Assembly: GCA_045221675.1 (NCBI GenBank)
Contig: JBGUWZ010000012.1
Coordinates: 15,278-79,277, forward strand
DNA from: Lachnospiraceae bacterium
Lineage (GTDB): Bacteria; Bacillota; Clostridia; Lachnospirales; Lachnospiraceae
DNA: 64,000 bases
Reading direction: 5' to 3'
A program made the translations under genes and the position numbers. The first letter of the stretch is position 1. Each line of letters begins with the position of its first letter. Below are positions 1-64,000 of this stretch, in pieces. The notes under the pieces are model-generated. The model ran no database searches and was not told the DNA's origin. It saw only the letters and a program-made list of their open reading frames with translations.

Positions 1-53
1 CCGGCATCATAAAAATGCCGCTTTTTTAACGAGGGCAAACGCCTGCCATATTA

Positions 54-1076
54 TTATTTCTCCCCAAGCCTGAGTCCCGGCACAGCGTTCAGGTCCCACC
101 CGCTTCTCGTTCCGGCCTCGTACTCGTGGAACGCGGCCGCTCCGATCATGACCGCATTATCCGTACAATAGACCGGCGACGGGATGAATAGTCTGAGACC
201 GTTCGCATCGCACATCTTACTCAGCCCTTCCCTGAGACCGCTGTTTGACGCGACACCGCCTGCCACCGCAACATTTTTAATACCGTAATCCTTTGCTGCC
301 TTAAGTGTATGTTCACATATGACGTCCACGACTGATTTCTGGAAGCTGGCCGCAAGATCCGCGCGGTTCACTTCCTCATGCTTCATCTCAGCCTGATTGA
401 GATAATTAAGCACTGCGCTCTTAAGTCCGCTGAAACTGAAGTCATACTCCGAGCCGTTCACTTTGGCCTTCGTGAACCGTACCGCGTTCGGATTCCCCTC
501 CTTCGATATCTTATCGATCTTAGGTCCGCCCGGATAACCGAGTCCGATTGCCCTGGCCACTTTGTCAAATGCCTCTCCCGCGGCATCATCGACCGTTCTT
601 CCCAGGATCCTGAATTTCGCCCAGTCCTCGACAATTACCAGGTGGGTGTGTCCGCCGGACACGATGAGTCCGAGGTAAGGGGGAACAAGATCCGGATGTT
701 CAATGTAATTGGCAGAAATATGCCCTTCGATGTGATGTACGCCTATGAGCGGTTTTTTTGCAGCCCACGCAATGGCTTTGGCTTCGGCTACGCCTACAAG
801 AAGCGCGCCTACAAGGCCGGGTCCGTAGGTCACCGCAATCGCGTCCGTATCTTTAAGTTCCATGCCCGCGTCGTCCAGAGCCTTCTGTATCACATAGTTG
901 ATTTTTTCTATATGCGCCCGGGACGCAAGCTCCGGCACGACGCCGCCATAGACCGTGTGCATATCGATCTGCGAGTAAATGACATTGGAAAGCACCTCTT
1001 TGCCGTCCCTTACAACAGCGGCGGCAGTTTCATCGCAGGAGCTCTCAATCGCCAGTATATCTATATGTCCGTCCAT
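54..1076 (-). CDS. tsaD: tRNA N6-threonylcarbamoyladenosine synthesis protein TsaD
   Basis: [15 protein letters not shown]-terminus, HHIEGH metal motif, GGVASN and CTDNAVMI motifs. Confidence 0.97.
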
Positions 1077-1085
1077 GAATCAGTC

Positions 1086-1997
1086 TCATTCCTCCTCAAA
1101 ATTCAGCGTTATCTCCTGCCCGTCTCGTGCCGCAGCGGCTCCGGGGAATATTTCTCTCACCGTATCCATATACAGGTCAGGCCTTACAAGCGACGGCGAA
1201 AAATGGGTAAGCCACATGCGCACAGGTCCGGCCTTCTTCGCTATCTCCGCCGCTTCCTGCATAGTCATATGCCTGTGTTCTCTGGCTTTTTTCTCCATGC
1301 CCGGCTCGCCGTACATGCCCTCACAGATGAAGAGATCCGCGCCTTTTGCATGTTCCACGATCGATTCCGTCGGTCTTGTATCGGTCGTATAGACGACTTT
1401 CAGACCCTTTCGCTCCGCGCCGAGCACCATATCGGGGGTAAAAACTCTCCCGTCGCTTTCGATCGTCTGCCCCTTCTGTAGAGGATTCCAAAACTTCAGA
1501 GGGATCCGGTTCTTTTTGGCACGCTCCGCATCGAACTTACCGCCCCTACGGATACTCACCTCATAACCGTAGCATGTAATATTGTGGTTCACCCTGAAAG
1601 CTGTGATATCCATCCCGTCTACATGGAATGTCTGCTCACTGCCCTCTATCTCGATAACCTCCAGATCGAACGGCAGTTCCGGCGCCAGTGTGCGCACGGC
1701 AGCTATCATCCTCGGCGTGCCCTTAGGGCCAATGATCGTGACCGGTTCCGTCCTGTCGGAATTTCCCATCGTCAGCAGAAATCCGGGAAGCCCCGCAATG
1801 TGATCAGCATGAAAGTGGGTAAGCAGGATCGTGTTAATCGGCTTGAACGACCATCCCTTCTCCCTCAGAGCGATCTGAGTTCCCTCACCGCAATCGATGA
1901 GCAGGCTTGCTCCGTTATATCGCATGAGACAGGATGTGACCCACCTTTTAGGAAGGGGCATCATCCCACCTGTTCCAAGTAAACTGACATCCAGCAT
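1086..1997 (-). CDS. rnz: Ribonuclease Z
   Basis: LLGTGG start, DCGEGTQ, THFHADH metallo-beta-lactamase motif, LTHFS. Confidence 0.93.
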   Translation of the reverse strand: MLDVSLLGTGGMMPLPKRWVTSCLMRYNGASLLIDCGEGTQIALREKGWSFKPINTILLTHFHADHIAGLPGFLLTMGNSDRTEPVTIIGPKGTPRMIAAVRTLAPELPFDLEVIEIEGSEQTFHVDGMDITAFRVNHNITCYGYEVSIRRGGKFDAERAKKNRIPLKFWNPLQKGQTIESDGRVFTPDMVLGAERKGLKVVYTTDTRPTESIVEHAKGADLFICEGMYGEPGMEKKAREHRHMTMQEAAEIAKKAGPVRMWLTHFSPSLVRPDLYMDTVREIFPGAAAARDGQEITLNFEEE

Positions 1998-2010
1998 TCA
2001 AATCTCCATT

Positions 2011-2511
2011 TCAAAGCATCTGAGGTCCCTGCCTTACTGTCATAGTGACAGCATTTTCAACAGGTGCCGTATAATAGTTTTTTCTGATCCCGTCTCTGAC
2101 AAATCCAAGCTTTTCATACAAATGGATGGCGGCGGCGTTCGATTCCCTTACTTCCAGGTGTATATCCGTCACCCCGTATTTCTTCGCTCTCTCGAGTATT
2201 TCTCTCATGAGCCGGGTACCTAATCCGCGATTCCTCACTTTCGCGCTCACCGTGATATTCAGCACATCCGCCTCATAGGGCACCATGAGAAGTCCGACGT
2301 AACCATAGATCTCCGGCCAGAAAAAATTCTCCTCATCTGTCGCATCCGGGTCGAAATCCTCCGGAAACTCATCCGACGCCACAAGAAAGAGGGCATCCTC
2401 CCTGAGCAGATATGTGAGCAGTCCGTTCTCATCCCAGGGAGTCAGAGAGTAGGCGCGCTCAAGCTCGGCTACCGGAGAGATATCATCGAATCTCATTTCC
2501 CTGATGATCAT
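2011..2511 (-). CDS. rimI: Ribosomal-protein-alanine N-acetyltransferase (GNAT) with an acidic insertion
   Basis: RNRGLG acetyl-CoA motif, LEVRESNAAAIHLYEKLGF, RKNYY; sits in tsa operon. Confidence 0.88.
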   Translation of the reverse strand: MIIREMRFDDISPVAELERAYSLTPWDENGLLTYLLREDALFLVASDEFPEDFDPDATDEENFFWPEIYGYVGLLMVPYEADVLNITVSAKVRNRGLGTRLMREILERAKKYGVTDIHLEVRESNAAAIHLYEKLGFVRDGIRKNYYTAPVENAVTMTVRQGPQML

Positions 2512-3236
2512 ACAGAATCCTTTCCTGCCATCCTTCGCTCACGCTCCTGCTCAGCCTGAGATTTGCGCAGGTAGATAGGTGCGTGCTCCTCTGCCTTCAC
2601 ATATCGGCCTTCCGAGTAAAGTACGAGCGCGAGAGCACCGACCGAAGCGGCTTTCTGTCTCCCGACGTGGGCAGGCGCATATATATACGGAACCGACAGC
2701 CTTTCACTCTCCTCGGCAATGACCGGCACTCCGTCACCCAAAAAGATCACCCCGTCCTTTGTCAGTTCCGGATCCATCGCGCAAAGCTCATCAATCAGAT
2801 CCGCTGCCGCTATCGGCCGCTGATCCTTAAGTGTCACGAGCTTGTGATCTTCAAATCTGTATACTCCGTTATAGACCTGTTTCCTTCGCGCGTCCATGCA
2901 CGGAACTATAAGTCCTTTAGCGTCAAACAGATTATAAGCAAGACCCGCCAGCGTGGGCACCTCGATGATTGGAATGCCGAGCGCAAGCCCGAGTCCTTTG
3001 GCTGTCGCCGAACCGATGCGAAGTCCGGTGAAAGAACCGGGGCCCGCAGCTACTGCCACCGCGTCCACCTCGCCAAGATCAAGGTTTATCATGTTCGATA
3101 TCTCATCGAGCATGGGCAGCAGGGTCTGGCTGTGGGTCTTTTTATAGTTGACCGTGTACTCTGCCAGTAGTTCATTATCAGAAAGAACAGCTGCCGAGGC
3201 GACAAGCCCTGAGCTGTCCAGTGCAATCAGTTTCAT
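2508..3236 (-). CDS. tsaB: tRNA threonylcarbamoyladenosine protein TsaB
   Basis: LIALDSS, THSQTLLP, GPGSFTGLRIG, MDARR motifs. Confidence 0.96.
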   Translation of the reverse strand: MKLIALDSSGLVASAAVLSDNELLAEYTVNYKKTHSQTLLPMLDEISNMINLDLGEVDAVAVAAGPGSFTGLRIGSATAKGLGLALGIPIIEVPTLAGLAYNLFDAKGLIVPCMDARRKQVYNGVYRFEDHKLVTLKDQRPIAAADLIDELCAMDPELTKDGVIFLGDGVPVIAEESERLSVPYIYAPAHVGRQKAASVGALALVLYSEGRYVKAEEHAPIYLRKSQAEQERERRMAGKDSV

Positions 3237-3267
3237 TGTGTCTCCTTCTTTCTTGCCAAATCCCTAC

Positions 3268-3690
3268 TCACTCAAAAGTGATACGTCTCATGTCCGGGCC
3301 TCTGCTCAGATCTTTCTCTATCCTGATATGAATCGTGTTTTCCGGCATGAGCTCCTCGATAAATTCCGCCCACTCGACGATGGTCACCCCTCCGCCGAAG
3401 AAGCAGTCGTCGTAGCCGATCTCCTCCATCTCGTCGATGTCGGAAATGCGGTAGACGTCAAAGTGATAGAACGGAAGCCGCCCTCCCTGATAGCTCTGTA
3501 CAATGGTAAAAGTCGGACTTGTCACAGGTTCTGTGATTCCGAGCCCCGCTGCCACTCCTTTTGTAAATACAGTCTTCCCGACGCCCAGATCTCCGCTGAG
3601 CGCGTAAACTGTGTTCGGCACTGCTGTCTCGCCTGTCCTTATGCCGAGGGCGTAAGTCTCCTCCTCACTGAAAGTCTCATAAACCTGCAT
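3268..3690 (-). CDS. tsaE: tRNA threonylcarbamoyladenosine ATPase TsaE
   Basis: GDLGVGKT P-loop, VTSPTFTI, HFDVYR, VEWA. Confidence 0.96.
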   Translation of the reverse strand: MQVYETFSEEETYALGIRTGETAVPNTVYALSGDLGVGKTVFTKGVAAGLGITEPVTSPTFTIVQSYQGGRLPFYHFDVYRISDIDEMEEIGYDDCFFGGGVTIVEWAEFIEELMPENTIHIRIEKDLSRGPDMRRITFE

Positions 3691-3989
3691 GTTGTTCCTC
3701 CTGTGTGTCCGGGTCCTTATGGCCCGTCCGCTTTCCGTCCTGATCTGAAACCGCGGGATCTGCTCCGGTATTTTTCAGATACAGTGCGGTGTGCATACGG
3801 AATCTAAGTATACCACGAGTTTTCCTTTTTGCAAACACATGCGTTTTTGATCTCTCGGTCAGATCTGCAGCGCTTTTCTCACGAAGGCAGGCGCATTGCT
3901 TCCGGGAGCGGGGTGACCAGGCAGCCAGTCGAACTGTTTCATCAGCGTATGAAGTACCACAGATCGCCACTCGCAGACTTAACCGCCTC

Positions 3990-4018
3990 TTGAACTGAGA
4001 CGCTTCTTTTCGTATAAT
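3990..4018 (+). promoter_or_regulatory. sigma-A-type promoter for the cyclophilin gene
   Basis: TTGAAC-17 bp-TATAAT about 80 bp before the ATG. Confidence 0.7.
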
Positions 4019-4097
4019 AGCATGCGTCAGGCGTGCGCTTACGACCGCAGGCCTCGCAATTATCTATCGAAGCATTAATTGAAAAGGAGAAATACTA

Positions 4098-4616
4098 ATG
4101 GCATATCCGATCGTAACCATGACTATGGCAGACGGCAGCGTAATGAAGGCGGAACTCTACCCGGAAATTGCGCCGAATACAGTAAATAACTTTATCAGTC
4201 TCATAAACGCCGGATTCTACAACGGACTCATCTTCCATCGCGTCATCAATGGTTTCATGATTCAGGGCGGATGCCCGAACGGCACCGGCATGGGTGGTCC
4301 GGGTTACACGATCCCCGGCGAATTCGCGATGAACGGTTTTCAGAATACATTAAAGCACACGGCAGGTGTCCTCTCCATGGCGCGCGCCCAGCACCCGGAC
4401 TCTGCAGGCAGCCAGTTTTTCATCATGCACAAGGATGCTCCCTACCTTGACGGTCAGTACGCCGCTTTCGGCAAGATCACTGAGGGCATGGACGTTGTCA
4501 ACAAGATCGCTTCTGTCCGCACCAACTTTGCTGACAAGCCGCTTAAGCCCCAGGTCATTTCCAGCATGACTGTCGACACACAGGGTAAGGACTACCCGGA
4601 ACCGAATAAGGCCTGA
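4098..4616 (+). CDS. ppiB: Cyclophilin-type peptidyl-prolyl cis-trans isomerase
   Basis: FHRVINGFMIQGG, LSMAR, AGSQFFI, LDGQYAAFG; strong RBS. Confidence 0.93.
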   Translation: MAYPIVTMTMADGSVMKAELYPEIAPNTVNNFISLINAGFYNGLIFHRVINGFMIQGGCPNGTGMGGPGYTIPGEFAMNGFQNTLKHTAGVLSMARAQHPDSAGSQFFIMHKDAPYLDGQYAAFGKITEGMDVVNKIASVRTNFADKPLKPQVISSMTVDTQGKDYPEPNKA

Positions 4617-4639
4617 GCATAACACCGGAGAAGGTTATT

Positions 4640-4661
4640 GAGCTGTCACTCGTGACAGCTC
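4640..4661. terminator. Hairpin between convergent ppiB and yigZ
   Basis: GAGCTGTCAC-TC-GTGACAGCTC with A/T-rich flanks. Confidence 0.65.
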
Positions 4662-5296
4662 TTATTTATTGTATACTCCTTCTCGTTCTCCTCGAGAAAT
4701 TCTGCCTTTCCGTCTGTGTTCTCAACGACCAGCTTTCGGATCCTCTGAACATCCTGTCTCGGAACTAACTGATGCATGATAACGTCCTGGCCATATTCGA
4801 TCTCACAGGCCGGAAGCTTCTCCCTGGCAAAAACATACTGAAGCTTGCCCGCCTGGGGATAGGTCACCCGTATCACAAGCTCTGACCCGCGTATGACTTC
4901 TATGATCTCCGCATTCTCCAGCGCCGCCTTTACCGCCGCTGTGTAAGCGCGCACAAGACCGCCGGTGCCCAGCAGAGTACCGCCGAAATACCTCGTCACC
5001 ACGCAGGCTGTGAAGTGCAGCCCGGCACCGGAAAGAACCTCCAGCATCGGCTTTCCGGCAGTCCCGCCGGGTTCCCCGTCATCATTTGACCTCACGATTT
5101 CCTCGGGCGTTCCCGGAGTACCCACGACGCAGGCAAAGCAGTTGTGTCTTGCGTCATAATATTTTTTTCTGGCTGCCGCAAGGTAGGATTCAGCCTCCTC
5201 CAGAGTTTCCGCATGGTATACTGCACCGATAAATCTGGATTTTTTCTCTACATATTCTCCCTGTCCGCTTGTTCGAACTGTCTTATAACTGTCCAT
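4646..5296 (-). CDS. yigZ: YigZ/IMPACT family protein
   Basis: EKKSRFI, ARHNCFA, DDGEPGGTAG, VTRYFGGTLLGTGGLVRAY. Confidence 0.92.
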   Translation of the reverse strand: MDSYKTVRTSGQGEYVEKKSRFIGAVYHAETLEEAESYLAAARKKYYDARHNCFACVVGTPGTPEEIVRSNDDGEPGGTAGKPMLEVLSGAGLHFTACVVTRYFGGTLLGTGGLVRAYTAAVKAALENAEIIEVIRGSELVIRVTYPQAGKLQYVFAREKLPACEIEYGQDVIMHQLVPRQDVQRIRKLVVENTDGKAEFLEENEKEYTINKSCHE

Positions 5297-5426
5297 AAAT
5301 CCCCATTCTAAATTATTCGAGGCGCTCTCGCAAAGCGCGCTTTTGTCGTTCGGATCTGCATATAGTCATTTTCTGTCACGTTAGCCCGCCTGCGTGCTGC
5401 CATTTTCCGCCACATAAGAATCTGCT

Positions 5427-7367
5427 TTACATACCGTCATCTTCTGTCACGACCGGTCCGGTATCCGCGCCGTGGAAGAAATCATATACGCTCCGGGCAG
5501 ATTTCGCGTTCATAGACGGTGCGTGAAGCAGCTCCTCATAAGAGGCGTCGCGAATCCTCTCCGCAGTCTTGAACGCGCGGAGAAGAGCCTTTCTCCTCGT
5601 CGGCCCGATGCCTTCAATTTCATCAAGGACAGAACGGACCTGCCCCTTGCTGCGCAGCTGCCTGTGATACTCGATGGCAAATCGATGGACTTCGTCCTGG
5701 ATCCTCGTGAGCAACTTGAATCCCTCAGAGTCTCTCGCAATCGGGATCTCCCGATCATTGAAATACAATCCTCGCGTCCTGTGGTAATCATCCTTTACCA
5801 TACCGGCTACCGGTATATCAAAACCGACCCTCTCAAGGACCGCAAGAGCGGTATGGACCTGTCCTTTTCCGCCGTCCATCAGAATGATGTCGGGCAGATC
5901 TGTGAACCCTTCCGAGCCCTCTCTGGCTCTCATGAACCGCCTGGTGAGGACCTCATCCATACTGGCATAATCATCCGGTCCGACGACCCATTTGATCTTG
6001 AACTTTCTGTAGTCGTTCTTCCTGGGTTTCCCCTTCACGTACACGACCATGGATCCGACAGAGTCAAATCCGCTGATGTTGGAAATATCATAGGATTCAA
6101 TGCGGTCTGCTCTCTCAAGTCCGAGAAGAGCGGCGATCTCTTTCACCGCGCCGATTGTCCTCAGTTCCTCCCGCTTCAGTCTCTCCCTGTCCCGGGACAG
6201 TACCATCTCCGCGTTCTCATGGGCAAGGGCAACAAGCTTCTCCTTCATGCCTTTCTGTGGGATTCGGATTTTAACTTTGGATCCCCGCTTGCCGGAGAGC
6301 CACTCAGAGAGCAGCTCTCGATCCGGAATATCATATTCGAGCATAAGCTCCTTCGGGACGAACGGAGTTCCTGAATAATACTGTGAAATAAAACTTGCGA
6401 TCACACAGGCCGGATCGTCGGTATCATCCGCTGTCAGGAAAAAATGTTCCCTGCCTATCAGCTTGCCCTCACGGACAAAAAAGACCTGCACGACAGCGTT
6501 CCTGGTTCCTGTGAGATCAGGACTGATATTGGCCTCATCAGTGAGTACCAGCCCTGCCTGCTCCGGAGTGTCCATCGCGATTGCGATGATGTCTCTGTCA
6601 TCCCCGTCGGAGCCGGTTATCTTCTGACGCTCGCCGATCTGTCTTATACTCTCGATAAGGTCCCGTATTTCCGCCGCCTCCTCATATCTCATTTCCATCG
6701 AGGCTGCCATCATTTTTTCAGTCAGGCAGTCAATTTCCTCCTGATAATGTCCCTTGAGAAAATTCAGCATCCGCTTTATATTTTCTCCGTAAGCCTCCCG
6801 GGTGATATATCCCTGGCACGGTGCGGGGCACTGACCGATATGGTAATAGAGACACGGTCTGTCCTTTCCGATATCCTGCGGCAATTTTTTAGAGCATGTC
6901 CGTATGTGATAAAGCTTCCGAAGAAGCTCTATAATGTCTCTGACCGCTGTCGAGTTCGTGTAAGGTCCGAAGTATCTTGAGGTATCCTTTTTCATGCTTC
7001 TGGCGATCATTATGCGCGGAAAGTCCTCGCCCGCAGTCACCTTAATGTACGGATAACTCTTGTCATCCTTCAACATAGTGTTATATTTCGGTCTGTGTTC
7101 TTTTATGAGATTGGATTCGAGGACAAGTGCCTCAAGTTCGCTCGACGTGACTATATATTCAAAGCGCTCGATATTCTTCACCATACGTGCGATCTTCGGG
7201 CTCTTTTTATAGCCTGTCTGAAAATACTGACGCACACGGTTCTTAAGGCTCACAGCCTTTCCGACGTAGATAATATCGTCGTGCACGTCATGCATGATAT
7301 AGACTCCGGGACTCCCGGGCAGCTTTTTCAGTTCTTCCTCTATGTTAAAATCTCTGTTCTCGCTCAT
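5427..7367 (-). CDS. uvrC: Excinuclease ABC subunit C
   Basis: GIY-YIG domain (PGVY...IYVGKA), YDISN, DGGKGQ, C-terminal HhH. Confidence 0.97.
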   Translation of the reverse strand: MSENRDFNIEEELKKLPGSPGVYIMHDVHDDIIYVGKAVSLKNRVRQYFQTGYKKSPKIARMVKNIERFEYIVTSSELEALVLESNLIKEHRPKYNTMLKDDKSYPYIKVTAGEDFPRIMIARSMKKDTSRYFGPYTNSTAVRDIIELLRKLYHIRTCSKKLPQDIGKDRPCLYYHIGQCPAPCQGYITREAYGENIKRMLNFLKGHYQEEIDCLTEKMMAASMEMRYEEAAEIRDLIESIRQIGERQKITGSDGDDRDIIAIAMDTPEQAGLVLTDEANISPDLTGTRNAVVQVFFVREGKLIGREHFFLTADDTDDPACVIASFISQYYSGTPFVPKELMLEYDIPDRELLSEWLSGKRGSKVKIRIPQKGMKEKLVALAHENAEMVLSRDRERLKREELRTIGAVKEIAALLGLERADRIESYDISNISGFDSVGSMVVYVKGKPRKNDYRKFKIKWVVGPDDYASMDEVLTRRFMRAREGSEGFTDLPDIILMDGGKGQVHTALAVLERVGFDIPVAGMVKDDYHRTRGLYFNDREIPIARDSEGFKLLTRIQDEVHRFAIEYHRQLRSKGQVRSVLDEIEGIGPTRRKALLRAFKTAERIRDASYEELLHAPSMNAKSARSVYDFFHGADTGPVVTEDDGM

Positions 7368-7523
7368 TCTTCAGCCTGTCGGCATCCTGTACCTTCTCTT
7401 TTATATTTTCCATCTAATGTCTCAGTCGCATGACATAGAAAGGCATTAGTTCCAGTATTCCGATTATAACACGCAGACTGCACAGTCGCAATTCGCGCGT
7501 AAACACTGCATCACACAAGATAA

Positions 7524-7547
7524 GGGGCTGCTTTCTGAGACAGCCCC
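7524..7547 (-). terminator. Hairpin downstream of the C1 peptidase gene
   Basis: GGGGCTG-N10-CAGCCCC. Confidence 0.5.
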
Positions 7548-7579
7548 GATAATTCCTGAAAGTGTTCAATTTTATCTCA

Positions 7580-10075
7580 TTATTTTCTCAAATTATAAAG
7601 GAATTTTATGATCTGGCCGCGTGTACAATACTTATTGACCCCGAACGTACCGTCAGAAAATCCCTTGGTGATTCCTCTCTGATATCCGTAAAGAATCGCC
7701 TTGTAGTATGCATGCTGCTTTGAAACGTCACTGAACGGCGAGACAGCTGACGTCTTAGGCGCCGGTTTTCCCAGATATTTCCATATGAACATCATGATAT
7801 GACCTCTCGTGCACGTCGCGTTCATGCGAAAAGTCCCATCGCTGTAGCCCCCCGCAATACCCTTCTGGTACGCCCACAATATGGGCTTGTAGAACGGACC
7901 CGACTTCGGTACATCCCGGAAAGAGAGCTCCGGTGTCCGCTTCGGCTCCGGTTTTCCAGCAAAGCACCACAGAAAACGTATCGCTTCCCCCCTGGTACAG
8001 GTCCTGTTTATACCAAACGTCCCGTCACTGTAGCCTCCGGCGATACCTTTGTCCGCAGCCCAGTAAATTGCCTCGTAATATGGGTGACTGGGATCCAGTA
8101 CATCTGAAAAGACTTTTCTCGCCGCCTTCGCGGTGCCGAGAGTCCTCGTCGCCGCACGTATCCGCAGCACCTCACCGTCACCTTCCTCTGCCAGGTCCAT
8201 CCATCTGCCCCCGGGCTTTCTCACAAGACTTCTGCAGTAAAGGTTATCCGTTTCGAACAGCACGTCACCGACCAGCTGCCGTCTCTGGGCGGAAAACGAC
8301 TCAGTTCTGCTGCCTGCGTTTTCCACAACGATCGAATACCAGCTGCCCGCGCTCACAACAACTTCCTTCTGCAGACTGAAGGTGTTAAGCCCTGCTCCGC
8401 TCATCTGCACAGTCTGGCTTACTGCCCTTCTACCGCTCGTCGGATCATCCGTGTCCAGAAGATCGGTAAATATCGTAACTTTATATCTGGCATTGCCGGT
8501 CCATGAGCACAGCGAGATCTCTCCGATGGCTTCACCAAGGCCGGCTCCGGCCTTGACTTCGAAGACATTTGCACCGGCTGTCATATTCTCGCCGGTCACT
8601 CCGGAAACAGGGTCAAGGCAGCATGAATTGCCCACCATTGCAAGTCCGTCATAGAAATAAAGATTGGGATATTTTCTCTGCGAAGTCTTCACTGCCGATA
8701 CAGACACACATCCGAGCATCGTCGCATTTTCATAGGATATATAGAAATACCCGTTGTCGCCCCAGTCCTCTCCCCAGGAGTTCTTGACGATCCACGCTCC
8801 GTTCTTTTTCGGTCTGCCTGCGCTGCCGCCGAATTTGGATACCGCAAATGAATCATTCCAGCCCACCAGCGTGACCACATGATTGGTCCTCCTGTTAGCC
8901 GGATCATAGTACGCGTTCGTAGTCAGGTTCCTTGACGTGTTAGCGTAGTACATGGAGACGGAGACTGCCCCGTTTTCCATGATTTCTTTTTTCACTTTGT
9001 CAACACTGTAATCAAATGTCTCGTAACTCTCAATTCCGGCATAGGAAAGATATGCCTTATTCTTTGAAGGCACCGAGGGCGACTCCCTGTAATACACGTT
9101 CCCTTTCGAGTCAACATGCCTTGTGAGGTAAAACGGAACGTCGGCTTCTTTCGCTATTCCCTGGCCGGTACTGAGCTCCTGAAGAAGATAGATCGGGCTG
9201 CCGGACGCATATCTGTAAGCCGTCGCCGCATCGGAGTCCTGATAAATCATCCTCATGTCCCCGGTATTCCGAAGAGGGTCGTTCTGTCTGTTGAAATAAA
9301 AATATGCCAGCTGCTCTTCGGACAGGTCAAGTGTATTCTTATTTTCACCGGAATATCTTTGAAGGAGTGATGTCTCCAGAATAGCTGCCGCGGAAAAGGC
9401 CCAGCAGAGACCGGAGTTTCCCTGATCTCTGACCGGTGTAAGCTGCGAAGTGATGTAGGAAGACGGGATACCGGCTCCGACAAGTTCCTCCTCTTCTATC
9501 TGATTTCCTTCGCTGGGAGCAGGAGCATCGAATTCCTTAAGGCTCTCATAGTATCTGGCATATCGCTCTTCATCCAGCTCGTATACGCCGGACATTTCCG
9601 TGTTCTCCGCGTCACGGTGGTCAGCTGCGGGCTGCATCTCTTCACCGGCTCCCGGCACCGGGGTCTCTTCTCCGCTGACATAAGGCGCCGACGAATCTTC
9701 CCGGAAATCTTCCGGTACCGGCTCCCCGTCCCAGCTCTCTGATGCCATCTGCTCCTCATACATCTCTTCTTCTGCCGGCCGCTCTTCATAACGATCCTCT
9801 GCTGTCGACCGCGCTTCATCCCGGTCATAATGGGCCGAGTATACCTCACTGCCGACTCCGGGTAAAGGCTGCTCCGCTTCAGCCTCCGTGATTTCACACG
9901 GAACGTCCGACGGCGTTTCGGCATCAACCTCTTCCCAATTTGCCTGATTCGCATACGATAGAGATGCACTTTCCTCACCATAATACTGTTCGCCCATGAC
10001 GGGAGACACAGTCATAGTCAGCATCACGCTGATAGCCGTAAGTATTAACATAAAGCGTTTTAACACCTTACACAT
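7580..10075 (-). CDS. Secreted papain-like (C1A) cysteine peptidase with lectin-like domain and three SLH repeats
   Basis: Signal peptide, acidic linker, QGNSGLCWAF, NHVVTLVGW and KNSWG catalytic motifs, GYSDGTF-type SLH repeats; start placed after AAGGAG. Confidence 0.88.
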   Translation of the reverse strand: MCKVLKRFMLILTAISVMLTMTVSPVMGEQYYGEESASLSYANQANWEEVDAETPSDVPCEITEAEAEQPLPGVGSEVYSAHYDRDEARSTAEDRYEERPAEEEMYEEQMASESWDGEPVPEDFREDSSAPYVSGEETPVPGAGEEMQPAADHRDAENTEMSGVYELDEERYARYYESLKEFDAPAPSEGNQIEEEELVGAGIPSSYITSQLTPVRDQGNSGLCWAFSAAAILETSLLQRYSGENKNTLDLSEEQLAYFYFNRQNDPLRNTGDMRMIYQDSDAATAYRYASGSPIYLLQELSTGQGIAKEADVPFYLTRHVDSKGNVYYRESPSVPSKNKAYLSYAGIESYETFDYSVDKVKKEIMENGAVSVSMYYANTSRNLTTNAYYDPANRRTNHVVTLVGWNDSFAVSKFGGSAGRPKKNGAWIVKNSWGEDWGDNGYFYISYENATMLGCVSVSAVKTSQRKYPNLYFYDGLAMVGNSCCLDPVSGVTGENMTAGANVFEVKAGAGLGEAIGEISLCSWTGNARYKVTIFTDLLDTDDPTSGRRAVSQTVQMSGAGLNTFSLQKEVVVSAGSWYSIVVENAGSRTESFSAQRRQLVGDVLFETDNLYCRSLVRKPGGRWMDLAEEGDGEVLRIRAATRTLGTAKAARKVFSDVLDPSHPYYEAIYWAADKGIAGGYSDGTFGINRTCTRGEAIRFLWCFAGKPEPKRTPELSFRDVPKSGPFYKPILWAYQKGIAGGYSDGTFRMNATCTRGHIMMFIWKYLGKPAPKTSAVSPFSDVSKQHAYYKAILYGYQRGITKGFSDGTFGVNKYCTRGQIIKFLYNLRK

Positions 10076-10250
10076 GGCCGCATCTCCTTTAAAGAATAAA
10101 AATGTATGCACGTTCCAAAACTACATATGGACATAATGCATACCGACAAGTTCTATATATAGATATATATTACCATAAATTTTCAGATTTTTATATAGGA
10201 ACATGCATATTTAATAATCATGTAACACTCTTCACACTTATTTTACAGAT

Positions 10251-10505
10251 TATATCTCAGTGTGAGATGACCCCCACCTTTAGGCGGTGGGTAACAAACC
10301 AGTCTCAGCGGCGGGTGTCAATCCCCCACTGAGATATACGCTCCGCGAGGGCGCACTTGGTGCCCTGTGGGTAGAACGTCCGGCGGAAGTTCGCTTTTAC
10401 CCGCCGGGCACGTAGGCGCCGACCGTAGCGAAACGACGACCGCAGGGATTCGGTTTGGAAGATGTCAGCTGACGCTGACCTGCGTTCCTCCTTGAGGCAA
10501 CTACG
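10251..10505. other. Multi-hairpin intergenic element with an IS200/IS605-end-like palindrome
   Basis: TATATCTCAGTG...CACTGAGATATA outer inverted repeat, CCCCCACCTTTAGGCGGTGGG hairpin, more GC-rich stems; partial second copy at 22651-22692. Confidence 0.5.
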
Positions 10506-10646
10506 ATATTGTTTAATCCATCCCCGTGTGATAAACTAAATTATATAGCGGATATTCGGTTCGGATTGTGTCTGCCGGCACTGACCCGAATGCCGCACCG
10601 GGTCTTATTTATGAGACATGAGAATAAAAAGAAAAGAGGGTTCATA

Positions 10647-11585
10647 ATGAAGACTGTTGTTCAGCTCAGCAAGCTGGCAGGGGAAATGAAACTAAAGAAT
10701 CTGACCCCCGAAATCTGTATGGACGAGGTCGAGATCACCTCGCAGGAGATCAATCGTCCTGCTTTGCAGCTCGCCGGCTATTATGAGCACTTTTCACATG
10801 AACGCGTCCAGATCATCGGCTATGTCGAGTATACCTACCTCATGCAGAAGGAAGAAGATGAGCGTTCGGTCTGTTTCGAGAGATTCATCTCCAGCGGCAT
10901 ACCCTGTGTCATTTTCACGACACTGACTGAGCCGACGGAGGATATGCTGTTCATCTGCAAAAAGTACAATGTTCCCGCCCTGGTCACAACGCGCACGACC
11001 AGCGCTTTTATGGCAGAGATCATCAGATGGCTCGGCGTGGAACTGGCCCCGAGCATTTCGATTCACGGCGTTCTGGTCGACGTTTACGGCGAAGGCGTCC
11101 TGATTATGGGCGAGAGCGGAATAGGCAAGTCCGAAGCAGCACTCGAGCTTGTGCGCCGCGGACACCGCCTGGTAAGTGATGACGTAGTCATTATCCGCAA
11201 AGTATCTGACGCGACCCTGCTCGGATGCGCGCCGGATGTCACCAAACATCTCATCGAACTTCGGGGCATCGGTATTATCGATGTTAAGACGCTGTACGGC
11301 GTAGAGCATGTCAAAGATTCACAGGCTATTGACCTTGTCATCAAGCTCGAGGACTGGAGCCGTGAAAAAGAATACGACCGGCTTGGACTGGAAGAGCAGA
11401 CGACGGAGTTTCTCGGAAATAAAGTCACCTGCCACTCACTGCCGATCCGGCCTGGCCGCAATCTCGCTGTCATAGTCGAAACGGCAGCCGTCAATCACAG
11501 ACAGAAGAAAATGGGTTACAATGCTGCGCATGAGCTCTACAGGCGTGTGCAGGAGAATATAATGAACAAGAGAGGTGATATCTAA
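10647..11585 (+). CDS. hprK: HPr(Ser) kinase/phosphorylase
   Basis: INRPALQL, GESGIGKSE Walker A, ELRGIGIIDV, PIRPGRNL; start set to the RBS-preceded ATG. Confidence 0.96.
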   Translation: MKTVVQLSKLAGEMKLKNLTPEICMDEVEITSQEINRPALQLAGYYEHFSHERVQIIGYVEYTYLMQKEEDERSVCFERFISSGIPCVIFTTLTEPTEDMLFICKKYNVPALVTTRTTSAFMAEIIRWLGVELAPSISIHGVLVDVYGEGVLIMGESGIGKSEAALELVRRGHRLVSDDVVIIRKVSDATLLGCAPDVTKHLIELRGIGIIDVKTLYGVEHVKDSQAIDLVIKLEDWSREKEYDRLGLEEQTTEFLGNKVTCHSLPIRPGRNLAVIVETAAVNHRQKKMGYNAAHELYRRVQENIMNKRGDI

Positions 11586-12517
11586 TGGGCAAGTATTGTT
11601 TTGGTATCGATGTAGGCGGAACCACCGTAAAGTGCGGTCTCTTTGAGACGGACGGCACTCTCTTAGATAAGTGGGAAATCGTCACTCGTACGGAAAACGG
11701 CGGTGAAAATGTTCTCCCCGACATCGCAGCAACTATTATCGCAAAGATGACAGTTAAGGGCATTGCCAAAGATGATGTTGTAGGCGTGGGCGTAGGCATT
11801 CCGGGACCGGTCATGCAGGGTGTTGTTCCGGTGGCTGTCAACCTTCACTGGGGAGAAAAAAATGTCGAATATGAACTGGGCACAATTCTCGACATGAAGG
11901 TCCGCGCAGGTAATGACGCCAATGTCGCAGCCCTCGGCGAGCTCTGGAAAGGCGGCGGCGAAGGCAAGGAGAACCTTATCATGGTCACACTCGGAACCGG
12001 TGTCGGCGGCGGCATCATTGTCGACGGAAAGATCATCGAAGGTTCCCACGGCGCCGGCGGTGAGATCGGCCATGCTCACGTAGACGACAACATTAAGGAT
12101 CCGTGCAACTGCGGCAATTACGGCTGCCTCGAGCAGGTCGCGTCCGCAACAGGCGTTGTCCGACTTGCCAAAGAAGAGCTTCTGAAAAACCCGGCCGCTG
12201 TCACAGCCCTCCGTGATCAGGAAGTCACATCCAAGGCTGTCTTCGACGCATACAAGGACGGCGATGCCGTTGCTTCGGCGATTGTCAACAGGTTTGCGGC
12301 TTATCTCGGAACCGCGCTTGCTACATTTGCATGCGTAACCGATCCGGAAGTCATCGTCATCGGCGGCGGTGTCTCCAAGGCGGGCGAAGCTCTCACAGAC
12401 ATAGTCGGTAAGTACTACCGCACGCGCGCATTCTCATCCTGCGCCAATACACCGATCGTTCTCGCGAAACTCGGCAACGATGCCGGCATGTACGGAGCAG
12501 CCAAGCTCGTCGTATAA
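11585..12517 (+). CDS. glcK: ROK-family glucokinase
   Basis: GIDVGGT, NDANVAALGE, CNCGNYGCLEQ; TAATG overlap with hprK. Confidence 0.9.
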   Translation: MGKYCFGIDVGGTTVKCGLFETDGTLLDKWEIVTRTENGGENVLPDIAATIIAKMTVKGIAKDDVVGVGVGIPGPVMQGVVPVAVNLHWGEKNVEYELGTILDMKVRAGNDANVAALGELWKGGGEGKENLIMVTLGTGVGGGIIVDGKIIEGSHGAGGEIGHAHVDDNIKDPCNCGNYGCLEQVASATGVVRLAKEELLKNPAAVTALRDQEVTSKAVFDAYKDGDAVASAIVNRFAAYLGTALATFACVTDPEVIVIGGGVSKAGEALTDIVGKYYRTRAFSSCANTPIVLAKLGNDAGMYGAAKLVV

Positions 12518-12548
12518 TACGTTCGGGAAAATCGCTTTAGGTCAAAAG

Positions 12549-12593
12549 AAGCTGCATATGAACGGCATATTCACATGTCGTCATATGCAGCTT
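12549..12593. terminator. Stem-loop between convergent glcK and PBP1A
   Basis: AAGCTGCATATGA...TCATATGCAGCTT. Confidence 0.6.
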
Positions 12594-12638
12594 TATTTCA
12601 TTTTGTGAAGAGCTCTCATGCAGGCGAAAGCAGATCAA

Positions 12639-15266
12639 TCAATAATCTTCTCCGTCCTCATCGTAGTTTTCGCCGCCGTCATCATCTCTTTCTCCGGACT
12701 GCTCCTCGATGCCTCCGTTATCATTCTCATCGTTTTGATTATTATTCTGATTGTTTTCTTCCTGGTTCCCGTTATTGCCCTGATCATTCTGATCATTCTG
12801 ACTTTGCTGACTCGGCGCTGTCTCTTCTTCCTCTTCTTCCTCCCAGTTGTTGTCCCAACTGTTCCAGTCCTCTTCTTCCTCCTCGTAGTATCCGCTGTGG
12901 ACACGCCACCCGCCGCAGGTCTCCGTCGGAGCAGTACCCGGCGCAAAATATTCCCAGTGGGTCGGGCAGCTGCCTCTTGGGATCAGCCCGGTCTGAGAGC
13001 AGACCTCTACATGAGTGATCGTATTCGGAAGCAGGAACTGGATCTTGCTCTGATTCTTTGAAATGCGGTCCATAACTGCCTTCCAGAGTATCTGATGGTA
13101 TACATGATAAATTCCTTCATCCGGCAGATTTTCCGAATCGTCATAACCGGCCCAGACGCCGCATGTATAATACGGTGTGTAGCCAACGAACCAGACATCG
13201 CGGTATTCTGTCGTCGTACCGGTCTTGCCGGCAACGGGCATGCCGCAGTCAAGACGCACATTCTGACCTGTGCCCTTTGTTACTACGTCCTCCATCGCAT
13301 TCGTCAGGAGAGCAGCCGTCTCGCGGGATATAGCTCTGGTCGTTTCAGGTGTGTTGTTGATGACAATATTGCCGTCCTGGTCTTCTATTCTCGTGTAGAA
13401 AATCGGTTTGATGTAAGTGCCTTCATTTGCAATCGCAGCAAATGCCGCCGTCAGCTCAAGGTTGGTGACACCGTTGTAGATACCGCCGAGGGCCAGCGGC
13501 TGATAGATGTCGTTTCTTTCCGACAGGGTCGTAAAGCCGTACTTGAGCAGCTGATTGTATGCAGCCTCCGGCGTGATATCCGTGATCGTCTGCACCGCAA
13601 TCGTGTTCACGGAGTTGATGATCGCGTCCCTGATATTCATCATTTCGTGTGTATAGATATTGTTCGAGTTCGATACCGGGGTGCCGTCTTTGTATGTGAC
13701 CTCATCGTCGAGATAAGTCGACGCAAGTGTCTTCTTTCCGCTGTCCAGAGCATAGGAATAAGTGGACAGGATCTTGAATGTTGAACCCGGCTGGCGGGTC
13801 GAATTCGTCGCGCGGTTCAGAGTCAGGGAAGCGGTCTTTTCACCTCTGCCGCCGATGAGTCCCTTCACATATCCGGTCCTCTGATCCATGAGGACCATCG
13901 ATGACTGCGGTTCCGGAGCGCAGGAGAATCTCTCCGCTATGATCACGTCTCCGGCCTCCTCATTCACCACATGTGACTTATAGTCGTTAACATAATTTCT
14001 TGCCTGATCCTCGGATTCAAATGCAAGAATACTGAATGAAGGGTCCAGGTTCTCACGATAGAAGTTGCGGAGCATCTCACGGCTGTAGTTCGTGACCTCC
14101 CCCTCTGAGTTCGCGACTGATAGAGCCCAGTCGAGTGAATACTTCGTCCCTTCCGGGAAGTTCGCGGGATTGGAATAAACTTCATCCATGATGGCCTGTA
14201 TTTCCATATCCTGCGTCGTGTAAATGCGCAGACCGCCGGAATACAGGGCCTGATACGCCTGATTCTCTGTATAGCCTTTCTGACGCATGAGGTCAGATAC
14301 GACCTGCTCTGTCAGTTCATCGACGAAGTATGAATAAATCGTCGTCACCTGCTCATTGGTGCTCTGAGCATTTGCAATCCTGTCGTAGACCGGATCCGCA
14401 AGGGCTTCATCCATCGATTCCTGGGAAATGTACCCCTGCTCGACCATGTCATTCAGGATTTTGATGCGGCGCTCGGCATTTTTTTCCGGCTGCCTGATCG
14501 GATTATAGCGGCTCGGGTTCTGGGTTATGCCCGCGATGACCGTTGCCTCGGACAATGTAAGCGACTCGACGTCCTTTCCGAAATACTTTCTTGAGGCAGC
14601 CTGGACCCCGTAGGTTCCTGCGCCGAGATTGATCGTATTCAGATAATTCTCAAGTATTCTGTCTTTGGCTGCCTGCTTGCTGCCAAGTTCTTCCTCAAGT
14701 TTTTCTTCAAGTTCGACAGCAAGGAACTGCTCCTGAATTTTTCGCTTGACACTGTCAACTCTGCTCTCCTCCGTCCAGTTCGTGAAGACATTATTCTTCA
14801 GCAGCTGCTGAGTAATGGTACTTGCACCCTCCGTGAACCGGAAACGGTTCCTCACACCGACGACAAATGCGCGGACAATGCCCTTGGCATCAATGCCGTT
14901 GTGAAGATAGAATCGCTCGTCCTCGACCGCAATGACAGCCTTCTGCAGCGCAACCGGCACTTTATCCAGTGAGACTGAAATTCGGTTCGAGTTGGATGTT
15001 GTGAGTTTCTGGAGCTGATTTCCCTCCGAGTCGTAGATGAAGGTGGCATAACCGTTCGGTGCAATATTGACTGACGCGACATCCGGAGTGTTAGCTACAA
15101 TACCGCTCAGAATGCCCAGGACGCCAAACCCGCCGACCAGGATGACTGATATGAACGCGATCAGAAGAAGCCGGATCACAATGACTCCGACACGCTTTTC
15201 AAGCTCCTGAGAGGTCGATTCGAACTGATCTACTTTGCGCTCAATTGCCTCTGTAGTGTAATTCAT
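12639..15266 (-). CDS. Class A penicillin-binding protein (PBP1A family) with acidic C-terminal tail
   Basis: EDERFYLH and GASTITQQL transglycosylase motifs; STFK, SVN and KTG transpeptidase motifs. Confidence 0.93.
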   Translation of the reverse strand: MNYTTEAIERKVDQFESTSQELEKRVGVIVIRLLLIAFISVILVGGFGVLGILSGIVANTPDVASVNIAPNGYATFIYDSEGNQLQKLTTSNSNRISVSLDKVPVALQKAVIAVEDERFYLHNGIDAKGIVRAFVVGVRNRFRFTEGASTITQQLLKNNVFTNWTEESRVDSVKRKIQEQFLAVELEEKLEEELGSKQAAKDRILENYLNTINLGAGTYGVQAASRKYFGKDVESLTLSEATVIAGITQNPSRYNPIRQPEKNAERRIKILNDMVEQGYISQESMDEALADPVYDRIANAQSTNEQVTTIYSYFVDELTEQVVSDLMRQKGYTENQAYQALYSGGLRIYTTQDMEIQAIMDEVYSNPANFPEGTKYSLDWALSVANSEGEVTNYSREMLRNFYRENLDPSFSILAFESEDQARNYVNDYKSHVVNEEAGDVIIAERFSCAPEPQSSMVLMDQRTGYVKGLIGGRGEKTASLTLNRATNSTRQPGSTFKILSTYSYALDSGKKTLASTYLDDEVTYKDGTPVSNSNNIYTHEMMNIRDAIINSVNTIAVQTITDITPEAAYNQLLKYGFTTLSERNDIYQPLALGGIYNGVTNLELTAAFAAIANEGTYIKPIFYTRIEDQDGNIVINNTPETTRAISRETAALLTNAMEDVVTKGTGQNVRLDCGMPVAGKTGTTTEYRDVWFVGYTPYYTCGVWAGYDDSENLPDEGIYHVYHQILWKAVMDRISKNQSKIQFLLPNTITHVEVCSQTGLIPRGSCPTHWEYFAPGTAPTETCGGWRVHSGYYEEEEEDWNSWDNNWEEEEEEETAPSQQSQNDQNDQGNNGNQEENNQNNNQNDENDNGGIEEQSGERDDDGGENYDEDGEDY

Positions 15267-15404
15267 GTATATGGTGTCCGCTCTTTACGGCGCGGCGCTC
15301 CTCCTTTGAACATAGTCATAGATAATATTATTTTAAATGAAATATGTCTGCAATGCAATATAGAAAAAGACTGCCGCATTGCGGCAGCCTGATGTAAATG
15401 CTGA

Positions 15405-17678
15405 TTAAATCTGTTCAGCCTTGTTCTCTACGGGGATCTCATCGGCTGAGTGATCCTCGACCTTTTTCTCCTGAGGCTCCATTGTGACCAGATCGATCAT
15501 GGGAGCATCGGGATTCGGAACTGCAATAATCTGCTTTTCTGAGGATGTCTCCTCGTTTGCCGGCGTAGATTCCACGCTGCTTTCGGGTCTCGAAACAGTT
15601 CCATGCTCTGCACCCTCCGGTCTGACGTCCGCATCCGGCACCGGTCTTCTGACAGGCCTCCGTCTCGGTGTTCCGTCCGGATTCATCATAGGACGTCTCG
15701 GGCGTCGTCTCGGAGTCCCGTCCGGATTCACCGGGCGTTCGCGCCGCGCAGCAGCGGGTTGGTTCTCAACCTTAGCACCGTTTTCAGTAAGTCTTCCCTC
15801 GATCCTCGGGACAGATTCATCCTGTTCCGGGAGCCCCTCGACTTCGCGGAATATCTTCATGAACTCCTTGCCGGTGATTGTTTCCCTCTGAATCAGATAC
15901 TCAGCCAGACGATCCATGGTGTTTCTGTGCTCACGAAGCAGGCGGAGCGCCTCTGCGTACGACTTCTTCAGTATGACCATGACCTCATGATCAATCTCGG
16001 TCGCTGTCGCGTCGCCACAGTTCAGATATGTTCTGCCGTCCAGATACTGATTTTCCTGAGTGACCAGGCCGATGAGGCCGAACTTATCGGACATGCCGTA
16101 CTGAGTGATCATCGCGCGGGCGATCTTTGTCGCCTTCTCAATATCATTTGCGGCACCCGTGGTCACGGTGTCGAAGACGATTTCCTCTGCAGCTCTTCCG
16201 CCGAGGGACATGACGATCTGTGCCTCAAGTTCCTTCTTGGTATTCAGGTATTTTTCCTCTTCCGGCACGTTCATAACGTAGCCGAGAGCCCCCATAGTTC
16301 TCGGTATGATGGTGATTTTCTGAACCGGCTCAGCATTTTTCTGAAGAGCGGACAGAAGCGCATGACCGATCTCATGATAGGAGACAATGCGTCTCTCTTC
16401 CACGCTGAGGATGCGGTCCTTCTTCTCCTTGCCGACCAGGACGACCTCGACCGCCTCCAGAAGATCCTTCTGGCTGACCTGATGGCGTCCGTTCTTGACA
16501 GCCAGGATCGCGGCTTCGTTGATCATATTTGCAAGATCCGAACCGACAGCGCCGCCGGTAGCAAGGGCAATCGCATCGAGGTCGACTGTGTCGTCCATGA
16601 GAACATCTTTTGAGTGGACTTTCAGGATCGCGACACGACCCTTAAGATCCGGTCTGTCGACAATGACACGCCTGTCGAAACGTCCCGGGCGCAGAAGCGC
16701 GGGATCAAGGACCTCCGGGCGGTTGGTCGCCGCTATGATAAGAAGACCCTTGGATGCCTCAAAGCCATCCATCTCTGCCAGAAGCTGATTGAGCGTCTGC
16801 TCACGCTCGTCATTGCCGCCGTAGCGGCCGCCGTCACGGGCCTTGCCTATAGCATCGATCTCATCAATGAAAATAATGCACGGAGCGTTCTTCTTGGCCT
16901 CCTCAAACAGGTCACGCACACGGCTCGCGCCGACACCGACGAACATCTCCACGAACTCAGAGCCTGACAGAGAGAAGAAAGGAACATGGGCTTCGCCCGC
17001 TACAGCCTTGGCGAGGAGCGTCTTACCTGTGCCGGGAGGTCCTACAAGCAGGGCTCCCTTCGGAAGCTTTGCTCCGATTTCTGAATACTTGGCCGGGTTG
17101 TGCAGGAAGTCTACACACTCCTGAAGGCTCTCTTTGGCCTCATCCTCGCCTGCGACGTCCTTGAAGGTAACTCCGGTGTCCTGCTGAATGTAGGTCTTGG
17201 CCCTGCTCTTGCCGACGCCCATCATTCCGCCGCCACGGCCCATCCGGTTCATAAATATACTTATTATGATCATAAAGAGGACGAACGGGATCAGGAAGGA
17301 CAGGATCGAGTAAATGATCTCAGACATCATCGATGCCTCGACAGCCTTGTATTCCACCCCGTATTTTTCAAGGCGCTTGGTGAGAGCGTTGCCGTCCTCG
17401 ATGGTCTTCGTGTAATACTTGATCGTCCCAACGTCATTTCCGCTTGATTTCGGTGTGATCTCGATCCTCGAAGATCCGATTTCCACACTAGCGATCTCAT
17501 CATTCTCAAGCATGTCAATGAACTTGTCGTACGTTATCTCTCTTGAAGTGCTGGAATCCAGTGCTCCCGAAAAAAGACTCATACCGATGAGGCCGACCAT
17601 GAGGCAGACCAGAAAAATGATCAGGGACTGCCCGTTCCGGTTTCCACCGTTATTGTTCTTGTTGTTGTTATCGTTCAT
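15405..17678 (-). CDS. ftsH: ATP-dependent zinc metalloprotease FtsH
   Basis: Two TM segments, [17 protein letters not shown] motif, HEIGH zinc motif; low-complexity C-terminal extension. Confidence 0.96.
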
Positions 17679-18010
17679 ACTACTCCTTTCGGTCTTATGC
17701 ACTTTAGGTGCGTGAAAAACCAAGCTATATTATATGAATTTATAACTGATAATGCAAGGTCTGGCATATACCGGAGTTGTGAAATTTCTGTAAATTCACC
17801 GGTCTCCACCGCTTATGTATTCTCATGAAATCGGGTGTCCGTCAGCCAAAAATGAAACGCCGGAGAATGTCGCACGAACTGTCAAAGCTCAAATGAGCGC
17901 AAATGCTTCTCTGCTCATTTTTTTATGGAAATAAGCCCCGTAATCTGCTATTATAAATAATGTTTTTTTCGGAGACAGATCTGACAATTAGATAGTCTAA
18001 GGAGGCATAT

Positions 18011-19489
18011 ATGAAAATCGGTTTCAGTAATGAAAAGTATCTCGAAATGCAGTCAAACATGATAAGAGAGAGGATCAGTGAGTTCGGCGGCAAGCTTTAT
18101 CTCGAGTTCGGCGGCAAGCTCTTCGACGATTACCATGCTTCCAGAGTTCTGCCGGGCTTCCAGCCCGATTCCAAGCTGCATATGCTGCTCCAACTGAAAG
18201 AGCAGACTGAAATAGTCATCGTTATATCCGCGACTGATATTGAGAATAATAAAGTCCGGGGCGATCTCGGCATAACATACGACACTGATGTACTACGCCT
18301 CATGAACGAATTTCAGAGCTGCGGCCTCTACGTCGGCTCGGTAGTCATCACACATTTCAAAGGTCAGGATGCCGCCATCCTCTTCAGGAATCATCTGGAA
18401 AAATACGGTGTACGCGTCTATCTCCACTACCTGATCAAAGGATATCCGAACAATATTCCTCTCATTGTAAGTGATCAGGGCTATGGGAAAAACGATTATA
18501 TTGAGACGACAAGACCGCTGGTCATCGTGACAGCTCCGGGCCCGGGATCCGGCAAGCTTGCCACCTGCCTCTCCCAGCTCTACCATGACCACAAGCGCGG
18601 AATCAATGCCGGCTACGCAAAGTTCGAGACATTCCCGATCTGGAATCTTCCTCTCAAGCATCCTGTCAATCTGGCTTATGAGGCAGCTACGGCAGACCTC
18701 AACGATGTCAACATGATTGATCCCTTCCATCTTGAAGCCTACGGAAAGACCACTGTCAATTATAACAGAGATGTACAGGCTTTCCCGGTTCTTCAGGCCA
18801 TCTTCGAGTCCATATACGGCGAATGTTCTTACAAATCACCCACGGATATGGGTGTCAACATGGCAGGCAACTGCATTATTGATGACGAAGTCTGCAAGGA
18901 GGCTTCAAGACAGGAGATCATACGGCGCTATTATGAAGCCCTTGCCGGCCTTGCCGACGGCACAAGACGCGAGGAAGAAGCTGATAAGATCGAAAGCATT
19001 ATGAATCAGGCCCACGTAAAGAAAGAGGACCGTGTCGTCGTCGGTCACGCCCACAAACGCGCTGAGGAGACCGGCGCTGCCGCAACAGCCATTGAGCTCC
19101 CGGATGGCGCGATCATCACCGGTAAGACATCGGATCTGCTCGGTCCGACATCGGCAGCCCTGCTCAACGCGCTCAAAGTGCTTGCCGGCATTCCGCACTC
19201 CGTCAAAATCATCACTCCGGAAGCCATCGCTCCTATTCAGAAGCTGAAGACGACCTACCTTGGCGGAAAGAACCCGAGGCTCCACACAGATGAGGTACTG
19301 ATCGCGCTGTCAACTTCAGCGGCGACAGATCCGAACGCGGCATCTGCGCTCGAAGCTCTTCCGAAACTCCGCGGCTGCCAGGCTCACTCTTCTGTCATGC
19401 TCTCACAGGTAGATATCAGACTCATGAAGAGAATCGGTGTACAGATGACCTGTGAACCGGTCTATGAGAATAAGAAAATTTTCCACTAA
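18011..19489 (+). CDS. DUF1846 family protein
   Basis: LYLEFGGKLFDD, TAPGPGSGK, YAKFETFPIWN, TDMGVNM. Confidence 0.85.
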   Translation: MKIGFSNEKYLEMQSNMIRERISEFGGKLYLEFGGKLFDDYHASRVLPGFQPDSKLHMLLQLKEQTEIVIVISATDIENNKVRGDLGITYDTDVLRLMNEFQSCGLYVGSVVITHFKGQDAAILFRNHLEKYGVRVYLHYLIKGYPNNIPLIVSDQGYGKNDYIETTRPLVIVTAPGPGSGKLATCLSQLYHDHKRGINAGYAKFETFPIWNLPLKHPVNLAYEAATADLNDVNMIDPFHLEAYGKTTVNYNRDVQAFPVLQAIFESIYGECSYKSPTDMGVNMAGNCIIDDEVCKEASRQEIIRRYYEALAGLADGTRREEEADKIESIMNQAHVKKEDRVVVGHAHKRAEETGAAATAIELPDGAIITGKTSDLLGPTSAALLNALKVLAGIPHSVKIITPEAIAPIQKLKTTYLGGKNPRLHTDEVLIALSTSAATDPNAASALEALPKLRGCQAHSSVMLSQVDIRLMKRIGVQMTCEPVYENKKIFH

Positions 19490-19560
19490 AACACAAACGA
19501 GGAGGCTTCGCCTCCTCGCAGATCCGCTTTAATGCGAACATTACACGCTCTGCCGGGTCT

Positions 19561-19611
19561 GATCAGAAAAAAGCTCCGGTGATTTCTCACCGGAGCCTCT
19601 TTTTTCTGATC
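19561..19611. terminator. Bidirectional intrinsic terminator
   Basis: GATCAGAAAAAAGCTCCGGTGA...TCACCGGAGCCTCTTTTTTCTGATC between convergent genes. Confidence 0.8.
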
Positions 19612-19663
19612 TGAGCCGTGCTCGTCATTTCCGTGACATCACGAACAAAGCCCGCTTTGAAAA

Positions 19664-19921
19664 TTAAAGGTTAGCCTTAAGGAATGCCTCAAGAGCTGCT
19701 GCGTTGGCTTCTTCTGCGCCGCCGGAAACCTGAACTTCGATTTCATTGCCCTGCTTTACGCCGAGGGACATGAGGTTCATGAGCTTCTTGCCGTCAGCTG
19801 ACTTGCCATTTGCAAGAACCTTAACGTCGGAATCATATTTCTTGATTTCCTTGACAAGAGCGCCTGCCGGACGTGCATGGATACCAACGGGATCAGTGAT
19901 AACATACTTAAAAGACTTCAT
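19664..19921 (-). CDS. HPr family phosphocarrier protein (lacks Ser46)
   Basis: GIHARPA His15 motif, MSLGVKQG; KKLM where canonical HPr has KSIM. Confidence 0.9.
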   Translation of the reverse strand: MKSFKYVITDPVGIHARPAGALVKEIKKYDSDVKVLANGKSADGKKLMNLMSLGVKQGNEIEVQVSGGAEEANAAALEAFLKANL

Positions 19922-20162
19922 TTTGTAATCCTCCTAAAGTGTTTTGCCCATCTAGGGCTTGCTCACGTACAAGCTAGTAAATATTATACACCACTTTCCA
20001 CTAATCGTCACTTATTTTTGGTGATTTTTTATTATAAATTCAGCAATTGTTATGAAAGTTCAGACGAGCTGCAACAAAGTTCCATAACCTGCGCAAACAT
20101 AACACAAGAGCAGCTAGTCTGAACTGTTACCGATTGTTGTAACAGTGAACAGACCATTGATC

Positions 20163-21440
20163 TCAGCCGAGCGCATTTGCAACATCCGCGACCAGATCCT
20201 CGGTGTTCTCAAGGCCGCAGGACATTCTTACAAGATTGCCGGCTACGCCGCAGGCAAGAAGCTCTGCGTCTGTCAGCTGGCGGTGTGTGCTGCTGGCCGG
20301 ATGCAGGCAGCAGGACCGGGCGTCAGCCACATGGGTCTCGATTGCAAATATTCTGAGCTTCTTCATGAACTCCTCAGCCGCGGCTCTTCCACCCTTGACG
20401 CCAAAGGATACTACGCCGCAGCTTCCCTTAGGCATATATTTCATAGCCACATCATAGTACTTGTCACCCGGAAGTGACGGATAGTTTACGAACTCTGCCT
20501 TCGGAGAGGCCTTGAGGAATTCTGCCAGAGCCATGGCGTTCGCGCAGTGCTGTTTCATGCGAACGTGCAGGCTCTCGAGACCCAGGTTCAGGTAATATGC
20601 ATTCTGCGGTGCCTGGATCGATCCGAAATCGCGCATGAGCTGAGCAGTAGCCTTCGTAATGAACGCGCCCTCCTTGCCGAATTTCTCCGCATATGTGATG
20701 CCATGATAGCTGTCATCCGGTGTGGTAAGTCCCGGGAACTTGTCAGCGTGGGCCATCCAGTCGAATCTGCCGGAATCAACGATCGCACCGCCGACCGCAG
20801 AGCCGTGACCGTCCATGTATTTCGTCGTAGAGTGTGTGATGATGTCTACTCCGAACTCGAACGGACGGCAGTTTACCGGTGTCGGGAAAGTATTATCTAC
20901 AATGAACGGAACACCGTGAGCGTGGGCAGCAGACGCGAACTTATCGAAGTCGATGACTGTGAGGGCGGGGTTGGCAATGCTCTCGCCAAAGACAGCCTTT
21001 GTATTCGGTCTGAAGGCAGCTTCAAGTTCTTCCTCTGTGCAGTCCGGGGATACAAATGTGAACTCGATACCCATCTTGCGCATTGTCACATTGAAGAGGT
21101 TGAAAGTTCCGCCGTAAATGGAGGAGCTTGAGATGATGTGATCGCCTGCATTTGCAATATTGAAGATCGCGAAGAAGTTGGCAGCCTGGCCCGAGGATGT
21201 CAGCATGCCGGCAGTGCCGCCCTCCATAGCGGCAATCTTGGCAGCGACAAGGTCATTCGTCGGGTTCTGCAGACGCGTGTAGAAATAGCCGCTCGCCTCA
21301 AGGTCAAAGAGCTTTGCCATGTCCGCACTGGTATCATACTTGAATGTCGTGCTCTGATAGATCGGGACCTCTCTCGGTTCCCCGTTCATTGGACGATAAC
21401 CGCTCTGAACACATTTTGTCTCAATATTCCATTTATCCAT
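20163..21440 (-). CDS. metY: O-acetylhomoserine aminocarboxypropyltransferase (sulfhydrylase)
   Basis: PIYQSTT, YTRLQNPT, TKYMDGHG PLP-lysine motif, HPASSTH. Confidence 0.9.
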   Translation of the reverse strand: MDKWNIETKCVQSGYRPMNGEPREVPIYQSTTFKYDTSADMAKLFDLEASGYFYTRLQNPTNDLVAAKIAAMEGGTAGMLTSSGQAANFFAIFNIANAGDHIISSSSIYGGTFNLFNVTMRKMGIEFTFVSPDCTEEELEAAFRPNTKAVFGESIANPALTVIDFDKFASAAHAHGVPFIVDNTFPTPVNCRPFEFGVDIITHSTTKYMDGHGSAVGGAIVDSGRFDWMAHADKFPGLTTPDDSYHGITYAEKFGKEGAFITKATAQLMRDFGSIQAPQNAYYLNLGLESLHVRMKQHCANAMALAEFLKASPKAEFVNYPSLPGDKYYDVAMKYMPKGSCGVVSFGVKGGRAAAEEFMKKLRIFAIETHVADARSCCLHPASSTHRQLTDAELLACGVAGNLVRMSCGLENTEDLVADVANALG

Positions 21441-21525
21441 TACTGTCTCCTCTCTCACTCTAAAGCGCCGGTGTTCTTCCGGGCTTTATTGTTTCACACA
21501 GGGTTTTTAACCCCACTAATTAGAT

Positions 21526-21657
21526 ATATTATCGGAATCGCTTCGCGAACCCGATAAGTATATCATCGGAACCGCTTCGCGAACCCGATAATCATAATGC
21601 GGGCGATTTTATCGCCCTTTTATCGGGAGTTCCTCGCGGAACCCCCGATAAGTATAT
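21526..21657. repeat. Three related hairpins TTATCGG-N15/18-CCGATAA
   Basis: Two near-identical tandem 34-bp copies (21529, 21563) and a third variant (21620). Confidence 0.85.
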
Positions 21658-21704
21658 TACCAGATGACAGTTTTATGGACAAGTACTCTCTTTACACCAT
21701 GGCT

Positions 21705-21760
21705 GTATGGAGCTTAGTCGTGGAGCTTAGCCATGGAGCTGAACCGTGGATCTTAGCCGT
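21705..21760. repeat. 13-bp tandem repeat x4, consensus TGGAGCTTAGCCG
   Basis: TGG starts at 21708, 21721, 21734, 21747. Confidence 0.85.
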
Positions 21761-21763
21761 CGT

Positions 21764-22309
21764 GACAGTTCATTTCCTGCTTCTTGTATTCTCTACTGCC
21801 ACCCGGACAGTAGAATGAGCGGGTTGTCTCTTTTATACTGTCGGCCACGAAGTCGGTCAACAGTTCATAGGCACTTTTTTTGATTTACTACTGCTAAGGC
21901 AGCAATAAGTGACAGTACCAAGAGTAAAAAGTTATTTCCCTACTGCTAGTTTAAAACTTGATTTTTGTAAACTGACAGTAGTAAACGTAAAAGCTTTCTA
22001 TAACACTGCAATTTTTATCGTTTCTCACTGCTTTATGACAGTCGAATAAGCTCATACCAGCCCAGGCGACTGCAATTTTCATTAGAATTCACTCAGAAAT
22101 AGCAGTAGCAAGAACCATTTCCGGATTCACTACTGTCACATCCAATAAAAATGTCAAAAACGGCAGTAAGAACTCTTCTTTCCGGATTCTCGACTGTAGT
22201 CAATTCACCAATCGGCAGTTGAAATATTTCCCTCTGTTTCCTTGACAAGGGAAGGGGGTCGCAGTCAGCATTCGACAGTATAAGATCAAAATGACTTTTC
22301 TCATCTGTC
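21764..22309. repeat. Array of inverted-repeat sites RCAGT-N25-ACTGY (8 clear, 2 degenerate)
   Basis: CAGT at 21766, 21808, 21861, 21913, 21976, 22039, 22103, 22164, each with ACTG 29 bp later (30 for 22039); degenerate sites at 22216 and 22276. Confidence 0.85.
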
Positions 22310-22568
22310 ACTCCCAGTAGTGCCGCCTCCGATTCTTTTTATAGCGAAGCTCCCGGGAATATTTTCCCTCATCGGGATCTATGTTCATCCTGTGCGGATC
22401 CGGGTCATCTTCATACCGCCAGACGAAACCGCCGTCTGTCTTTCTCTCACGCCGACATACGCTGGATATATGCGTAATGTTGTAGATAGCCTGCGGCTCC
22501 CTTATTGTCCTGTATCTCTGGATTTCCTCCATGTTCTGTGTGTACTGAACGACTCTCTTTTCCTTCAT
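22308..22568 (-). CDS. Stand-alone NUMOD1-domain DNA-binding protein
   Basis: KRVVQY...RYRTIRE...HISSVCRRERKTDGGFVWRY fits the NUMOD1/IENR1 pattern; GAAAGGA RBS. Confidence 0.75.
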   Translation of the reverse strand: MKEKRVVQYTQNMEEIQRYRTIREPQAIYNITHISSVCRRERKTDGGFVWRYEDDPDPHRMNIDPDEGKYSRELRYKKNRRRHYWE

Positions 22569-22650
22569 ATCTCTCTTCCTTTCTGATGTTATATCTAAGC
22601 ATGTGGTTTTTCATTCAGAAGAATCCTCCATGTTTATTTAAAAATTAATA

Positions 22651-22692
22651 TCCCCCACCTTCTAAGCGGCTGGGTATTCCCCCACTGAGATA
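22651..22692. repeat. Internally shortened copy of the 10.3 kb hairpin element
   Basis: CCCCCACCTTCTAAGCGGCTGGGTA-T-TCCCCCACTGAGATA versus CCCCCACCTTTAGGCGGTGGGTA-N28-TCCCCCACTGAGATA. Confidence 0.7.
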
Positions 22693-22766
22693 AAAAAAAG
22701 ACACCTCCGGGTGCCTAAGTCGATCCGCCGCCTGCGCAAGGTTCAGGCGGCCTTATAAAACGCGTC

Positions 22767-22795
22767 AAAAAGGGTGTGGAATCTCTTCCACACCC
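22767..22795 (-). terminator. Intrinsic terminator downstream of the aldose epimerase gene
   Basis: GGGTGTGGAA-GAGA-TTCCACACCC followed by TTTTT on the minus strand. Confidence 0.75.
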
Positions 22796-22880
22796 GAAGT
22801 ATACGTCGCTTGCAGCGGGGATGCAAATGTTTTTACATTCCCGCCCTAAAGTCCATAATATTCTGCCATTTTAATGGTAA

Positions 22881-22980
22881 TTTCTTCTCATGAAAGTAAA
22901 ACTCTTATCTTGAGAATCAATCTCTTGTCTTGACAATCAATCTCTTATCATGACAATTATTCTCTCATCATGAGAAAGTG
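22881..22980. repeat. 20-bp tandem repeat x5 with palindromic core (TTGTCATGACAA-like)
   Basis: Units start at 22881, 22901, 22921, 22941, 22961; the last overlaps the epimerase stop codon. Confidence 0.85.
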
Positions 22981-23849
22981 ATTGTGTAGGATGCCTCAAA
23001 GTTCTCCCCGGCAGCCAGACTCTGCTCATAGTCGCGCTCCGGCAGCTCGCCCTCGAAATATGTCTTGTCAGCACGGCCGTACCACGGCTCTAGGCACACG
23101 AACGGAGCCTCCGGTTTCGGGGACCAGACGCCGAACAGCGGAGCCGTAAAGTCCACTGTGACGAACGGAGCCTTCTCCGGATCAAGGAGCACCAGCTTGT
23201 GCGCCTGGTCCTTCTCGACGATCAGTGTGTCGATGTCGAAAAGGTCGTCCGTGATCTTAAGCATTCCGTCATCCAGTTCATAGGGACGAATCTCGTCTGT
23301 AAGACCGCCAAGAACAAGATCTTTGATCGATACGTCAAGAGTATCCTTCGTGTCGAAGCCGAGATAGCACTCATTCTTCTTGTCCCCGCTGCCCATGGCA
23401 GGTGTGTTAAAGGCAGGATGTGCGCCAATCTGGAAATACATGTCCTGATCACCTGTATTGAATACCTTCCAGATGACCTTGAGCGTTCTGCCCGAAAGAA
23501 CATAGCCGACCTCAAGTCTGAACTTGAACGGATAAACAGCAAGCGTATCCGCGCTGTCACAGAGCGCAAATCCAATGTCCGCGCCTTCGACCGCAGCCTC
23601 CTCGAATTCGCTTCTTCTTGCAAATCCATGCTGCTTCATCTCATAGGTCTTCCCCGCATAGCGGAACTTGTCGTAGGCTACATTGCCTACGATCGGGAAG
23701 AGGACCGGCGACGTCCATCCCCAGAAGGCCGGGTCTGCCTGCCACATATATTCGCGCCCGGTCTCATTGTCGAGAACAGAACGAATCTCAGCGCCGCGTG
23801 AGCTGATCTTCACAGCAAGTTCGTCATTTTTAAGAAAGAATTCTGCCAT
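22968..23849 (-). CDS. Aldose 1-epimerase family protein (LacX-like)
   Basis: GAEIRS, WQADPAFWG, SPVLFPIVG, HGFAR, GAHPAF, FVCLEPW. Confidence 0.9.
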   Translation of the reverse strand: MAEFFLKNDELAVKISSRGAEIRSVLDNETGREYMWQADPAFWGWTSPVLFPIVGNVAYDKFRYAGKTYEMKQHGFARRSEFEEAAVEGADIGFALCDSADTLAVYPFKFRLEVGYVLSGRTLKVIWKVFNTGDQDMYFQIGAHPAFNTPAMGSGDKKNECYLGFDTKDTLDVSIKDLVLGGLTDEIRPYELDDGMLKITDDLFDIDTLIVEKDQAHKLVLLDPEKAPFVTVDFTAPLFGVWSPKPEAPFVCLEPWYGRADKTYFEGELPERDYEQSLAAGENFEASYTITFS

Positions 23850-23928
23850 CGTGTAAACCTCCTTATGCTTAAGGTCAGGCAGCCTCATCTCGGCTGCGCT
23901 CCAATATGTACAATTCATTCTCTGCGGA

Positions 23929-24528
23929 TCATTGATCGTGATCCAGTCTCATCCTGACCTGGCTCGTCTTTTTTCTGATCCTCTGAATCGCGTTGTCAAT
24001 TGATTTCGGAGACCGGTCCATAATCTCCGCGATCTCCCTGTAGCTGTAACCGCGAAGCATCAGATTAAAGACCACCTTTTCCGTGCGGCTCAAGGCGTCG
24101 AGTATAAGACTGATTGTCTCATCGGCATTTTCCTGATCGAGAAAAATCTGCTCCGGATTTTCGTCTCCGGTCACAGAATACTTATCCAGCTCTTCCTCCT
24201 CGTAGGCTACCGCGTCATTCAAAGCAAACCGTTTCTGCCGCTGTGATGCCTCAATAGCCTTGTAGAGCTGGCGGTCGATGCACAGCTGGGCAAATGTGAA
24301 GAAGGAAGCCCCCTTTTCATTGGCTGGATCATAATCCCGCACAGCCTTGTAGAGCCCGATCATGCCCTCCTGTATGAGATCATCCGGATCCCCGCCTTTA
24401 AGGAACTTTGTTGCCGCCCGGCTTTTGACAAGCGGCTTATATTTTTCGAGGAGATAGTCCATGTAGTCCGAGTGTCCGTTCCGGATCTCATAAATGAGCT
24501 CCTCATCGGACAGAGGCTTTTGGGGCAT
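23929..24528 (-). CDS. sigH: SigH-like sigma-70 family factor
   Basis: DLIQEGMIGLYKAVRDY, SPKSIDNAIQRI; canonical position after rlmB. Confidence 0.82.
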   Translation of the reverse strand: MPQKPLSDEELIYEIRNGHSDYMDYLLEKYKPLVKSRAATKFLKGGDPDDLIQEGMIGLYKAVRDYDPANEKGASFFTFAQLCIDRQLYKAIEASQRQKRFALNDAVAYEEEELDKYSVTGDENPEQIFLDQENADETISLILDALSRTEKVVFNLMLRGYSYREIAEIMDRSPKSIDNAIQRIRKKTSQVRMRLDHDQ

Positions 24529-24529
24529 G

Positions 24530-25300
24530 TCAGATACCTCTCTGTCTTACGATTTCATACATCAGAACACCCGCTGCCACCGACGCGTTGAGGGAGTCGA
24601 TCGCGCCCTTCATCGGAATGGCTGCGGTAAAGTCGCACTTCTCTTTGACCAGACGTCCGGCTCCTTCTCCCTCGGAACCCACGACAAGACCGATCGGTCC
24701 CTTAAGATCCAGGTCGTACATGACTTTTCCGCCCATATCGGCACAGACGAACCAGATGCCCTTTTCCTTGAGTTTGTCGATCGTCGCACCTATGTTGACG
24801 ACTCTGGCGACAGGCACATAGTTCACAGCGCCGGCCGACGCACGTACCGCTACCGGGGTGAGACCGGCCGCTCTGCGCTTCTGGATAATGACCCCGTGTG
24901 CCCCCGCAAGGCAGGCTGTACGGATGATAGCGCCGAGATTATGCGGATCCTGAATACCGTCGAGCACGATGATAAACGGCGGCTCCCCGGCATCCTCGGC
25001 CTTCTTCAATATATCCTCAACTTCCGCGTATTCAAATGCAGCCGCCTGCGCGATTACGCCCTGATGATGTCCCGTCTCGGACATCTCGTTAAGTCTCTCT
25101 TTGGTCACATAATTAATGATGGTCCCGGCCTTTTTGGCCTCCCTGAGCACCGTGTTCACAGGACCGTCGTGCAGACCCTCCTGCACAAAAAGTTTATCGA
25201 TCGTTCTCCCTGACCGATAAGCCTCAATGACGCTGTTCCTTCCCTCGATCCTTGCGTCCGGGATGTAATCCGGATCGTTCTTTGCTTCTTTCCTGCCCAT
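24530..25300 (-). CDS. rlmB: 23S rRNA (Gm2251) methyltransferase
   Basis: IEGRN, HQGVIA, DPHNLGAIIRTA, GSEGEG, SLNASVAAG. Confidence 0.93.
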   Translation of the reverse strand: MGRKEAKNDPDYIPDARIEGRNSVIEAYRSGRTIDKLFVQEGLHDGPVNTVLREAKKAGTIINYVTKERLNEMSETGHHQGVIAQAAAFEYAEVEDILKKAEDAGEPPFIIVLDGIQDPHNLGAIIRTACLAGAHGVIIQKRRAAGLTPVAVRASAGAVNYVPVARVVNIGATIDKLKEKGIWFVCADMGGKVMYDLDLKGPIGLVVGSEGEGAGRLVKEKCDFTAAIPMKGAIDSLNASVAAGVLMYEIVRQRGI

Positions 25301-25304
25301 ATGG

Positions 25305-25790
25305 TTAATTGTTCTCCCGTTCATATGTAATTCCGATGCGTACGATCTCGACAAGCCTTCTCATCTGTCCGGACAGGTACAGATACCCGACTAAAGCTTC
25401 AAAGCCGGTAGCCCTGCGGTAATCCGTCACAGTCGCGTTCTTGGCCATCGTATGAGATTTCGCGTTCCTGCCCCGCCGGTAGATATCGCTCTCCTCCTTA
25501 GTGAGGCATGCTTCAATGGCCTCCATCGCCTCCGACTGCGCTCTGGCTCTGGCAAGGGCCGACGAAGCCCTGTTGAGCTCATTAGGCCGCCGCTCAGCTT
25601 CCCTGACAAGCATGGTCCTAACGAGCAGCTCGTACACAGCGTCACCGACAAATGCAAGCGTGAGCGGCGCGTAGGCCGCGGCTTCGGCGCAGCTCTCCCC
25701 GGGAAGCAGGGGCAAATTTCCCTCCGCCGCGAGCATTTGCTCATCTATAAGTAAAATATCCGTCTTGTCTTCCGGATTCATAAACTCCAA
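25305..25790 (-). CDS. mrnC: Mini-ribonuclease III
   Basis: LAFVGDAVYEL, RRGRNA, YRRATGFEALVGYLYL. Confidence 0.93.
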   Translation of the reverse strand: MEFMNPEDKTDILLIDEQMLAAEGNLPLLPGESCAEAAAYAPLTLAFVGDAVYELLVRTMLVREAERRPNELNRASSALARARAQSEAMEAIEACLTKEESDIYRRGRNAKSHTMAKNATVTDYRRATGFEALVGYLYLSGQMRRLVEIVRIGITYERENN

Positions 25791-25822
25791 TTCCTCATAC
25801 CAATCAGACTGCGCAGCGAATA

Positions 25823-26623
25823 TCAGATATAATCTGCAAATACGCAGTCGTCTATTTCTTCATAATCCCGCTCGGCTTCAGGCTGAATCTTTATAGTCTT
25901 CTTCTCTCTGAGATAATCGGACTCGCAGAAGCGCTCATCACCCGGCATGGCACCTCTCTTCTCAGTCGCAAGCCGCCTGATTTCTTCCTCAACTGCCAGC
26001 ATGCGGTTGATGAGCTCGGTGTTGACTCTCTCGAGCACCTTCATATCCTGCAGAATCGGGTCCGGAAGGTGGATCTGATCAATATCATCCCTCGGTACGA
26101 CCTGATTCTTCATGCGGACAACACGTCCCGGTACACCTACTACCGTGCAGTTCGGCGGGACGGACTTCAGGACGACGGAACCCGCGCCGATCTTAGAGTT
26201 CGCGCCGATCGTGATGGAGCCGAGAACTTTGGCCCCGGCCGAGACCATTACGCCGTCCTCCAGAGTAGGGTGACGCTTACCCTGTTCCTTGCCTGTACCT
26301 CCGAGAGTAACACCCTGATATAAAGTGCAGTTATCCCCGATGATCGTCGTCTCTCCGATGACGACTCCGGTCCCGTGGTCGATGAACAGGCCCTTTCCTA
26401 TAGTTGCGCCGGGATGAATCTCAATACCGGTCTTTCTGGCAGCTCGCTGAGAGATCAGTCTTGCGCTCCAGTGATGACCTGCGTTCCACAGCTTATTCGC
26501 TTTTCTGTATGATCTCAGGGCATGGTAACAGGGGTACAGAAGAACATCCCAGTAGGTCCTGATCGCCGGATCCCGCTCTCTGTAGATCACATATGTCTCT
26601 TTCAATTCTTTGTACCAGCCCAT
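25823..26623 (-). CDS. cysE: Serine O-acetyltransferase
   Basis: RDPA, GIEIHPGATIG, FIDHGTGVVIGET, GGTGKEQGKRHP. Confidence 0.95.
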   Translation of the reverse strand: MGWYKELKETYVIYRERDPAIRTYWDVLLYPCYHALRSYRKANKLWNAGHHWSARLISQRAARKTGIEIHPGATIGKGLFIDHGTGVVIGETTIIGDNCTLYQGVTLGGTGKEQGKRHPTLEDGVMVSAGAKVLGSITIGANSKIGAGSVVLKSVPPNCTVVGVPGRVVRMKNQVVPRDDIDQIHLPDPILQDMKVLERVNTELINRMLAVEEEIRRLATEKRGAMPGDERFCESDYLREKKTIKIQPEAERDYEEIDDCVFADYI

Positions 26624-26755
26624 ACTTTATCCTCCCCGGATTATTATTCATCTCCCAAAACTTCCACACCCGGTTCCAAAATGAAGTCTCATCGCATAAT
26701 ATTTTTTGATTTCGACATGCTTTTATGTTCAATATGTGAAAGTGTTTATTCATGA

Positions 26756-27229
26756 TCAGCCGTCAATCAGCGCGACCGCCTGGGCAGAAATGCCCAGACC
26801 CTCGCCGGTAAAACCGAGCTTTTCCTCCGTCGTGGCCTTAACGTTCACGCACCGGACAGGGATTTCCAGCGCATCGGCAATATTTTTCCGCATCATGTCA
26901 ATGTGCGGCCTCATTTTCGGAGCCTGGGCGATGACCGTCGCATCCACGTTGTGAATGGTGAAACCGCCGCCTGCAAGTTTTGCCCTCACTGCGCGGAGCA
27001 GCATGAGCGAATCCGCGCCCTCATATTCTTTGGCGGTGTCCGGGAAATGAAGACCGATATCCCCCATGGCCGCCGCTCCGAGCAGCGCGTCCATGATCGC
27101 ATGGAGCAGAACGTCAGCGTCGGAGTGTCCGAGCAGCCCCTTCTCATAGGGAATGTCGACACCTCCGATAATAAGTTTTCTCCCCTCGACAAGTCTGTGA
27201 ACATCATATCCGCTTCCGACTCTGATCAT
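26756..27229 (-). CDS. ispF: 2-C-methyl-D-erythritol 2,4-cyclodiphosphate synthase
   Basis: [36 protein letters not shown]. Confidence 0.96.
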
Positions 27230-27330
27230 TTGCTCCTCCTTAAGGCGCGCTTTGGCACGCTTTCCATTATCCTGCGTTTAATAAGACAGTTCTTTGCACA
27301 TTATATCAGAATCAGCCTCTGAAATATAGT

Positions 27331-27867
27331 TCAACCGGTAAAATCCGAGAGCTTCTTTTCCACCGCAGCCTTGATAGAGGGCTGTACGGAGTATACTGTG
27401 TCCGGCTCCCCCTCATACAGAGCGTAGACCGAGCCGGCGGTCTCGTTATTATCGCCGATCAGGACTGTGGTCACGGTTCCGTCCCGGTCAGTCACCGAGA
27501 TTCTGTAAGCCGGAGCGTCGAGCCCGTAGGGGGCAAGGTCCCTGACATCAGGGATCACCTGATATATCGAGACACCTGTCATGCCCGATGCGAGGAGGTT
27601 GGCTTTCTCCTGGTCTACCGTAATCGATTCGTCGTACTCGTACTTCCACTCTCCGTCCTCTCTTGCAAATGCAAGCTTCTCACCCGCAGAGGTCTCCCAC
27701 TCGATTCTCACGATTTTGTTCGCCGTCAGATCAATCAGTGTGTCATAATGTACTTTCTGCTCTTCCTCATAGGCTGCCGAGCGGCTTTTCACAAGAAAGA
27801 AAACCCCTGCAAGAACGCAAAGAACGCCAAGCGCAAAGAGGAGTACAGTTATTTTTTTCTTCATCAT
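27331..27867 (-). CDS. DUF4340-type membrane-anchored protein of the GldG ABC cluster
   Basis: N-terminal TM, YGLDAP, LIGD motifs; last gene of the ABC/GldG operon. Confidence 0.65.
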   Translation of the reverse strand: MMKKKITVLLFALGVLCVLAGVFFLVKSRSAAYEEEQKVHYDTLIDLTANKIVRIEWETSAGEKLAFAREDGEWKYEYDESITVDQEKANLLASGMTGVSIYQVIPDVRDLAPYGLDAPAYRISVTDRDGTVTTVLIGDNNETAGSVYALYEGEPDTVYSVQPSIKAAVEKKLSDFTG

Positions 27868-27918
27868 TGTTTCTCCACAAAAGATAACACGCAGTCTCTG
27901 CCGCGTGTTATCAAAATC

Positions 27919-29397
27919 TTATCTTCTGCGTCTCCTGACAGTCACCGCGATTCCCGCAATAAGAACCGCAGCCGGAAGGCCGAACATAAGCGCGTTACCG
28001 ATCAGCGTCTCTTTCCCTTCTGATACAGTCAGCGTCGGCTCATCCATCGACTTTGCTTCGATCGACACTGTCATTTCCTTATCCGTGAGGTAGGTGACAG
28101 AGTCGGCAAAAAGCTTCATGTTGCCGGCCGGCATCTCCGCGTACATCTGAAGCAGGGAGGACAGGGCATCCGAGCTGAAAAGACACGGGGACGTATAGTA
28201 GAGGATCTTCGTGATTCCGCTGCTCTCTGTCTTTGTTTCTTTGTCATCGCCCTCAAGGTCAATATCAGCTTCCCCGAAAGATCCGACTGAGCGGGTCTCC
28301 TCGATCTGGACTGCCAATGTAAACGGACCTTCCGTATCTCCGCTCTCTTTTTCCATCGTCTGCGACATCAGAGATTTACTGAAAGCTTTGGCAGACGTCG
28401 TAAAGAGGGGTGTCGCGACGACATTCAGGTCGTCACTCTCTACAGTCTCTATGCCCTGGGCAAATCCATATAGCAGATTGATCCCCTTGACAGATGCTGT
28501 CACCTGCGACGCGGTCGATGCCACCGGAAGAAGCAGGTACGGTATCTCTGTGTAATAATCCGGATCGCCTTCCATCACGTATCCGTCGACCGCGCTCACT
28601 CCGTAGGACTTAAGAATACCGGCAATATTCGGCATCTCTGTGCTCGTCGCAAGTGTGACAATCAGGGCATGACCGCCATTTTCAAGATACTTTTTGACTT
28701 TCCCGGCCTCATCCGTCGTAAAATCGCTGCCCGGCGCAAATATAATAAGGGCTTCGCAGTCCCCCGGTATCTGGGAGCTGAGCAGATTCAGCTCAGAGGC
28801 TGTTATATTGGCCTTCTCAAGCGTATCCGTCATCTCAGCGGAGAGCGCGATCTCATCGTGTCCGACCGTATAATACACTTTGCCTGAATCTTCCGAGGCG
28901 ACATAGGCGATTGCAGACGTGATCTGCCCCTCCCCGTCAAAGGATGACTTATAGGTCGTGTAATCTTTGATATATATATTGTTGTAATCAATCACTTTTG
29001 ATTTACCGCCGGAAGTGACAATGACGCTTCCTGACGGGACATTTGCATCCGTATACTCTTTCGCAAATGTTGGATCTGCCACAAGATCGACTTTTTTGAC
29101 CTTCACATGGCTTGATGCCGCGTCATAGGATTCGAGCAGCTTTTCAATGCGCTCGTCCTCCGATCCGATCTTCGTGATGAAATTCAGCGTGACATCCTCA
29201 CTGAGGCTCGCAAGTACTTCCCGGGTCGTATCGCCGATCGTGAACAGTTTATTGTAGGACGTATCGAACGTCGTCATGTCCGAAGGCAGCGCTCCCACAA
29301 TAAGATTGACAAGGACGATCCCCGCGATGATGACAGCCGTCAGGACCATCGAGTAGGAACCGTTGGTCAGAGATTTCATATCAATTTTTTTCTTCAT
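27919..29397 (-). CDS. GldG family ABC transporter auxiliary protein
   Basis: N- and C-terminal TMs, FDGEGQITSAI, GHDE motif. Confidence 0.75.
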   Translation of the reverse strand: MKKKIDMKSLTNGSYSMVLTAVIIAGIVLVNLIVGALPSDMTTFDTSYNKLFTIGDTTREVLASLSEDVTLNFITKIGSEDERIEKLLESYDAASSHVKVKKVDLVADPTFAKEYTDANVPSGSVIVTSGGKSKVIDYNNIYIKDYTTYKSSFDGEGQITSAIAYVASEDSGKVYYTVGHDEIALSAEMTDTLEKANITASELNLLSSQIPGDCEALIIFAPGSDFTTDEAGKVKKYLENGGHALIVTLATSTEMPNIAGILKSYGVSAVDGYVMEGDPDYYTEIPYLLLPVASTASQVTASVKGINLLYGFAQGIETVESDDLNVVATPLFTTSAKAFSKSLMSQTMEKESGDTEGPFTLAVQIEETRSVGSFGEADIDLEGDDKETKTESSGITKILYYTSPCLFSSDALSSLLQMYAEMPAGNMKLFADSVTYLTDKEMTVSIEAKSMDEPTLTVSEGKETLIGNALMFGLPAAVLIAGIAVTVRRRRR

Positions 29398-29406
29398 GCA
29401 GCCTCC

Positions 29407-30273
29407 TTACGACCATCTTCTCTTCTGGATCCGCGCTATGGTCAGCACGATGCCGACGATCGACACAGACACAAAATAAAGAAGATCCGGAATACTGAAT
29501 GAACCGTACGCGAACGATTCAAAGTGCGAGAAAAAGTCGAATACCGACAAAATCTTTTCAGACTTGCCACCGAACCAGTCCGGATTTGCCATGAACGCTG
29601 CAAATGCAGCCAGTGCGCACACAAGGATCACCCCCAGCGATGCCCAGTAAAATTTTGTCATCACATAGACCAGGATGCCCAGAAGAACCGCCAGGACGAT
29701 AAAGAATATCAGCGAGGCAAAGTTCGAGGCTGAGACCATAGAGTACGCGTTGTGAATGATCATAGTCACAAACACAAAAAGGATTCCTCCAATCGCGGAG
29801 ATGATCAGGTTGTCCGTCAGCGACGAGATGAACATGCCACAGGAGAGGTACGCGCAGCCCATCGCAAAGAAGACCAGGATTGATAGGTAAGCTGTGCCCA
29901 TCATCTCACCACCCCCGAGAGGGATCAGGATGAGGGGAAGGATGCACATCACAAGAATCGGCACAGCGAACACCGTAATCAGGGCAAAGTACTTGCCCAG
30001 CACTATATCGATAAGCGATACCGGAGCTGTGAGCAGCAGCTGATCGGTCTTCTGCCGGCGCTCGTCCGTGAAGGTGCGCATGGTCAGGACCGGGACGACG
30101 ATATAAAAAATCAGGTTCGAATTAAAAACAGTGTAAACGAGCGACGCCGTGCCGTAGGACAGGTTATAGTACCTGAACATATAGCCGACGACCAGAAGCA
30201 TTACTGCCACCGCGATCGGTCCTGACATTGATGTAGCGTAGCTCTTTATTTCTTTCTTATAAATAGCTCTCAT
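29407..30273 (-). CDS. ABC-2 type permease (GldF-like)
   Basis: AIYKKEIKSY, TMRTFTDERRQKTDQLLLTAP, multiple TMs. Confidence 0.85.
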   Translation of the reverse strand: MRAIYKKEIKSYATSMSGPIAVAVMLLVVGYMFRYYNLSYGTASLVYTVFNSNLIFYIVVPVLTMRTFTDERRQKTDQLLLTAPVSLIDIVLGKYFALITVFAVPILVMCILPLILIPLGGGEMMGTAYLSILVFFAMGCAYLSCGMFISSLTDNLIISAIGGILFVFVTMIIHNAYSMVSASNFASLIFFIVLAVLLGILVYVMTKFYWASLGVILVCALAAFAAFMANPDWFGGKSEKILSVFDFFSHFESFAYGSFSIPDLLYFVSVSIVGIVLTIARIQKRRWS

Positions 30274-31391
30274 TCCGCTTCCTCCCCGCTGCCTGCTTCT
30301 TTCCGTGTTACCGGAAGCCCGTCGTCCGCAGCCGTGTCAGATTCCCCGTTTTCCGGCTCCTTTTCATCAGAAACCGCCCCTGTCTGCGTCATCGCAGAAG
30401 TCTGGCTTTCTTGCGACTCAGCGTCTTCTGTCATCTCATCATCTTTGTCATCATAATCTTCATCTTCAGCATCCGTCAGTTCAAGGAAAATATCCTCAAG
30501 GCTTGCTCTCCGGACGTCAACACTATAATAGGCGCACCCGCCGGCAGCAAGTGCCGCAATAATATCCTTTCTCGGGTCACCCTCGCCGTCAAAGGTCACG
30601 ATGGCCGTGACATTGCCCTCGCCGTCATCTGTGAAATCCACTTCGCTCACGTGCGCAAGACCTTCCAGAACAGGGCGCATCTCATCCGCCCGTGCAGGGG
30701 ATGTAATGGTGACAGTGGCGCCTGCACTCTTTCTGGCAAGGTTCTCGGGAGAATCCAGCGCGACAAGGCGCCCCCGGGACATAATGAGGACTGTATCGCA
30801 GATTTCACTCACCTCTGCTAAAATATGGGAGCTCAGTATGACCGTGTGCCGTCTGCCGAGGGACTTTATAAGCTCGCGGATCTCGATAATCTGCTTCGGA
30901 TCAAGTCCGACCGTCGGCTCGTCCAGTATAAGTGTCTCCGGATCTCCTATGATGGCCTGGGCAAAACCTACTCTCTGCTTATATCCCTTCGAGAGATGAC
31001 GGATCAGTCTGTCCGCGACGTCCATAATGGACAGCTCCTGCATGGCGTGGACCACAGCCAGTTTTACTTCCTTCCGCGGGACCTTCTTAAGCTCCGCGGC
31101 AAATGTCAGATACTCCCGCACCGTCATATCCGGATACAGCGGGGGAATCTCGGGCAGATAGCCGATCGTCCTCTTGGCTTTTTCCGGCTCCTCGAGAATG
31201 TTATAGCCGTTTATAATGACATCACCCTCGGTGGCAGCAAGATATCCTGTCATGATATTCATTGTCGTGGACTTTCCGGCGCCGTTCGGTCCCAGAAAAC
31301 CGTAGACCTGACCTTCATCTACTTTAAAGCTCAGATGATCGACCGCGATGTGATCTCCGTATTTTTTCGTAAGATTTCTCACTTCAATCAA
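30270..31391 (-). CDS. ABC transporter ATP-binding protein (GldA-like)
   Basis: GPNGAGKST, LSKGYKQR, LILDEPTVGLD; acidic tail. Confidence 0.92.
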   Translation of the reverse strand: MIEVRNLTKKYGDHIAVDHLSFKVDEGQVYGFLGPNGAGKSTTMNIMTGYLAATEGDVIINGYNILEEPEKAKRTIGYLPEIPPLYPDMTVREYLTFAAELKKVPRKEVKLAVVHAMQELSIMDVADRLIRHLSKGYKQRVGFAQAIIGDPETLILDEPTVGLDPKQIIEIRELIKSLGRRHTVILSSHILAEVSEICDTVLIMSRGRLVALDSPENLARKSAGATVTITSPARADEMRPVLEGLAHVSEVDFTDDGEGNVTAIVTFDGEGDPRKDIIAALAAGGCAYYSVDVRRASLEDIFLELTDAEDEDYDDKDDEMTEDAESQESQTSAMTQTGAVSDEKEPENGESDTAADDGLPVTRKEAGSGEEAE

Positions 31392-31546
31392 AGCGTACTT
31401 CCTCCTTTGTAACCCACTGTATCATAATGGCACTTTGTGTCAGGTTTGTGAAGTCCGATTTTTATTTCAGCCATCGCTGCCCCAAAAGAGAAGGACTGCC
31501 GCGTAAGCAGCAGTCCTCCATCTCTGTATTTTGCGCAAACTCTTGA

Positions 31547-31987
31547 TTAATCTCCGAAAATCTTCTCGAGCTCATCCTGGCAGATGACCTTGACACCGTT
31601 CTTTTTGAGAATGTCGGCAGCGGCGGCGTTGTCAGCAACCTTGATGACCAGGTAAGCCTTGTCCTTCTCGCGGGTGAGGAAAGCATAGGTATACTCGAGA
31701 TTAATATTCTGTTCACCGAGCAGTGCGAGAATCTCGGACAGAGCGCCCGGCCTGTCTTCCATCTCGACCGTGAGGACCTTAGTGATCTGGCATACATATC
31801 CCTCATCCTTCAGGACAGTGACTGTATCATAGACATTATCCACGATGACACGAGCAATGCCGAAATCCATAGCGTCCGCCACGCACATGGCCCGCATATC
31901 GATATTGTTCTTCTGCAGGACCTTGCAGAATTCGGCGAGTGTTCCCGGTCTGTTTTCAAGAAATACAGATATCTGCTTTGTCGTCAT
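31547..31987 (-). CDS. Tandem ACT domain protein
   Basis: QISVFLENRPGTL, EDRPGAL; usual partner of phenylacetate-CoA ligase. Confidence 0.88.
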   Translation of the reverse strand: MTTKQISVFLENRPGTLAEFCKVLQKNNIDMRAMCVADAMDFGIARVIVDNVYDTVTVLKDEGYVCQITKVLTVEMEDRPGALSEILALLGEQNINLEYTYAFLTREKDKAYLVIKVADNAAAADILKKNGVKVICQDELEKIFGD

Positions 31988-32020
31988 AGTATTTACCTCC
32001 TCAAAAGGTGTGTGTAATTA

Positions 32021-33328
32021 TTATCCTTTATAAAGGTTGCGTTTGTCAATAACGCGGACAGCTTTTCCTTCGGAGCGGACGATGCTCTTCGGAGTGACAA
32101 GCTTGACATCCGCATGGATACCCAGCATGGACTTGAGACCGGCGACAAGCTCTCTCTCCTTCGCGGAGACCTTGGACAGCTCATCGGAGAACATCTCCGG
32201 AGTCATCTCCACACGGACTTCAAGCGAATCGCTGTTCTTATGGCGATCGACAATGATCTGATAGTTAGCTGCATATCCATGGTTCAGGAGGACAGTCTCG
32301 ATCTGTGATGGGAATACGTTGACGCCCTTGACAATAAGCATGTCGTCGGAGCGGCCGAGAGGCTTCGTCATCTTTACAAATGTACGTCCGCAGGAGCACT
32401 TCTCTCTGGACAGGATGCAGATATCTTTTGTGCGGTAACGAAGGAGCGGGAAAGCTTCTTTTGCAAATGAAGTAAACACCAGCTCACCCTTCTCGCCTTC
32501 CGGAAGGACTTCACCGGTCTTCGGATCAATGATCTCGGCAATGAAGTAGTCTTCATTGATATGCATACCGCTCTGCTCCTGGCACTCGAATGAAACACCG
32601 GGACCCGAGATCTCTGTCAGGCCGTAAATATCATATGCCTTGATACCGAGAGTCTGCTCGATATCACGGCGCATTTCCTCTGTCCAGGCTTCAGCGCCGA
32701 AAATGCCGGCTTTGAGGTGAATCTTGTCCCGGACCCCTCTCTCCTGGATAGACTCACCAAGATACGCGGCATAGGACGGCGTGCAGCACAGGACTGTCGC
32801 GCCGAGATCCGTCATAAACTGGATCTGGCGGTCTGTATTTCCCGAAGACATGGGCAGGGTCAGGCAGCCAACTCTGTGGGAGCCGCCGTTGAGTCCGGCA
32901 CCGCCCGTGAAAAGACCGTATCCATAGCTGACTTGTACCACATCATCCTCGTTGGCTCCCGCAGCAGTCAGCGCGCGCGCGCAGCACTCTTCCCAGAGAT
33001 CAATGTCATTCTGCGTATAGAAAGCAACGACGCGGCGTCCTGTGGTTCCGGAAGTACTCTGGATGCGGACACAGTCTGAGAGCGGTCTTGCCATCAGGCC
33101 GTAGGGGTACGCATCTCGGAGATCGTCCTTTGTGAGGAATGGAAGCTTGTGAAGATCCTCAATGCCTTTAATATCATCAGGTGTGACCCCTTTTTTCTCC
33201 ATCTTCTTTCGATAGTAGGGAACATTGTCCCATACTCTCTTCACGCAGTCGACAAGGCCTGCGTTCTGCCATTCAATAACCTGTTCCCGGGAAGCGGTCT
33301 CCTTCTCCGGAGAGAAATACTTGCTCAT
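32021..33328 (-). CDS. paaK: Phenylacetate-CoA ligase family protein
   Basis: STSGTTG, YGYGLFTGG, YDIYGLTEISGPG, GRSDDMLIVKGVNVFP. Confidence 0.9.
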   Translation of the reverse strand: MSKYFSPEKETASREQVIEWQNAGLVDCVKRVWDNVPYYRKKMEKKGVTPDDIKGIEDLHKLPFLTKDDLRDAYPYGLMARPLSDCVRIQSTSGTTGRRVVAFYTQNDIDLWEECCARALTAAGANEDDVVQVSYGYGLFTGGAGLNGGSHRVGCLTLPMSSGNTDRQIQFMTDLGATVLCCTPSYAAYLGESIQERGVRDKIHLKAGIFGAEAWTEEMRRDIEQTLGIKAYDIYGLTEISGPGVSFECQEQSGMHINEDYFIAEIIDPKTGEVLPEGEKGELVFTSFAKEAFPLLRYRTKDICILSREKCSCGRTFVKMTKPLGRSDDMLIVKGVNVFPSQIETVLLNHGYAANYQIIVDRHKNSDSLEVRVEMTPEMFSDELSKVSAKERELVAGLKSMLGIHADVKLVTPKSIVRSEGKAVRVIDKRNLYKG

Positions 33329-33601
33329 AATAATAGCTCCTCTCTACTATATAGCACTTAGGCAATTGCGAGACCTGACGTGATCTCGGATGCCTGATAA
33401 AGTACTGGTTGAAATTTTATCACTTTAAAGCGGTGTAATGCAATAGTTAATTTATATTTAGAATAAATATATTTAAGTTTATCTCAATTTAATCTATGGT
33501 TTACTAACCCCGGATTATGCGATATGATAGCTAAAACTTCCTGCGGCGGACACATGCATTTGCCCATGGCCTGCTGATATAAGACGTTTCATGAGGTGAT
33601 T

Positions 33602-34324
33602 ATGGAAAACACGATAAGAATAACAGCCGGAGAACTCAGGAATTTCTATACAGCTCTACTGGCAAAGCTGGACTTTGATTCTGCCAGAAGGCGGACCCTT
33701 TCGGAGATCATACTGGCATCTTCCGACTATCAGGCTGCCTCAGTTCTTTTTGACCGGGTCACATCCGGTCTCATCGATCCGAAAGCCCTGCCGGTGCACG
33801 TCGGCAAAAGACGCCGTTCGGTGATGATAGACGGTACCCGCACCGAGCCTCATCTCACATGCCTTCTGGCTATGGAATGCGCGTGCGAGACCGCTGCGTC
33901 CGAAGGTGTAGGCATGGTTCTTGTCCGCGGCCTCCTGCCGGTCCGACGGCTCAGACTTTACGAGAAAGTCGCTGCCGCCCACGGCCTTGCTGCCGTAGTC
34001 AGAGAAGCCGTCTATGAGGATGATACAGACACAAAAATAACCCACAGCTTTCTCGCTGTGGATCCGGGGCACTTCGGAGACCGTAAAGATCTCACGCCGC
34101 TCCTTATTGAATTTGCTCAAAAAACCGGTGATGCGGGGATCCCGACTCCATTCGGCATCGATCCTGCGTTTGAAAAAGAAGGCACCGCACGCACCTACAC
34201 AGGCAGCGTGACCGCTGCCTTTAAGAACAGAGACGCAATCGAAGTCCCGTCCTTAGTCGCAGATGACTGGAACGAGATCGCCGCCGCGCTGGAAATAAAA
34301 TCTCCGCTCACCGGAACAGTCTAA
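33602..34324 (+). CDS. Degenerate Ldh_2 (AllD/YiaK-like) oxidoreductase-fold protein
   Basis: Fold-like segments GVGMVLVR and FLAVDPGHF; family His motifs and central region are absent. Confidence 0.6.
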   Translation: MENTIRITAGELRNFYTALLAKLDFDSARRRTLSEIILASSDYQAASVLFDRVTSGLIDPKALPVHVGKRRRSVMIDGTRTEPHLTCLLAMECACETAASEGVGMVLVRGLLPVRRLRLYEKVAAAHGLAAVVREAVYEDDTDTKITHSFLAVDPGHFGDRKDLTPLLIEFAQKTGDAGIPTPFGIDPAFEKEGTARTYTGSVTAAFKNRDAIEVPSLVADDWNEIAAALEIKSPLTGTV

Positions 34325-34743
34325 ATCACAAGCGTCTCTTTGCCGAAACCAAGCGGAAGCAGCTCACCCAGGGTGAGCTCTTTTGTTTCTTCGGGGGATT
34401 TCGCGAGGATCACGATGAATGTATCGGGGTCACAGAATTCTCTGAGCACCTGACGGCATACACCGCAGGGCGGACAGAAATCTGTGACCTCGCCTTCCTT
34501 TCCGCCGACAATACAGATCGCTGCGAAATCGCGCTCACCGCACGCGACCGCGCGGAAGACAGCAGTCCTCTCCGCGCAGTTCGACGGGCCGTATGCGGCG
34601 TTTTCAACGTTGCATCCTCCGTACAGCATGCCATTTGCGCCAAGGAGGGCAGCTCCGACTTTAAAATGGCTGTAGGGGGCATATGAATACTCTAACATTC
34701 GGAAGGCTTCAGTGACCATTTCCTTTTTGACCTGTTCGTTCAT
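34321..34743 (-). CDS. cdd: Cytidine deaminase
   Basis: YAPYSHFKVGAAL, NVENAAY, CAERTA, PCGVCRQ. Confidence 0.96.
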   Translation of the reverse strand: MNEQVKKEMVTEAFRMLEYSYAPYSHFKVGAALLGANGMLYGGCNVENAAYGPSNCAERTAVFRAVACGERDFAAICIVGGKEGEVTDFCPPCGVCRQVLREFCDPDTFIVILAKSPEETKELTLGELLPLGFGKETLVI

Positions 34744-34876
34744 ATAAGTCTCCCTGATCATGACAGACACGAGTTCCGCTCGCAAAACTTAAAGTTGATT
34801 CGGGTCAGCGTCAGCTGATTCCGAGAACGCCCCGGCGTTCTTGCCGCGATGTGTGCAGTGCGAGAGCGCCTGTCTC

Positions 34877-35599
34877 TCAGACAGCTGTCTCGAGCGCAAG
34901 CTCCATCATCTTCGTAAAGGTCTTCTGGCGATCCTCGGCACTCAGTTCCTTCCCTGAATAGATTTCATCGGAAATAGTGAAAATGGCGAGCGCATTCTTG
35001 TTCCAGCGGGCTGCATTCATGTAGAGGGCAGCTGCCTCCATCTCGAGGCAGATGATGCCCATCTTGCCCCATATCGCGGGAACGTCTCTGTCCATGTTAT
35101 AGAATACATCCTCTGACAGGCAGTTGCCGACAACGATGTCTGTGCCGAGGCGCTCTGCGGTCTTCGCGCATTTGTAGAGAAGATCCCAGGACGCGATTGC
35201 TGAGAAATGTCCGTTCAGGCAATACTGGTCCTGCCATGCCGAGGTCGTGCTTGCTCCCTCTGCCACCACTATGTCGTTGATGTGGACGTTCTCATTGATC
35301 GAACCGGCTGAGCCGATGCGGATCAGGTTCTCGCACCCATAATAATTAAAAAGTTCAAATGAGTAAATGCCTATGGACGGCATTCCCATCCCGCTGCCCA
35401 TAACGGAAACTTCTTTCCCCTTATAGGTCCCGGTATATCCGAGGATATTCCGGACTCCGTTCACAAGGCGCGCATTTTCAAGAAAGTTTTCGGCAATAAA
35501 CTTTGCTCTCAGCGGATCTCCCGGCAAAAGGCAGGTCTTTGCGAAGTCTCCCGGCATCGCTGAATTGTGCGGGGTAGGTGTGTGTGCAATATGAGCCAT
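34877..35599 (-). CDS. deoD: Purine nucleoside phosphorylase
   Basis: PGDPLRAK, GSGMGMPS, RIGSAG, LEMEAAAL. Confidence 0.95.
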   Translation of the reverse strand: MAHIAHTPTPHNSAMPGDFAKTCLLPGDPLRAKFIAENFLENARLVNGVRNILGYTGTYKGKEVSVMGSGMGMPSIGIYSFELFNYYGCENLIRIGSAGSINENVHINDIVVAEGASTTSAWQDQYCLNGHFSAIASWDLLYKCAKTAERLGTDIVVGNCLSEDVFYNMDRDVPAIWGKMGIICLEMEAAALYMNAARWNKNALAIFTISDEIYSGKELSAEDRQKTFTKMMELALETAV

Positions 35600-35617
35600 A
35601 GTCTCCTCCTTTCAAAA

Positions 35618-36382
35618 TTACAGTTCTTTAATTGCCTCTATTGCGACCCTGATGCACAGATCGGTGTCGCGCACGACCGGGTTTTCAAGCCCCAGCTTTG
35701 CTCTCTCCTGATTGGCCATGACCAGCATGACCGCACCGACGCGGACCCCTCTGGCAGCACCTGCAATAAAGAGAGTCGAGCTCTCCATCTCGGAGCCGAG
35801 GCATCCCATCCGGACCCAGGCATCCCATTTGTTCACAAGCTCATAGGACACCGGCATTTTCTCCGGTTCGTGCTGTCCGTAGAATGCGTCTTTGCACTGC
35901 ACGACACCGACGTGGTACGGCGCGCCGATGGTCTTCGCTGCCCTGACAAGGGCTGTAGTGACCTCATAATCCGCTGCCGCCGGATACTCGATCGGGGCAT
36001 ACTCTCTGCTTGTGCCATCCATGCGCACAGCCGCCGTCGCCACTATGACATCACCGCTCTTCACATCCGTCTGCATGCCGCCGCATGTACCGACGCGGAT
36101 AAACGTATGCGCACCGCATCGGACAAGTTCCTCGAGGGCGATGGCTGCGGATGGGCCACCGATGCCGGTCGACGTGACTGACACTTTCTTACCTGCGACA
36201 GTGCCTGTGTAGGTAACATACTCCCTGTTGTCCGCGATGAAGACGGGATCGTCGAAATACTTTGCGATCTTCGCGCACCGCTTCGGGTCACCCGGCAGTA
36301 TGACGATCTCGCCAACCTCCCCGGGGGCCACCTGAATGTGATACAGCTTTTCTTTGTCTGCCGAATAATTGATCATTTGCAC
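35618..36382 (-). CDS. udp: Uridine phosphorylase
   Basis: [29 protein letters not shown]. Confidence 0.93.
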
Positions 36383-36475
36383 CTCCGTTCGTCACTGTCC
36401 ATCAGATTGAATTATCTGCTGAGCTCATTTTACCGTTTTACTTTTTTACCGGCTGCCTGGATGGCATGTGCAGGA

Positions 36476-36886
36476 TCATCTTCCAAATGCAAGTACAGTG
36501 AGCGCGAGGCAGATGACTCCGACAGGAATCATGAAGATTGCCCTGCCGACACCCTTGAATCTGTTGATCCTGAATGTGTCCGGGTGATAAATGTGCTTCC
36601 ATATCGTGTACGTCTCTCCCGGCACATATGCCTGGGCATCCTTGACGCTGAACTTATCCTCCGATACGCCGGGTGCTTCAACACCGTGTATTTTGATCCT
36701 GAACAGCAGCTGTCTTCTTTCAGTCTCTTTCCCTATGGCCTTTTTATTTCTGACAGGCTTTTCGAAAACTCCCTCATCCCTGACTTTATAGAAAAAGAAT
36801 GGCTGAATAATAAAATTAACCCCGCCCATGATCATGACGACCGAGATGAACAGAAGCAAAAATCCTACTGACTGAAATAAATCCAT
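36476..36886 (-). CDS. Hypothetical membrane protein (two terminal TMs)
   Basis: ORF with GAGAGG RBS and hydrophobic termini. Confidence 0.6.
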   Translation of the reverse strand: MDLFQSVGFLLLFISVVMIMGGVNFIIQPFFFYKVRDEGVFEKPVRNKKAIGKETERRQLLFRIKIHGVEAPGVSEDKFSVKDAQAYVPGETYTIWKHIYHPDTFRINRFKGVGRAIFMIPVGVICLALTVLAFGR

Positions 36887-37316
36887 ACAATACCTCTCTC
36901 ACACCGCACCGTTTCCTCGCGGCATCGTTTCTTAAATATGTTCACTATTATCGCACATGTTTCCGGTCATGCCTACAAAAAGCAGGTAAAAAATGCGAAC
37001 GGATCCGATTTTTAGAATTTCATCTCAAACTTTTTATTTTTACTTTATAAAATTTATTATTTTTTCAGTCCACGTACAAATTCGTTTCACATTTACCCTG
37101 TATAGTATACACCAGATAGAGAAACAACCACTCACTATCTCCCCCCTCATTAAGAATAAGAGAGAGAGACCTGCAAAGGTCTCTTTTTCTTATGTCCGAT
37201 TCTCCCCGGTCTCTTCAATGCGGTGGTGTACCGTTATCCGGCCACCGGCAATCTTACGTGTCAGTTTCGCTGCTGAGATCATACAGGCGGCTGCCGGATT
37301 GGGGCTTACACCTGAA

Positions 37317-37949
37317 TCAGATATTCTTAGCGCATATGTCAGACAGGCAGCACCTGTCACAGTATGGCTTTGTCCTCGCCGTGCATACATCTCTTCCGTG
37401 CTCGACGAGCCTGTGGCACAGGGCATTGCCCTCCTCCGGCGGCACGATTTTCCAGAGAGCCATCTCGACCTTCTTCGGGTCCTTTACTCCGTCCACAAGG
37501 CCGATGCGGTTCGTCAGCCGTATGCAGTGCGTATCCGTGACGATGGCCGGCTTGCCAAAGACATCTCCCATAATGAGATTGGCGCTCTTCCGCCCCACTC
37601 CTGGCAGTTTGAGCAGTTCATCAAATGAATCCGGCACCTTCCCCTGATACTTATCCCTCAATATTCGCATGCAGGCGCTGATATCCCTGGCTTTACTCCT
37701 GCCCAGGCCGCATGGGCGGACAATCTCCTCGATTTCTTCGGGTGTCGCTTCCGCGAGCGCATTGACATCCGGATATTTTTTATACAGTTCTTCGACGATC
37801 ACATTGACTCTGGCGTCGGTACACTGGGCTGCCAGCCGCACACTGACAAGCAGCTTCCAGGCTTCGTCGTAATCCAGTGTGCAGTCCGCGTCCGGGTACT
37901 CTGCTGCAAGGCGCCTGATGACTTCCAATGCTAGTTTTTTCTTATTCAT
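37317..37949 (-). CDS. nth: Endonuclease III
   Basis: LAAQCTD, LPGVGRKSAN HhH, C-terminal 4Fe-4S cysteine cluster; start set to the RBS-preceded ATG. Confidence 0.95.
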   Translation of the reverse strand: MNKKKLALEVIRRLAAEYPDADCTLDYDEAWKLLVSVRLAAQCTDARVNVIVEELYKKYPDVNALAEATPEEIEEIVRPCGLGRSKARDISACMRILRDKYQGKVPDSFDELLKLPGVGRKSANLIMGDVFGKPAIVTDTHCIRLTNRIGLVDGVKDPKKVEMALWKIVPPEEGNALCHRLVEHGRDVCTARTKPYCDRCCLSDICAKNI

Positions 37950-38324
37950 ATAAATACTCCTTTTCACTCCCGGTATTATACCACAGGATGACCGCTCTGT
38001 CATTTTGCGTTTCCCTGATACGCAAAGTATAATCCGCTCATTATAAAGCTGTTCAGACAGGCTTATCTTACATGTCGTTAACGGCGGCAAAGCATCCATC
38101 TTCGTGAGAAAAGCATTGCAGGTCCGACTGAGAGACCAAAAAGCGTTAGCTTTTTTGGCTCGTAGGGAAGTGACCTGCGTTTTTCGATGAAGATGATGTT
38201 TGCGCCGGTTTATGGAACTCTGCTCCAGCCTGTCTGAACTGTTAGCCATTGTATCGAAAAGATGCGAATTTTTCATATAAACGCCCCTTCATTTGTGGAA
38301 AACGGCGGACTTTTTTCAAACCAC

Positions 38325-38353
38325 TTGACAGCAGGTGTGTTTTAGTGTATACA
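38325..38353 (+). promoter_or_regulatory. sigma-A-type promoter of the PTS EIIC gene
   Basis: TTGACA-17 bp-TATACA. Confidence 0.7.
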
Positions 38354-38445
38354 TGTGTCTTGTCAGTAGTAAATACATCTGTTGACGACAACATGGTAAA
38401 AGCACAGAACAATACATCTGTTTTCCAAAAAGGAGGAAACTGATC

Positions 38446-39537
38446 ATGAATAAATTCAAAGCTTTCCTTAAGCGCAAGGACATTGAGATCTCTGTCAAAC
38501 GTTACCTGATCGACGCTCTCGGAGCAATGGCACAGGGTCTCTTCTGCTCATTGCTCATCGGGACCATCATCAACACGATCGGTTCTCAGTTCCACATCGG
38601 TTTCCTCACGACACCGGTCGCTACAGTTGCCGGAGCCGAATACACCATCGGAGGTCTTGCTACAGCCATGAGCGGACCCGCGATGGCAGTCGCCATCGGA
38701 TCAGCCCTGCACTGCCCCCCGCTTGTACTGTTCTCACTGATCACAGTAGGCTTTGCGTCTAACGCTCTCGGCGGAGCCGGCGGTCCGCTGGCAGTGCTCT
38801 TTATTGCCATCATCGCATCCGAAATCGGAAAAATGGTCTCAAAGGAGACCAGGGTTGATATTCTTGTCACACCGCTCGTGACCATAGGTGTCGGTGTTGC
38901 GCTCTCCGCATGGTGGGCTCCGGCCATCGGCACGGCTGCCATGCACGTCGGTGATTTCATCAAGTGGGCAACAGAACTGCAGCCGTTCCTCATGGGTATT
39001 CTGGTCTCGCTCGTTGTCGGCGTAGCACTGACACTGCCGATCTCCTCGGCTGCTATCTGTGCAGCACTGGGTCTTACAGGTCTCGCGGGCGGTGCCGCTG
39101 TCGCGGGGTGCTGCGCACAGATGGTCGGATTTGCAGTTATGTCTTTTCCAGAGAATAAGTGGGGCGGCCTCGTCTCCCAGGGAATCGGCACATCCATGCT
39201 TCAGATGGGCAACATTGTCAAGAATCCGCGCATCTGGATTGCTCCCTGCATCACAAGCATGATCACCGGACCGATCGCGACCTGCGTTTTCCGCCTCCAG
39301 ATGAACGGCGCGGCAGTCAGCTCCGGCATGGGAACATGCGGTCTGGTCGGCCAGATCGGCGTCTACACAGGCTGGCTGAACGACATCGCTGCCGGGACAA
39401 AAACCGCCATCACGGCTTCCGACTGGATTGGTCTCATCATGATCAGCTTCATTCTGCCGGCAATCCTCTGCCCGCTCATCAACGCTGCGCTGAATCGCAT
39501 CGGCTGGGTCAAGGCCGGCGACCTTGCCCTTTCCTGA
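38446..39537 (+). CDS. PTS sugar transporter EIIC-type membrane protein
   Basis: ALGAMAQGLF, LTLPISSAA, GTSMLQMGNI, GMGTCGLVG; stand-alone EIIC family. Confidence 0.82.
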   Translation: MNKFKAFLKRKDIEISVKRYLIDALGAMAQGLFCSLLIGTIINTIGSQFHIGFLTTPVATVAGAEYTIGGLATAMSGPAMAVAIGSALHCPPLVLFSLITVGFASNALGGAGGPLAVLFIAIIASEIGKMVSKETRVDILVTPLVTIGVGVALSAWWAPAIGTAAMHVGDFIKWATELQPFLMGILVSLVVGVALTLPISSAAICAALGLTGLAGGAAVAGCCAQMVGFAVMSFPENKWGGLVSQGIGTSMLQMGNIVKNPRIWIAPCITSMITGPIATCVFRLQMNGAAVSSGMGTCGLVGQIGVYTGWLNDIAAGTKTAITASDWIGLIMISFILPAILCPLINAALNRIGWVKAGDLALS

Positions 39538-39565
39538 TGGGCTGTCATGAACTGAGATATAGATG

Positions 39566-39620
39566 AACTTCCCTCCTAAATGCGTCTGCGGCGCGCAGCG
39601 CAATCAGGAGGGAAGTTTTT
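39566..39620 (+). terminator. Terminator after PTS EIIC
   Basis: AACTTCCCTCCT...AGGAGGGAAGTT followed by a T run. Confidence 0.65.
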
Positions 39621-39976
39621 TACATTTCGGGAAATTCATTTTGATGCAATTATATGTGACAAACTGTTTCCAATTTTATACAAGGATTTTTTCATAATAT
39701 CTTGAAATACAAATGCTGAAAAGAGTATTATAATAATGGTTTCAGAAGACTATTATAATAACGTCTCTGCATTTCGGCATCAGGAACCACACGGTTTTTC
39801 GGAAGTGCCCGGCTACATTAATATTTTAACTTACTTTGCTTACGCACCCGAGCGAAAAACCCCTTGCCCGGCGTAAGAGCGGCCCGTCCATTTATCTGGA
39901 CGGGCCGTTTTAATCTCTGGTGTAATTTCTCGTGACGAATGTCTATGCGGCAGGGACGCCGAGGCCTTCCTGCTTT

Positions 39977-41557
39977 TTACAGATGGTCATCTGAATGCTT
40001 TTCTCCGGTGAACCAGCTCCGAATGAGATACGTCGGCGTGCAGCTCCACGCATGGCAATAGCTGTTGATGATAGCCCCGCCGTAGGGAGAGTCATCCGGG
40101 TGCTCCGGATCCCAGGCTTCCCAGAACGTATCGGCACCGGCATCCATCATGCTTCCCCAGTAGGCCTTCATATGATCGAGCGCTTTCTCCTTGAGACCAA
40201 CGCGGAGCAGCGCGCTCACATAATAATGATGCATATAGGGGGTCTTCATCGGGAAACAGTCGAAAAACTCCTCGGACCGCTCCATCAGCGCCCTTGCCTC
40301 ATCCGGGTGCAGCACATCTGCCAGCACCATCCAGATCTGTGTGATAACAGATGCCTCGCTGCCGGAGACAAAGCATTTTCTCTCTTCATCATAATACGCC
40401 GTTCTGGCTACTCTCTTCAGTCTTTCAAGCTGTTCATCGAGCCACGATGACTGAGACCAGTCATTCTTTCTTCTCGCAAGTCTTCTCGCGTAGCGCAGCG
40501 CATAGATCAGAACGGCGAGGGCACCCGCGCTCTTGTCCATTTCCTCGTTCCAGTCGAGGAATGCATTTGCAGCTCTTTCCTTTTCAATAGTCCCGTCGAA
40601 CTCAAGATAGCGCAGAGTTATCTCGATCTGCTGCATAGCGATGTCGTAGAGATCTTTCAGAGTCTCCTCATCGTTCGTCTGCTGCATATACTCCTCGAGC
40701 GCGACAACAAAGAACAGCGAATAGTCAAAAAGCCAGGTATCATCGGCCTCCACCGTCGGTTTTGTGAAGAGGCAGGCCGCAATTCTTCCGTCCGGGAACC
40801 GGCTGCCGGCAAAAAGATACAGGCATCTGCGGACCAGATCATAGTTGCGGAACGTGCAGTAATTGGCCAGTGCCTGAAGGCGCAAATCGCCCATCCACAG
40901 CCGCTGGTCGCGCTTCGGTCCGTCCTCGAAGACATCCTGCATACAGTTTTTCAGGGTCCGCAGGCTGATCTCATCCATTTTCTGAAGGAACGGGTCAGGA
41001 TGCGTGCATGGAGTCAGCTTGCGCATATCCGCGGATGTCACTGTCTTGCACTCGGCATTGCGGACGACCAGCTTGTACTTGACGGACGTATCCATGGTCG
41101 TGATCTTCAGGTACCGGAAAGCGTGCCGCCGCGGAAGCTCCACCACAGCGGGGAGCACGTCGACGTGTATGTATTCCTCCTGGATCCAGCTCTGTGATAT
41201 CCAACCGCTGTAGTCCTCGGAGTTTTCTGCCAGTTCTTTATATGTCTCGGCAAATTTCAGCTTCAGATAGGCGGGCGCGTCCGGATGGCTTCCGGTATAA
41301 GTGAACTCCAGAGTAACGTTCCCGACCAGATGCGTGCCGAAATCAAGACACAGGTTCTCTCCTTTTCCCATCGCAAGGTGATGCACTCGGTGCATCTCGA
41401 TCTCCTCTGCCTCCGGGCTGTACCTGTCCTTCAGGACAAACGCTCCGACCGGCTCCACAATTTGATGGTGCAGAATCGGGCGAAGCTTCTCAGCGGTATC
41501 AAGGAGCTTTGCGTTATTGAGCGGATGAAAATCCTGAATAATACTTATGAGTGCCAT
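39977..41557 (-). CDS. Alpha-L-rhamnosidase-like (GH78) glycoside hydrolase
   Basis: LDFGTHLVG, DGPKRDQRLWMGD, GADTFWE, SYCHAWS. Confidence 0.85.
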   Translation of the reverse strand: MALISIIQDFHPLNNAKLLDTAEKLRPILHHQIVEPVGAFVLKDRYSPEAEEIEMHRVHHLAMGKGENLCLDFGTHLVGNVTLEFTYTGSHPDAPAYLKLKFAETYKELAENSEDYSGWISQSWIQEEYIHVDVLPAVVELPRRHAFRYLKITTMDTSVKYKLVVRNAECKTVTSADMRKLTPCTHPDPFLQKMDEISLRTLKNCMQDVFEDGPKRDQRLWMGDLRLQALANYCTFRNYDLVRRCLYLFAGSRFPDGRIAACLFTKPTVEADDTWLFDYSLFFVVALEEYMQQTNDEETLKDLYDIAMQQIEITLRYLEFDGTIEKERAANAFLDWNEEMDKSAGALAVLIYALRYARRLARRKNDWSQSSWLDEQLERLKRVARTAYYDEERKCFVSGSEASVITQIWMVLADVLHPDEARALMERSEEFFDCFPMKTPYMHHYYVSALLRVGLKEKALDHMKAYWGSMMDAGADTFWEAWDPEHPDDSPYGGAIINSYCHAWSCTPTYLIRSWFTGEKHSDDHL

Positions 41558-41878
41558 TAGATGTCCTCCTTATGTCCATTATTACTAAAACTTCCGAAGG
41601 GTATCGCCCTGCGACCATGTCCTTCAAAGCAGTATTGCCTGGTATGATGGGGAGATGCCAATTTCACACGTCCGCTGCTGTTATGATGAACGGTCATCAG
41701 GGAGGATCCGGACGGATTGCCTGCTTTGTCTTCATAGTTTTATTTCTCTTTTATTATACTATCTAATTCGTGCTGATGCCACGTTTGACGCCAATGATCT
41801 CAATGTTGTCGCAAAATGCCGGTGAGCCAAAAAAGAGACCGCCGAAGCGGTCTCTCAAAACATTATGCAAAATGCACA

Positions 41879-42742
41879 TCAGCCCTTAACGGCACCGGAT
41901 GTGACACCCTCAACGATGTAGCGCTGCAGGAAGACATACAGGATCAGGATCGGCAGCATAGCGAGAAGCAGGGCTGCCATGACCAGACCGATATCCGTGG
42001 AGTATGTTCCGTAGAAAGCCTGGGTCGCGATCGGGATCGTGTAGAGTTCCTTCTTGGTGAGCACAAGGCTGGGAAGGAGGTAATCGTTCCAGAACGCCAT
42101 AGCGTCGATAATAGCTACAGTTGCGATCGTGGGCTTAAGAAGCGGGAATACGATCTGCCAGTATGTCTGCCAGCGCGTACAGCCGTCGATCAGAGCGGCT
42201 TCCTCGAGTTCCAGAGGAATATTCGTGTGAATAGATCCGTGGAACATGAACGTCGCCATCGACACTGAGAAACCGACGTGCATCAGGATCAGTGTGAGTC
42301 TGTGGTTCAGGACGCCGAATGTTCCGCCGTATACGGATACGAGGGGAACCATGAGGACCTGGAACGGAATGACCATGGAAGCGACCATCGCTGAGAACAT
42401 CAGCGCGCATGCCGGCCATTTCTGATTTCTGACGATGACAAATGAAGCCATGGAGGAAACGAGAATCGTCAGGATCGTTGACGTAATCGTTATTATGGCT
42501 GAATTGCCGAAAACACGCCAGAAATTCATTTTCTTCATAGCTTCCGGGAAATTCTTCAGCGTGAAGCCGTGTTTGCCGATCAGTGCAAGCGGATTGGAAG
42601 TGATATCCGCCTTGGTCTTAAAGACATTGATCACGACAAGGATGAACGGAGCTACGAAGCAGAGGAAAAGAAGGAGCAGCACGACCCACATGACTGCGTG
42701 CATTATTCTCTTTTTTCTTGCGGCTTTTTCATTATCAGTCAT
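41879..42742 (-). CDS. Carbohydrate ABC transporter permease
   Basis: EEAALIDG EAA motif, FWNDYLLP. Confidence 0.92.
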   Translation of the reverse strand: MTDNEKAARKKRIMHAVMWVVLLLLFLCFVAPFILVVINVFKTKADITSNPLALIGKHGFTLKNFPEAMKKMNFWRVFGNSAIITITSTILTILVSSMASFVIVRNQKWPACALMFSAMVASMVIPFQVLMVPLVSVYGGTFGVLNHRLTLILMHVGFSVSMATFMFHGSIHTNIPLELEEAALIDGCTRWQTYWQIVFPLLKPTIATVAIIDAMAFWNDYLLPSLVLTKKELYTIPIATQAFYGTYSTDIGLVMAALLLAMLPILILYVFLQRYIVEGVTSGAVKG

Positions 42743-43620
42743 TATGCGGCCACCTCCCCTTTCTTACCGATGTAGACCTGCGTGATACCGACAACGGCGC
42801 AGATCACGAACAGGATCAGAGCCTCGGCCTGACCGAGACCGTAATTCTTGTACGTGAAAGCCTGCCTGTAGACGTGCATAGCGGCCATAACGGATGATCC
42901 GTACGGCTCGCCGTTGGTCAAAGACAGGTTAACATCGTACACGACGAAGCATCTGGTGATGGACAGGAATATACACTGTACAAAGGATGCGCGCATAAGC
43001 GGAATCGTGACATTCCACATAGCCTGTGCAGGTGTACATCCATCGATGAGTGCTGCCTCCTTGAGCGCGTCAGAGACGCTCATGAATCCGGCGACGTATA
43101 TAAGCATCATGTAGCCTGCGTACTGCCAGACGGCAACCAGGATGAGGCAGAACATAGCGCCTCCCGATGTTGCAAGCAGGGATGAAGCGTTGCCGCGTGA
43201 GATTGCGCTCGCAACCGCAACAAAGGCACGGTTAAAAACGAATTTCCAGACATAACCGAGGACGATACCGCCGATCAGGTTCGGGATGAAGAAACCTGCG
43301 CGGAAGAAGTTCTGTCCCTTGACACCGCTGGTGACAAGATATGCCAGGAAGAACGCGATAATGTTGATAAGTATAACAGCGAAAATAGAATAGATGGCTG
43401 TGCGTCCGAGCGCATGCCAGTAGTCTGTGTCAGCAAATGCCGCAGCGTAGTTGGCACCACCCACTAACGGCTTTGTCTTTGAGATGCCGTCCCAGCTCGT
43501 GAATGTCAGGTAAATACCATATACAAATGGTATGATGACGACCGCGCAGAAAAGGACAGCCGCAGGTCCCGCGAACATCAGGAACTGCTTCACCTTATAG
43601 GAGAGCGTATTTTTATTCAT
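42742..43620 (-). CDS. Carbohydrate ABC transporter permease
   Basis: EAALIDG, WQYAGY, multiple TMs. Confidence 0.92.
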   Translation of the reverse strand: MNKNTLSYKVKQFLMFAGPAAVLFCAVVIIPFVYGIYLTFTSWDGISKTKPLVGGANYAAAFADTDYWHALGRTAIYSIFAVILINIIAFFLAYLVTSGVKGQNFFRAGFFIPNLIGGIVLGYVWKFVFNRAFVAVASAISRGNASSLLATSGGAMFCLILVAVWQYAGYMMLIYVAGFMSVSDALKEAALIDGCTPAQAMWNVTIPLMRASFVQCIFLSITRCFVVYDVNLSLTNGEPYGSSVMAAMHVYRQAFTYKNYGLGQAEALILFVICAVVGITQVYIGKKGEVAA

Positions 43621-43706
43621 TGAATCCTCCTCTAAGTAGCACACAGGGATCGCCGGAGATCCGGGATCCCTGCATGTTATTGTTTGGATTTGCCCTTATT
43701 ATAGAA

Positions 43707-44996
43707 TCAGTGAGCGCCTACCTGTGCTGTTGACCAGTACTTTGTGATCTCATCAGCCAGACCTGCGCGATCGATTTCGCCTGCGAGATACTTCTGCATA
43801 GAAGCGCCGCATACTGAATAGTGATCATCCGGAAGGTAATTGTAGTTTGCTATCAGAGCATCTGCATCAGTGTATTCCTTGACAGACTTGCCGAGCGGAT
43901 CCGCTACCGGAAGCTCGTTATTGGAGTATGCAGGAACAAGAGCGCAGTCATTGACAAGGAATGCCTGGCCTTCTTCGTCATTTGCGAGCCAGTTAAGGAA
44001 ATCCTTAGCTGCCTGGACCTGCTCCGGAGTTGTCTTGTCGGACGAATCGATGAAGAAATACTTTGATCCGCCGCCGACCAGCTTCTCATTTGTTCCGTCG
44101 CCGCTGTTGTTCGGAACCGGCATCATGCCCATGTTCTCTGAGTAATCATATGCATTGATGACAGCCCAGTCCCAGTTGCCGCCGTACATGAAAGCGATCT
44201 CGCCTTCAGCCAGCTTCTGCTCTGTGATCTCGCGCTCTGCGGAGATAGCAGCATCCTTAGCGTAGTTGTTGTCTTTAAGAACATCAAATGTATCCATCAG
44301 AGCGTTGAACTTCTCATCGTCGATAAGCTTGATAGATCCATCCTGGATACCTGCGATGAATGCATCCGGGTCATCATGCTGCTCATAGACCTCAGCAAGG
44401 AAGTGAGCTGCCAGAGACCAGTCCTCTTTCATGACGCCTGTCGGAGCTGCCATGCCGCCGGCGATGAGCTTGTCGATGATGGCCTGGAAGTCTTCTGTTG
44501 TCTTGATGGACTTCGGATCGAAAGCTTCACCGGTAGCAGCTTCAATCGCGTCAGCGTTGTAGATGATGCCGCGGGCTTCGATACAGACCGGGAATCCGTA
44601 AACCTTGTCACCGATAGAGATAGCCTGTGTTGTGTTAGCTACCCATTCCTCGCCGGTAAGGTCCACTGCGTGCTCTTCCGCGAGTGAGTAGATATCCTTG
44701 GCATCTACCATGGAAAGAGTATACGGCTCGTTGGAAGAATATCTGGTTGCAAGATGAGCTGCTACTGTATCGCTGGAGTAGTAAACTTCAACGCCTACGC
44801 CCTTCTCTTCGGAATATTCCGCTGCCTTCTCCTCAAGCTGGCTCTGGATCTCCATCTTTGAGTTGAAGACTGTGATATTCGTGCCGCTGTCCGATGATCC
44901 GCCGGAAGCTCCGCCTCCTCCGCAGCCTGCCATAAGGCCTGCTGTCAGGACAGCCGCGACTAGTGTTGTTACGACTTTCTTGATGTTTCTCTTCAT
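43707..44996 (-). CDS. Carbohydrate ABC transporter substrate-binding lipoprotein
   Basis: Lipobox (MAGC), YGFPVCIEARG, family 1 SBP features. Confidence 0.9.
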   Translation of the reverse strand: MKRNIKKVVTTLVAAVLTAGLMAGCGGGGASGGSSDSGTNITVFNSKMEIQSQLEEKAAEYSEEKGVGVEVYYSSDTVAAHLATRYSSNEPYTLSMVDAKDIYSLAEEHAVDLTGEEWVANTTQAISIGDKVYGFPVCIEARGIIYNADAIEAATGEAFDPKSIKTTEDFQAIIDKLIAGGMAAPTGVMKEDWSLAAHFLAEVYEQHDDPDAFIAGIQDGSIKLIDDEKFNALMDTFDVLKDNNYAKDAAISAEREITEQKLAEGEIAFMYGGNWDWAVINAYDYSENMGMMPVPNNSGDGTNEKLVGGGSKYFFIDSSDKTTPEQVQAAKDFLNWLANDEEGQAFLVNDCALVPAYSNNELPVADPLGKSVKEYTDADALIANYNYLPDDHYSVCGASMQKYLAGEIDRAGLADEITKYWSTAQVGAH

Positions 44997-45206
44997 GTTT
45001 CCTCCCTTTCCGGGCTCTCGCCCTTAGATTGCCGGTCCGAATTGTTTTTGGATTCCGGCTTATTAAATAGTTACCGCTGCATAACCGGAAATGACCCGCA
45101 TCATCGGCACCAAGCGGTCCGGCACGCATATTGCAGGGCTGCATCGCCTATGCCTTCTGTCCGAATGTCTCCCTGAAACAGAACACGCGCAAGACCTTAA
45201 AATGCC

Positions 45207-46295
45207 TCAGATATGGATATCCCGCTTAGTCACATCAATGGCTGACTTCCCCTCCGTGCGGAAAACAATCTTTTCCGCTGAAAGCCTGGTCGGAATCACT
45301 GTCGACACAACATATCTGCCGTCATTAATGAACACTTCAGAGCTGAATCTGTCCAAAATGATCCGAAATTTTATGTTCCCATCCATACTCTCTTCGACCA
45401 GACATCCGCAATGATGTGTGATTCTTTCGGGAGATCCGGAATGCTTGCGGCCAATTTTGACCATCCCGTCTTCGGGACTGAAACAAATTGAACTGTAACT
45501 CTCATCATCCGCAGCCAAACACACAGAGAATTCTCTATAGAGAGGTTCGTCCGTCACCGGTCTCACATTAATCTCGATGTCCACGCAGCTGCCCTCCATG
45601 CCATAGAGGAATACTTCATCGGAGACCGGCACATTTTTATATGTCAAGATATTTGTGTAATACTGTTCAAGTTCCCGCGCAGGATTCTGGCAGAGCCTGC
45701 TGTCCGTCACGGACAGCTCTCTGGGTATGGTCATCTGACCTGCCCACTGCCCGGTTCTTTCCCGATCAGAACGGATATCCCGATTCTGCATACACGCAAT
45801 CAGAATTCTTCTCCCGTCGGGAGTCAGCAGAGTCCGGGGGAAACAAAAATCAGTTCCGTAGTCGATCGGCTGATCCAGGTAGGGTGTAAATATCCCGCTC
45901 TCACGGTCATAATCGCCGAAAATTGCAGTGCTGCCGCTATGGTCGTCCGGCTCGCAGGACTTCATCTCCTTCGAACTTAAGAGAATGACCCACGTACCGC
46001 TAAGCTCAAAAAAATCCGAGCATTCGTACATGCTGCCAAATCTTGCGCTGATATCAATCACCGGTTCTTCATGGTTAACATGATTGATGCCGGCACCCAT
46101 TTCTGCGGGCAGATGTCTCCAGTCAAATAATGTGCTGCTTACCGCATGCCCCACATGCGTAGGATCACAGCACAAATCATAGGGAATGTATTGATAAAAC
46201 AGATGATATTCGTCTTTATAAAAGAAAAAGTCATTCGGACCACTTGCACATCCGCAATATGGAGTGAGATGGAACATCGGGCGTTCTTCTGCCAT
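45207..46295 (-). pseudogene. Degenerate GH32 (internal deletion, catalytic motifs lost), ORF still open
   Basis: HLTP...YHLFYQY, GHAVS, YECSDFF, DYGTDF; WMNDPNG has become CASGPND and RDP is missing. Confidence 0.75.
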
Positions 46296-46612
46296 ACCAT
46301 CCTCGCCGCGTTCGCTCCGTGCCCGTCCTGAAGCAGTCAGTTCTAAGCTCTCCATGCTTTTTACCCGTCTGTCACAATACTCATTGTTACATATGTAAAA
46401 CTTATTTTTACATTTTCTGTTACATTATATTTGTAACTCTGACATTCGTCAATTTGCTATTTGTACATAATTTTGCACTCCCATTTTTACAATTTTCACA
46501 AAATGTAAAATGTCCGCTTTTTTTTCGTTGCATTTGACTATTATTTGTCATTTTTGTATAATTTTATGTAGCTAACAGGCATCGTGCATCTTAGGCAACA
46601 GGAGGAAGCTAC

Positions 46613-47674
46613 ATGTCAGGGCGCGTGACTATGCAGGATATTGCCGATTCACTGGGACTATCCAGAAACACTGTCTCAAAGGCATTTAATAATACAGGTG
46701 TAATTGCTGAATCTACAAAGGATCTCATTCTCCGCAAGGCAGCAGAGATGGGTTATAAAAATTCGACAGGCAGCGCTATGCCGAATGCGATTCCGATCGC
46801 ATCCGACAAGAAAGAGATTGCCATGCTTACCTGCTATATACCGGGAGGCTCGCACTTTGCGGTGACTACGATTGATCGTATACAGCAGAATCTTTCATCA
46901 TGCGGGTACAGCCTGGCATTTTATCGTGTGACACAGAGTGAACTCACGGATCTTCGTCTGCCCGGCAGCTTCAGCACTGATAAAGTCGCAGCCATTTTCT
47001 GCATGGAACTTTTCAGCTACGAATATTGCGAAATGCTGTGTTCCCTCCCCATTCCTATTCTCTTTATCGATACCCCTGTAAAACCGGGTCGGAGTCCCCT
47101 CATGGCGGACACACTTTTCATGGAAAATCAGGCAGGAATCTATTCGTTTGTCTCACAGATTGCGGAAAAGGGTAAAAAATCCGTCGGTTTTGTGGGTGAT
47201 ATGCTCCATTGCCGCTCTTTTTTCGAGCGGGCAAGCGCCTGCATCACCGCTGCTGCGGTTTTCGGGCTGGAGCCTGCCGAGAAGTACTCAATTCCCGCTT
47301 TTCCGCCCTCCAAAATGCAGCTGCAGCCGGCCAACTACGTCACTTATGCTGACATGCTCTACAGTGCCCTGCAGAACTTTTCAAAGCTTCCCGACGCATT
47401 TATCTGCGCAAATGACTTTATCGCCATAAACCTCATCAGTTCCCTGAGGCGCATGGACATACGCTGCCCGGATGATGTCCTGGTCATGGGCTTTGATGAT
47501 TCTCCGGAATCACGCTATCACGCGCCGGCTGTAACTACTGTACATATTCATACACAGGTCATGGGCGATATAGCTTCCGAGCTCATACTGAACCGTATAG
47601 CTGATCAGACCCGCGAACCCAGAACAGTCTACGTGCCGACGGAGCTCATTTTGAGGGAGTCGACGCAGATATAG
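46613..47674 (+). CDS. LacI family transcriptional regulator
   Basis: VTMQDIADSLGLSRNTVSKA HTH, CANDFIA, VMGFDD; divergent from the sugar locus. Confidence 0.92.
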   Translation: MSGRVTMQDIADSLGLSRNTVSKAFNNTGVIAESTKDLILRKAAEMGYKNSTGSAMPNAIPIASDKKEIAMLTCYIPGGSHFAVTTIDRIQQNLSSCGYSLAFYRVTQSELTDLRLPGSFSTDKVAAIFCMELFSYEYCEMLCSLPIPILFIDTPVKPGRSPLMADTLFMENQAGIYSFVSQIAEKGKKSVGFVGDMLHCRSFFERASACITAAAVFGLEPAEKYSIPAFPPSKMQLQPANYVTYADMLYSALQNFSKLPDAFICANDFIAINLISSLRRMDIRCPDDVLVMGFDDSPESRYHAPAVTTVHIHTQVMGDIASELILNRIADQTREPRTVYVPTELILRESTQI

Positions 47675-47698
47675 ATGCATTCATTCCTGAGGTACTTT

Positions 47699-49261
47699 AT
47701 GGAAAAAGAGATTCATCTTATTAAAAAGAAGCGGAAAGGACTACTTTCTCTGATATTCAGCCGCACCGGGGTCATACTAATACTCTTCGCTCTTGCGGTA
47801 CTGACCGCACTCTCCGTTCTGAACTGGTTCGCAGGTCTCATCGCTCATATCAGTGCCGGCATCATCCTGTTCAACGTCATTGTCATAGTCTATCTTGTGA
47901 ATTCGGAGATGGATTCTTCCGCGAAGTCCACGTGGATACTGATCATTGCAGTCACCTCCGTTTTCGGAGCGCTGTTTTATCTATATACGAGGTCCTCGCT
48001 TGGAAGCGCCGCTGTAAGAGAAAGTCACAAAAAGCTGCTCAGTACTCACAAAAACGACCTCATTCAGGATGAAGACGCAATAAGCAATCTGGAAGCTGAC
48101 AGCCCTGAGACACGGGATCTGGTCACCTACCTGAACCGGTCCGGGACCTACCCTGTGACACAGGGCAACGAGGTCACCTACTATCCTCTTGGGGAAGACA
48201 AGTGGAAAGACATGCTGATCGAGCTCGAGAAGGCAAAGCATTTCATTTTCATGGAATACTTCATTATCGATGAGGGGAAAATGTGGGGGACGATCCTGGC
48301 TATTCTGAAGCGCAAGGCCGCCGAGGGAGTAGAGGTCCGCGTCATGTACGACGGCATGTGCGCATTTTCTACGCTGCCTTACAATTACCCTGAAATGCTC
48401 GAGGGTATAGGCATCAAGTCCAAGATGTTCTCTCCTCTCACACCCTTCGTCTCGACACATTACAATTACCGTGACCACAGAAAGATTCTGGTCATTGACG
48501 GCAAGGTCGGCTTCAACGGCGGCGTAAATATAGCGGATGAATATGTCAATGAGATAGATCGTTTCGGTCACTGGAAAGACACCGCGATCCGCATCAAAGG
48601 GCCGGCGGTCAAAAATCTGACTCTCATGTTCCTCAACATGTGGGAGATCCTCGCCCCGGACGCTGATTATTCCAGATATTTAGATGTGCCGACGGAGCCC
48701 TGCCCTTCGGTCAAAGGCTACGTCATTCCCTACGCGGACAACCCGTTCGATGACGACAAGGTGGGCGAAAAAGTTTACATGAGCATTCTGAACAGGGCAA
48801 ATCATTATGTCCACATCATGTCGCCCTACCTGATTCTCGACGACGAGCTCCTCATGGCTCTGAAGTACGCCGCGGAGCGAGGCATCGACGTCAAGCTGAT
48901 CCTGCCGGGAATCCCCGACAAAAAAATGGTGTACAATCTGGCAAAGAGATATTTCAGGACTCTGCTATCTTCAGGTGTAAAGATCTATCTCTACACTCCG
49001 GGCTTCGTCCATGCCAAAGTCTTCGTCTCTGACGACGTAAAAGCTGTCGTCGGAACAATTAACCTTGACTATCGAAGCCTCTACCACCACTTTGAGTGCG
49101 CAACGTATATGTATGGCACAGACTGCATTGCTGACATCGAAGACGATTTCACAAAAACACTGGAGAGCTGTCACCAGGTCACAATGGAGGATATTAAAAA
49201 CGAGAAGTTCCTTGTCCGGCTGACAGGAGGTCTGGCAAGGCTCGTGGCTCCACTGCTGTGA
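47699..49261 (+). CDS. cls: Cardiolipin synthase
   Basis: Two HKD motifs (HRKILVID, HAKVFVSD), N-terminal TMs; exact start uncertain. Confidence 0.92.
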   Translation: MEKEIHLIKKKRKGLLSLIFSRTGVILILFALAVLTALSVLNWFAGLIAHISAGIILFNVIVIVYLVNSEMDSSAKSTWILIIAVTSVFGALFYLYTRSSLGSAAVRESHKKLLSTHKNDLIQDEDAISNLEADSPETRDLVTYLNRSGTYPVTQGNEVTYYPLGEDKWKDMLIELEKAKHFIFMEYFIIDEGKMWGTILAILKRKAAEGVEVRVMYDGMCAFSTLPYNYPEMLEGIGIKSKMFSPLTPFVSTHYNYRDHRKILVIDGKVGFNGGVNIADEYVNEIDRFGHWKDTAIRIKGPAVKNLTLMFLNMWEILAPDADYSRYLDVPTEPCPSVKGYVIPYADNPFDDDKVGEKVYMSILNRANHYVHIMSPYLILDDELLMALKYAAERGIDVKLILPGIPDKKMVYNLAKRYFRTLLSSGVKIYLYTPGFVHAKVFVSDDVKAVVGTINLDYRSLYHHFECATYMYGTDCIADIEDDFTKTLESCHQVTMEDIKNEKFLVRLTGGLARLVAPLL

Positions 49262-49282
49262 TTCTAAAAGAAAAATCAAAGA

Positions 49283-49371
49283 GAGGCTGCCGCATTAGAC
49301 GGTGCCAGACATAAAGCAGTCATTTGCAACAAACGTCTGCTATATGTGAGGCCTGCATCTATGCGGCAGCC
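49283..49371. repeat. Palindromic REP/MITE-like element (degenerate copy)
   Basis: GAGGCTGCCGCATTA...ATGCGGCAGCC ends; aligns with the reverse complement of 50942-51048. Confidence 0.7.
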
Positions 49372-49494
49372 GCTTACATTTTTACAGAAGGCATAAAGCC
49401 AAAAGAAATCTGATAAAATTTCAAAAAACCTGTAACGAAAGTCCATCGCTTTGCATTAACTGACAGAACCGAAAAGAAAGGAGGTGAGAAGCCG

Positions 49495-49965
49495 ATGTCG
49501 ATGGAAGAAATATACCAGCAGTACGCGAAGGTCGTGTACGGGTTCCTGCTCACAAAAACGCACGACTCATATATAGCGGAAGAACTGACACAGGAGACCT
49601 TCTTCCAGGCGATTCGAAGCATTGACCGCTTCGATGGCAGCTGCAAGGTGTCGACCTGGCTCTGCGCGATTGCCCGAAACGTGCTCCTCACCTACCGTCG
49701 CAAAAATCCGACCTCCGAGGAACTCCCGGAATCTTTAGAATCCGGGCCATCCTCGGAGGCAGAAGTCCTTGGAGAAATGGACCGGCTCAATCTCATCCGT
49801 CTGATACACGAACTGCCGGAGCCCTCCCGCGAGGTGGTGTATCTGCGGGTGTTCGGGGATCTTTCATTTGCAAATATCGGTGAAATCCACGGAAAATCCG
49901 AAAACTGGGCGCGGGTAACTTTTTTCCGCGCAAAAGAAAAGCTTAGAAAGGATGTGGAACAATGA
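49495..49965 (+). CDS. ECF RNA polymerase sigma factor
   Basis: AEELTQETF, STWLCAIARN, region 4 HTH. Confidence 0.92.
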   Translation: MSMEEIYQQYAKVVYGFLLTKTHDSYIAEELTQETFFQAIRSIDRFDGSCKVSTWLCAIARNVLLTYRRKNPTSEELPESLESGPSSEAEVLGEMDRLNLIRLIHELPEPSREVVYLRVFGDLSFANIGEIHGKSENWARVTFFRAKEKLRKDVEQ

Positions 49966-50936
49966 GTCAGAAAATTCCATGTGAAGTAGTTCGGGATCTG
50001 CTCCCGTCCTATATCGACGAGCTGACGAGCGAAGTTACGAACCGCATTGTAAAAGATCATCTTGAAGGATGTGCAGAGTGCCGTAAAATTTACGGCTCGA
50101 TGACCGGGTCTCTGACCGGGGAAGAAGAAAAATTCAGGGAACAGGGTGAGATCGACTTTCTCAGAAAAAACAGAAGGCGGAACAGAAGGATCGTTCTTGG
50201 CAGCATTGCCGGCGCAGTTCTCATCGTACTCGGAGTCCTGCTCGCAAGGACTTTCTTTATAGGGAGTGCTAATTACTCGAACTGGACCGCAGAAAATCTC
50301 ACGGTGAACGACCGGCAGCTCAATTTTGTGGCAGTTCCCGCAGACAGCGCCTCCGCCATATCAAAACTGAGTTTTGACGAGGAGAACGGCGTGGTTACCG
50401 TACGTGCCCGGGCTGTCGCCGTCAGCCCGTTCCACACAGGAAGCCTCGGGACAAGTTTTACCGCTTCCGAGACCATCCGTGATGTCTGGCTCGGTGACCG
50501 CATCGTCTGGTCGGAGGGCGAGACCGTGTCTCCGCTCGCTTCGGATCTGTTTACCGCACACCACAGCTATGTCGGTGATATGTCTGCCAACAACCGTCTC
50601 GCAAATGCGCTGAGTCTCTCCTCTTACGTCGGTCCCTTCACAAGTGAGCTGGAGACTGCTAAGGAGCCCTACGGCTGGAGGATACTCCTGTCTGATCCTA
50701 TTCCTGACGAAAAACTCGCCCGGAAGGAGCAGAACATGGACACCTCCGGGCAGATCATTGTAGGTCTCATCGAAAATCTCGATCATGTGACATTCGTCTA
50801 CACAGCAGGCGGAACCGAGCAGGAAAAGACCGTCACTGCCGCGGAGGCCTCAGCCTTTTTCGGGGAAGATATAAAGAACTGCGGCACGAACATCCAGATA
50901 CTCAGCAGACTGCTTGAGCTTCACGGCTTGTTATAA
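49962..50936 (+). CDS. Zinc-finger anti-sigma factor with extracytoplasmic (DUF4825-like) domain
   Basis: CEVVRDLLPSY, HLEGCAEC (HxxxCxxC), one TM, YVGDMS; ATGA overlap with sigma gene. Confidence 0.85.
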   Translation: MSQKIPCEVVRDLLPSYIDELTSEVTNRIVKDHLEGCAECRKIYGSMTGSLTGEEEKFREQGEIDFLRKNRRRNRRIVLGSIAGAVLIVLGVLLARTFFIGSANYSNWTAENLTVNDRQLNFVAVPADSASAISKLSFDEENGVVTVRARAVAVSPFHTGSLGTSFTASETIRDVWLGDRIVWSEGETVSPLASDLFTAHHSYVGDMSANNRLANALSLSSYVGPFTSELETAKEPYGWRILLSDPIPDEKLARKEQNMDTSGQIIVGLIENLDHVTFVYTAGGTEQEKTVTAAEASAFFGEDIKNCGTNIQILSRLLELHGLL

Positions 50937-50941
50937 AAAGT

Positions 50942-51048
50942 AAAAGAGGCTGTCGCATTATGGTATGCCACCACTATATATGGCAGACGTTATTTGCAAA
51001 TGTCTGCCATATATAGTGGCGGCACCGTCTAATGCGACAGCCCCTTTT
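50942..51048. repeat. ~107-bp near-perfect palindrome (REP/MITE-like)
   Basis: AAAAGAGGCTGTCGCATTA...TAATGCGACAGCCCCTTTT with inner arms CCACTATATATGGCAGAC / GTCTGCCATATATAGTGG. Confidence 0.85.
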
Positions 51049-51055
51049 ATACATA

Positions 51056-51346
51056 TCAGATCTGCCGGCTCGCCTCGAGAAATGACATGCCGGCATTCAG
51101 CCTCTCAATAATCTCTTTCTCCGCCGCTTCAATCTCAAGGGCTGTTTTCAGGACCTCTTCAGCACGCTCAAACGGAACGGCAACCGCGCCGTTTCCGTCA
51201 CCGCATATGAGATCCCCGGGATTCACCTGGATCCCGGCAATACTGACAGTAACCCCGACCCTGTCCATCGCGTCTGAAATATTCGGCACATCAATTTTAC
51301 TAAAGGCTTCGATTATTTCCTTCGGCAGTGTTCTCTCCGGAAGCAT
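51056..51346 (-). pseudogene. RraA/HMG-aldolase family gene with a large in-frame internal deletion
   Basis: N-terminal ISDAMDR joined directly to C-terminal VSIAGIQVNPGDLICGDGNGAV. Confidence 0.75.
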
Positions 51347-51412
51347 AATTTCTTCTCTCCTTAACTTCTGATAAAAAATCAACTGCTGCGATTAACGTTT
51401 TTTATATACGAT

Positions 51413-52054
51413 TTATCTGAGATGTCTCAGAGTCTCAAACATGTTTTCATGGACCACATCTCTCGGCTCGAATCCGAAGAGACCAAAGACGATCTGCATC
51501 GCTGTCCCCATGAAAATGACAGACAGCGCCGTTCCAAGGCCGATCGGTCCGTCAAGGAACAGGGCAAGCAAAAAAACAACAGCCATAATAAGAATCTGTA
51601 CCATTCCTACCGAAAGACCGGGCAGTCTTCGGGCGATGCCCAGAGTCAGCGAATCACGCGGTCCGCAGCCCTGCCCTGCCAGAATATAGATGTACTGGCC
51701 ATACGCCATAATAAACAGCCCCACAATCAGCATCAGTGCTCCGATGATCATGGTCCTCGTCTCAGGCAGGGGACTGATCCAGGCGATAAAGTCCACATAG
51801 TAACCGGTCAGAACAGCGTCGAACAGCGTCCCAAAGCCGATTGGCTCTCTCATCACTATGTCTGTGACCAGAATGATCACATTGATACAGGCAAAGATTG
51901 TACCGTAGCTGACGCCGGTCCTGCCGGAAATGCCCATGCACAGAGCATCCCATGGGGCTATGCCTATTGATGCGTGGATCGTCAGATAAAGCCCTGCCGC
52001 GAACACAAAGAGACCGGCATTCACGCGGATCCATTTCATAATATACTTTTTCAT
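51413..52054 (-). CDS. YczE/YyaS-like membrane protein
   Basis: GIAPWDAL, GTLFD, GCGPRDSL, GPIGLGT; start uncertain. Confidence 0.82.
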   Translation of the reverse strand: MKKYIMKWIRVNAGLFVFAAGLYLTIHASIGIAPWDALCMGISGRTGVSYGTIFACINVIILVTDIVMREPIGFGTLFDAVLTGYYVDFIAWISPLPETRTMIIGALMLIVGLFIMAYGQYIYILAGQGCGPRDSLTLGIARRLPGLSVGMVQILIMAVVFLLALFLDGPIGLGTALSVIFMGTAMQIVFGLFGFEPRDVVHENMFETLRHLR

Positions 52055-52168
52055 AAGACACTTCATTGCTCTTCAGAATTGAACGCGAATTCCGGGCCAC
52101 GTCTCGCAGATAAGTTTCATTTTGCGCACTCATCACAGACTTGTGTCACGAGAATTCTGCGTCAGAGA

Positions 52169-52588
52169 TTAATAAGGCTTATTGTAATAGATGAACGATC
52201 CTTTACAGAGCAGTCTGTCCTCTTCTCCCAGTACTTCTGTATCGATATAGGAGAACGTTCTTCCCGCGCGCCGCACCGTGCCGACGCATCGAAGAGACTT
52301 CTCCCCCTTCGTCCCGCTCACATACTCAATATTCCCGGATACAGTGGGACCCAGACCGCCGCCGCATATATTTGCAACACCTGCTGTGATATCCATCAGG
52401 TTGAACAGGACACCTCCGTAGACCATATCATAAAGATTCATATGTTCTGCTCTCACCGGAAGGATAGCCTCGCACCGGTTCTTCTCGAGGAGAGTAAATG
52501 TTATTCCATTATCCTCCTCACCTCGCCGGACTGCGTACTCCATGTCCCGTTTCTTTTCATCTGTCGTATCTAAAAAATCAAGTCTCAT
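52169..52588 (-). CDS. PaaI family thioesterase (hotdog fold)
   Basis: NLYDMVYGGVLFNLMD, VRRAGRT. Confidence 0.82.
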   Translation of the reverse strand: MRLDFLDTTDEKKRDMEYAVRRGEEDNGITFTLLEKNRCEAILPVRAEHMNLYDMVYGGVLFNLMDITAGVANICGGGLGPTVSGNIEYVSGTKGEKSLRCVGTVRRAGRTFSYIDTEVLGEEDRLLCKGSFIYYNKPY

Positions 52589-52850
52589 GAGCGTTCTCCT
52601 TTAACACTTCTTTCCTGTTCCTGTAACAGTTCAGACAGGCGCATCTCACAGTTCGCTTATCCGGCAGCAAATCATCTTTCTTCGTGAGAAAAGCATTACT
52701 TGAATTTTTGATCCGAAAAAGTCATGCCGCCCCAGACAAAGATAACCGTACCGTCACAAAGTGTCAATCTGTAGTTCAGAAATTCTAATCGATCAGCCGC
52801 ACTTTGAATGTGCGGCTGACCGATTACCGTTAATTGATTTCAGTGCTCTA

Positions 52851-53285
52851 TCAGTGGAACAGCGGATACAGGATGCCGATCCAGATGACCATCAGAGCGC
52901 CGCCGATTCGTGTGGAGATGGATGCAAATGCAAGCAGGTTCATACGATTGGCTGCAGAAAGGACCGCAAGGTCATCGGAACCGCCGATGTTGCAGCAGCA
53001 CAGACCTGCGGTAACGCCCGCTTCATATCCGAAGAGGCCGGTAAGATGACCGAACAGGCAGGCACCGACGAATGCGCCGAGGACTGCGATGATGATGACG
53101 ATGAAAGCGCCCGGAGTAAAGTACTCTGTCAGAGACGCGAAATTCAGAGAATTGATACCGATACCTGCGATCAGCATCGGAAGGAGCGCGCGGAGTGCAA
53201 AGTTCATGCTGTAGACCGAATAATCTTCGAACTGAGCCGGCAGGATGCCTGTGCACTTGATGATGATGCCGATAAAGTCGACATC
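52851..53285 (-). pseudogene. C-terminal fragment of a 2-hydroxycarboxylate (CitS/MaeN-type) transporter
   Basis: AGLCCCNIGGSDDLAVLSAANRMNLLAFASISTRIGG; no 5' part. Confidence 0.75.
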
Positions 53286-53286
53286 G

Positions 53287-53519
53287 AGATCCCACGCAAG
53301 TATCGTGAACTGATTGTTATGGCTATCGGCATGGCGACAGGCACCGAGACCACAATTCGTGTCCACGCCAACCTTGCGCTTAAATTCGGTGCGACCCTCG
53401 ATGAGATTACAGAAGTCATCCGCATCGTCTTTTTCACCTGCGGCGTCACAAAGCTTCTGCCGACGTTGGAAATACTCTCAGATCTCTTAGAGCCGGTCGA
53501 TGAATCGGAAAACAATTGA
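53287..53519 (+). pseudogene. C-terminal fragment of a carboxymuconolactone decarboxylase family gene
   Basis: IPRKYRELIVMAI...HANLALKFGATLDEITE; no start or RBS. Confidence 0.7.
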
Positions 53520-53886
53520 TTTAGTCAAACGGGGCTGCCGAATTCGGCAGCCCTGTTTCTTTTTCACAGAGATGATAAATTCGACCAGTGAAAACAGATT
53601 TCTCTTTCTCACGTACATGTGATACAATAAAATCAGTTTTTAAATCGCGATCTCTGATTGCGCGCGAGCTACGCGACGCACTTTATGCGTCTTCCTTTGC
53701 GCAGCTCTGCTATCCGCCGTGCCTAAGCATGCGTGTAACAATGCTCCAGTGGAGCATTGTGCAACTGAGTCTCAAACAAGGGCACAGGCTTTAACCCATG
53801 TTGAAGACGAGTTTGTTTTTGCACATTCCTCGTAGACTTACGTCACGAGAATCCTGTGTTGAAGGTTGAAAGGACCCATCTGCCCC

Positions 53887-54357
53887 ATGAATATCGATTC
53901 CAACGTTTTTATTGCCCCGGGAGCTCAGATCATTGGTGATGTCAGCATAAAATCCGGCAGCAGCGTCTGGTACAACGCCGTCCTTCGAGGCGACGAGGGA
54001 GCCATCTGCATCGGAAGCAATACCAATATCCAGGATCTTGTCATGGTCCACGTCAGCAAAAACACGTCTACCGTGATCGGCGACAATGTCACTGTCGGCC
54101 ACGGAGCCGTCATCCACGGCTGCACGATTGAAGACAATGTTCTCATCGGTATGGGATCCATCATTCTGGACAGAGCTCAGATCGGAAAGAACTCTATCGT
54201 AGGCGCAGGCTCTCTGGTCACGAAGGGCAAATGTTTTCCGGAGGGCTCCCTCATACTCGGAAGCCCTGCCAAAGTGAAACGTCCGCTGACCGCGGAAGAG
54301 ATTGAAAATGTGCAAAACTCCGCAAAAAACTATACCGCTCTCGCCGGCCTTACATGA
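53887..54357 (+). CDS. Gamma-carbonic anhydrase family (hexapeptide repeat) protein
   Basis: IIGDVSI, NIQD, TVGHGAVIHGC; GAAAGGA RBS. Confidence 0.9.
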   Translation: MNIDSNVFIAPGAQIIGDVSIKSGSSVWYNAVLRGDEGAICIGSNTNIQDLVMVHVSKNTSTVIGDNVTVGHGAVIHGCTIEDNVLIGMGSIILDRAQIGKNSIVGAGSLVTKGKCFPEGSLILGSPAKVKRPLTAEEIENVQNSAKNYTALAGLT

Positions 54358-54434
54358 TTAAAAGCCGGTCCACGTTGGTACCGGTCGCGTGTTCATTACG
54401 ACCATCATTCCGCTCATAGGAAAGGATTATTTTT

Positions 54435-55178
54435 ATGAATATATATGCATGCAGTGATATCCACGGCCAGTACGGGCTTTTTCAGAAGATGCTGAAGGAC
54501 ATCCGCTTCTCGGATGACGATCTCCTCTATATTGTCGGGGATGTTATTGACAGAGGTCCGGAAAGCATTCCCATGCTCCTTGATATCATGAGCCGGGACA
54601 ATATCATTTGCCTCCTCGGAAATCACGAGCTCATGATGTACACGAACTACCGGTTCCCGGAAAAGGAAAACTACTGGCTGCACAGTTCGAATGGCGGAAC
54701 CGTCACGAGAAACGCTTTTAACAAAGAGTCCAAGGACACGCAAAAGGCAATTCTGGATTATCTCGGCGGAATGGCTCTCCAGGTCGAGCTTCCCATCGCC
54801 GACACACGCTATCTCCTCAGCCACTCGGATTTCATCCCTGAAAGAGGCAGCGTGCTCTTTAAGGATATCTCTTACAAGGACGCTTTCGATACCGTCTGGA
54901 ATTCCCCCTGGCGTATGTGGGAATATGTCCCGAAGAGCAAGTATCAAAAGGACAGCCGGCTCCACGTGATCGGCCACGTCCCGGTCCAGTTCATCTCTGA
55001 GAATCCTGAGCCCCTCGCGGCCTTCATTGATGAAGAACACCACATAGTGAACATTGACCTCGGGTGTGCCGGTATCGGGCTTCGGACCGGAAAAGCGACC
55101 GGGCGGGCTCTTTGCTGCATGAACCTCACCGCCTATGCGGAGGGAGCCGGGAAGGACGCTTTCACGTATTATCAATAA
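54435..55178 (+). CDS. Calcineurin-like metallophosphoesterase (Ser/Thr phosphatase family)
   Basis: SDIHG, GDVIDRG, GNHE, GHVP, NIDLG. Confidence 0.88.
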   Translation: MNIYACSDIHGQYGLFQKMLKDIRFSDDDLLYIVGDVIDRGPESIPMLLDIMSRDNIICLLGNHELMMYTNYRFPEKENYWLHSSNGGTVTRNAFNKESKDTQKAILDYLGGMALQVELPIADTRYLLSHSDFIPERGSVLFKDISYKDAFDTVWNSPWRMWEYVPKSKYQKDSRLHVIGHVPVQFISENPEPLAAFIDEEHHIVNIDLGCAGIGLRTGKATGRALCCMNLTAYAEGAGKDAFTYYQ

Positions 55179-55296
55179 TTAATACTACACGAAACAGTTC
55201 AGACAGGATGCTTTGCTGCCGATAACGGAATTCATGAGCACCTGACTGAACTGTCATCGGCAACTAAAACTGTGTGAAGATTTTACAAATTGATGC

Positions 55297-55325
55297 TTGA
55301 CACTAGAAGCGTAGAATTGTATAAT
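55297..55325 (+). promoter_or_regulatory. Consensus sigma-A promoter of tRNA-Met
   Basis: TTGACA-17 bp-TATAAT. Confidence 0.85.
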
Positions 55326-55360
55326 AATCAAGCGTTGAAAAAACAGCGCAAATTAAATAT

Positions 55361-55434
55361 GGCGAGATAGCTCAGCTGGCTAGAGCACGCGGTTCATACC
55401 CGCGGTGTCGAGGGTTCAAATCCCCCTCTCGCTA
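55361..55434 (+). tRNA. tRNA-Met (CAT), elongator type; CCA not encoded
   Basis: Cloverleaf GGCGAGA/TCTCGCT-A, D arm AGCTCAGCTGGCTAGAGC, anticodon loop TTCATAC, GTTCAAATC T arm. Confidence 0.95.
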
Positions 55435-55440
55435 TCTTAC

Positions 55441-55482
55441 AAAACCCCGATAGACGCATAATAAGCGCAAATCGGGGTTTTT
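55441..55482 (+). terminator. Terminator after tRNA-Met
   Basis: AAAACCCCGAT...ATCGGGGTTTTT. Confidence 0.75.
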
Positions 55483-55612
55483 CTTTGTCCAAAAATCAAC
55501 TCATCTTGTTCCTTAAGTAATTTACTAATAATTCACATGCCATAAATGGGCTTAAACCTTTGAAAACTCAATAATTCAGGCAATCAGATAGAATTTTAGG
55601 CAGTCATTGCCG

Positions 55613-56353
55613 CTACACCAGCGAATTACGGATATATTCTGGGAGACGGCCGACGAACATCTCGATGAACATGGCTAACTGATTGTCCGTTGGCTGGAAA
55701 ACGGCGCATACACTCTCTATCAGAGCCACCATAATGATCTGGAAGGATTCCCCGAATGTGATATCCACCAGTTCGTCGGTGAAAAAAAGAATATCTCGAC
55801 ATGCGTGCGGTCATCCTCACATCTCCGCTGCCCCATCGCAATCATGAAATATCTCGTAAATACGATTGCTATATGGGCAGTCAAGGCTTCAAAGGACCGG
55901 CTGTAGCATTCGCTGACCAACTGAAGATAACTTTTGCAGGTCTTGAAAAAGACCTCTACCTGCCATCTTTTTCCATAAACACGGATAATCTCCTCTTCAG
56001 AGAGAGCCGGATTTGTGCAGATAAAGGCAATCCAGTCCTTCTTGTTCTTCTTGTTTCGCACACATACAATCTTTGCCGGGATCTTCCGGTCTTTGCAGAC
56101 CATAACATTTAAAGAAAGCAGATATTTGCTGCGGCCGTGACACTCCTTGCAGATGCTTAAGATTTTATTTAATGGTGAGCCGTTCTCCATTGTACTCATA
56201 GTATATACGGGAACTCTTCCTGGTCATGGCAATGGAATCCAGCCCGAGGTCTTTGACAGCAATGAGCTGCGCAGGGCTGGAGAACCACGTATCAAACAGG
56301 ACGTAGTCTGCATGGTGACCAGCGGATCGGACAGTCCTCGGGAGCTTGATCAT
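55613..56353 (-). mobile_element. IS4-family DDE transposase remnant (5'-truncated, frameshifted)
   Basis: Three frames give YVLFDTWF, IYGKRW-like VYGKRWQVEVFFKTCKS and GRLPEYIRNSL; no intact ORF and no terminal IRs seen. Confidence 0.85.
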
Positions 56354-56491
56354 GATTTGTATTTTGCCGCTTTATCCATCCCGTCACTATAGTGTATAAA
56401 AAATTTGATATCATCTGCGAGAAGTACTGTATGATCCAAGGCTATCTTTTTCATTAGTAGATATTACCGCTTAAATGTAAATGAATCTATA

Positions 56492-56520
56492 TTGACATTT
56501 ATCTTATGACAACCTATAAT
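56492..56520 (+). promoter_or_regulatory. Consensus sigma-A promoter of the cas operon
   Basis: TTGACA (56492)-17 bp-TATAAT (56515). Confidence 0.85.
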
Positions 56521-56561
56521 AAGCCGTATGAGGGTTAACACTATTCTTGATATCTTGATAA

Positions 56562-56650
56562 GCAAAAGCATCTTCCATAAAAGATGCTTTCGCCTACCGC
56601 ATAAATATAAATTTTTCAATCCCCAACTTTTTAAAACTACAAAAGTTGAC
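56562..56650 (-). ncRNA. CRISPR-like regulatory RNA (CreR/CreA-like): solitary I-C-type repeat, spacer, terminator hairpin
   Basis: GT-CAACTTTT-N9-AAAAGTTG-GGGATTGAAAA, then spacer ATTTATATTTATGCGGTAGGCG matching 56465-56482 next to a TTC PAM, then hairpin AAAGCATCTT/AAGATGCTTT. Confidence 0.8.
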
Positions 56651-56656
56651 TATTAC

Positions 56657-56685
56657 ATTTTACCCATCTCACAAAAAAGTGGCAA
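56657..56685 (-). promoter_or_regulatory. Promoter of the CRISPR-like RNA
   Basis: TTGCCA-17 bp-TAAAAT on the minus strand; predicted +1 falls on the first G of the repeat. Confidence 0.7.
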
Positions 56686-56705
56686 TACATATTTCGGAGG
56701 ACGAC

Positions 56706-59147
56706 ATGACTCTCTTTCTGGCACACACTAAACTGGATGATAGTGGTAATAGAATTGACCAGACATGTCAGGATCACTGCGACCACACTGCAATTTATGC
56801 CCAAAACAGTCTCCTTTCTGTGGGTCTAGGAAGCACGGCATTTTTAGCTGGTGTAATGCATGATTTCGGGAAATTCACGCTGGCGTTTCAGAAATATTTA
56901 GATGATGCGACTAATGGTCTGAAAGCGAGGCGCGGGAGCGTCAATCATACTTTTGCCGGCGTTAGATACATTTTGAAAAAATTTCACTCTAATCTCGACA
57001 ACCCCATTGAGATTCTGACAAGTGAGATTATTGCCTACGCCATCGGAGCTCATCATGGTCTCTTTGATTGTGTTAGTGAAGACCATAAAAACGGTTTCGA
57101 CCATAGACAAAACAAAGAAGGAATATCCTACCATGAAGCAATGGATAATTTCTTCAGCATTTATTGCTCTACATCCGATATTGAAAAACTATTTTATAAG
57201 TCGGCCAATGAAATAGATACTATACTGTCTGTGCTTGATGAGCTGTTCGATAACTACCAGTCACAAGATGACAATGATCGCAATCAGGAGTATTTTTTTT
57301 ATTTAGGATTACTTGCAAGACTTGTATTATCGGCAGTTGTTGAAGGAGATCGAAGAGATACTTCTGAATTCTATGCAGGAAAACCACAGTTCGAAATCCT
57401 TGCAACCAGAGATTTATGGAATGATACCTTAACTCAAGTGGAAAAACAACTCGCCTTGCTTCCGTGTCAGACAGAAATAGAAAAAGCAAGAAGTCTTCTT
57501 TCAGGAATGTGTCGAGATTCCTCACTAAAAGAATCAGGTATCTATCGACTCAACCTGCCTACCGGTGCGGGCAAAACACTGAGTTCCTTACGATTTGCGC
57601 TTGCTCATGCCAAAGAACATGAAAAAAAACGGATTATCTTTGTTACCCCTTTGCTCAGCATCCTCGACCAGAATGCAGCTGAAATCAGAAAATTTGTCAA
57701 CAATGATGCCATAATCCTCGAACATCACTCCAACATCATACACCCTACCGAAAGCACGGAGGAGTATGACAAATGGGAATACTATACTGAAACCTGGCAC
57801 TCTCCTATCATTATCACTACCATGGTTCAATTCCTGAACACTTTGTTTTCAGGTAAAATGTCCTCTGTTCGCAGACTGCATGCGTTATGCGAAAGCATCA
57901 TCGTCATTGACGAAGTACAGACTGTGCCAGTAAAGATGCTGTCACTATTTAACTCTGCTATGAATTTTCTTCAGACAGTATGCAAAGCAACCATTGTGTT
58001 ATCTTCAGCCACACAACCAACTTTTGAAGGCAATCGTTTCCCGCTGAAAAACATCTCTGGGGATATTGTATGTTGCGGCAAGGAAATCCGGGAGCTATTC
58101 CGTCGCACAACGATTAGTTCATTAGACAGTTGCTCATTAGAAGATACCCCCGCATTAGTTCAAACTTTACTCAACGGCTGCAATAGTCTACTGATTGTCT
58201 GCAACAAGAAAAATGAGGCCTCATATCTCTTTGATCATATTTGCATCGACGGATGCGAAAAATTCCATTTATCTGCTTCGATGTGTATTCAACACCGTCG
58301 GGATATTCTGAACGAGATGAAAACAGCACTGGAAGAAATTAAAAACAGCAACGCAGCAAACTCTCTGGCCTCCCGCAAAGTAATATGCATCTCAACGCAG
58401 GTAATTGAAGCAGGCGTACACATATCTTTCGAAAGAGCCATCAGGTTTTGTGCAGGCATGGACAGCGTTGTTCAGACTGCTGGAAGATGTAACAGAAATG
58501 GTGAAAGCAAGAATGCCGGAGACGTCTATATCCTCTCATGTCTTGACGAAAACCTTAATCGTCTCAAAGAAATCAAAGCGTCAAAAATGGCAACCGAAAG
58601 TCTCCTGACAGAATTTAAAAAGAATAGCTCCAAATTCCAAGAAAACCTGGACAGCGAAGAATCTATCAAGCATTACTACAAGCAATATTTCAATAGCTTC
58701 GGCATAGGCTATCAAGAATATCGTCTACCCAATAAAGAGACTCTTTACAATCTTCTATCCTCTAACGAGCAATATTCAGGTCATCGAGAAGAAAATCAAT
58801 TATATTATTTAAAGCAAGCATTCTCTTCGGCAGGATTAGAATTTAAAGTATTCGATACAGAAAACACTGATGTCATCGTTCCCTATAAAGAAGGAATTCA
58901 AATCATCAACGATTTGAATTCCGAAAAGGCTAGATGGAATGATCATATTGTCTCGGACGCCTTAGAAAAAGCAAAACAATACACCGTTTCTTTGTATTCC
59001 TATCAGCTTAATAAACTGGAAAAATTAGGAGCCCTGTATAAAATACTGGACGATAAAGCAACTGTACTTCAACCACAATTCTATGACGACTATATCGGCG
59101 TCATAGATGAAGATAAAAACTATGGATATTTGGAGGTTAGCATATGA
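56706..59147 (+). CDS. cas3: CRISPR-associated HD nuclease/helicase Cas3 (type I-C)
   Basis: HDFGK, HHG, LPTGAGKT, DEVQ, SATQP, QTAGRCNR; GGAGG RBS before ATG 56706. Confidence 0.96.
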   Translation: MTLFLAHTKLDDSGNRIDQTCQDHCDHTAIYAQNSLLSVGLGSTAFLAGVMHDFGKFTLAFQKYLDDATNGLKARRGSVNHTFAGVRYILKKFHSNLDNPIEILTSEIIAYAIGAHHGLFDCVSEDHKNGFDHRQNKEGISYHEAMDNFFSIYCSTSDIEKLFYKSANEIDTILSVLDELFDNYQSQDDNDRNQEYFFYLGLLARLVLSAVVEGDRRDTSEFYAGKPQFEILATRDLWNDTLTQVEKQLALLPCQTEIEKARSLLSGMCRDSSLKESGIYRLNLPTGAGKTLSSLRFALAHAKEHEKKRIIFVTPLLSILDQNAAEIRKFVNNDAIILEHHSNIIHPTESTEEYDKWEYYTETWHSPIIITTMVQFLNTLFSGKMSSVRRLHALCESIIVIDEVQTVPVKMLSLFNSAMNFLQTVCKATIVLSSATQPTFEGNRFPLKNISGDIVCCGKEIRELFRRTTISSLDSCSLEDTPALVQTLLNGCNSLLIVCNKKNEASYLFDHICIDGCEKFHLSASMCIQHRRDILNEMKTALEEIKNSNAANSLASRKVICISTQVIEAGVHISFERAIRFCAGMDSVVQTAGRCNRNGESKNAGDVYILSCLDENLNRLKEIKASKMATESLLTEFKKNSSKFQENLDSEESIKHYYKQYFNSFGIGYQEYRLPNKETLYNLLSSNEQYSGHREENQLYYLKQAFSSAGLEFKVFDTENTDVIVPYKEGIQIINDLNSEKARWNDHIVSDALEKAKQYTVSLYSYQLNKLEKLGALYKILDDKATVLQPQFYDDYIGVIDEDKNYGYLEVSI

Positions 59148-59872
59148 AGATGAGATATCCGAATATTGTGGAGTTTCAAGTAAGCGGAGACTATGCACTT
59201 TTTTCAGATCCTTTAACGAGAGTCGGTGGCGAGAAATTCAGCTATCAGGTTCCTACGTATGAATCACTAAAAGGAATTATGGCTTCGGTCTACTGGAAGC
59301 CAACTTTAATATGGGTCATCGACAAAGTTCGCGTTATGAAGCCAATACAGACCGAAGTAAAAGGCATAAGACCTATTAAATACTCCGGTGGAAACGACCT
59401 CTCTTATTATACCTACTTGAAAGACTGTGCATATCAAGTCAGAGCACACTTTATATGGAATGAAAACCGGCCAGAACTCAAACATGATCGCATAGAGAAC
59501 AAACATTATGAAATAGCGAAGCGATCTATCATAAAAGGCGGTAGAAGAGACATTTTCCTGGGAACTCGTGAGTGTCAGGGCTATGTGGCACCATGTGTTT
59601 TCGGAACCGGAACAGGAGCCTACGATGGTATTAAGGAGCTTGGGTTTGGTCTGATGTATCATGGCATAACATATGCAGACGAAGCCTACTCATCTGAAAC
59701 CGAAAACCATATGACCGCAAACTTCTGGTATCCAGTCATGAAAAACGGTATTATTGATTTCCTGCCCCCCGAAAAATGTCCTGTTCATAAGGTCCTTCGG
59801 GAAATGCCCATGAAATCATTTGATAATCACATCAACTTTACAGGACTAAACGAATTCGAGGAGGTGACTTGA
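59144..59872 (+). CDS. cas5c: Type I-C Cas5 (Cas5c/Cas5d)
   Basis: YALFSDP, SYQVPTYE, YWKPT, GGRRDIFLGTREC. Confidence 0.95.
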   Translation: MKMRYPNIVEFQVSGDYALFSDPLTRVGGEKFSYQVPTYESLKGIMASVYWKPTLIWVIDKVRVMKPIQTEVKGIRPIKYSGGNDLSYYTYLKDCAYQVRAHFIWNENRPELKHDRIENKHYEIAKRSIIKGGRRDIFLGTRECQGYVAPCVFGTGTGAYDGIKELGFGLMYHGITYADEAYSSETENHMTANFWYPVMKNGIIDFLPPEKCPVHKVLREMPMKSFDNHINFTGLNEFEEVT

Positions 59873-59873
59873 T

Positions 59874-61700
59874 TTGGGATTGCTTCAACAAGCATATAAA
59901 ACATATGAATCACATTATGCAGATGTAGGAAAAGTGTTTGAAAATCAAGAGCCTTTGGCTCCAGTTTCTCATCTGACAACAAAAGCTAAGATCGAAATAA
60001 CTATCAATGAAAAAGGCGAATTCATATCAGCTGCTTCTCTGGATAAAAACAGAGAAAAAATCATAATTCCTGTGACCGAGAAGTCCTCTGGCAGGACAAG
60101 TGGAAAGGATCCCTGTCCACACCCTTTAGCAGAACAACTTGGGTATCTTGTTCCCTACAATACACGAAAGCGGGAAGCGTATTTGCAACAGCTTCAAGAC
60201 TGGATTGATTCGGATTATGCAAACATTAAGCTTGCTCCCATCTATCGTTATGTTAATGGCGGGACAATTCTTACTGATTTGGTAAAAAGCAAAATCATAA
60301 AGCTGGAGGAGAACGGTCATACCAAAAATGAAAAGGATCTTATAAGATGGATTGTTCTTGGTGTCGGAGAAAACAGCGGTCCCTGTTGGACTGATAAAAC
60401 GCTATTTGATGACTACACCCAGTATTACAGACACTATAAAATACGAGAAGCGCCTGTATTATGTATGATATCAGGAGAAGAGACTGCCCCTGTACATAAT
60501 TATCCGAAGGGAATAATCGCAAATAACGGCAATGCTAAACTAATCTCCGCCAATGACGACAGCGGATTCACTTATAGAGGCAGATTCGACCAAGATTGGC
60601 AAGCCGCAACTGTGGGATATGAAGTGTCGCAACAAGCACACAATGCACTGCACTGGATTGCTGCAAATCAAGGAGTTGTCCTTGGCAATAAGTCTTCCAG
60701 AGCCTTTCTATGTTGGAATCCGGAGGGGCTCAAAGTTCCGTCCCCATTAAAGCCTCTGCGTCGTCTCCAGAAAACAGAAATAAATGTAGTAAATATCAGT
60801 TATCAAAAAGATTTGTATAAAACACTGATTGGCTGGAAAGAACAATTAAGCGACAATGCCAACAGCACAACCGTCATAGCTTCTTTCGATGCAGCCACAA
60901 CAGGCAGATTGTCCGTCACCTATTATAACGAACTACTAACATCTGATTTTTTGGACAGACTCTATAACTGGGACTTGCATTGCCAATGGTTCTTCACATA
61001 CCAAAACATACAAGAATCCCCCTCGCTAAAGCAGATTGTTGAATGTGCCTATGGAGTCGAGCGCTCAGAAAATGGCAAAGTCATTTTATATGTCAAGGAC
61101 AAATTATTAGAACAACAGGTACAGCGCTTAATGGCATGCCGCATAGAATGTGCCAAATTTCCACGAGATCTTGAGCATCAACTGGTGCAACGTGCTTCCT
61201 CGCCACATATCTATAGTGATAAAAAGACATATAGAAAAGTGTTATCAACAGCTTGCGCTGTTATAAAAAAAGTGTATTTCGATTATGGAAAGGAGGAAAT
61301 TGAAATGGCTTTGAACCCGCAAAAGCAGGATAGGAGCTATCAATTCGGCAGGCTTCTTGCAGTGATGGAGAAAATCGAAACGGATACGTTTGATTCAACC
61401 GACGACAAAAGGACATCCAATGCTATGCGTCTCCAGTCTGTGTTCTGTAAAGAACCGATGAAATATGCAAACTTGTTGAATATGCAGATGGATAAAGCTT
61501 ATATGCCAAAGCTAAAGCCTGCTCAGAGAGTGTATTATAAACGTCTACTCGGACAGATTATCGACATCATCAACAATGAACCGGAGAAGGAATGGAATAA
61601 GCCTTTAAAAGATACTTACTTAATAGGATATTATCTGCAGAGAAACGAATTGTATTCGAAAAAAGACAAGGAGGAAAAAAATGAGTCTTCTGAAGAATAA
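59874..61700 (+). CDS. cas8c: Type I-C large subunit Cas8c/Csd1
   Basis: SSGRTSG, PHPLAEQLGY, AKLISAND, TTGRLSVTYY, DRSYQFGRLLA; TTG start. Confidence 0.94.
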   Translation: MGLLQQAYKTYESHYADVGKVFENQEPLAPVSHLTTKAKIEITINEKGEFISAASLDKNREKIIIPVTEKSSGRTSGKDPCPHPLAEQLGYLVPYNTRKREAYLQQLQDWIDSDYANIKLAPIYRYVNGGTILTDLVKSKIIKLEENGHTKNEKDLIRWIVLGVGENSGPCWTDKTLFDDYTQYYRHYKIREAPVLCMISGEETAPVHNYPKGIIANNGNAKLISANDDSGFTYRGRFDQDWQAATVGYEVSQQAHNALHWIAANQGVVLGNKSSRAFLCWNPEGLKVPSPLKPLRRLQKTEINVVNISYQKDLYKTLIGWKEQLSDNANSTTVIASFDAATTGRLSVTYYNELLTSDFLDRLYNWDLHCQWFFTYQNIQESPSLKQIVECAYGVERSENGKVILYVKDKLLEQQVQRLMACRIECAKFPRDLEHQLVQRASSPHIYSDKKTYRKVLSTACAVIKKVYFDYGKEEIEMALNPQKQDRSYQFGRLLAVMEKIETDTFDSTDDKRTSNAMRLQSVFCKEPMKYANLLNMQMDKAYMPKLKPAQRVYYKRLLGQIIDIINNEPEKEWNKPLKDTYLIGYYLQRNELYSKKDKEEKNESSEE

Positions 61701-62526
61701 AATAGATTTTGTAATGTTTATCTCCGTAACCAGAGCAAATTCAAATGGTGATCCGTTAAATGGAAACCGCCCCAGAACAGATTATGATGGATATGGTGAA
61801 ATATCGGATGTATGTATAAAGCGCAAAATCCGAAACAGAATGCAGGATCTGGGATACAGCATTTTTGTGCAATCAGATGACAGACAAACCGATGGTTTTA
61901 ATAGTCTGAGTGAACGTGCCACAGCAACGCTTGGAAAAATCAAAGATCGTGAAACATATGCAACTACAGCCTGCAAAACATGGATGGATGTGAAATCCTT
62001 TGGTCAGGTATTTGCATTCAAATCCTCTGAGAAAAACGGAGTTTCTGTTGGTGTTAGAGGACCAGTTTCTATCCATCAGGCCGTTAGTGTTTCACCTATA
62101 GAAATTGAGTCATTGCAGATTACAAAAAGTGTAAACAGTGAACCAAACGAAAAAAAATCATCCGATACTATGGGCATGAAGCATTATGTGCGCTTTGGCA
62201 TTTATAAAATAAAGGGAAGTATCAACGTTCAGTTAGCTACGAAAACAGGCTTTTCAGAAGAAGACGCAGATGTCATTAAAGAATGCCTCCGAACACTGTT
62301 TGTTAATGATGCTTCATCCTCAAGACCAGAAGGTTCCATGGAAGTCCTCAAACTTTATTGGTTTAAACATAATTGCAAAGATGGTCAGTATTCCTCCGCC
62401 AACGTACATCGCTCTGTAGAAGTTCGTTGCTTAAACGAGGACACTATTCCTACGAGCATTAATGATTACGAATACGTTGTAAACGAACTTCCCGGACTCG
62501 AGCCGGAGATAATCAATGGAATATAA
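61681..62526 (+). CDS. cas7c: Type I-C backbone Cas7c/Csd2
   Basis: NSNGDPLNGNRPR, SDVCIKRKIRN, RGPVSI, TMGMKH. Confidence 0.96.
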   Translation: MSLLKNKIDFVMFISVTRANSNGDPLNGNRPRTDYDGYGEISDVCIKRKIRNRMQDLGYSIFVQSDDRQTDGFNSLSERATATLGKIKDRETYATTACKTWMDVKSFGQVFAFKSSEKNGVSVGVRGPVSIHQAVSVSPIEIESLQITKSVNSEPNEKKSSDTMGMKHYVRFGIYKIKGSINVQLATKTGFSEEDADVIKECLRTLFVNDASSSRPEGSMEVLKLYWFKHNCKDGQYSSANVHRSVEVRCLNEDTIPTSINDYEYVVNELPGLEPEIINGI

Positions 62527-63169
62527 AGAAGAGGATTATTTGCAACTATCCGGAATACAGCATTTCCTATTCTGCCGCAGGCAATGGGCCTTAATCCATA
62601 TTGAACAGCAGTGGGCAGATAACTACCAGACGGCTGATGGAATTATTATGCACAAGAACACACATGACAGCGGTTTCAGATCTTCACGTGGTGATATCAT
62701 CACGGTTCGTGCTTTGCGTGTCCATTCTGCGACACTTGGACTTTCCGGTGAGTGCGACGCGGTTGAGTTTCATGTGGACGAAACTGGTATTTCATTAGCA
62801 AAAACCAACGGTTTATGGAAACCATACCCGGTTGAGTATAAACGCGGTAAGCCTAAAAATGACATTTTTGATAAAGCACAACTATGTGCTCAGGCCATGT
62901 GCCTAGAAGAAATGCTTTGTTGTACGATACCCGAGGGAGCTCTTTACTATGGAGAGCCCCGAAGGCGTGAACGAGTTTTATTCACCCAAGACTTACGCAT
63001 AACAGTATCTCAGGCAGTTGAAGAAATGCATCAATTGTATTCCAGGGGCTATACGCCAAAAACAAAACCCAAGAAAGAATGCAATTCCTGTTCACTGAAA
63101 GACATTTGTCTCCCTGTACTTGTAAGTATGCAGTCGGTAGATGAGTATATGAAGGACTCGTTAAAATAG
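62516..63169 (+). CDS. cas4: Cas4
   Basis: FCRRQWAL, CDAVE, EYKRG, QLCAQAMCLEE, C-terminal cysteines. Confidence 0.96.
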   Translation: MEYKEEDYLQLSGIQHFLFCRRQWALIHIEQQWADNYQTADGIIMHKNTHDSGFRSSRGDIITVRALRVHSATLGLSGECDAVEFHVDETGISLAKTNGLWKPYPVEYKRGKPKNDIFDKAQLCAQAMCLEEMLCCTIPEGALYYGEPRRRERVLFTQDLRITVSQAVEEMHQLYSRGYTPKTKPKKECNSCSLKDICLPVLVSMQSVDEYMKDSLK

Positions 63170-63180
63170 GGTAAAACGAA

Positions 63181-64000
63181 ATGAAAGTTTTGCTAAACTC
63201 TTTATTTATCACAATAGAAAATGCGTATGCCTCATTAGATGGGGAAAACGTCGTAGTTAAGCAAAAAGATGATACCCTGGCTCGTTTTCCTTTACATATT
63301 CTGGACGCTATCTATATCTTTTCTTATTCCGGAGCATCTCCTGCATTAATGGGAAAATGTGCTGATAAAGGAATTGATTTAGTCTTTTGCTCTCCCAGTG
63401 GAAGATTTCTTGCAAGGACATGTGGTATGAGTCGTGGAAATGTGCTTCTGAGGCGCAAACAATATCGCTTTGCAGATTCCGAGAAAGAAAGTTGTAAAAT
63501 CGCCAGAAATTTTATATTTGGTAAAATAAGAAACTCAAGACAGGTAATAGAAAGGGCAAAGAGAGATCATGCTTTAAAACTTGATATTGATGCTCTATCC
63601 AAAATATCAGATTATCTGAAAACACAACTGGAGGAAGTGCTTCAAGCAAATGATTTGGAATCTCTTCGTGGCATAGAAGGCAAAAGTGCCTCACAATATT
63701 TTAGTGTTTTCGACGATCTGATCCTTACTTCAAAAGATTCTTTTTATTACCATGGAAGAAATCGCCGTCCGCCCTTAGATAATGTCAATGCTCTGTTATC
63801 TTATGCATATACTATGCTTGGCAGCAGTTGTGCCTCCGCTTTAGAAACCGTCGGTCTGGATTCATATGTTGGTTTTATGCATCGTGACCGACCAGGAAGA
63901 ACGTCTTTAGCTCAGAATCTTATGGAAGAATTAAGGCCTTGTATGGCAGACCGCTTTGTACTGACATTGATCAACAACAAAATTGTTGATCAATCTGATT
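63181..64000 (+). CDS. cas1: Type I-C Cas1 (partial; runs off the window)
   Basis: Own translation from ATG 63181: LRGIEG, RNRRPPLDNVNALLSY, GFMHRDRPGR; open to position 64000. Confidence 0.95.
   Translation, partial: MKVLLNSLFITIENAYASLDGENVVVKQKDDTLARFPLHILDAIYIFSYSGASPALMGKCADKGIDLVFCSPSGRFLARTCGMSRGNVLLRRKQYRFADSEKESCKIARNFIFGKIRNSRQVIERAKRDHALKLDIDALSKISDYLKTQLEEVLQANDLESLRGIEGKSASQYFSVFDDLILTSKDSFYYHGRNRRPPLDNVNALLSYAYTMLGSSCASALETVGLDSYVGFMHRDRPGRTSLAQNLMEELRPCMADRFVLTLINNKIVDQSD

Follow-up and report, generated by a model that had tools for sequence, protein, structure and literature searches.

A candidate crRNA-like autoregulator encoded antisense within the leader of a type I-C cas operon

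[quoted passage not shown] The gene is found in the window, that is, the whole 64,000-nucleotide stretch of Lachnospiraceae DNA analysed here, and it faces an intact cas operon whose first gene, cas3, starts on the plus strand with an ATG at 56706. The cas2 gene and a 15-repeat array (repeat GTCGCACCCCACACGGGGTGCGTGGATTGAAAT) lie directly past the window end. The original prediction, made from the sequence alone, had read the small gene as an autoregulator of the CreR/crlRNA type; the elements that it had noted were confirmed base for base and at the same positions. The operon and the parts of the small gene are as follows.

56706-64000, plus strand: intact type I-C operon (cas3 56706-59147, cas5c 59144-59872, cas8c 59874-61700, cas7 61681-62526, cas4 62516-63169, cas1 from 63181)
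56657-56685, minus strand: promoter of the crRNA-like gene (TTGCCA 56685-56680, 17 bp, TAAAAT 56662-56657; 10/12 matches to consensus in the promoter scan)
56613-56650, minus strand: solitary 38-nt pseudo-repeat (psiR), GT-CAACTTTT-GTAGTTTTA-AAAAGTTG-GGGATTGAAAA, with stem CAACTTTT 56648-41, loop 56640-32, stem AAAAGTTG 56631-24 and 11-nt handle GGGATTGAAAA 56623-13
56591-56612, minus strand: 22-nt pseudo-spacer (psiS) ATTTATATTTATGCGGTAGGCG, positions 1-18 of which pair with the target except at 6 and 12
56557-56590, minus strand: 3' hairpin and U-rich tail (hairpin AAAGCATCTT/AAGATGCTTT 56590-56565, in full form AAAGCATCTT-TTATGGA-AGATGCTTT, then TGCTTATC)

The promoter and the I-C-type repeat (GT, a stem closed by a C-G pair, an 11-nt handle) stand where they had been predicted. 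The pseudo-repeat begins after a 6-nt gap that follows the -10 hexamer, with its first G 7 nt past this box, and transcription of the crRNA-like RNA probably starts at or near this G. The predicted fold of the corresponding 101-nt RNA (-33.5 kcal/mol, z = -6.3) consists of two hairpins and no more, separated by the guide. In the window there is one psiR only; the two-repeat mini-array form (psiR1-psiS-psiR2) is absent and a 3' hairpin with a U-rich tail is found instead. Two-repeat mini-arrays are usual for CreR, without being obligatory. Indeed, the single-repeat form has been documented for types I-C and V-A (10.1101/2024.12.27.630466; 10.1101/2024.10.29.618823). The claim that a hairpin with a U tract replaces the second repeat holds for the hairpin, whose energy is -11.3 kcal/mol for the core and -19.6 kcal/mol for the extended form; it holds less well for the U tract, which is interrupted (UUUUGCUUAU), so that the hairpin was not called in a simple, strict terminator scan. 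This hairpin is likely to act as terminator and as 3'-end determinant, in place of a second repeat.

The array of the same locus provides a direct comparison. Its repeat, GTCGCACCCCACACGGGGTGCG-TGGATTGAAAT, shares with psiR the 5' GT, an 8-bp stem closed by C-G, the loop and the single-stranded tail (11 nt when counted from the C-G closing pair; for psiR, the computed fold gives 10). The handles GGGATTGAAAA and TGGATTGAAAT are identical at 9/11 positions. The stem, on the other hand, has been exchanged through paired changes, from the G-C stem of the array (-16.6 kcal/mol) to the A-U stem of psiR (-6.9 kcal/mol), which agrees with the earlier statement that the stem is A+T-rich, unlike that of a usual I-C repeat, within a retained architecture. 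No other GT-hairpin-11-nt-handle unit occurs outside the array in the 3.46-Mb genome, and an Rfam search with the solitary unit matched neither CRISPR-DR nor any other family. A canonical CRISPR array has two or more near-identical repeats and spacers of 33-36 nt. The solitary unit is single, has a stem unlike the array repeat and gave no Rfam CRISPR-DR match; a canonical array was therefore rejected.

What would such a guide recognize? The pseudo-spacer matches a site 105 bp away, beside the promoter of the cas operon, and frameshifted fragments of an IS4 transposase are the upstream neighbours of this region.

56465-56485, minus strand: target, made up of the PAM TTC (56485-56483) and the protospacer ATTTACATTTAAGCGGTA (56482-56465); unique in the genome
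56492-56520, plus strand: cas operon promoter (TTGACA 56492-97, 17 bp, TATAAT 56515-20; 12/12 matches to consensus)

Guide and target match at 16/18 positions, mismatches are found only at positions 6 and 12, and pairing is lost from position 19, just as had been claimed. The target is upstream of the -35 box and its TTC is separated from this box by 6 bp, again in line with the earlier reading. Apart from TTGACA-17-TATAAT, the promoter scan gave no strong plus-strand promoter ahead of cas3, and the cas operon thus has a leader of about 180 nt; the small gene is wholly contained in this leader and antisense to it. One feature counts against a CreR reading: the target overlaps neither the -35 nor the -10 box, so that repression would depend on the footprint of the Cas8c side of the complex. 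The target of the Neisseria type I-C RNAs likewise adjoins a -35 box (10.1101/2024.12.27.630466).

The view that TTC is the I-C PAM in this host is supported by its own array. The newest, leader-proximal spacer (spacer 1) has 35/35 protospacers in three IMG/VR viral contigs (L170-L172), and TTC precedes all three, on the spacer-like strand, in the same geometry as for the guide and its target. These perfect viral protospacers also show that the host system has acquired spacers recently.

Chance was evaluated in several ways. With sixth positions left free, the observed TTC-flanked seed run is 18; runs longer than 12 were reached by 0/20,000 shuffled pseudo-spacers and by none of the 17,716 other 22-mers of the 64-kb window used as mock guides. 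Genome-wide (3.46 Mb), the next best TTC- or TTT-flanked run is 10 and the target site is the only one of its kind. When PAM and strand are ignored, 3/2000 local shuffles of this A+T-rich, low-complexity guide reach 14/16 matches; by itself, the A+T-rich guide is therefore only moderately significant.

Related loci carry much of the argument. The same layout, with its own pseudo-spacer/target pair, is present in eight other I-C lineages (31-60% Cas3 identity), the match being clear in seven of them and decayed in the eighth (P0004). Near-identical loci (L005, L006) are found in rumen metagenome-assembled genomes. L006, whose Cas3 is 98% identical, carries an unchanged small gene, and a C-to-T difference at target position 6 raises its match to 17/18. 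The complete layout is also present in three other sub-lineages whose Cas3 is 58-60% identical, making four with that of the window. These lineage-A sub-lineages retain the promoter, the hairpin, the handle TGGATTTAAAA, the guide and the 3' hairpin; their repeat starts with GTCAAC (ATTAAC in the decayed L173/L002 lineage), and the PAM TTC and the -35 TTGACA are invariant among them. The 6-nt gap between the -10 box and the repeat-like unit recurs in the window, L175, L179, L173, L031 and L184; in these lineages the unit begins with GTC, or ATT in the decayed L173. Three of the pairs are given here.

L175: guide ATTAAAATTTAA; target TTC-ATTAATATTTAA
L179: guide GTTAATGTTTAC; target TTC-GTTAATGTTTAA
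L184: guide ATATTCTTTTTTAGTATA; target TTC-ATATTTTTTTTAAGTATA, mismatched only at 6 and 12, which is the pattern of the window

L031, L027, L033 and L035 have guide/target pairs of their own as well, and all targets of the other lineages have a TTC or TTT PAM, on the same strand as the guide. Covariation of spacer and target in homologous loci, which had been proposed as a check, is observed: within the lineage of the window, substitutions at guide positions 1, 4, and 7 are mirrored in the target, next to an invariant PAM, and positions 6 and 12 vary freely. In L175 and L179, guide and target are still alike beyond position 12-13 but are shifted by one base, and pairing ends there as a consequence. 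Pairing ends at 18 in the guide of the window and at 12-18 in the relatives, to be compared with a typical guide length of 33-36 nt.

Five I-C loci that are not homologous to that of the window (L184, L027, L031, L033, L035; 31-47% Cas3 identity) each have an antisense promoter, a GT-hairpin-handle unit, and a short guide with a partial match flanked by TTC or TTT. The 3' hairpin is evident in most of them and weak in L033. In L184, L027, L031, and L033, the unit is divergent and stands upstream of the cas promoter, with the target over or just downstream of the -10 box. Two geometries, antisense in the leader and divergent, therefore follow the same logic. A hairpin with an 11-nt tail and a stem rebuilt through compensating changes is common to the window, L175, L179, L184, L009, L027, L031, L033, and L035. 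Where arrays are available (L031, L033, L035), their repeats have G-C stems and the solitary units have weaker, rebuilt stems with the same handle. In an order-wide sample, such a unit was found upstream of cas3 in 4/29 other I-C cas3 loci, a lower bound since the screen covered 700 nt upstream of cas3 and some loci were short of upstream sequence.

Decay is also visible. In the L173/L002/L003 lineage, the repeat is decayed and the target is mismatched at positions 3, 7, and 11 and then shifted by 1 nt. We read this state as a probable loss of function; with its poor target match and decayed repeat, this lineage was counted as decay and rejected as support. In L009, a pseudo-repeat is present and a target search of the L009 genome did no better than a reversed-pattern control. 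The device is therefore not universally maintained.

The positions of the mismatches are informative. Cas7 flips out every sixth guide base. When guide positions 1-12 are taken together for the nine lineages, 12/18 sixth positions are mismatched vs. 6/90 of the others (Fisher one-sided p = 8.6e-8); the value is 3.8e-6 without the window and 2e-8 over 18 positions. Because of their common ancestry, the four members of lineage A do not count as fully independent in these statistics, although the mismatched sixth positions differ from one member to another. Selection for pairing within Cascade predicts just such a footprint, with near-neutral mismatching (75%) at the bases flipped by Cas7 and strong conservation elsewhere, and would account for the pattern; neither a protein-binding repeat nor an antisense RNA predicts it. 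A protein-binding direct repeat as the origin of the likeness between guide and target was rejected, given that the PAM is in one copy only, the handle in the other only, and the differences have a 6-nt period.

Viral sequences bear on the same question. Three IMG/VR contigs (L212-L214) carry GTCTTCAGGGATTCTGATCCCTGATG-TGGATTTAAAA, a hairpin followed by a handle of the CreR type, unlike the array handle, then GTTAATGTTTAAAGTGGCATGCAC and a strong terminator. Their guide is identical at 22/24 positions to the host guide of the L179 lineage, and 13 contiguous bases of it match the cas-promoter target of that lineage. The copy is prophage-borne; in L214, it has a tyrosine integrase on one side and a lysin on the other. 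Viral elements of the Cracr type have been described (10.1101/2024.10.29.618823). Those of L212-L214 are of this type and copy the CreR of a sister lineage. This indicates that, in this family, the CreR circuit is sufficiently real for viruses to hijack it, and suggests that phages exploit it in nature. When viral sequences were scanned for a copy of the guide of the window itself, the matches were protein-coding motifs (e.g., RFKDLYLSG of tail fibres) or lacked the hairpin, and none was accepted; a metagenome scan with the 16-mer AGTTGGGGATTGAAAA gave chance matches only, among the matches listed.

Taken together, the small gene very probably encodes an autoregulator of the type I-C cas operon, of the CreR/crlRNA type. 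The architecture, the PAM, the covarying pairs of the relatives and the sixth-position mismatches all point to the crRNA-like autorepressor that had originally been proposed. A possible course of events can be drawn. The sigma-70 promoter of the small gene would drive its transcription, with a start at the first G of psiR or close to it. By analogy with known I-C processing, Cas5c would then cut at the 3' base of the repeat hairpin, leaving the 11-nt handle GGGAUUGAAAA, the 22-nt guide and the 3' hairpin, and the mature RNA may measure about 45-47 nt if it resembles the 48-50-nt crlRNAs of Neisseria type I-C. Cascade (Cas5c, Cas8c, Cas7, Cas11) loaded with this RNA would recognize the TTC that is found 6 bp upstream of the -35 box, and the complementarity described above would allow an R-loop of about 18 bp with guide bases 6 and 12 flipped out. 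Pairing stops at position 19, and for this reason the R-loop is presumably too short to license Cas3, so that Cascade would bind without cleavage. DNA-bound Cascade would block RNA polymerase and repress cas3-cas5c-cas8c-cas7-cas4-cas1-cas2 in proportion to the amount of free Cascade. When free Cascade falls, through competition by array crRNAs or through anti-CRISPRs, repression would be lifted and Cas output would rise; this putative sensing of crRNA load or of anti-CRISPRs follows published CreR work. Transcription, processing, binding and absence of cleavage are likewise expected from the precedents of Neisseria type I-C and of CreR in types I-B, I-E, and V-A.

In the lineage of the window, the two promoters are face to face, and this may add to the circuit. 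One view, which we consider rather unlikely, is that of a self-reinforcing ON switch, bistable or ultrasensitive, instead of a simple homeostat. After titration of Cascade and firing of the cas promoter, transcription reading through the leader would run into the CreR promoter, and the read-through RNA, antisense to CreR, would lower the repressor further. The basis of this view is the antisense-in-leader layout, kept in the four sub-lineages at 58-60% Cas3 identity. To our knowledge, a bistable ON switch of this kind has not been described for CreR circuits.

The same layout could be explained without Cascade. The small RNA is fully complementary to the cas3 5' leader and could be a cis-antisense regulator, acting on this leader through interference between convergent transcripts or through RNase III, its likeness to a crRNA being a relic. 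Such an explanation would fit a gene that lies entirely within the ~180-nt leader, on the opposite strand, and is transcribed towards a consensus promoter at a distance of about 135 bp; the layout is kept in four sub-lineages, and in the L173 lineage the promoter, the guide and the hairpin persist despite a decayed repeat. However, it gives no account of the 11-nt handle and its hairpin, of the invariant TTC, of the covariation or of the sixth-position mismatches. Moreover, in L184, L027, L031, and L033, the gene is divergent and upstream of the cas promoter, and hence is not antisense to the leader. As a replacement for the autorepressor reading, cis-antisense action is improbable; in the lineage of the window, it may well be an added layer.

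We consider a CreA-type antitoxin to be a poorer candidate still. Here, the guide would mainly repress a toxin encoded by a divergent 34-codon ORF (56453-56352), and the cas operon only secondarily, as in addiction modules like CreTA/CrePA. The ORF does come after a minus-strand promoter (TTGTCA 56512-07, TAGATT 56489-84; 9/12) that overlaps the PAM and the protospacer, and a target in L035 is likewise followed by a short ORF, which has the Shine-Dalgarno sequence AAGGAG. Yet the 34-codon ORF itself has no Shine-Dalgarno sequence and, at the 3' end, continues into the stump of an IS4 transposase. In L006 (98% Cas3 identity), a 9-nt gap deletes its ATG and the remaining differences are 7 non-synonymous vs. 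2 synonymous; nothing like it follows the homologous targets of L173, L175, and L179. An ORF that is unconserved, lacks a Shine-Dalgarno sequence and has lost its ATG in L006 was rejected as a toxin of the CreTA/CrePA kind.

Finally, an inert fossil (a decaying repeat and spacer, the last to be left of a former array, a self-targeting spacer or a Racr-like decoy, with no present function) is the least credible of these explanations: decay in some lineages (L173, L009) and the likeness of guide and target past the paired part in L175/L179 (1-nt indel), which suggests that the guide originated from the promoter sequence itself, could speak for it, but the unit has its own promoter, a 3' hairpin and a conserved spacing from -10 box to repeat, the handle, PAM and seed have been kept, with compensating changes, over a Cas3 divergence of 31-60%, and a virus copies the sister-lineage element (L212-L214). 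The identity of a Racr decoy was rejected separately, since the element is chromosomal, within the cas locus, with a unique PAM-flanked target 105 bp away.

If the autorepressor reading is right, RNA-guided self-repression of CRISPR-Cas reaches the type I-C systems of rumen and gut Clostridia and is recurrent there. Since nothing but the 11-nt handle is preserved, these units escape array finders and pipelines based on repeat similarity. The sixth-position mismatches across independent loci would be an evolutionary footprint of Cascade binding, obtained without experiment. Such units may also mark the true cas promoter, predict I-C systems that are kept low until challenged, and serve as compact natural guides for gene repression based on type I-C. 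The known principle of CreR regulation is unchanged by these findings.

How does the unit compare with known systems? Its kind has already been reported for type I-C, a single-repeat crRNA-like regulator having been validated for cargo defence genes inserted between cas3 and cas5c. In Neisseria, solitary-repeat-unit crlRNAs repress the promoters of Nezha, Gabija, and other "CRISIS" cargo, as shown by small-RNA sequencing and reporters (10.1101/2024.12.27.630466). They are 48-50 nt long, with an 11-nt handle, a TTC PAM, a 3' end in the loop of the 3' hairpin, and a 16-bp match that is interrupted at position 6; reporters are repressed about 21-fold, and compensatory mutations swap this effect (10.1101/2024.12.27.630466). 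The unit of the window has in common with them the subtype, the single hairpin psiR, the 11-nt handle, the 3' hairpin, the TTC PAM, a PAM-proximal pairing of 16-18 bp with a mismatch at 6, a target that adjoins the -35 box, and a predicted size (about 45-47 nt) close to theirs. However, the Neisseria unit is placed inside the operon, with the cargo genes on one side and cas5c on the other, and regulates a defence system inserted there, whereas that of the window is upstream of cas3, antisense in the leader, without cargo, and targets the promoter of the whole operon. In addition, its host is a rumen Lachnospiraceae-type Firmicute and its stem is A+T-rich.

CreR has been validated in types I-B, I-E, and V-A, type I-C being represented by a manually found example only (Fig. 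S7 of 10.1101/2023.03.10.532045), and an I-C CreR targeted by viral arrays has been mentioned (10.1101/2024.10.29.618823). With the I-B, I-E, and V-A cases, the unit shares a position at the cas locus, a degenerate CRISPR-like make-up, a guide with partial complementarity to a PAM-flanked promoter target and the lack of a linked toxin (10.1101/2023.03.10.532045), as well as the proposed sensing of crRNA load and anti-CRISPRs and an autorepression that is predicted here to proceed without cleavage. In contrast, the validated cases are usually two-repeat mini-arrays of other subtypes. Regulatory mini-arrays of types I-E and I-F1 (PMC10120712) likewise run opposite to cas3, with a seed beside the better-conserved repeat, mismatches at 6 and 12 and a short guide. 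The survey of Shmakov et al. found mini-arrays in 7% of 1206 loci, type I-C not being analysed in detail there (PMC10120712); its pipeline needs a 16-bp repeat match, and the unit of the window, which keeps only the handle, would be missed. A solitary I-C-type repeat, a short guide and a terminator are also common to viral Cracr elements (10.1101/2024.10.29.618823) and to Racr elements such as RacrIC1 (PMC10651486), but the element of the window is chromosomal and sits in its own cas locus, whose promoter it targets, as is expected of a host regulator and not of a viral mimic or decoy. What differs at this locus is modest: predicted autoregulation, and nothing else, of the whole operon from upstream of cas3, in an antisense-in-leader arrangement, with an A+T-rich stem, in a Clostridial host of the rumen.

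The region 5' of the cas promoter of the window (56492-56520, plus strand) adjoins remnants of a transposase and, together with the cas leader, contains the following features:

55720-56353, minus strand: IS4-family transposase in two frameshifted fragments, covering profile positions 196-385 of 449
56352-56453, minus strand: 34-codon ORF, downstream of the guide target
56528-56536, plus strand: GTATGAGGG (minus strand: CCCTCATAC), a largely conserved block, columns 212-220 of alignment A1

The near-identical relative (L006, 98% Cas3 identity) is devoid of the IS4-family fragments, and its divergence from the window begins at about 56357. The 34-codon ORF at 56352-56453 is preceded by a weak minus-strand promoter (56512-56484) and carries no Shine-Dalgarno sequence. 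In L006, its ATG is deleted and the substitutions with respect to the window are mostly non-synonymous. On the other side, just 3' of the cas -10 box, the block GTATGAGGG has for the most part been kept among the members of the lineage with 58-60% Cas3 identity; it may correspond to the region where transcription starts or to a different leader signal.

The CRISPR array lies just past the window end, on the genome contig C12:

about 64680-65640 in window numbering: array of 15 repeats

Three viral contigs (L170-L172) contain protospacers that match the leader-proximal spacer TTGATTACCTAGTGTCTATTGATAGATCAAAGGGA perfectly and have a TTC PAM. Hence the I-C system of the window was in recent use against a known phage of the rumen type.

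Solitary repeats are also found in other I-C loci. In a Clostridiales MAG (L009), such a repeat is located on the antisense strand, 111 nt upstream of cas3, with a handle (GGGATTGAAAA) identical to that of the window, as well as a hairpin and a terminator. Searches of the L009 locus and genome for a PAM-flanked site matching its guide gave none. A different arrangement occurs in L035 (genome G279), in the region about 300 nt upstream of cas3. There, about 440 nt separate the solitary repeat from cas3, and the TTC-flanked target of the guide is remote from the cas3-proximal promoter. The target is located about 30 nt 5' of an ORF of 14-18 codons with an AAGGAG Shine-Dalgarno sequence, which may encode a small cargo or toxin controlled by CRISPR. 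In the sister lineage (L179-L182), TGTTGTGGATTTAAA is duplicated in tandem within the antisense pseudo-repeat, about 85-110 nt upstream of cas3, so that two handle copies follow each other directly.

A prophage-borne copy of the CreR of this sister I-C lineage (L179 type) is present in three IMG/VR contigs:

L212, 5389-5409, plus strand: CreR-like copy
L213, 766-786, minus strand: CreR-like copy
L214, 2051-2071, minus strand: CreR-like copy

The element begins with a hairpin and the CreR-specific handle TGGATTTAAAA; these are followed by the guide GTTAATGTTTAAAGTGGCATGCAC and by a strong terminator. In L214 it is flanked by an integrase on one side and a lysin on the other. It resembles an anti-CRISPR RNA of the Cracr type, directed against the cas promoter of the L179-type lineage.
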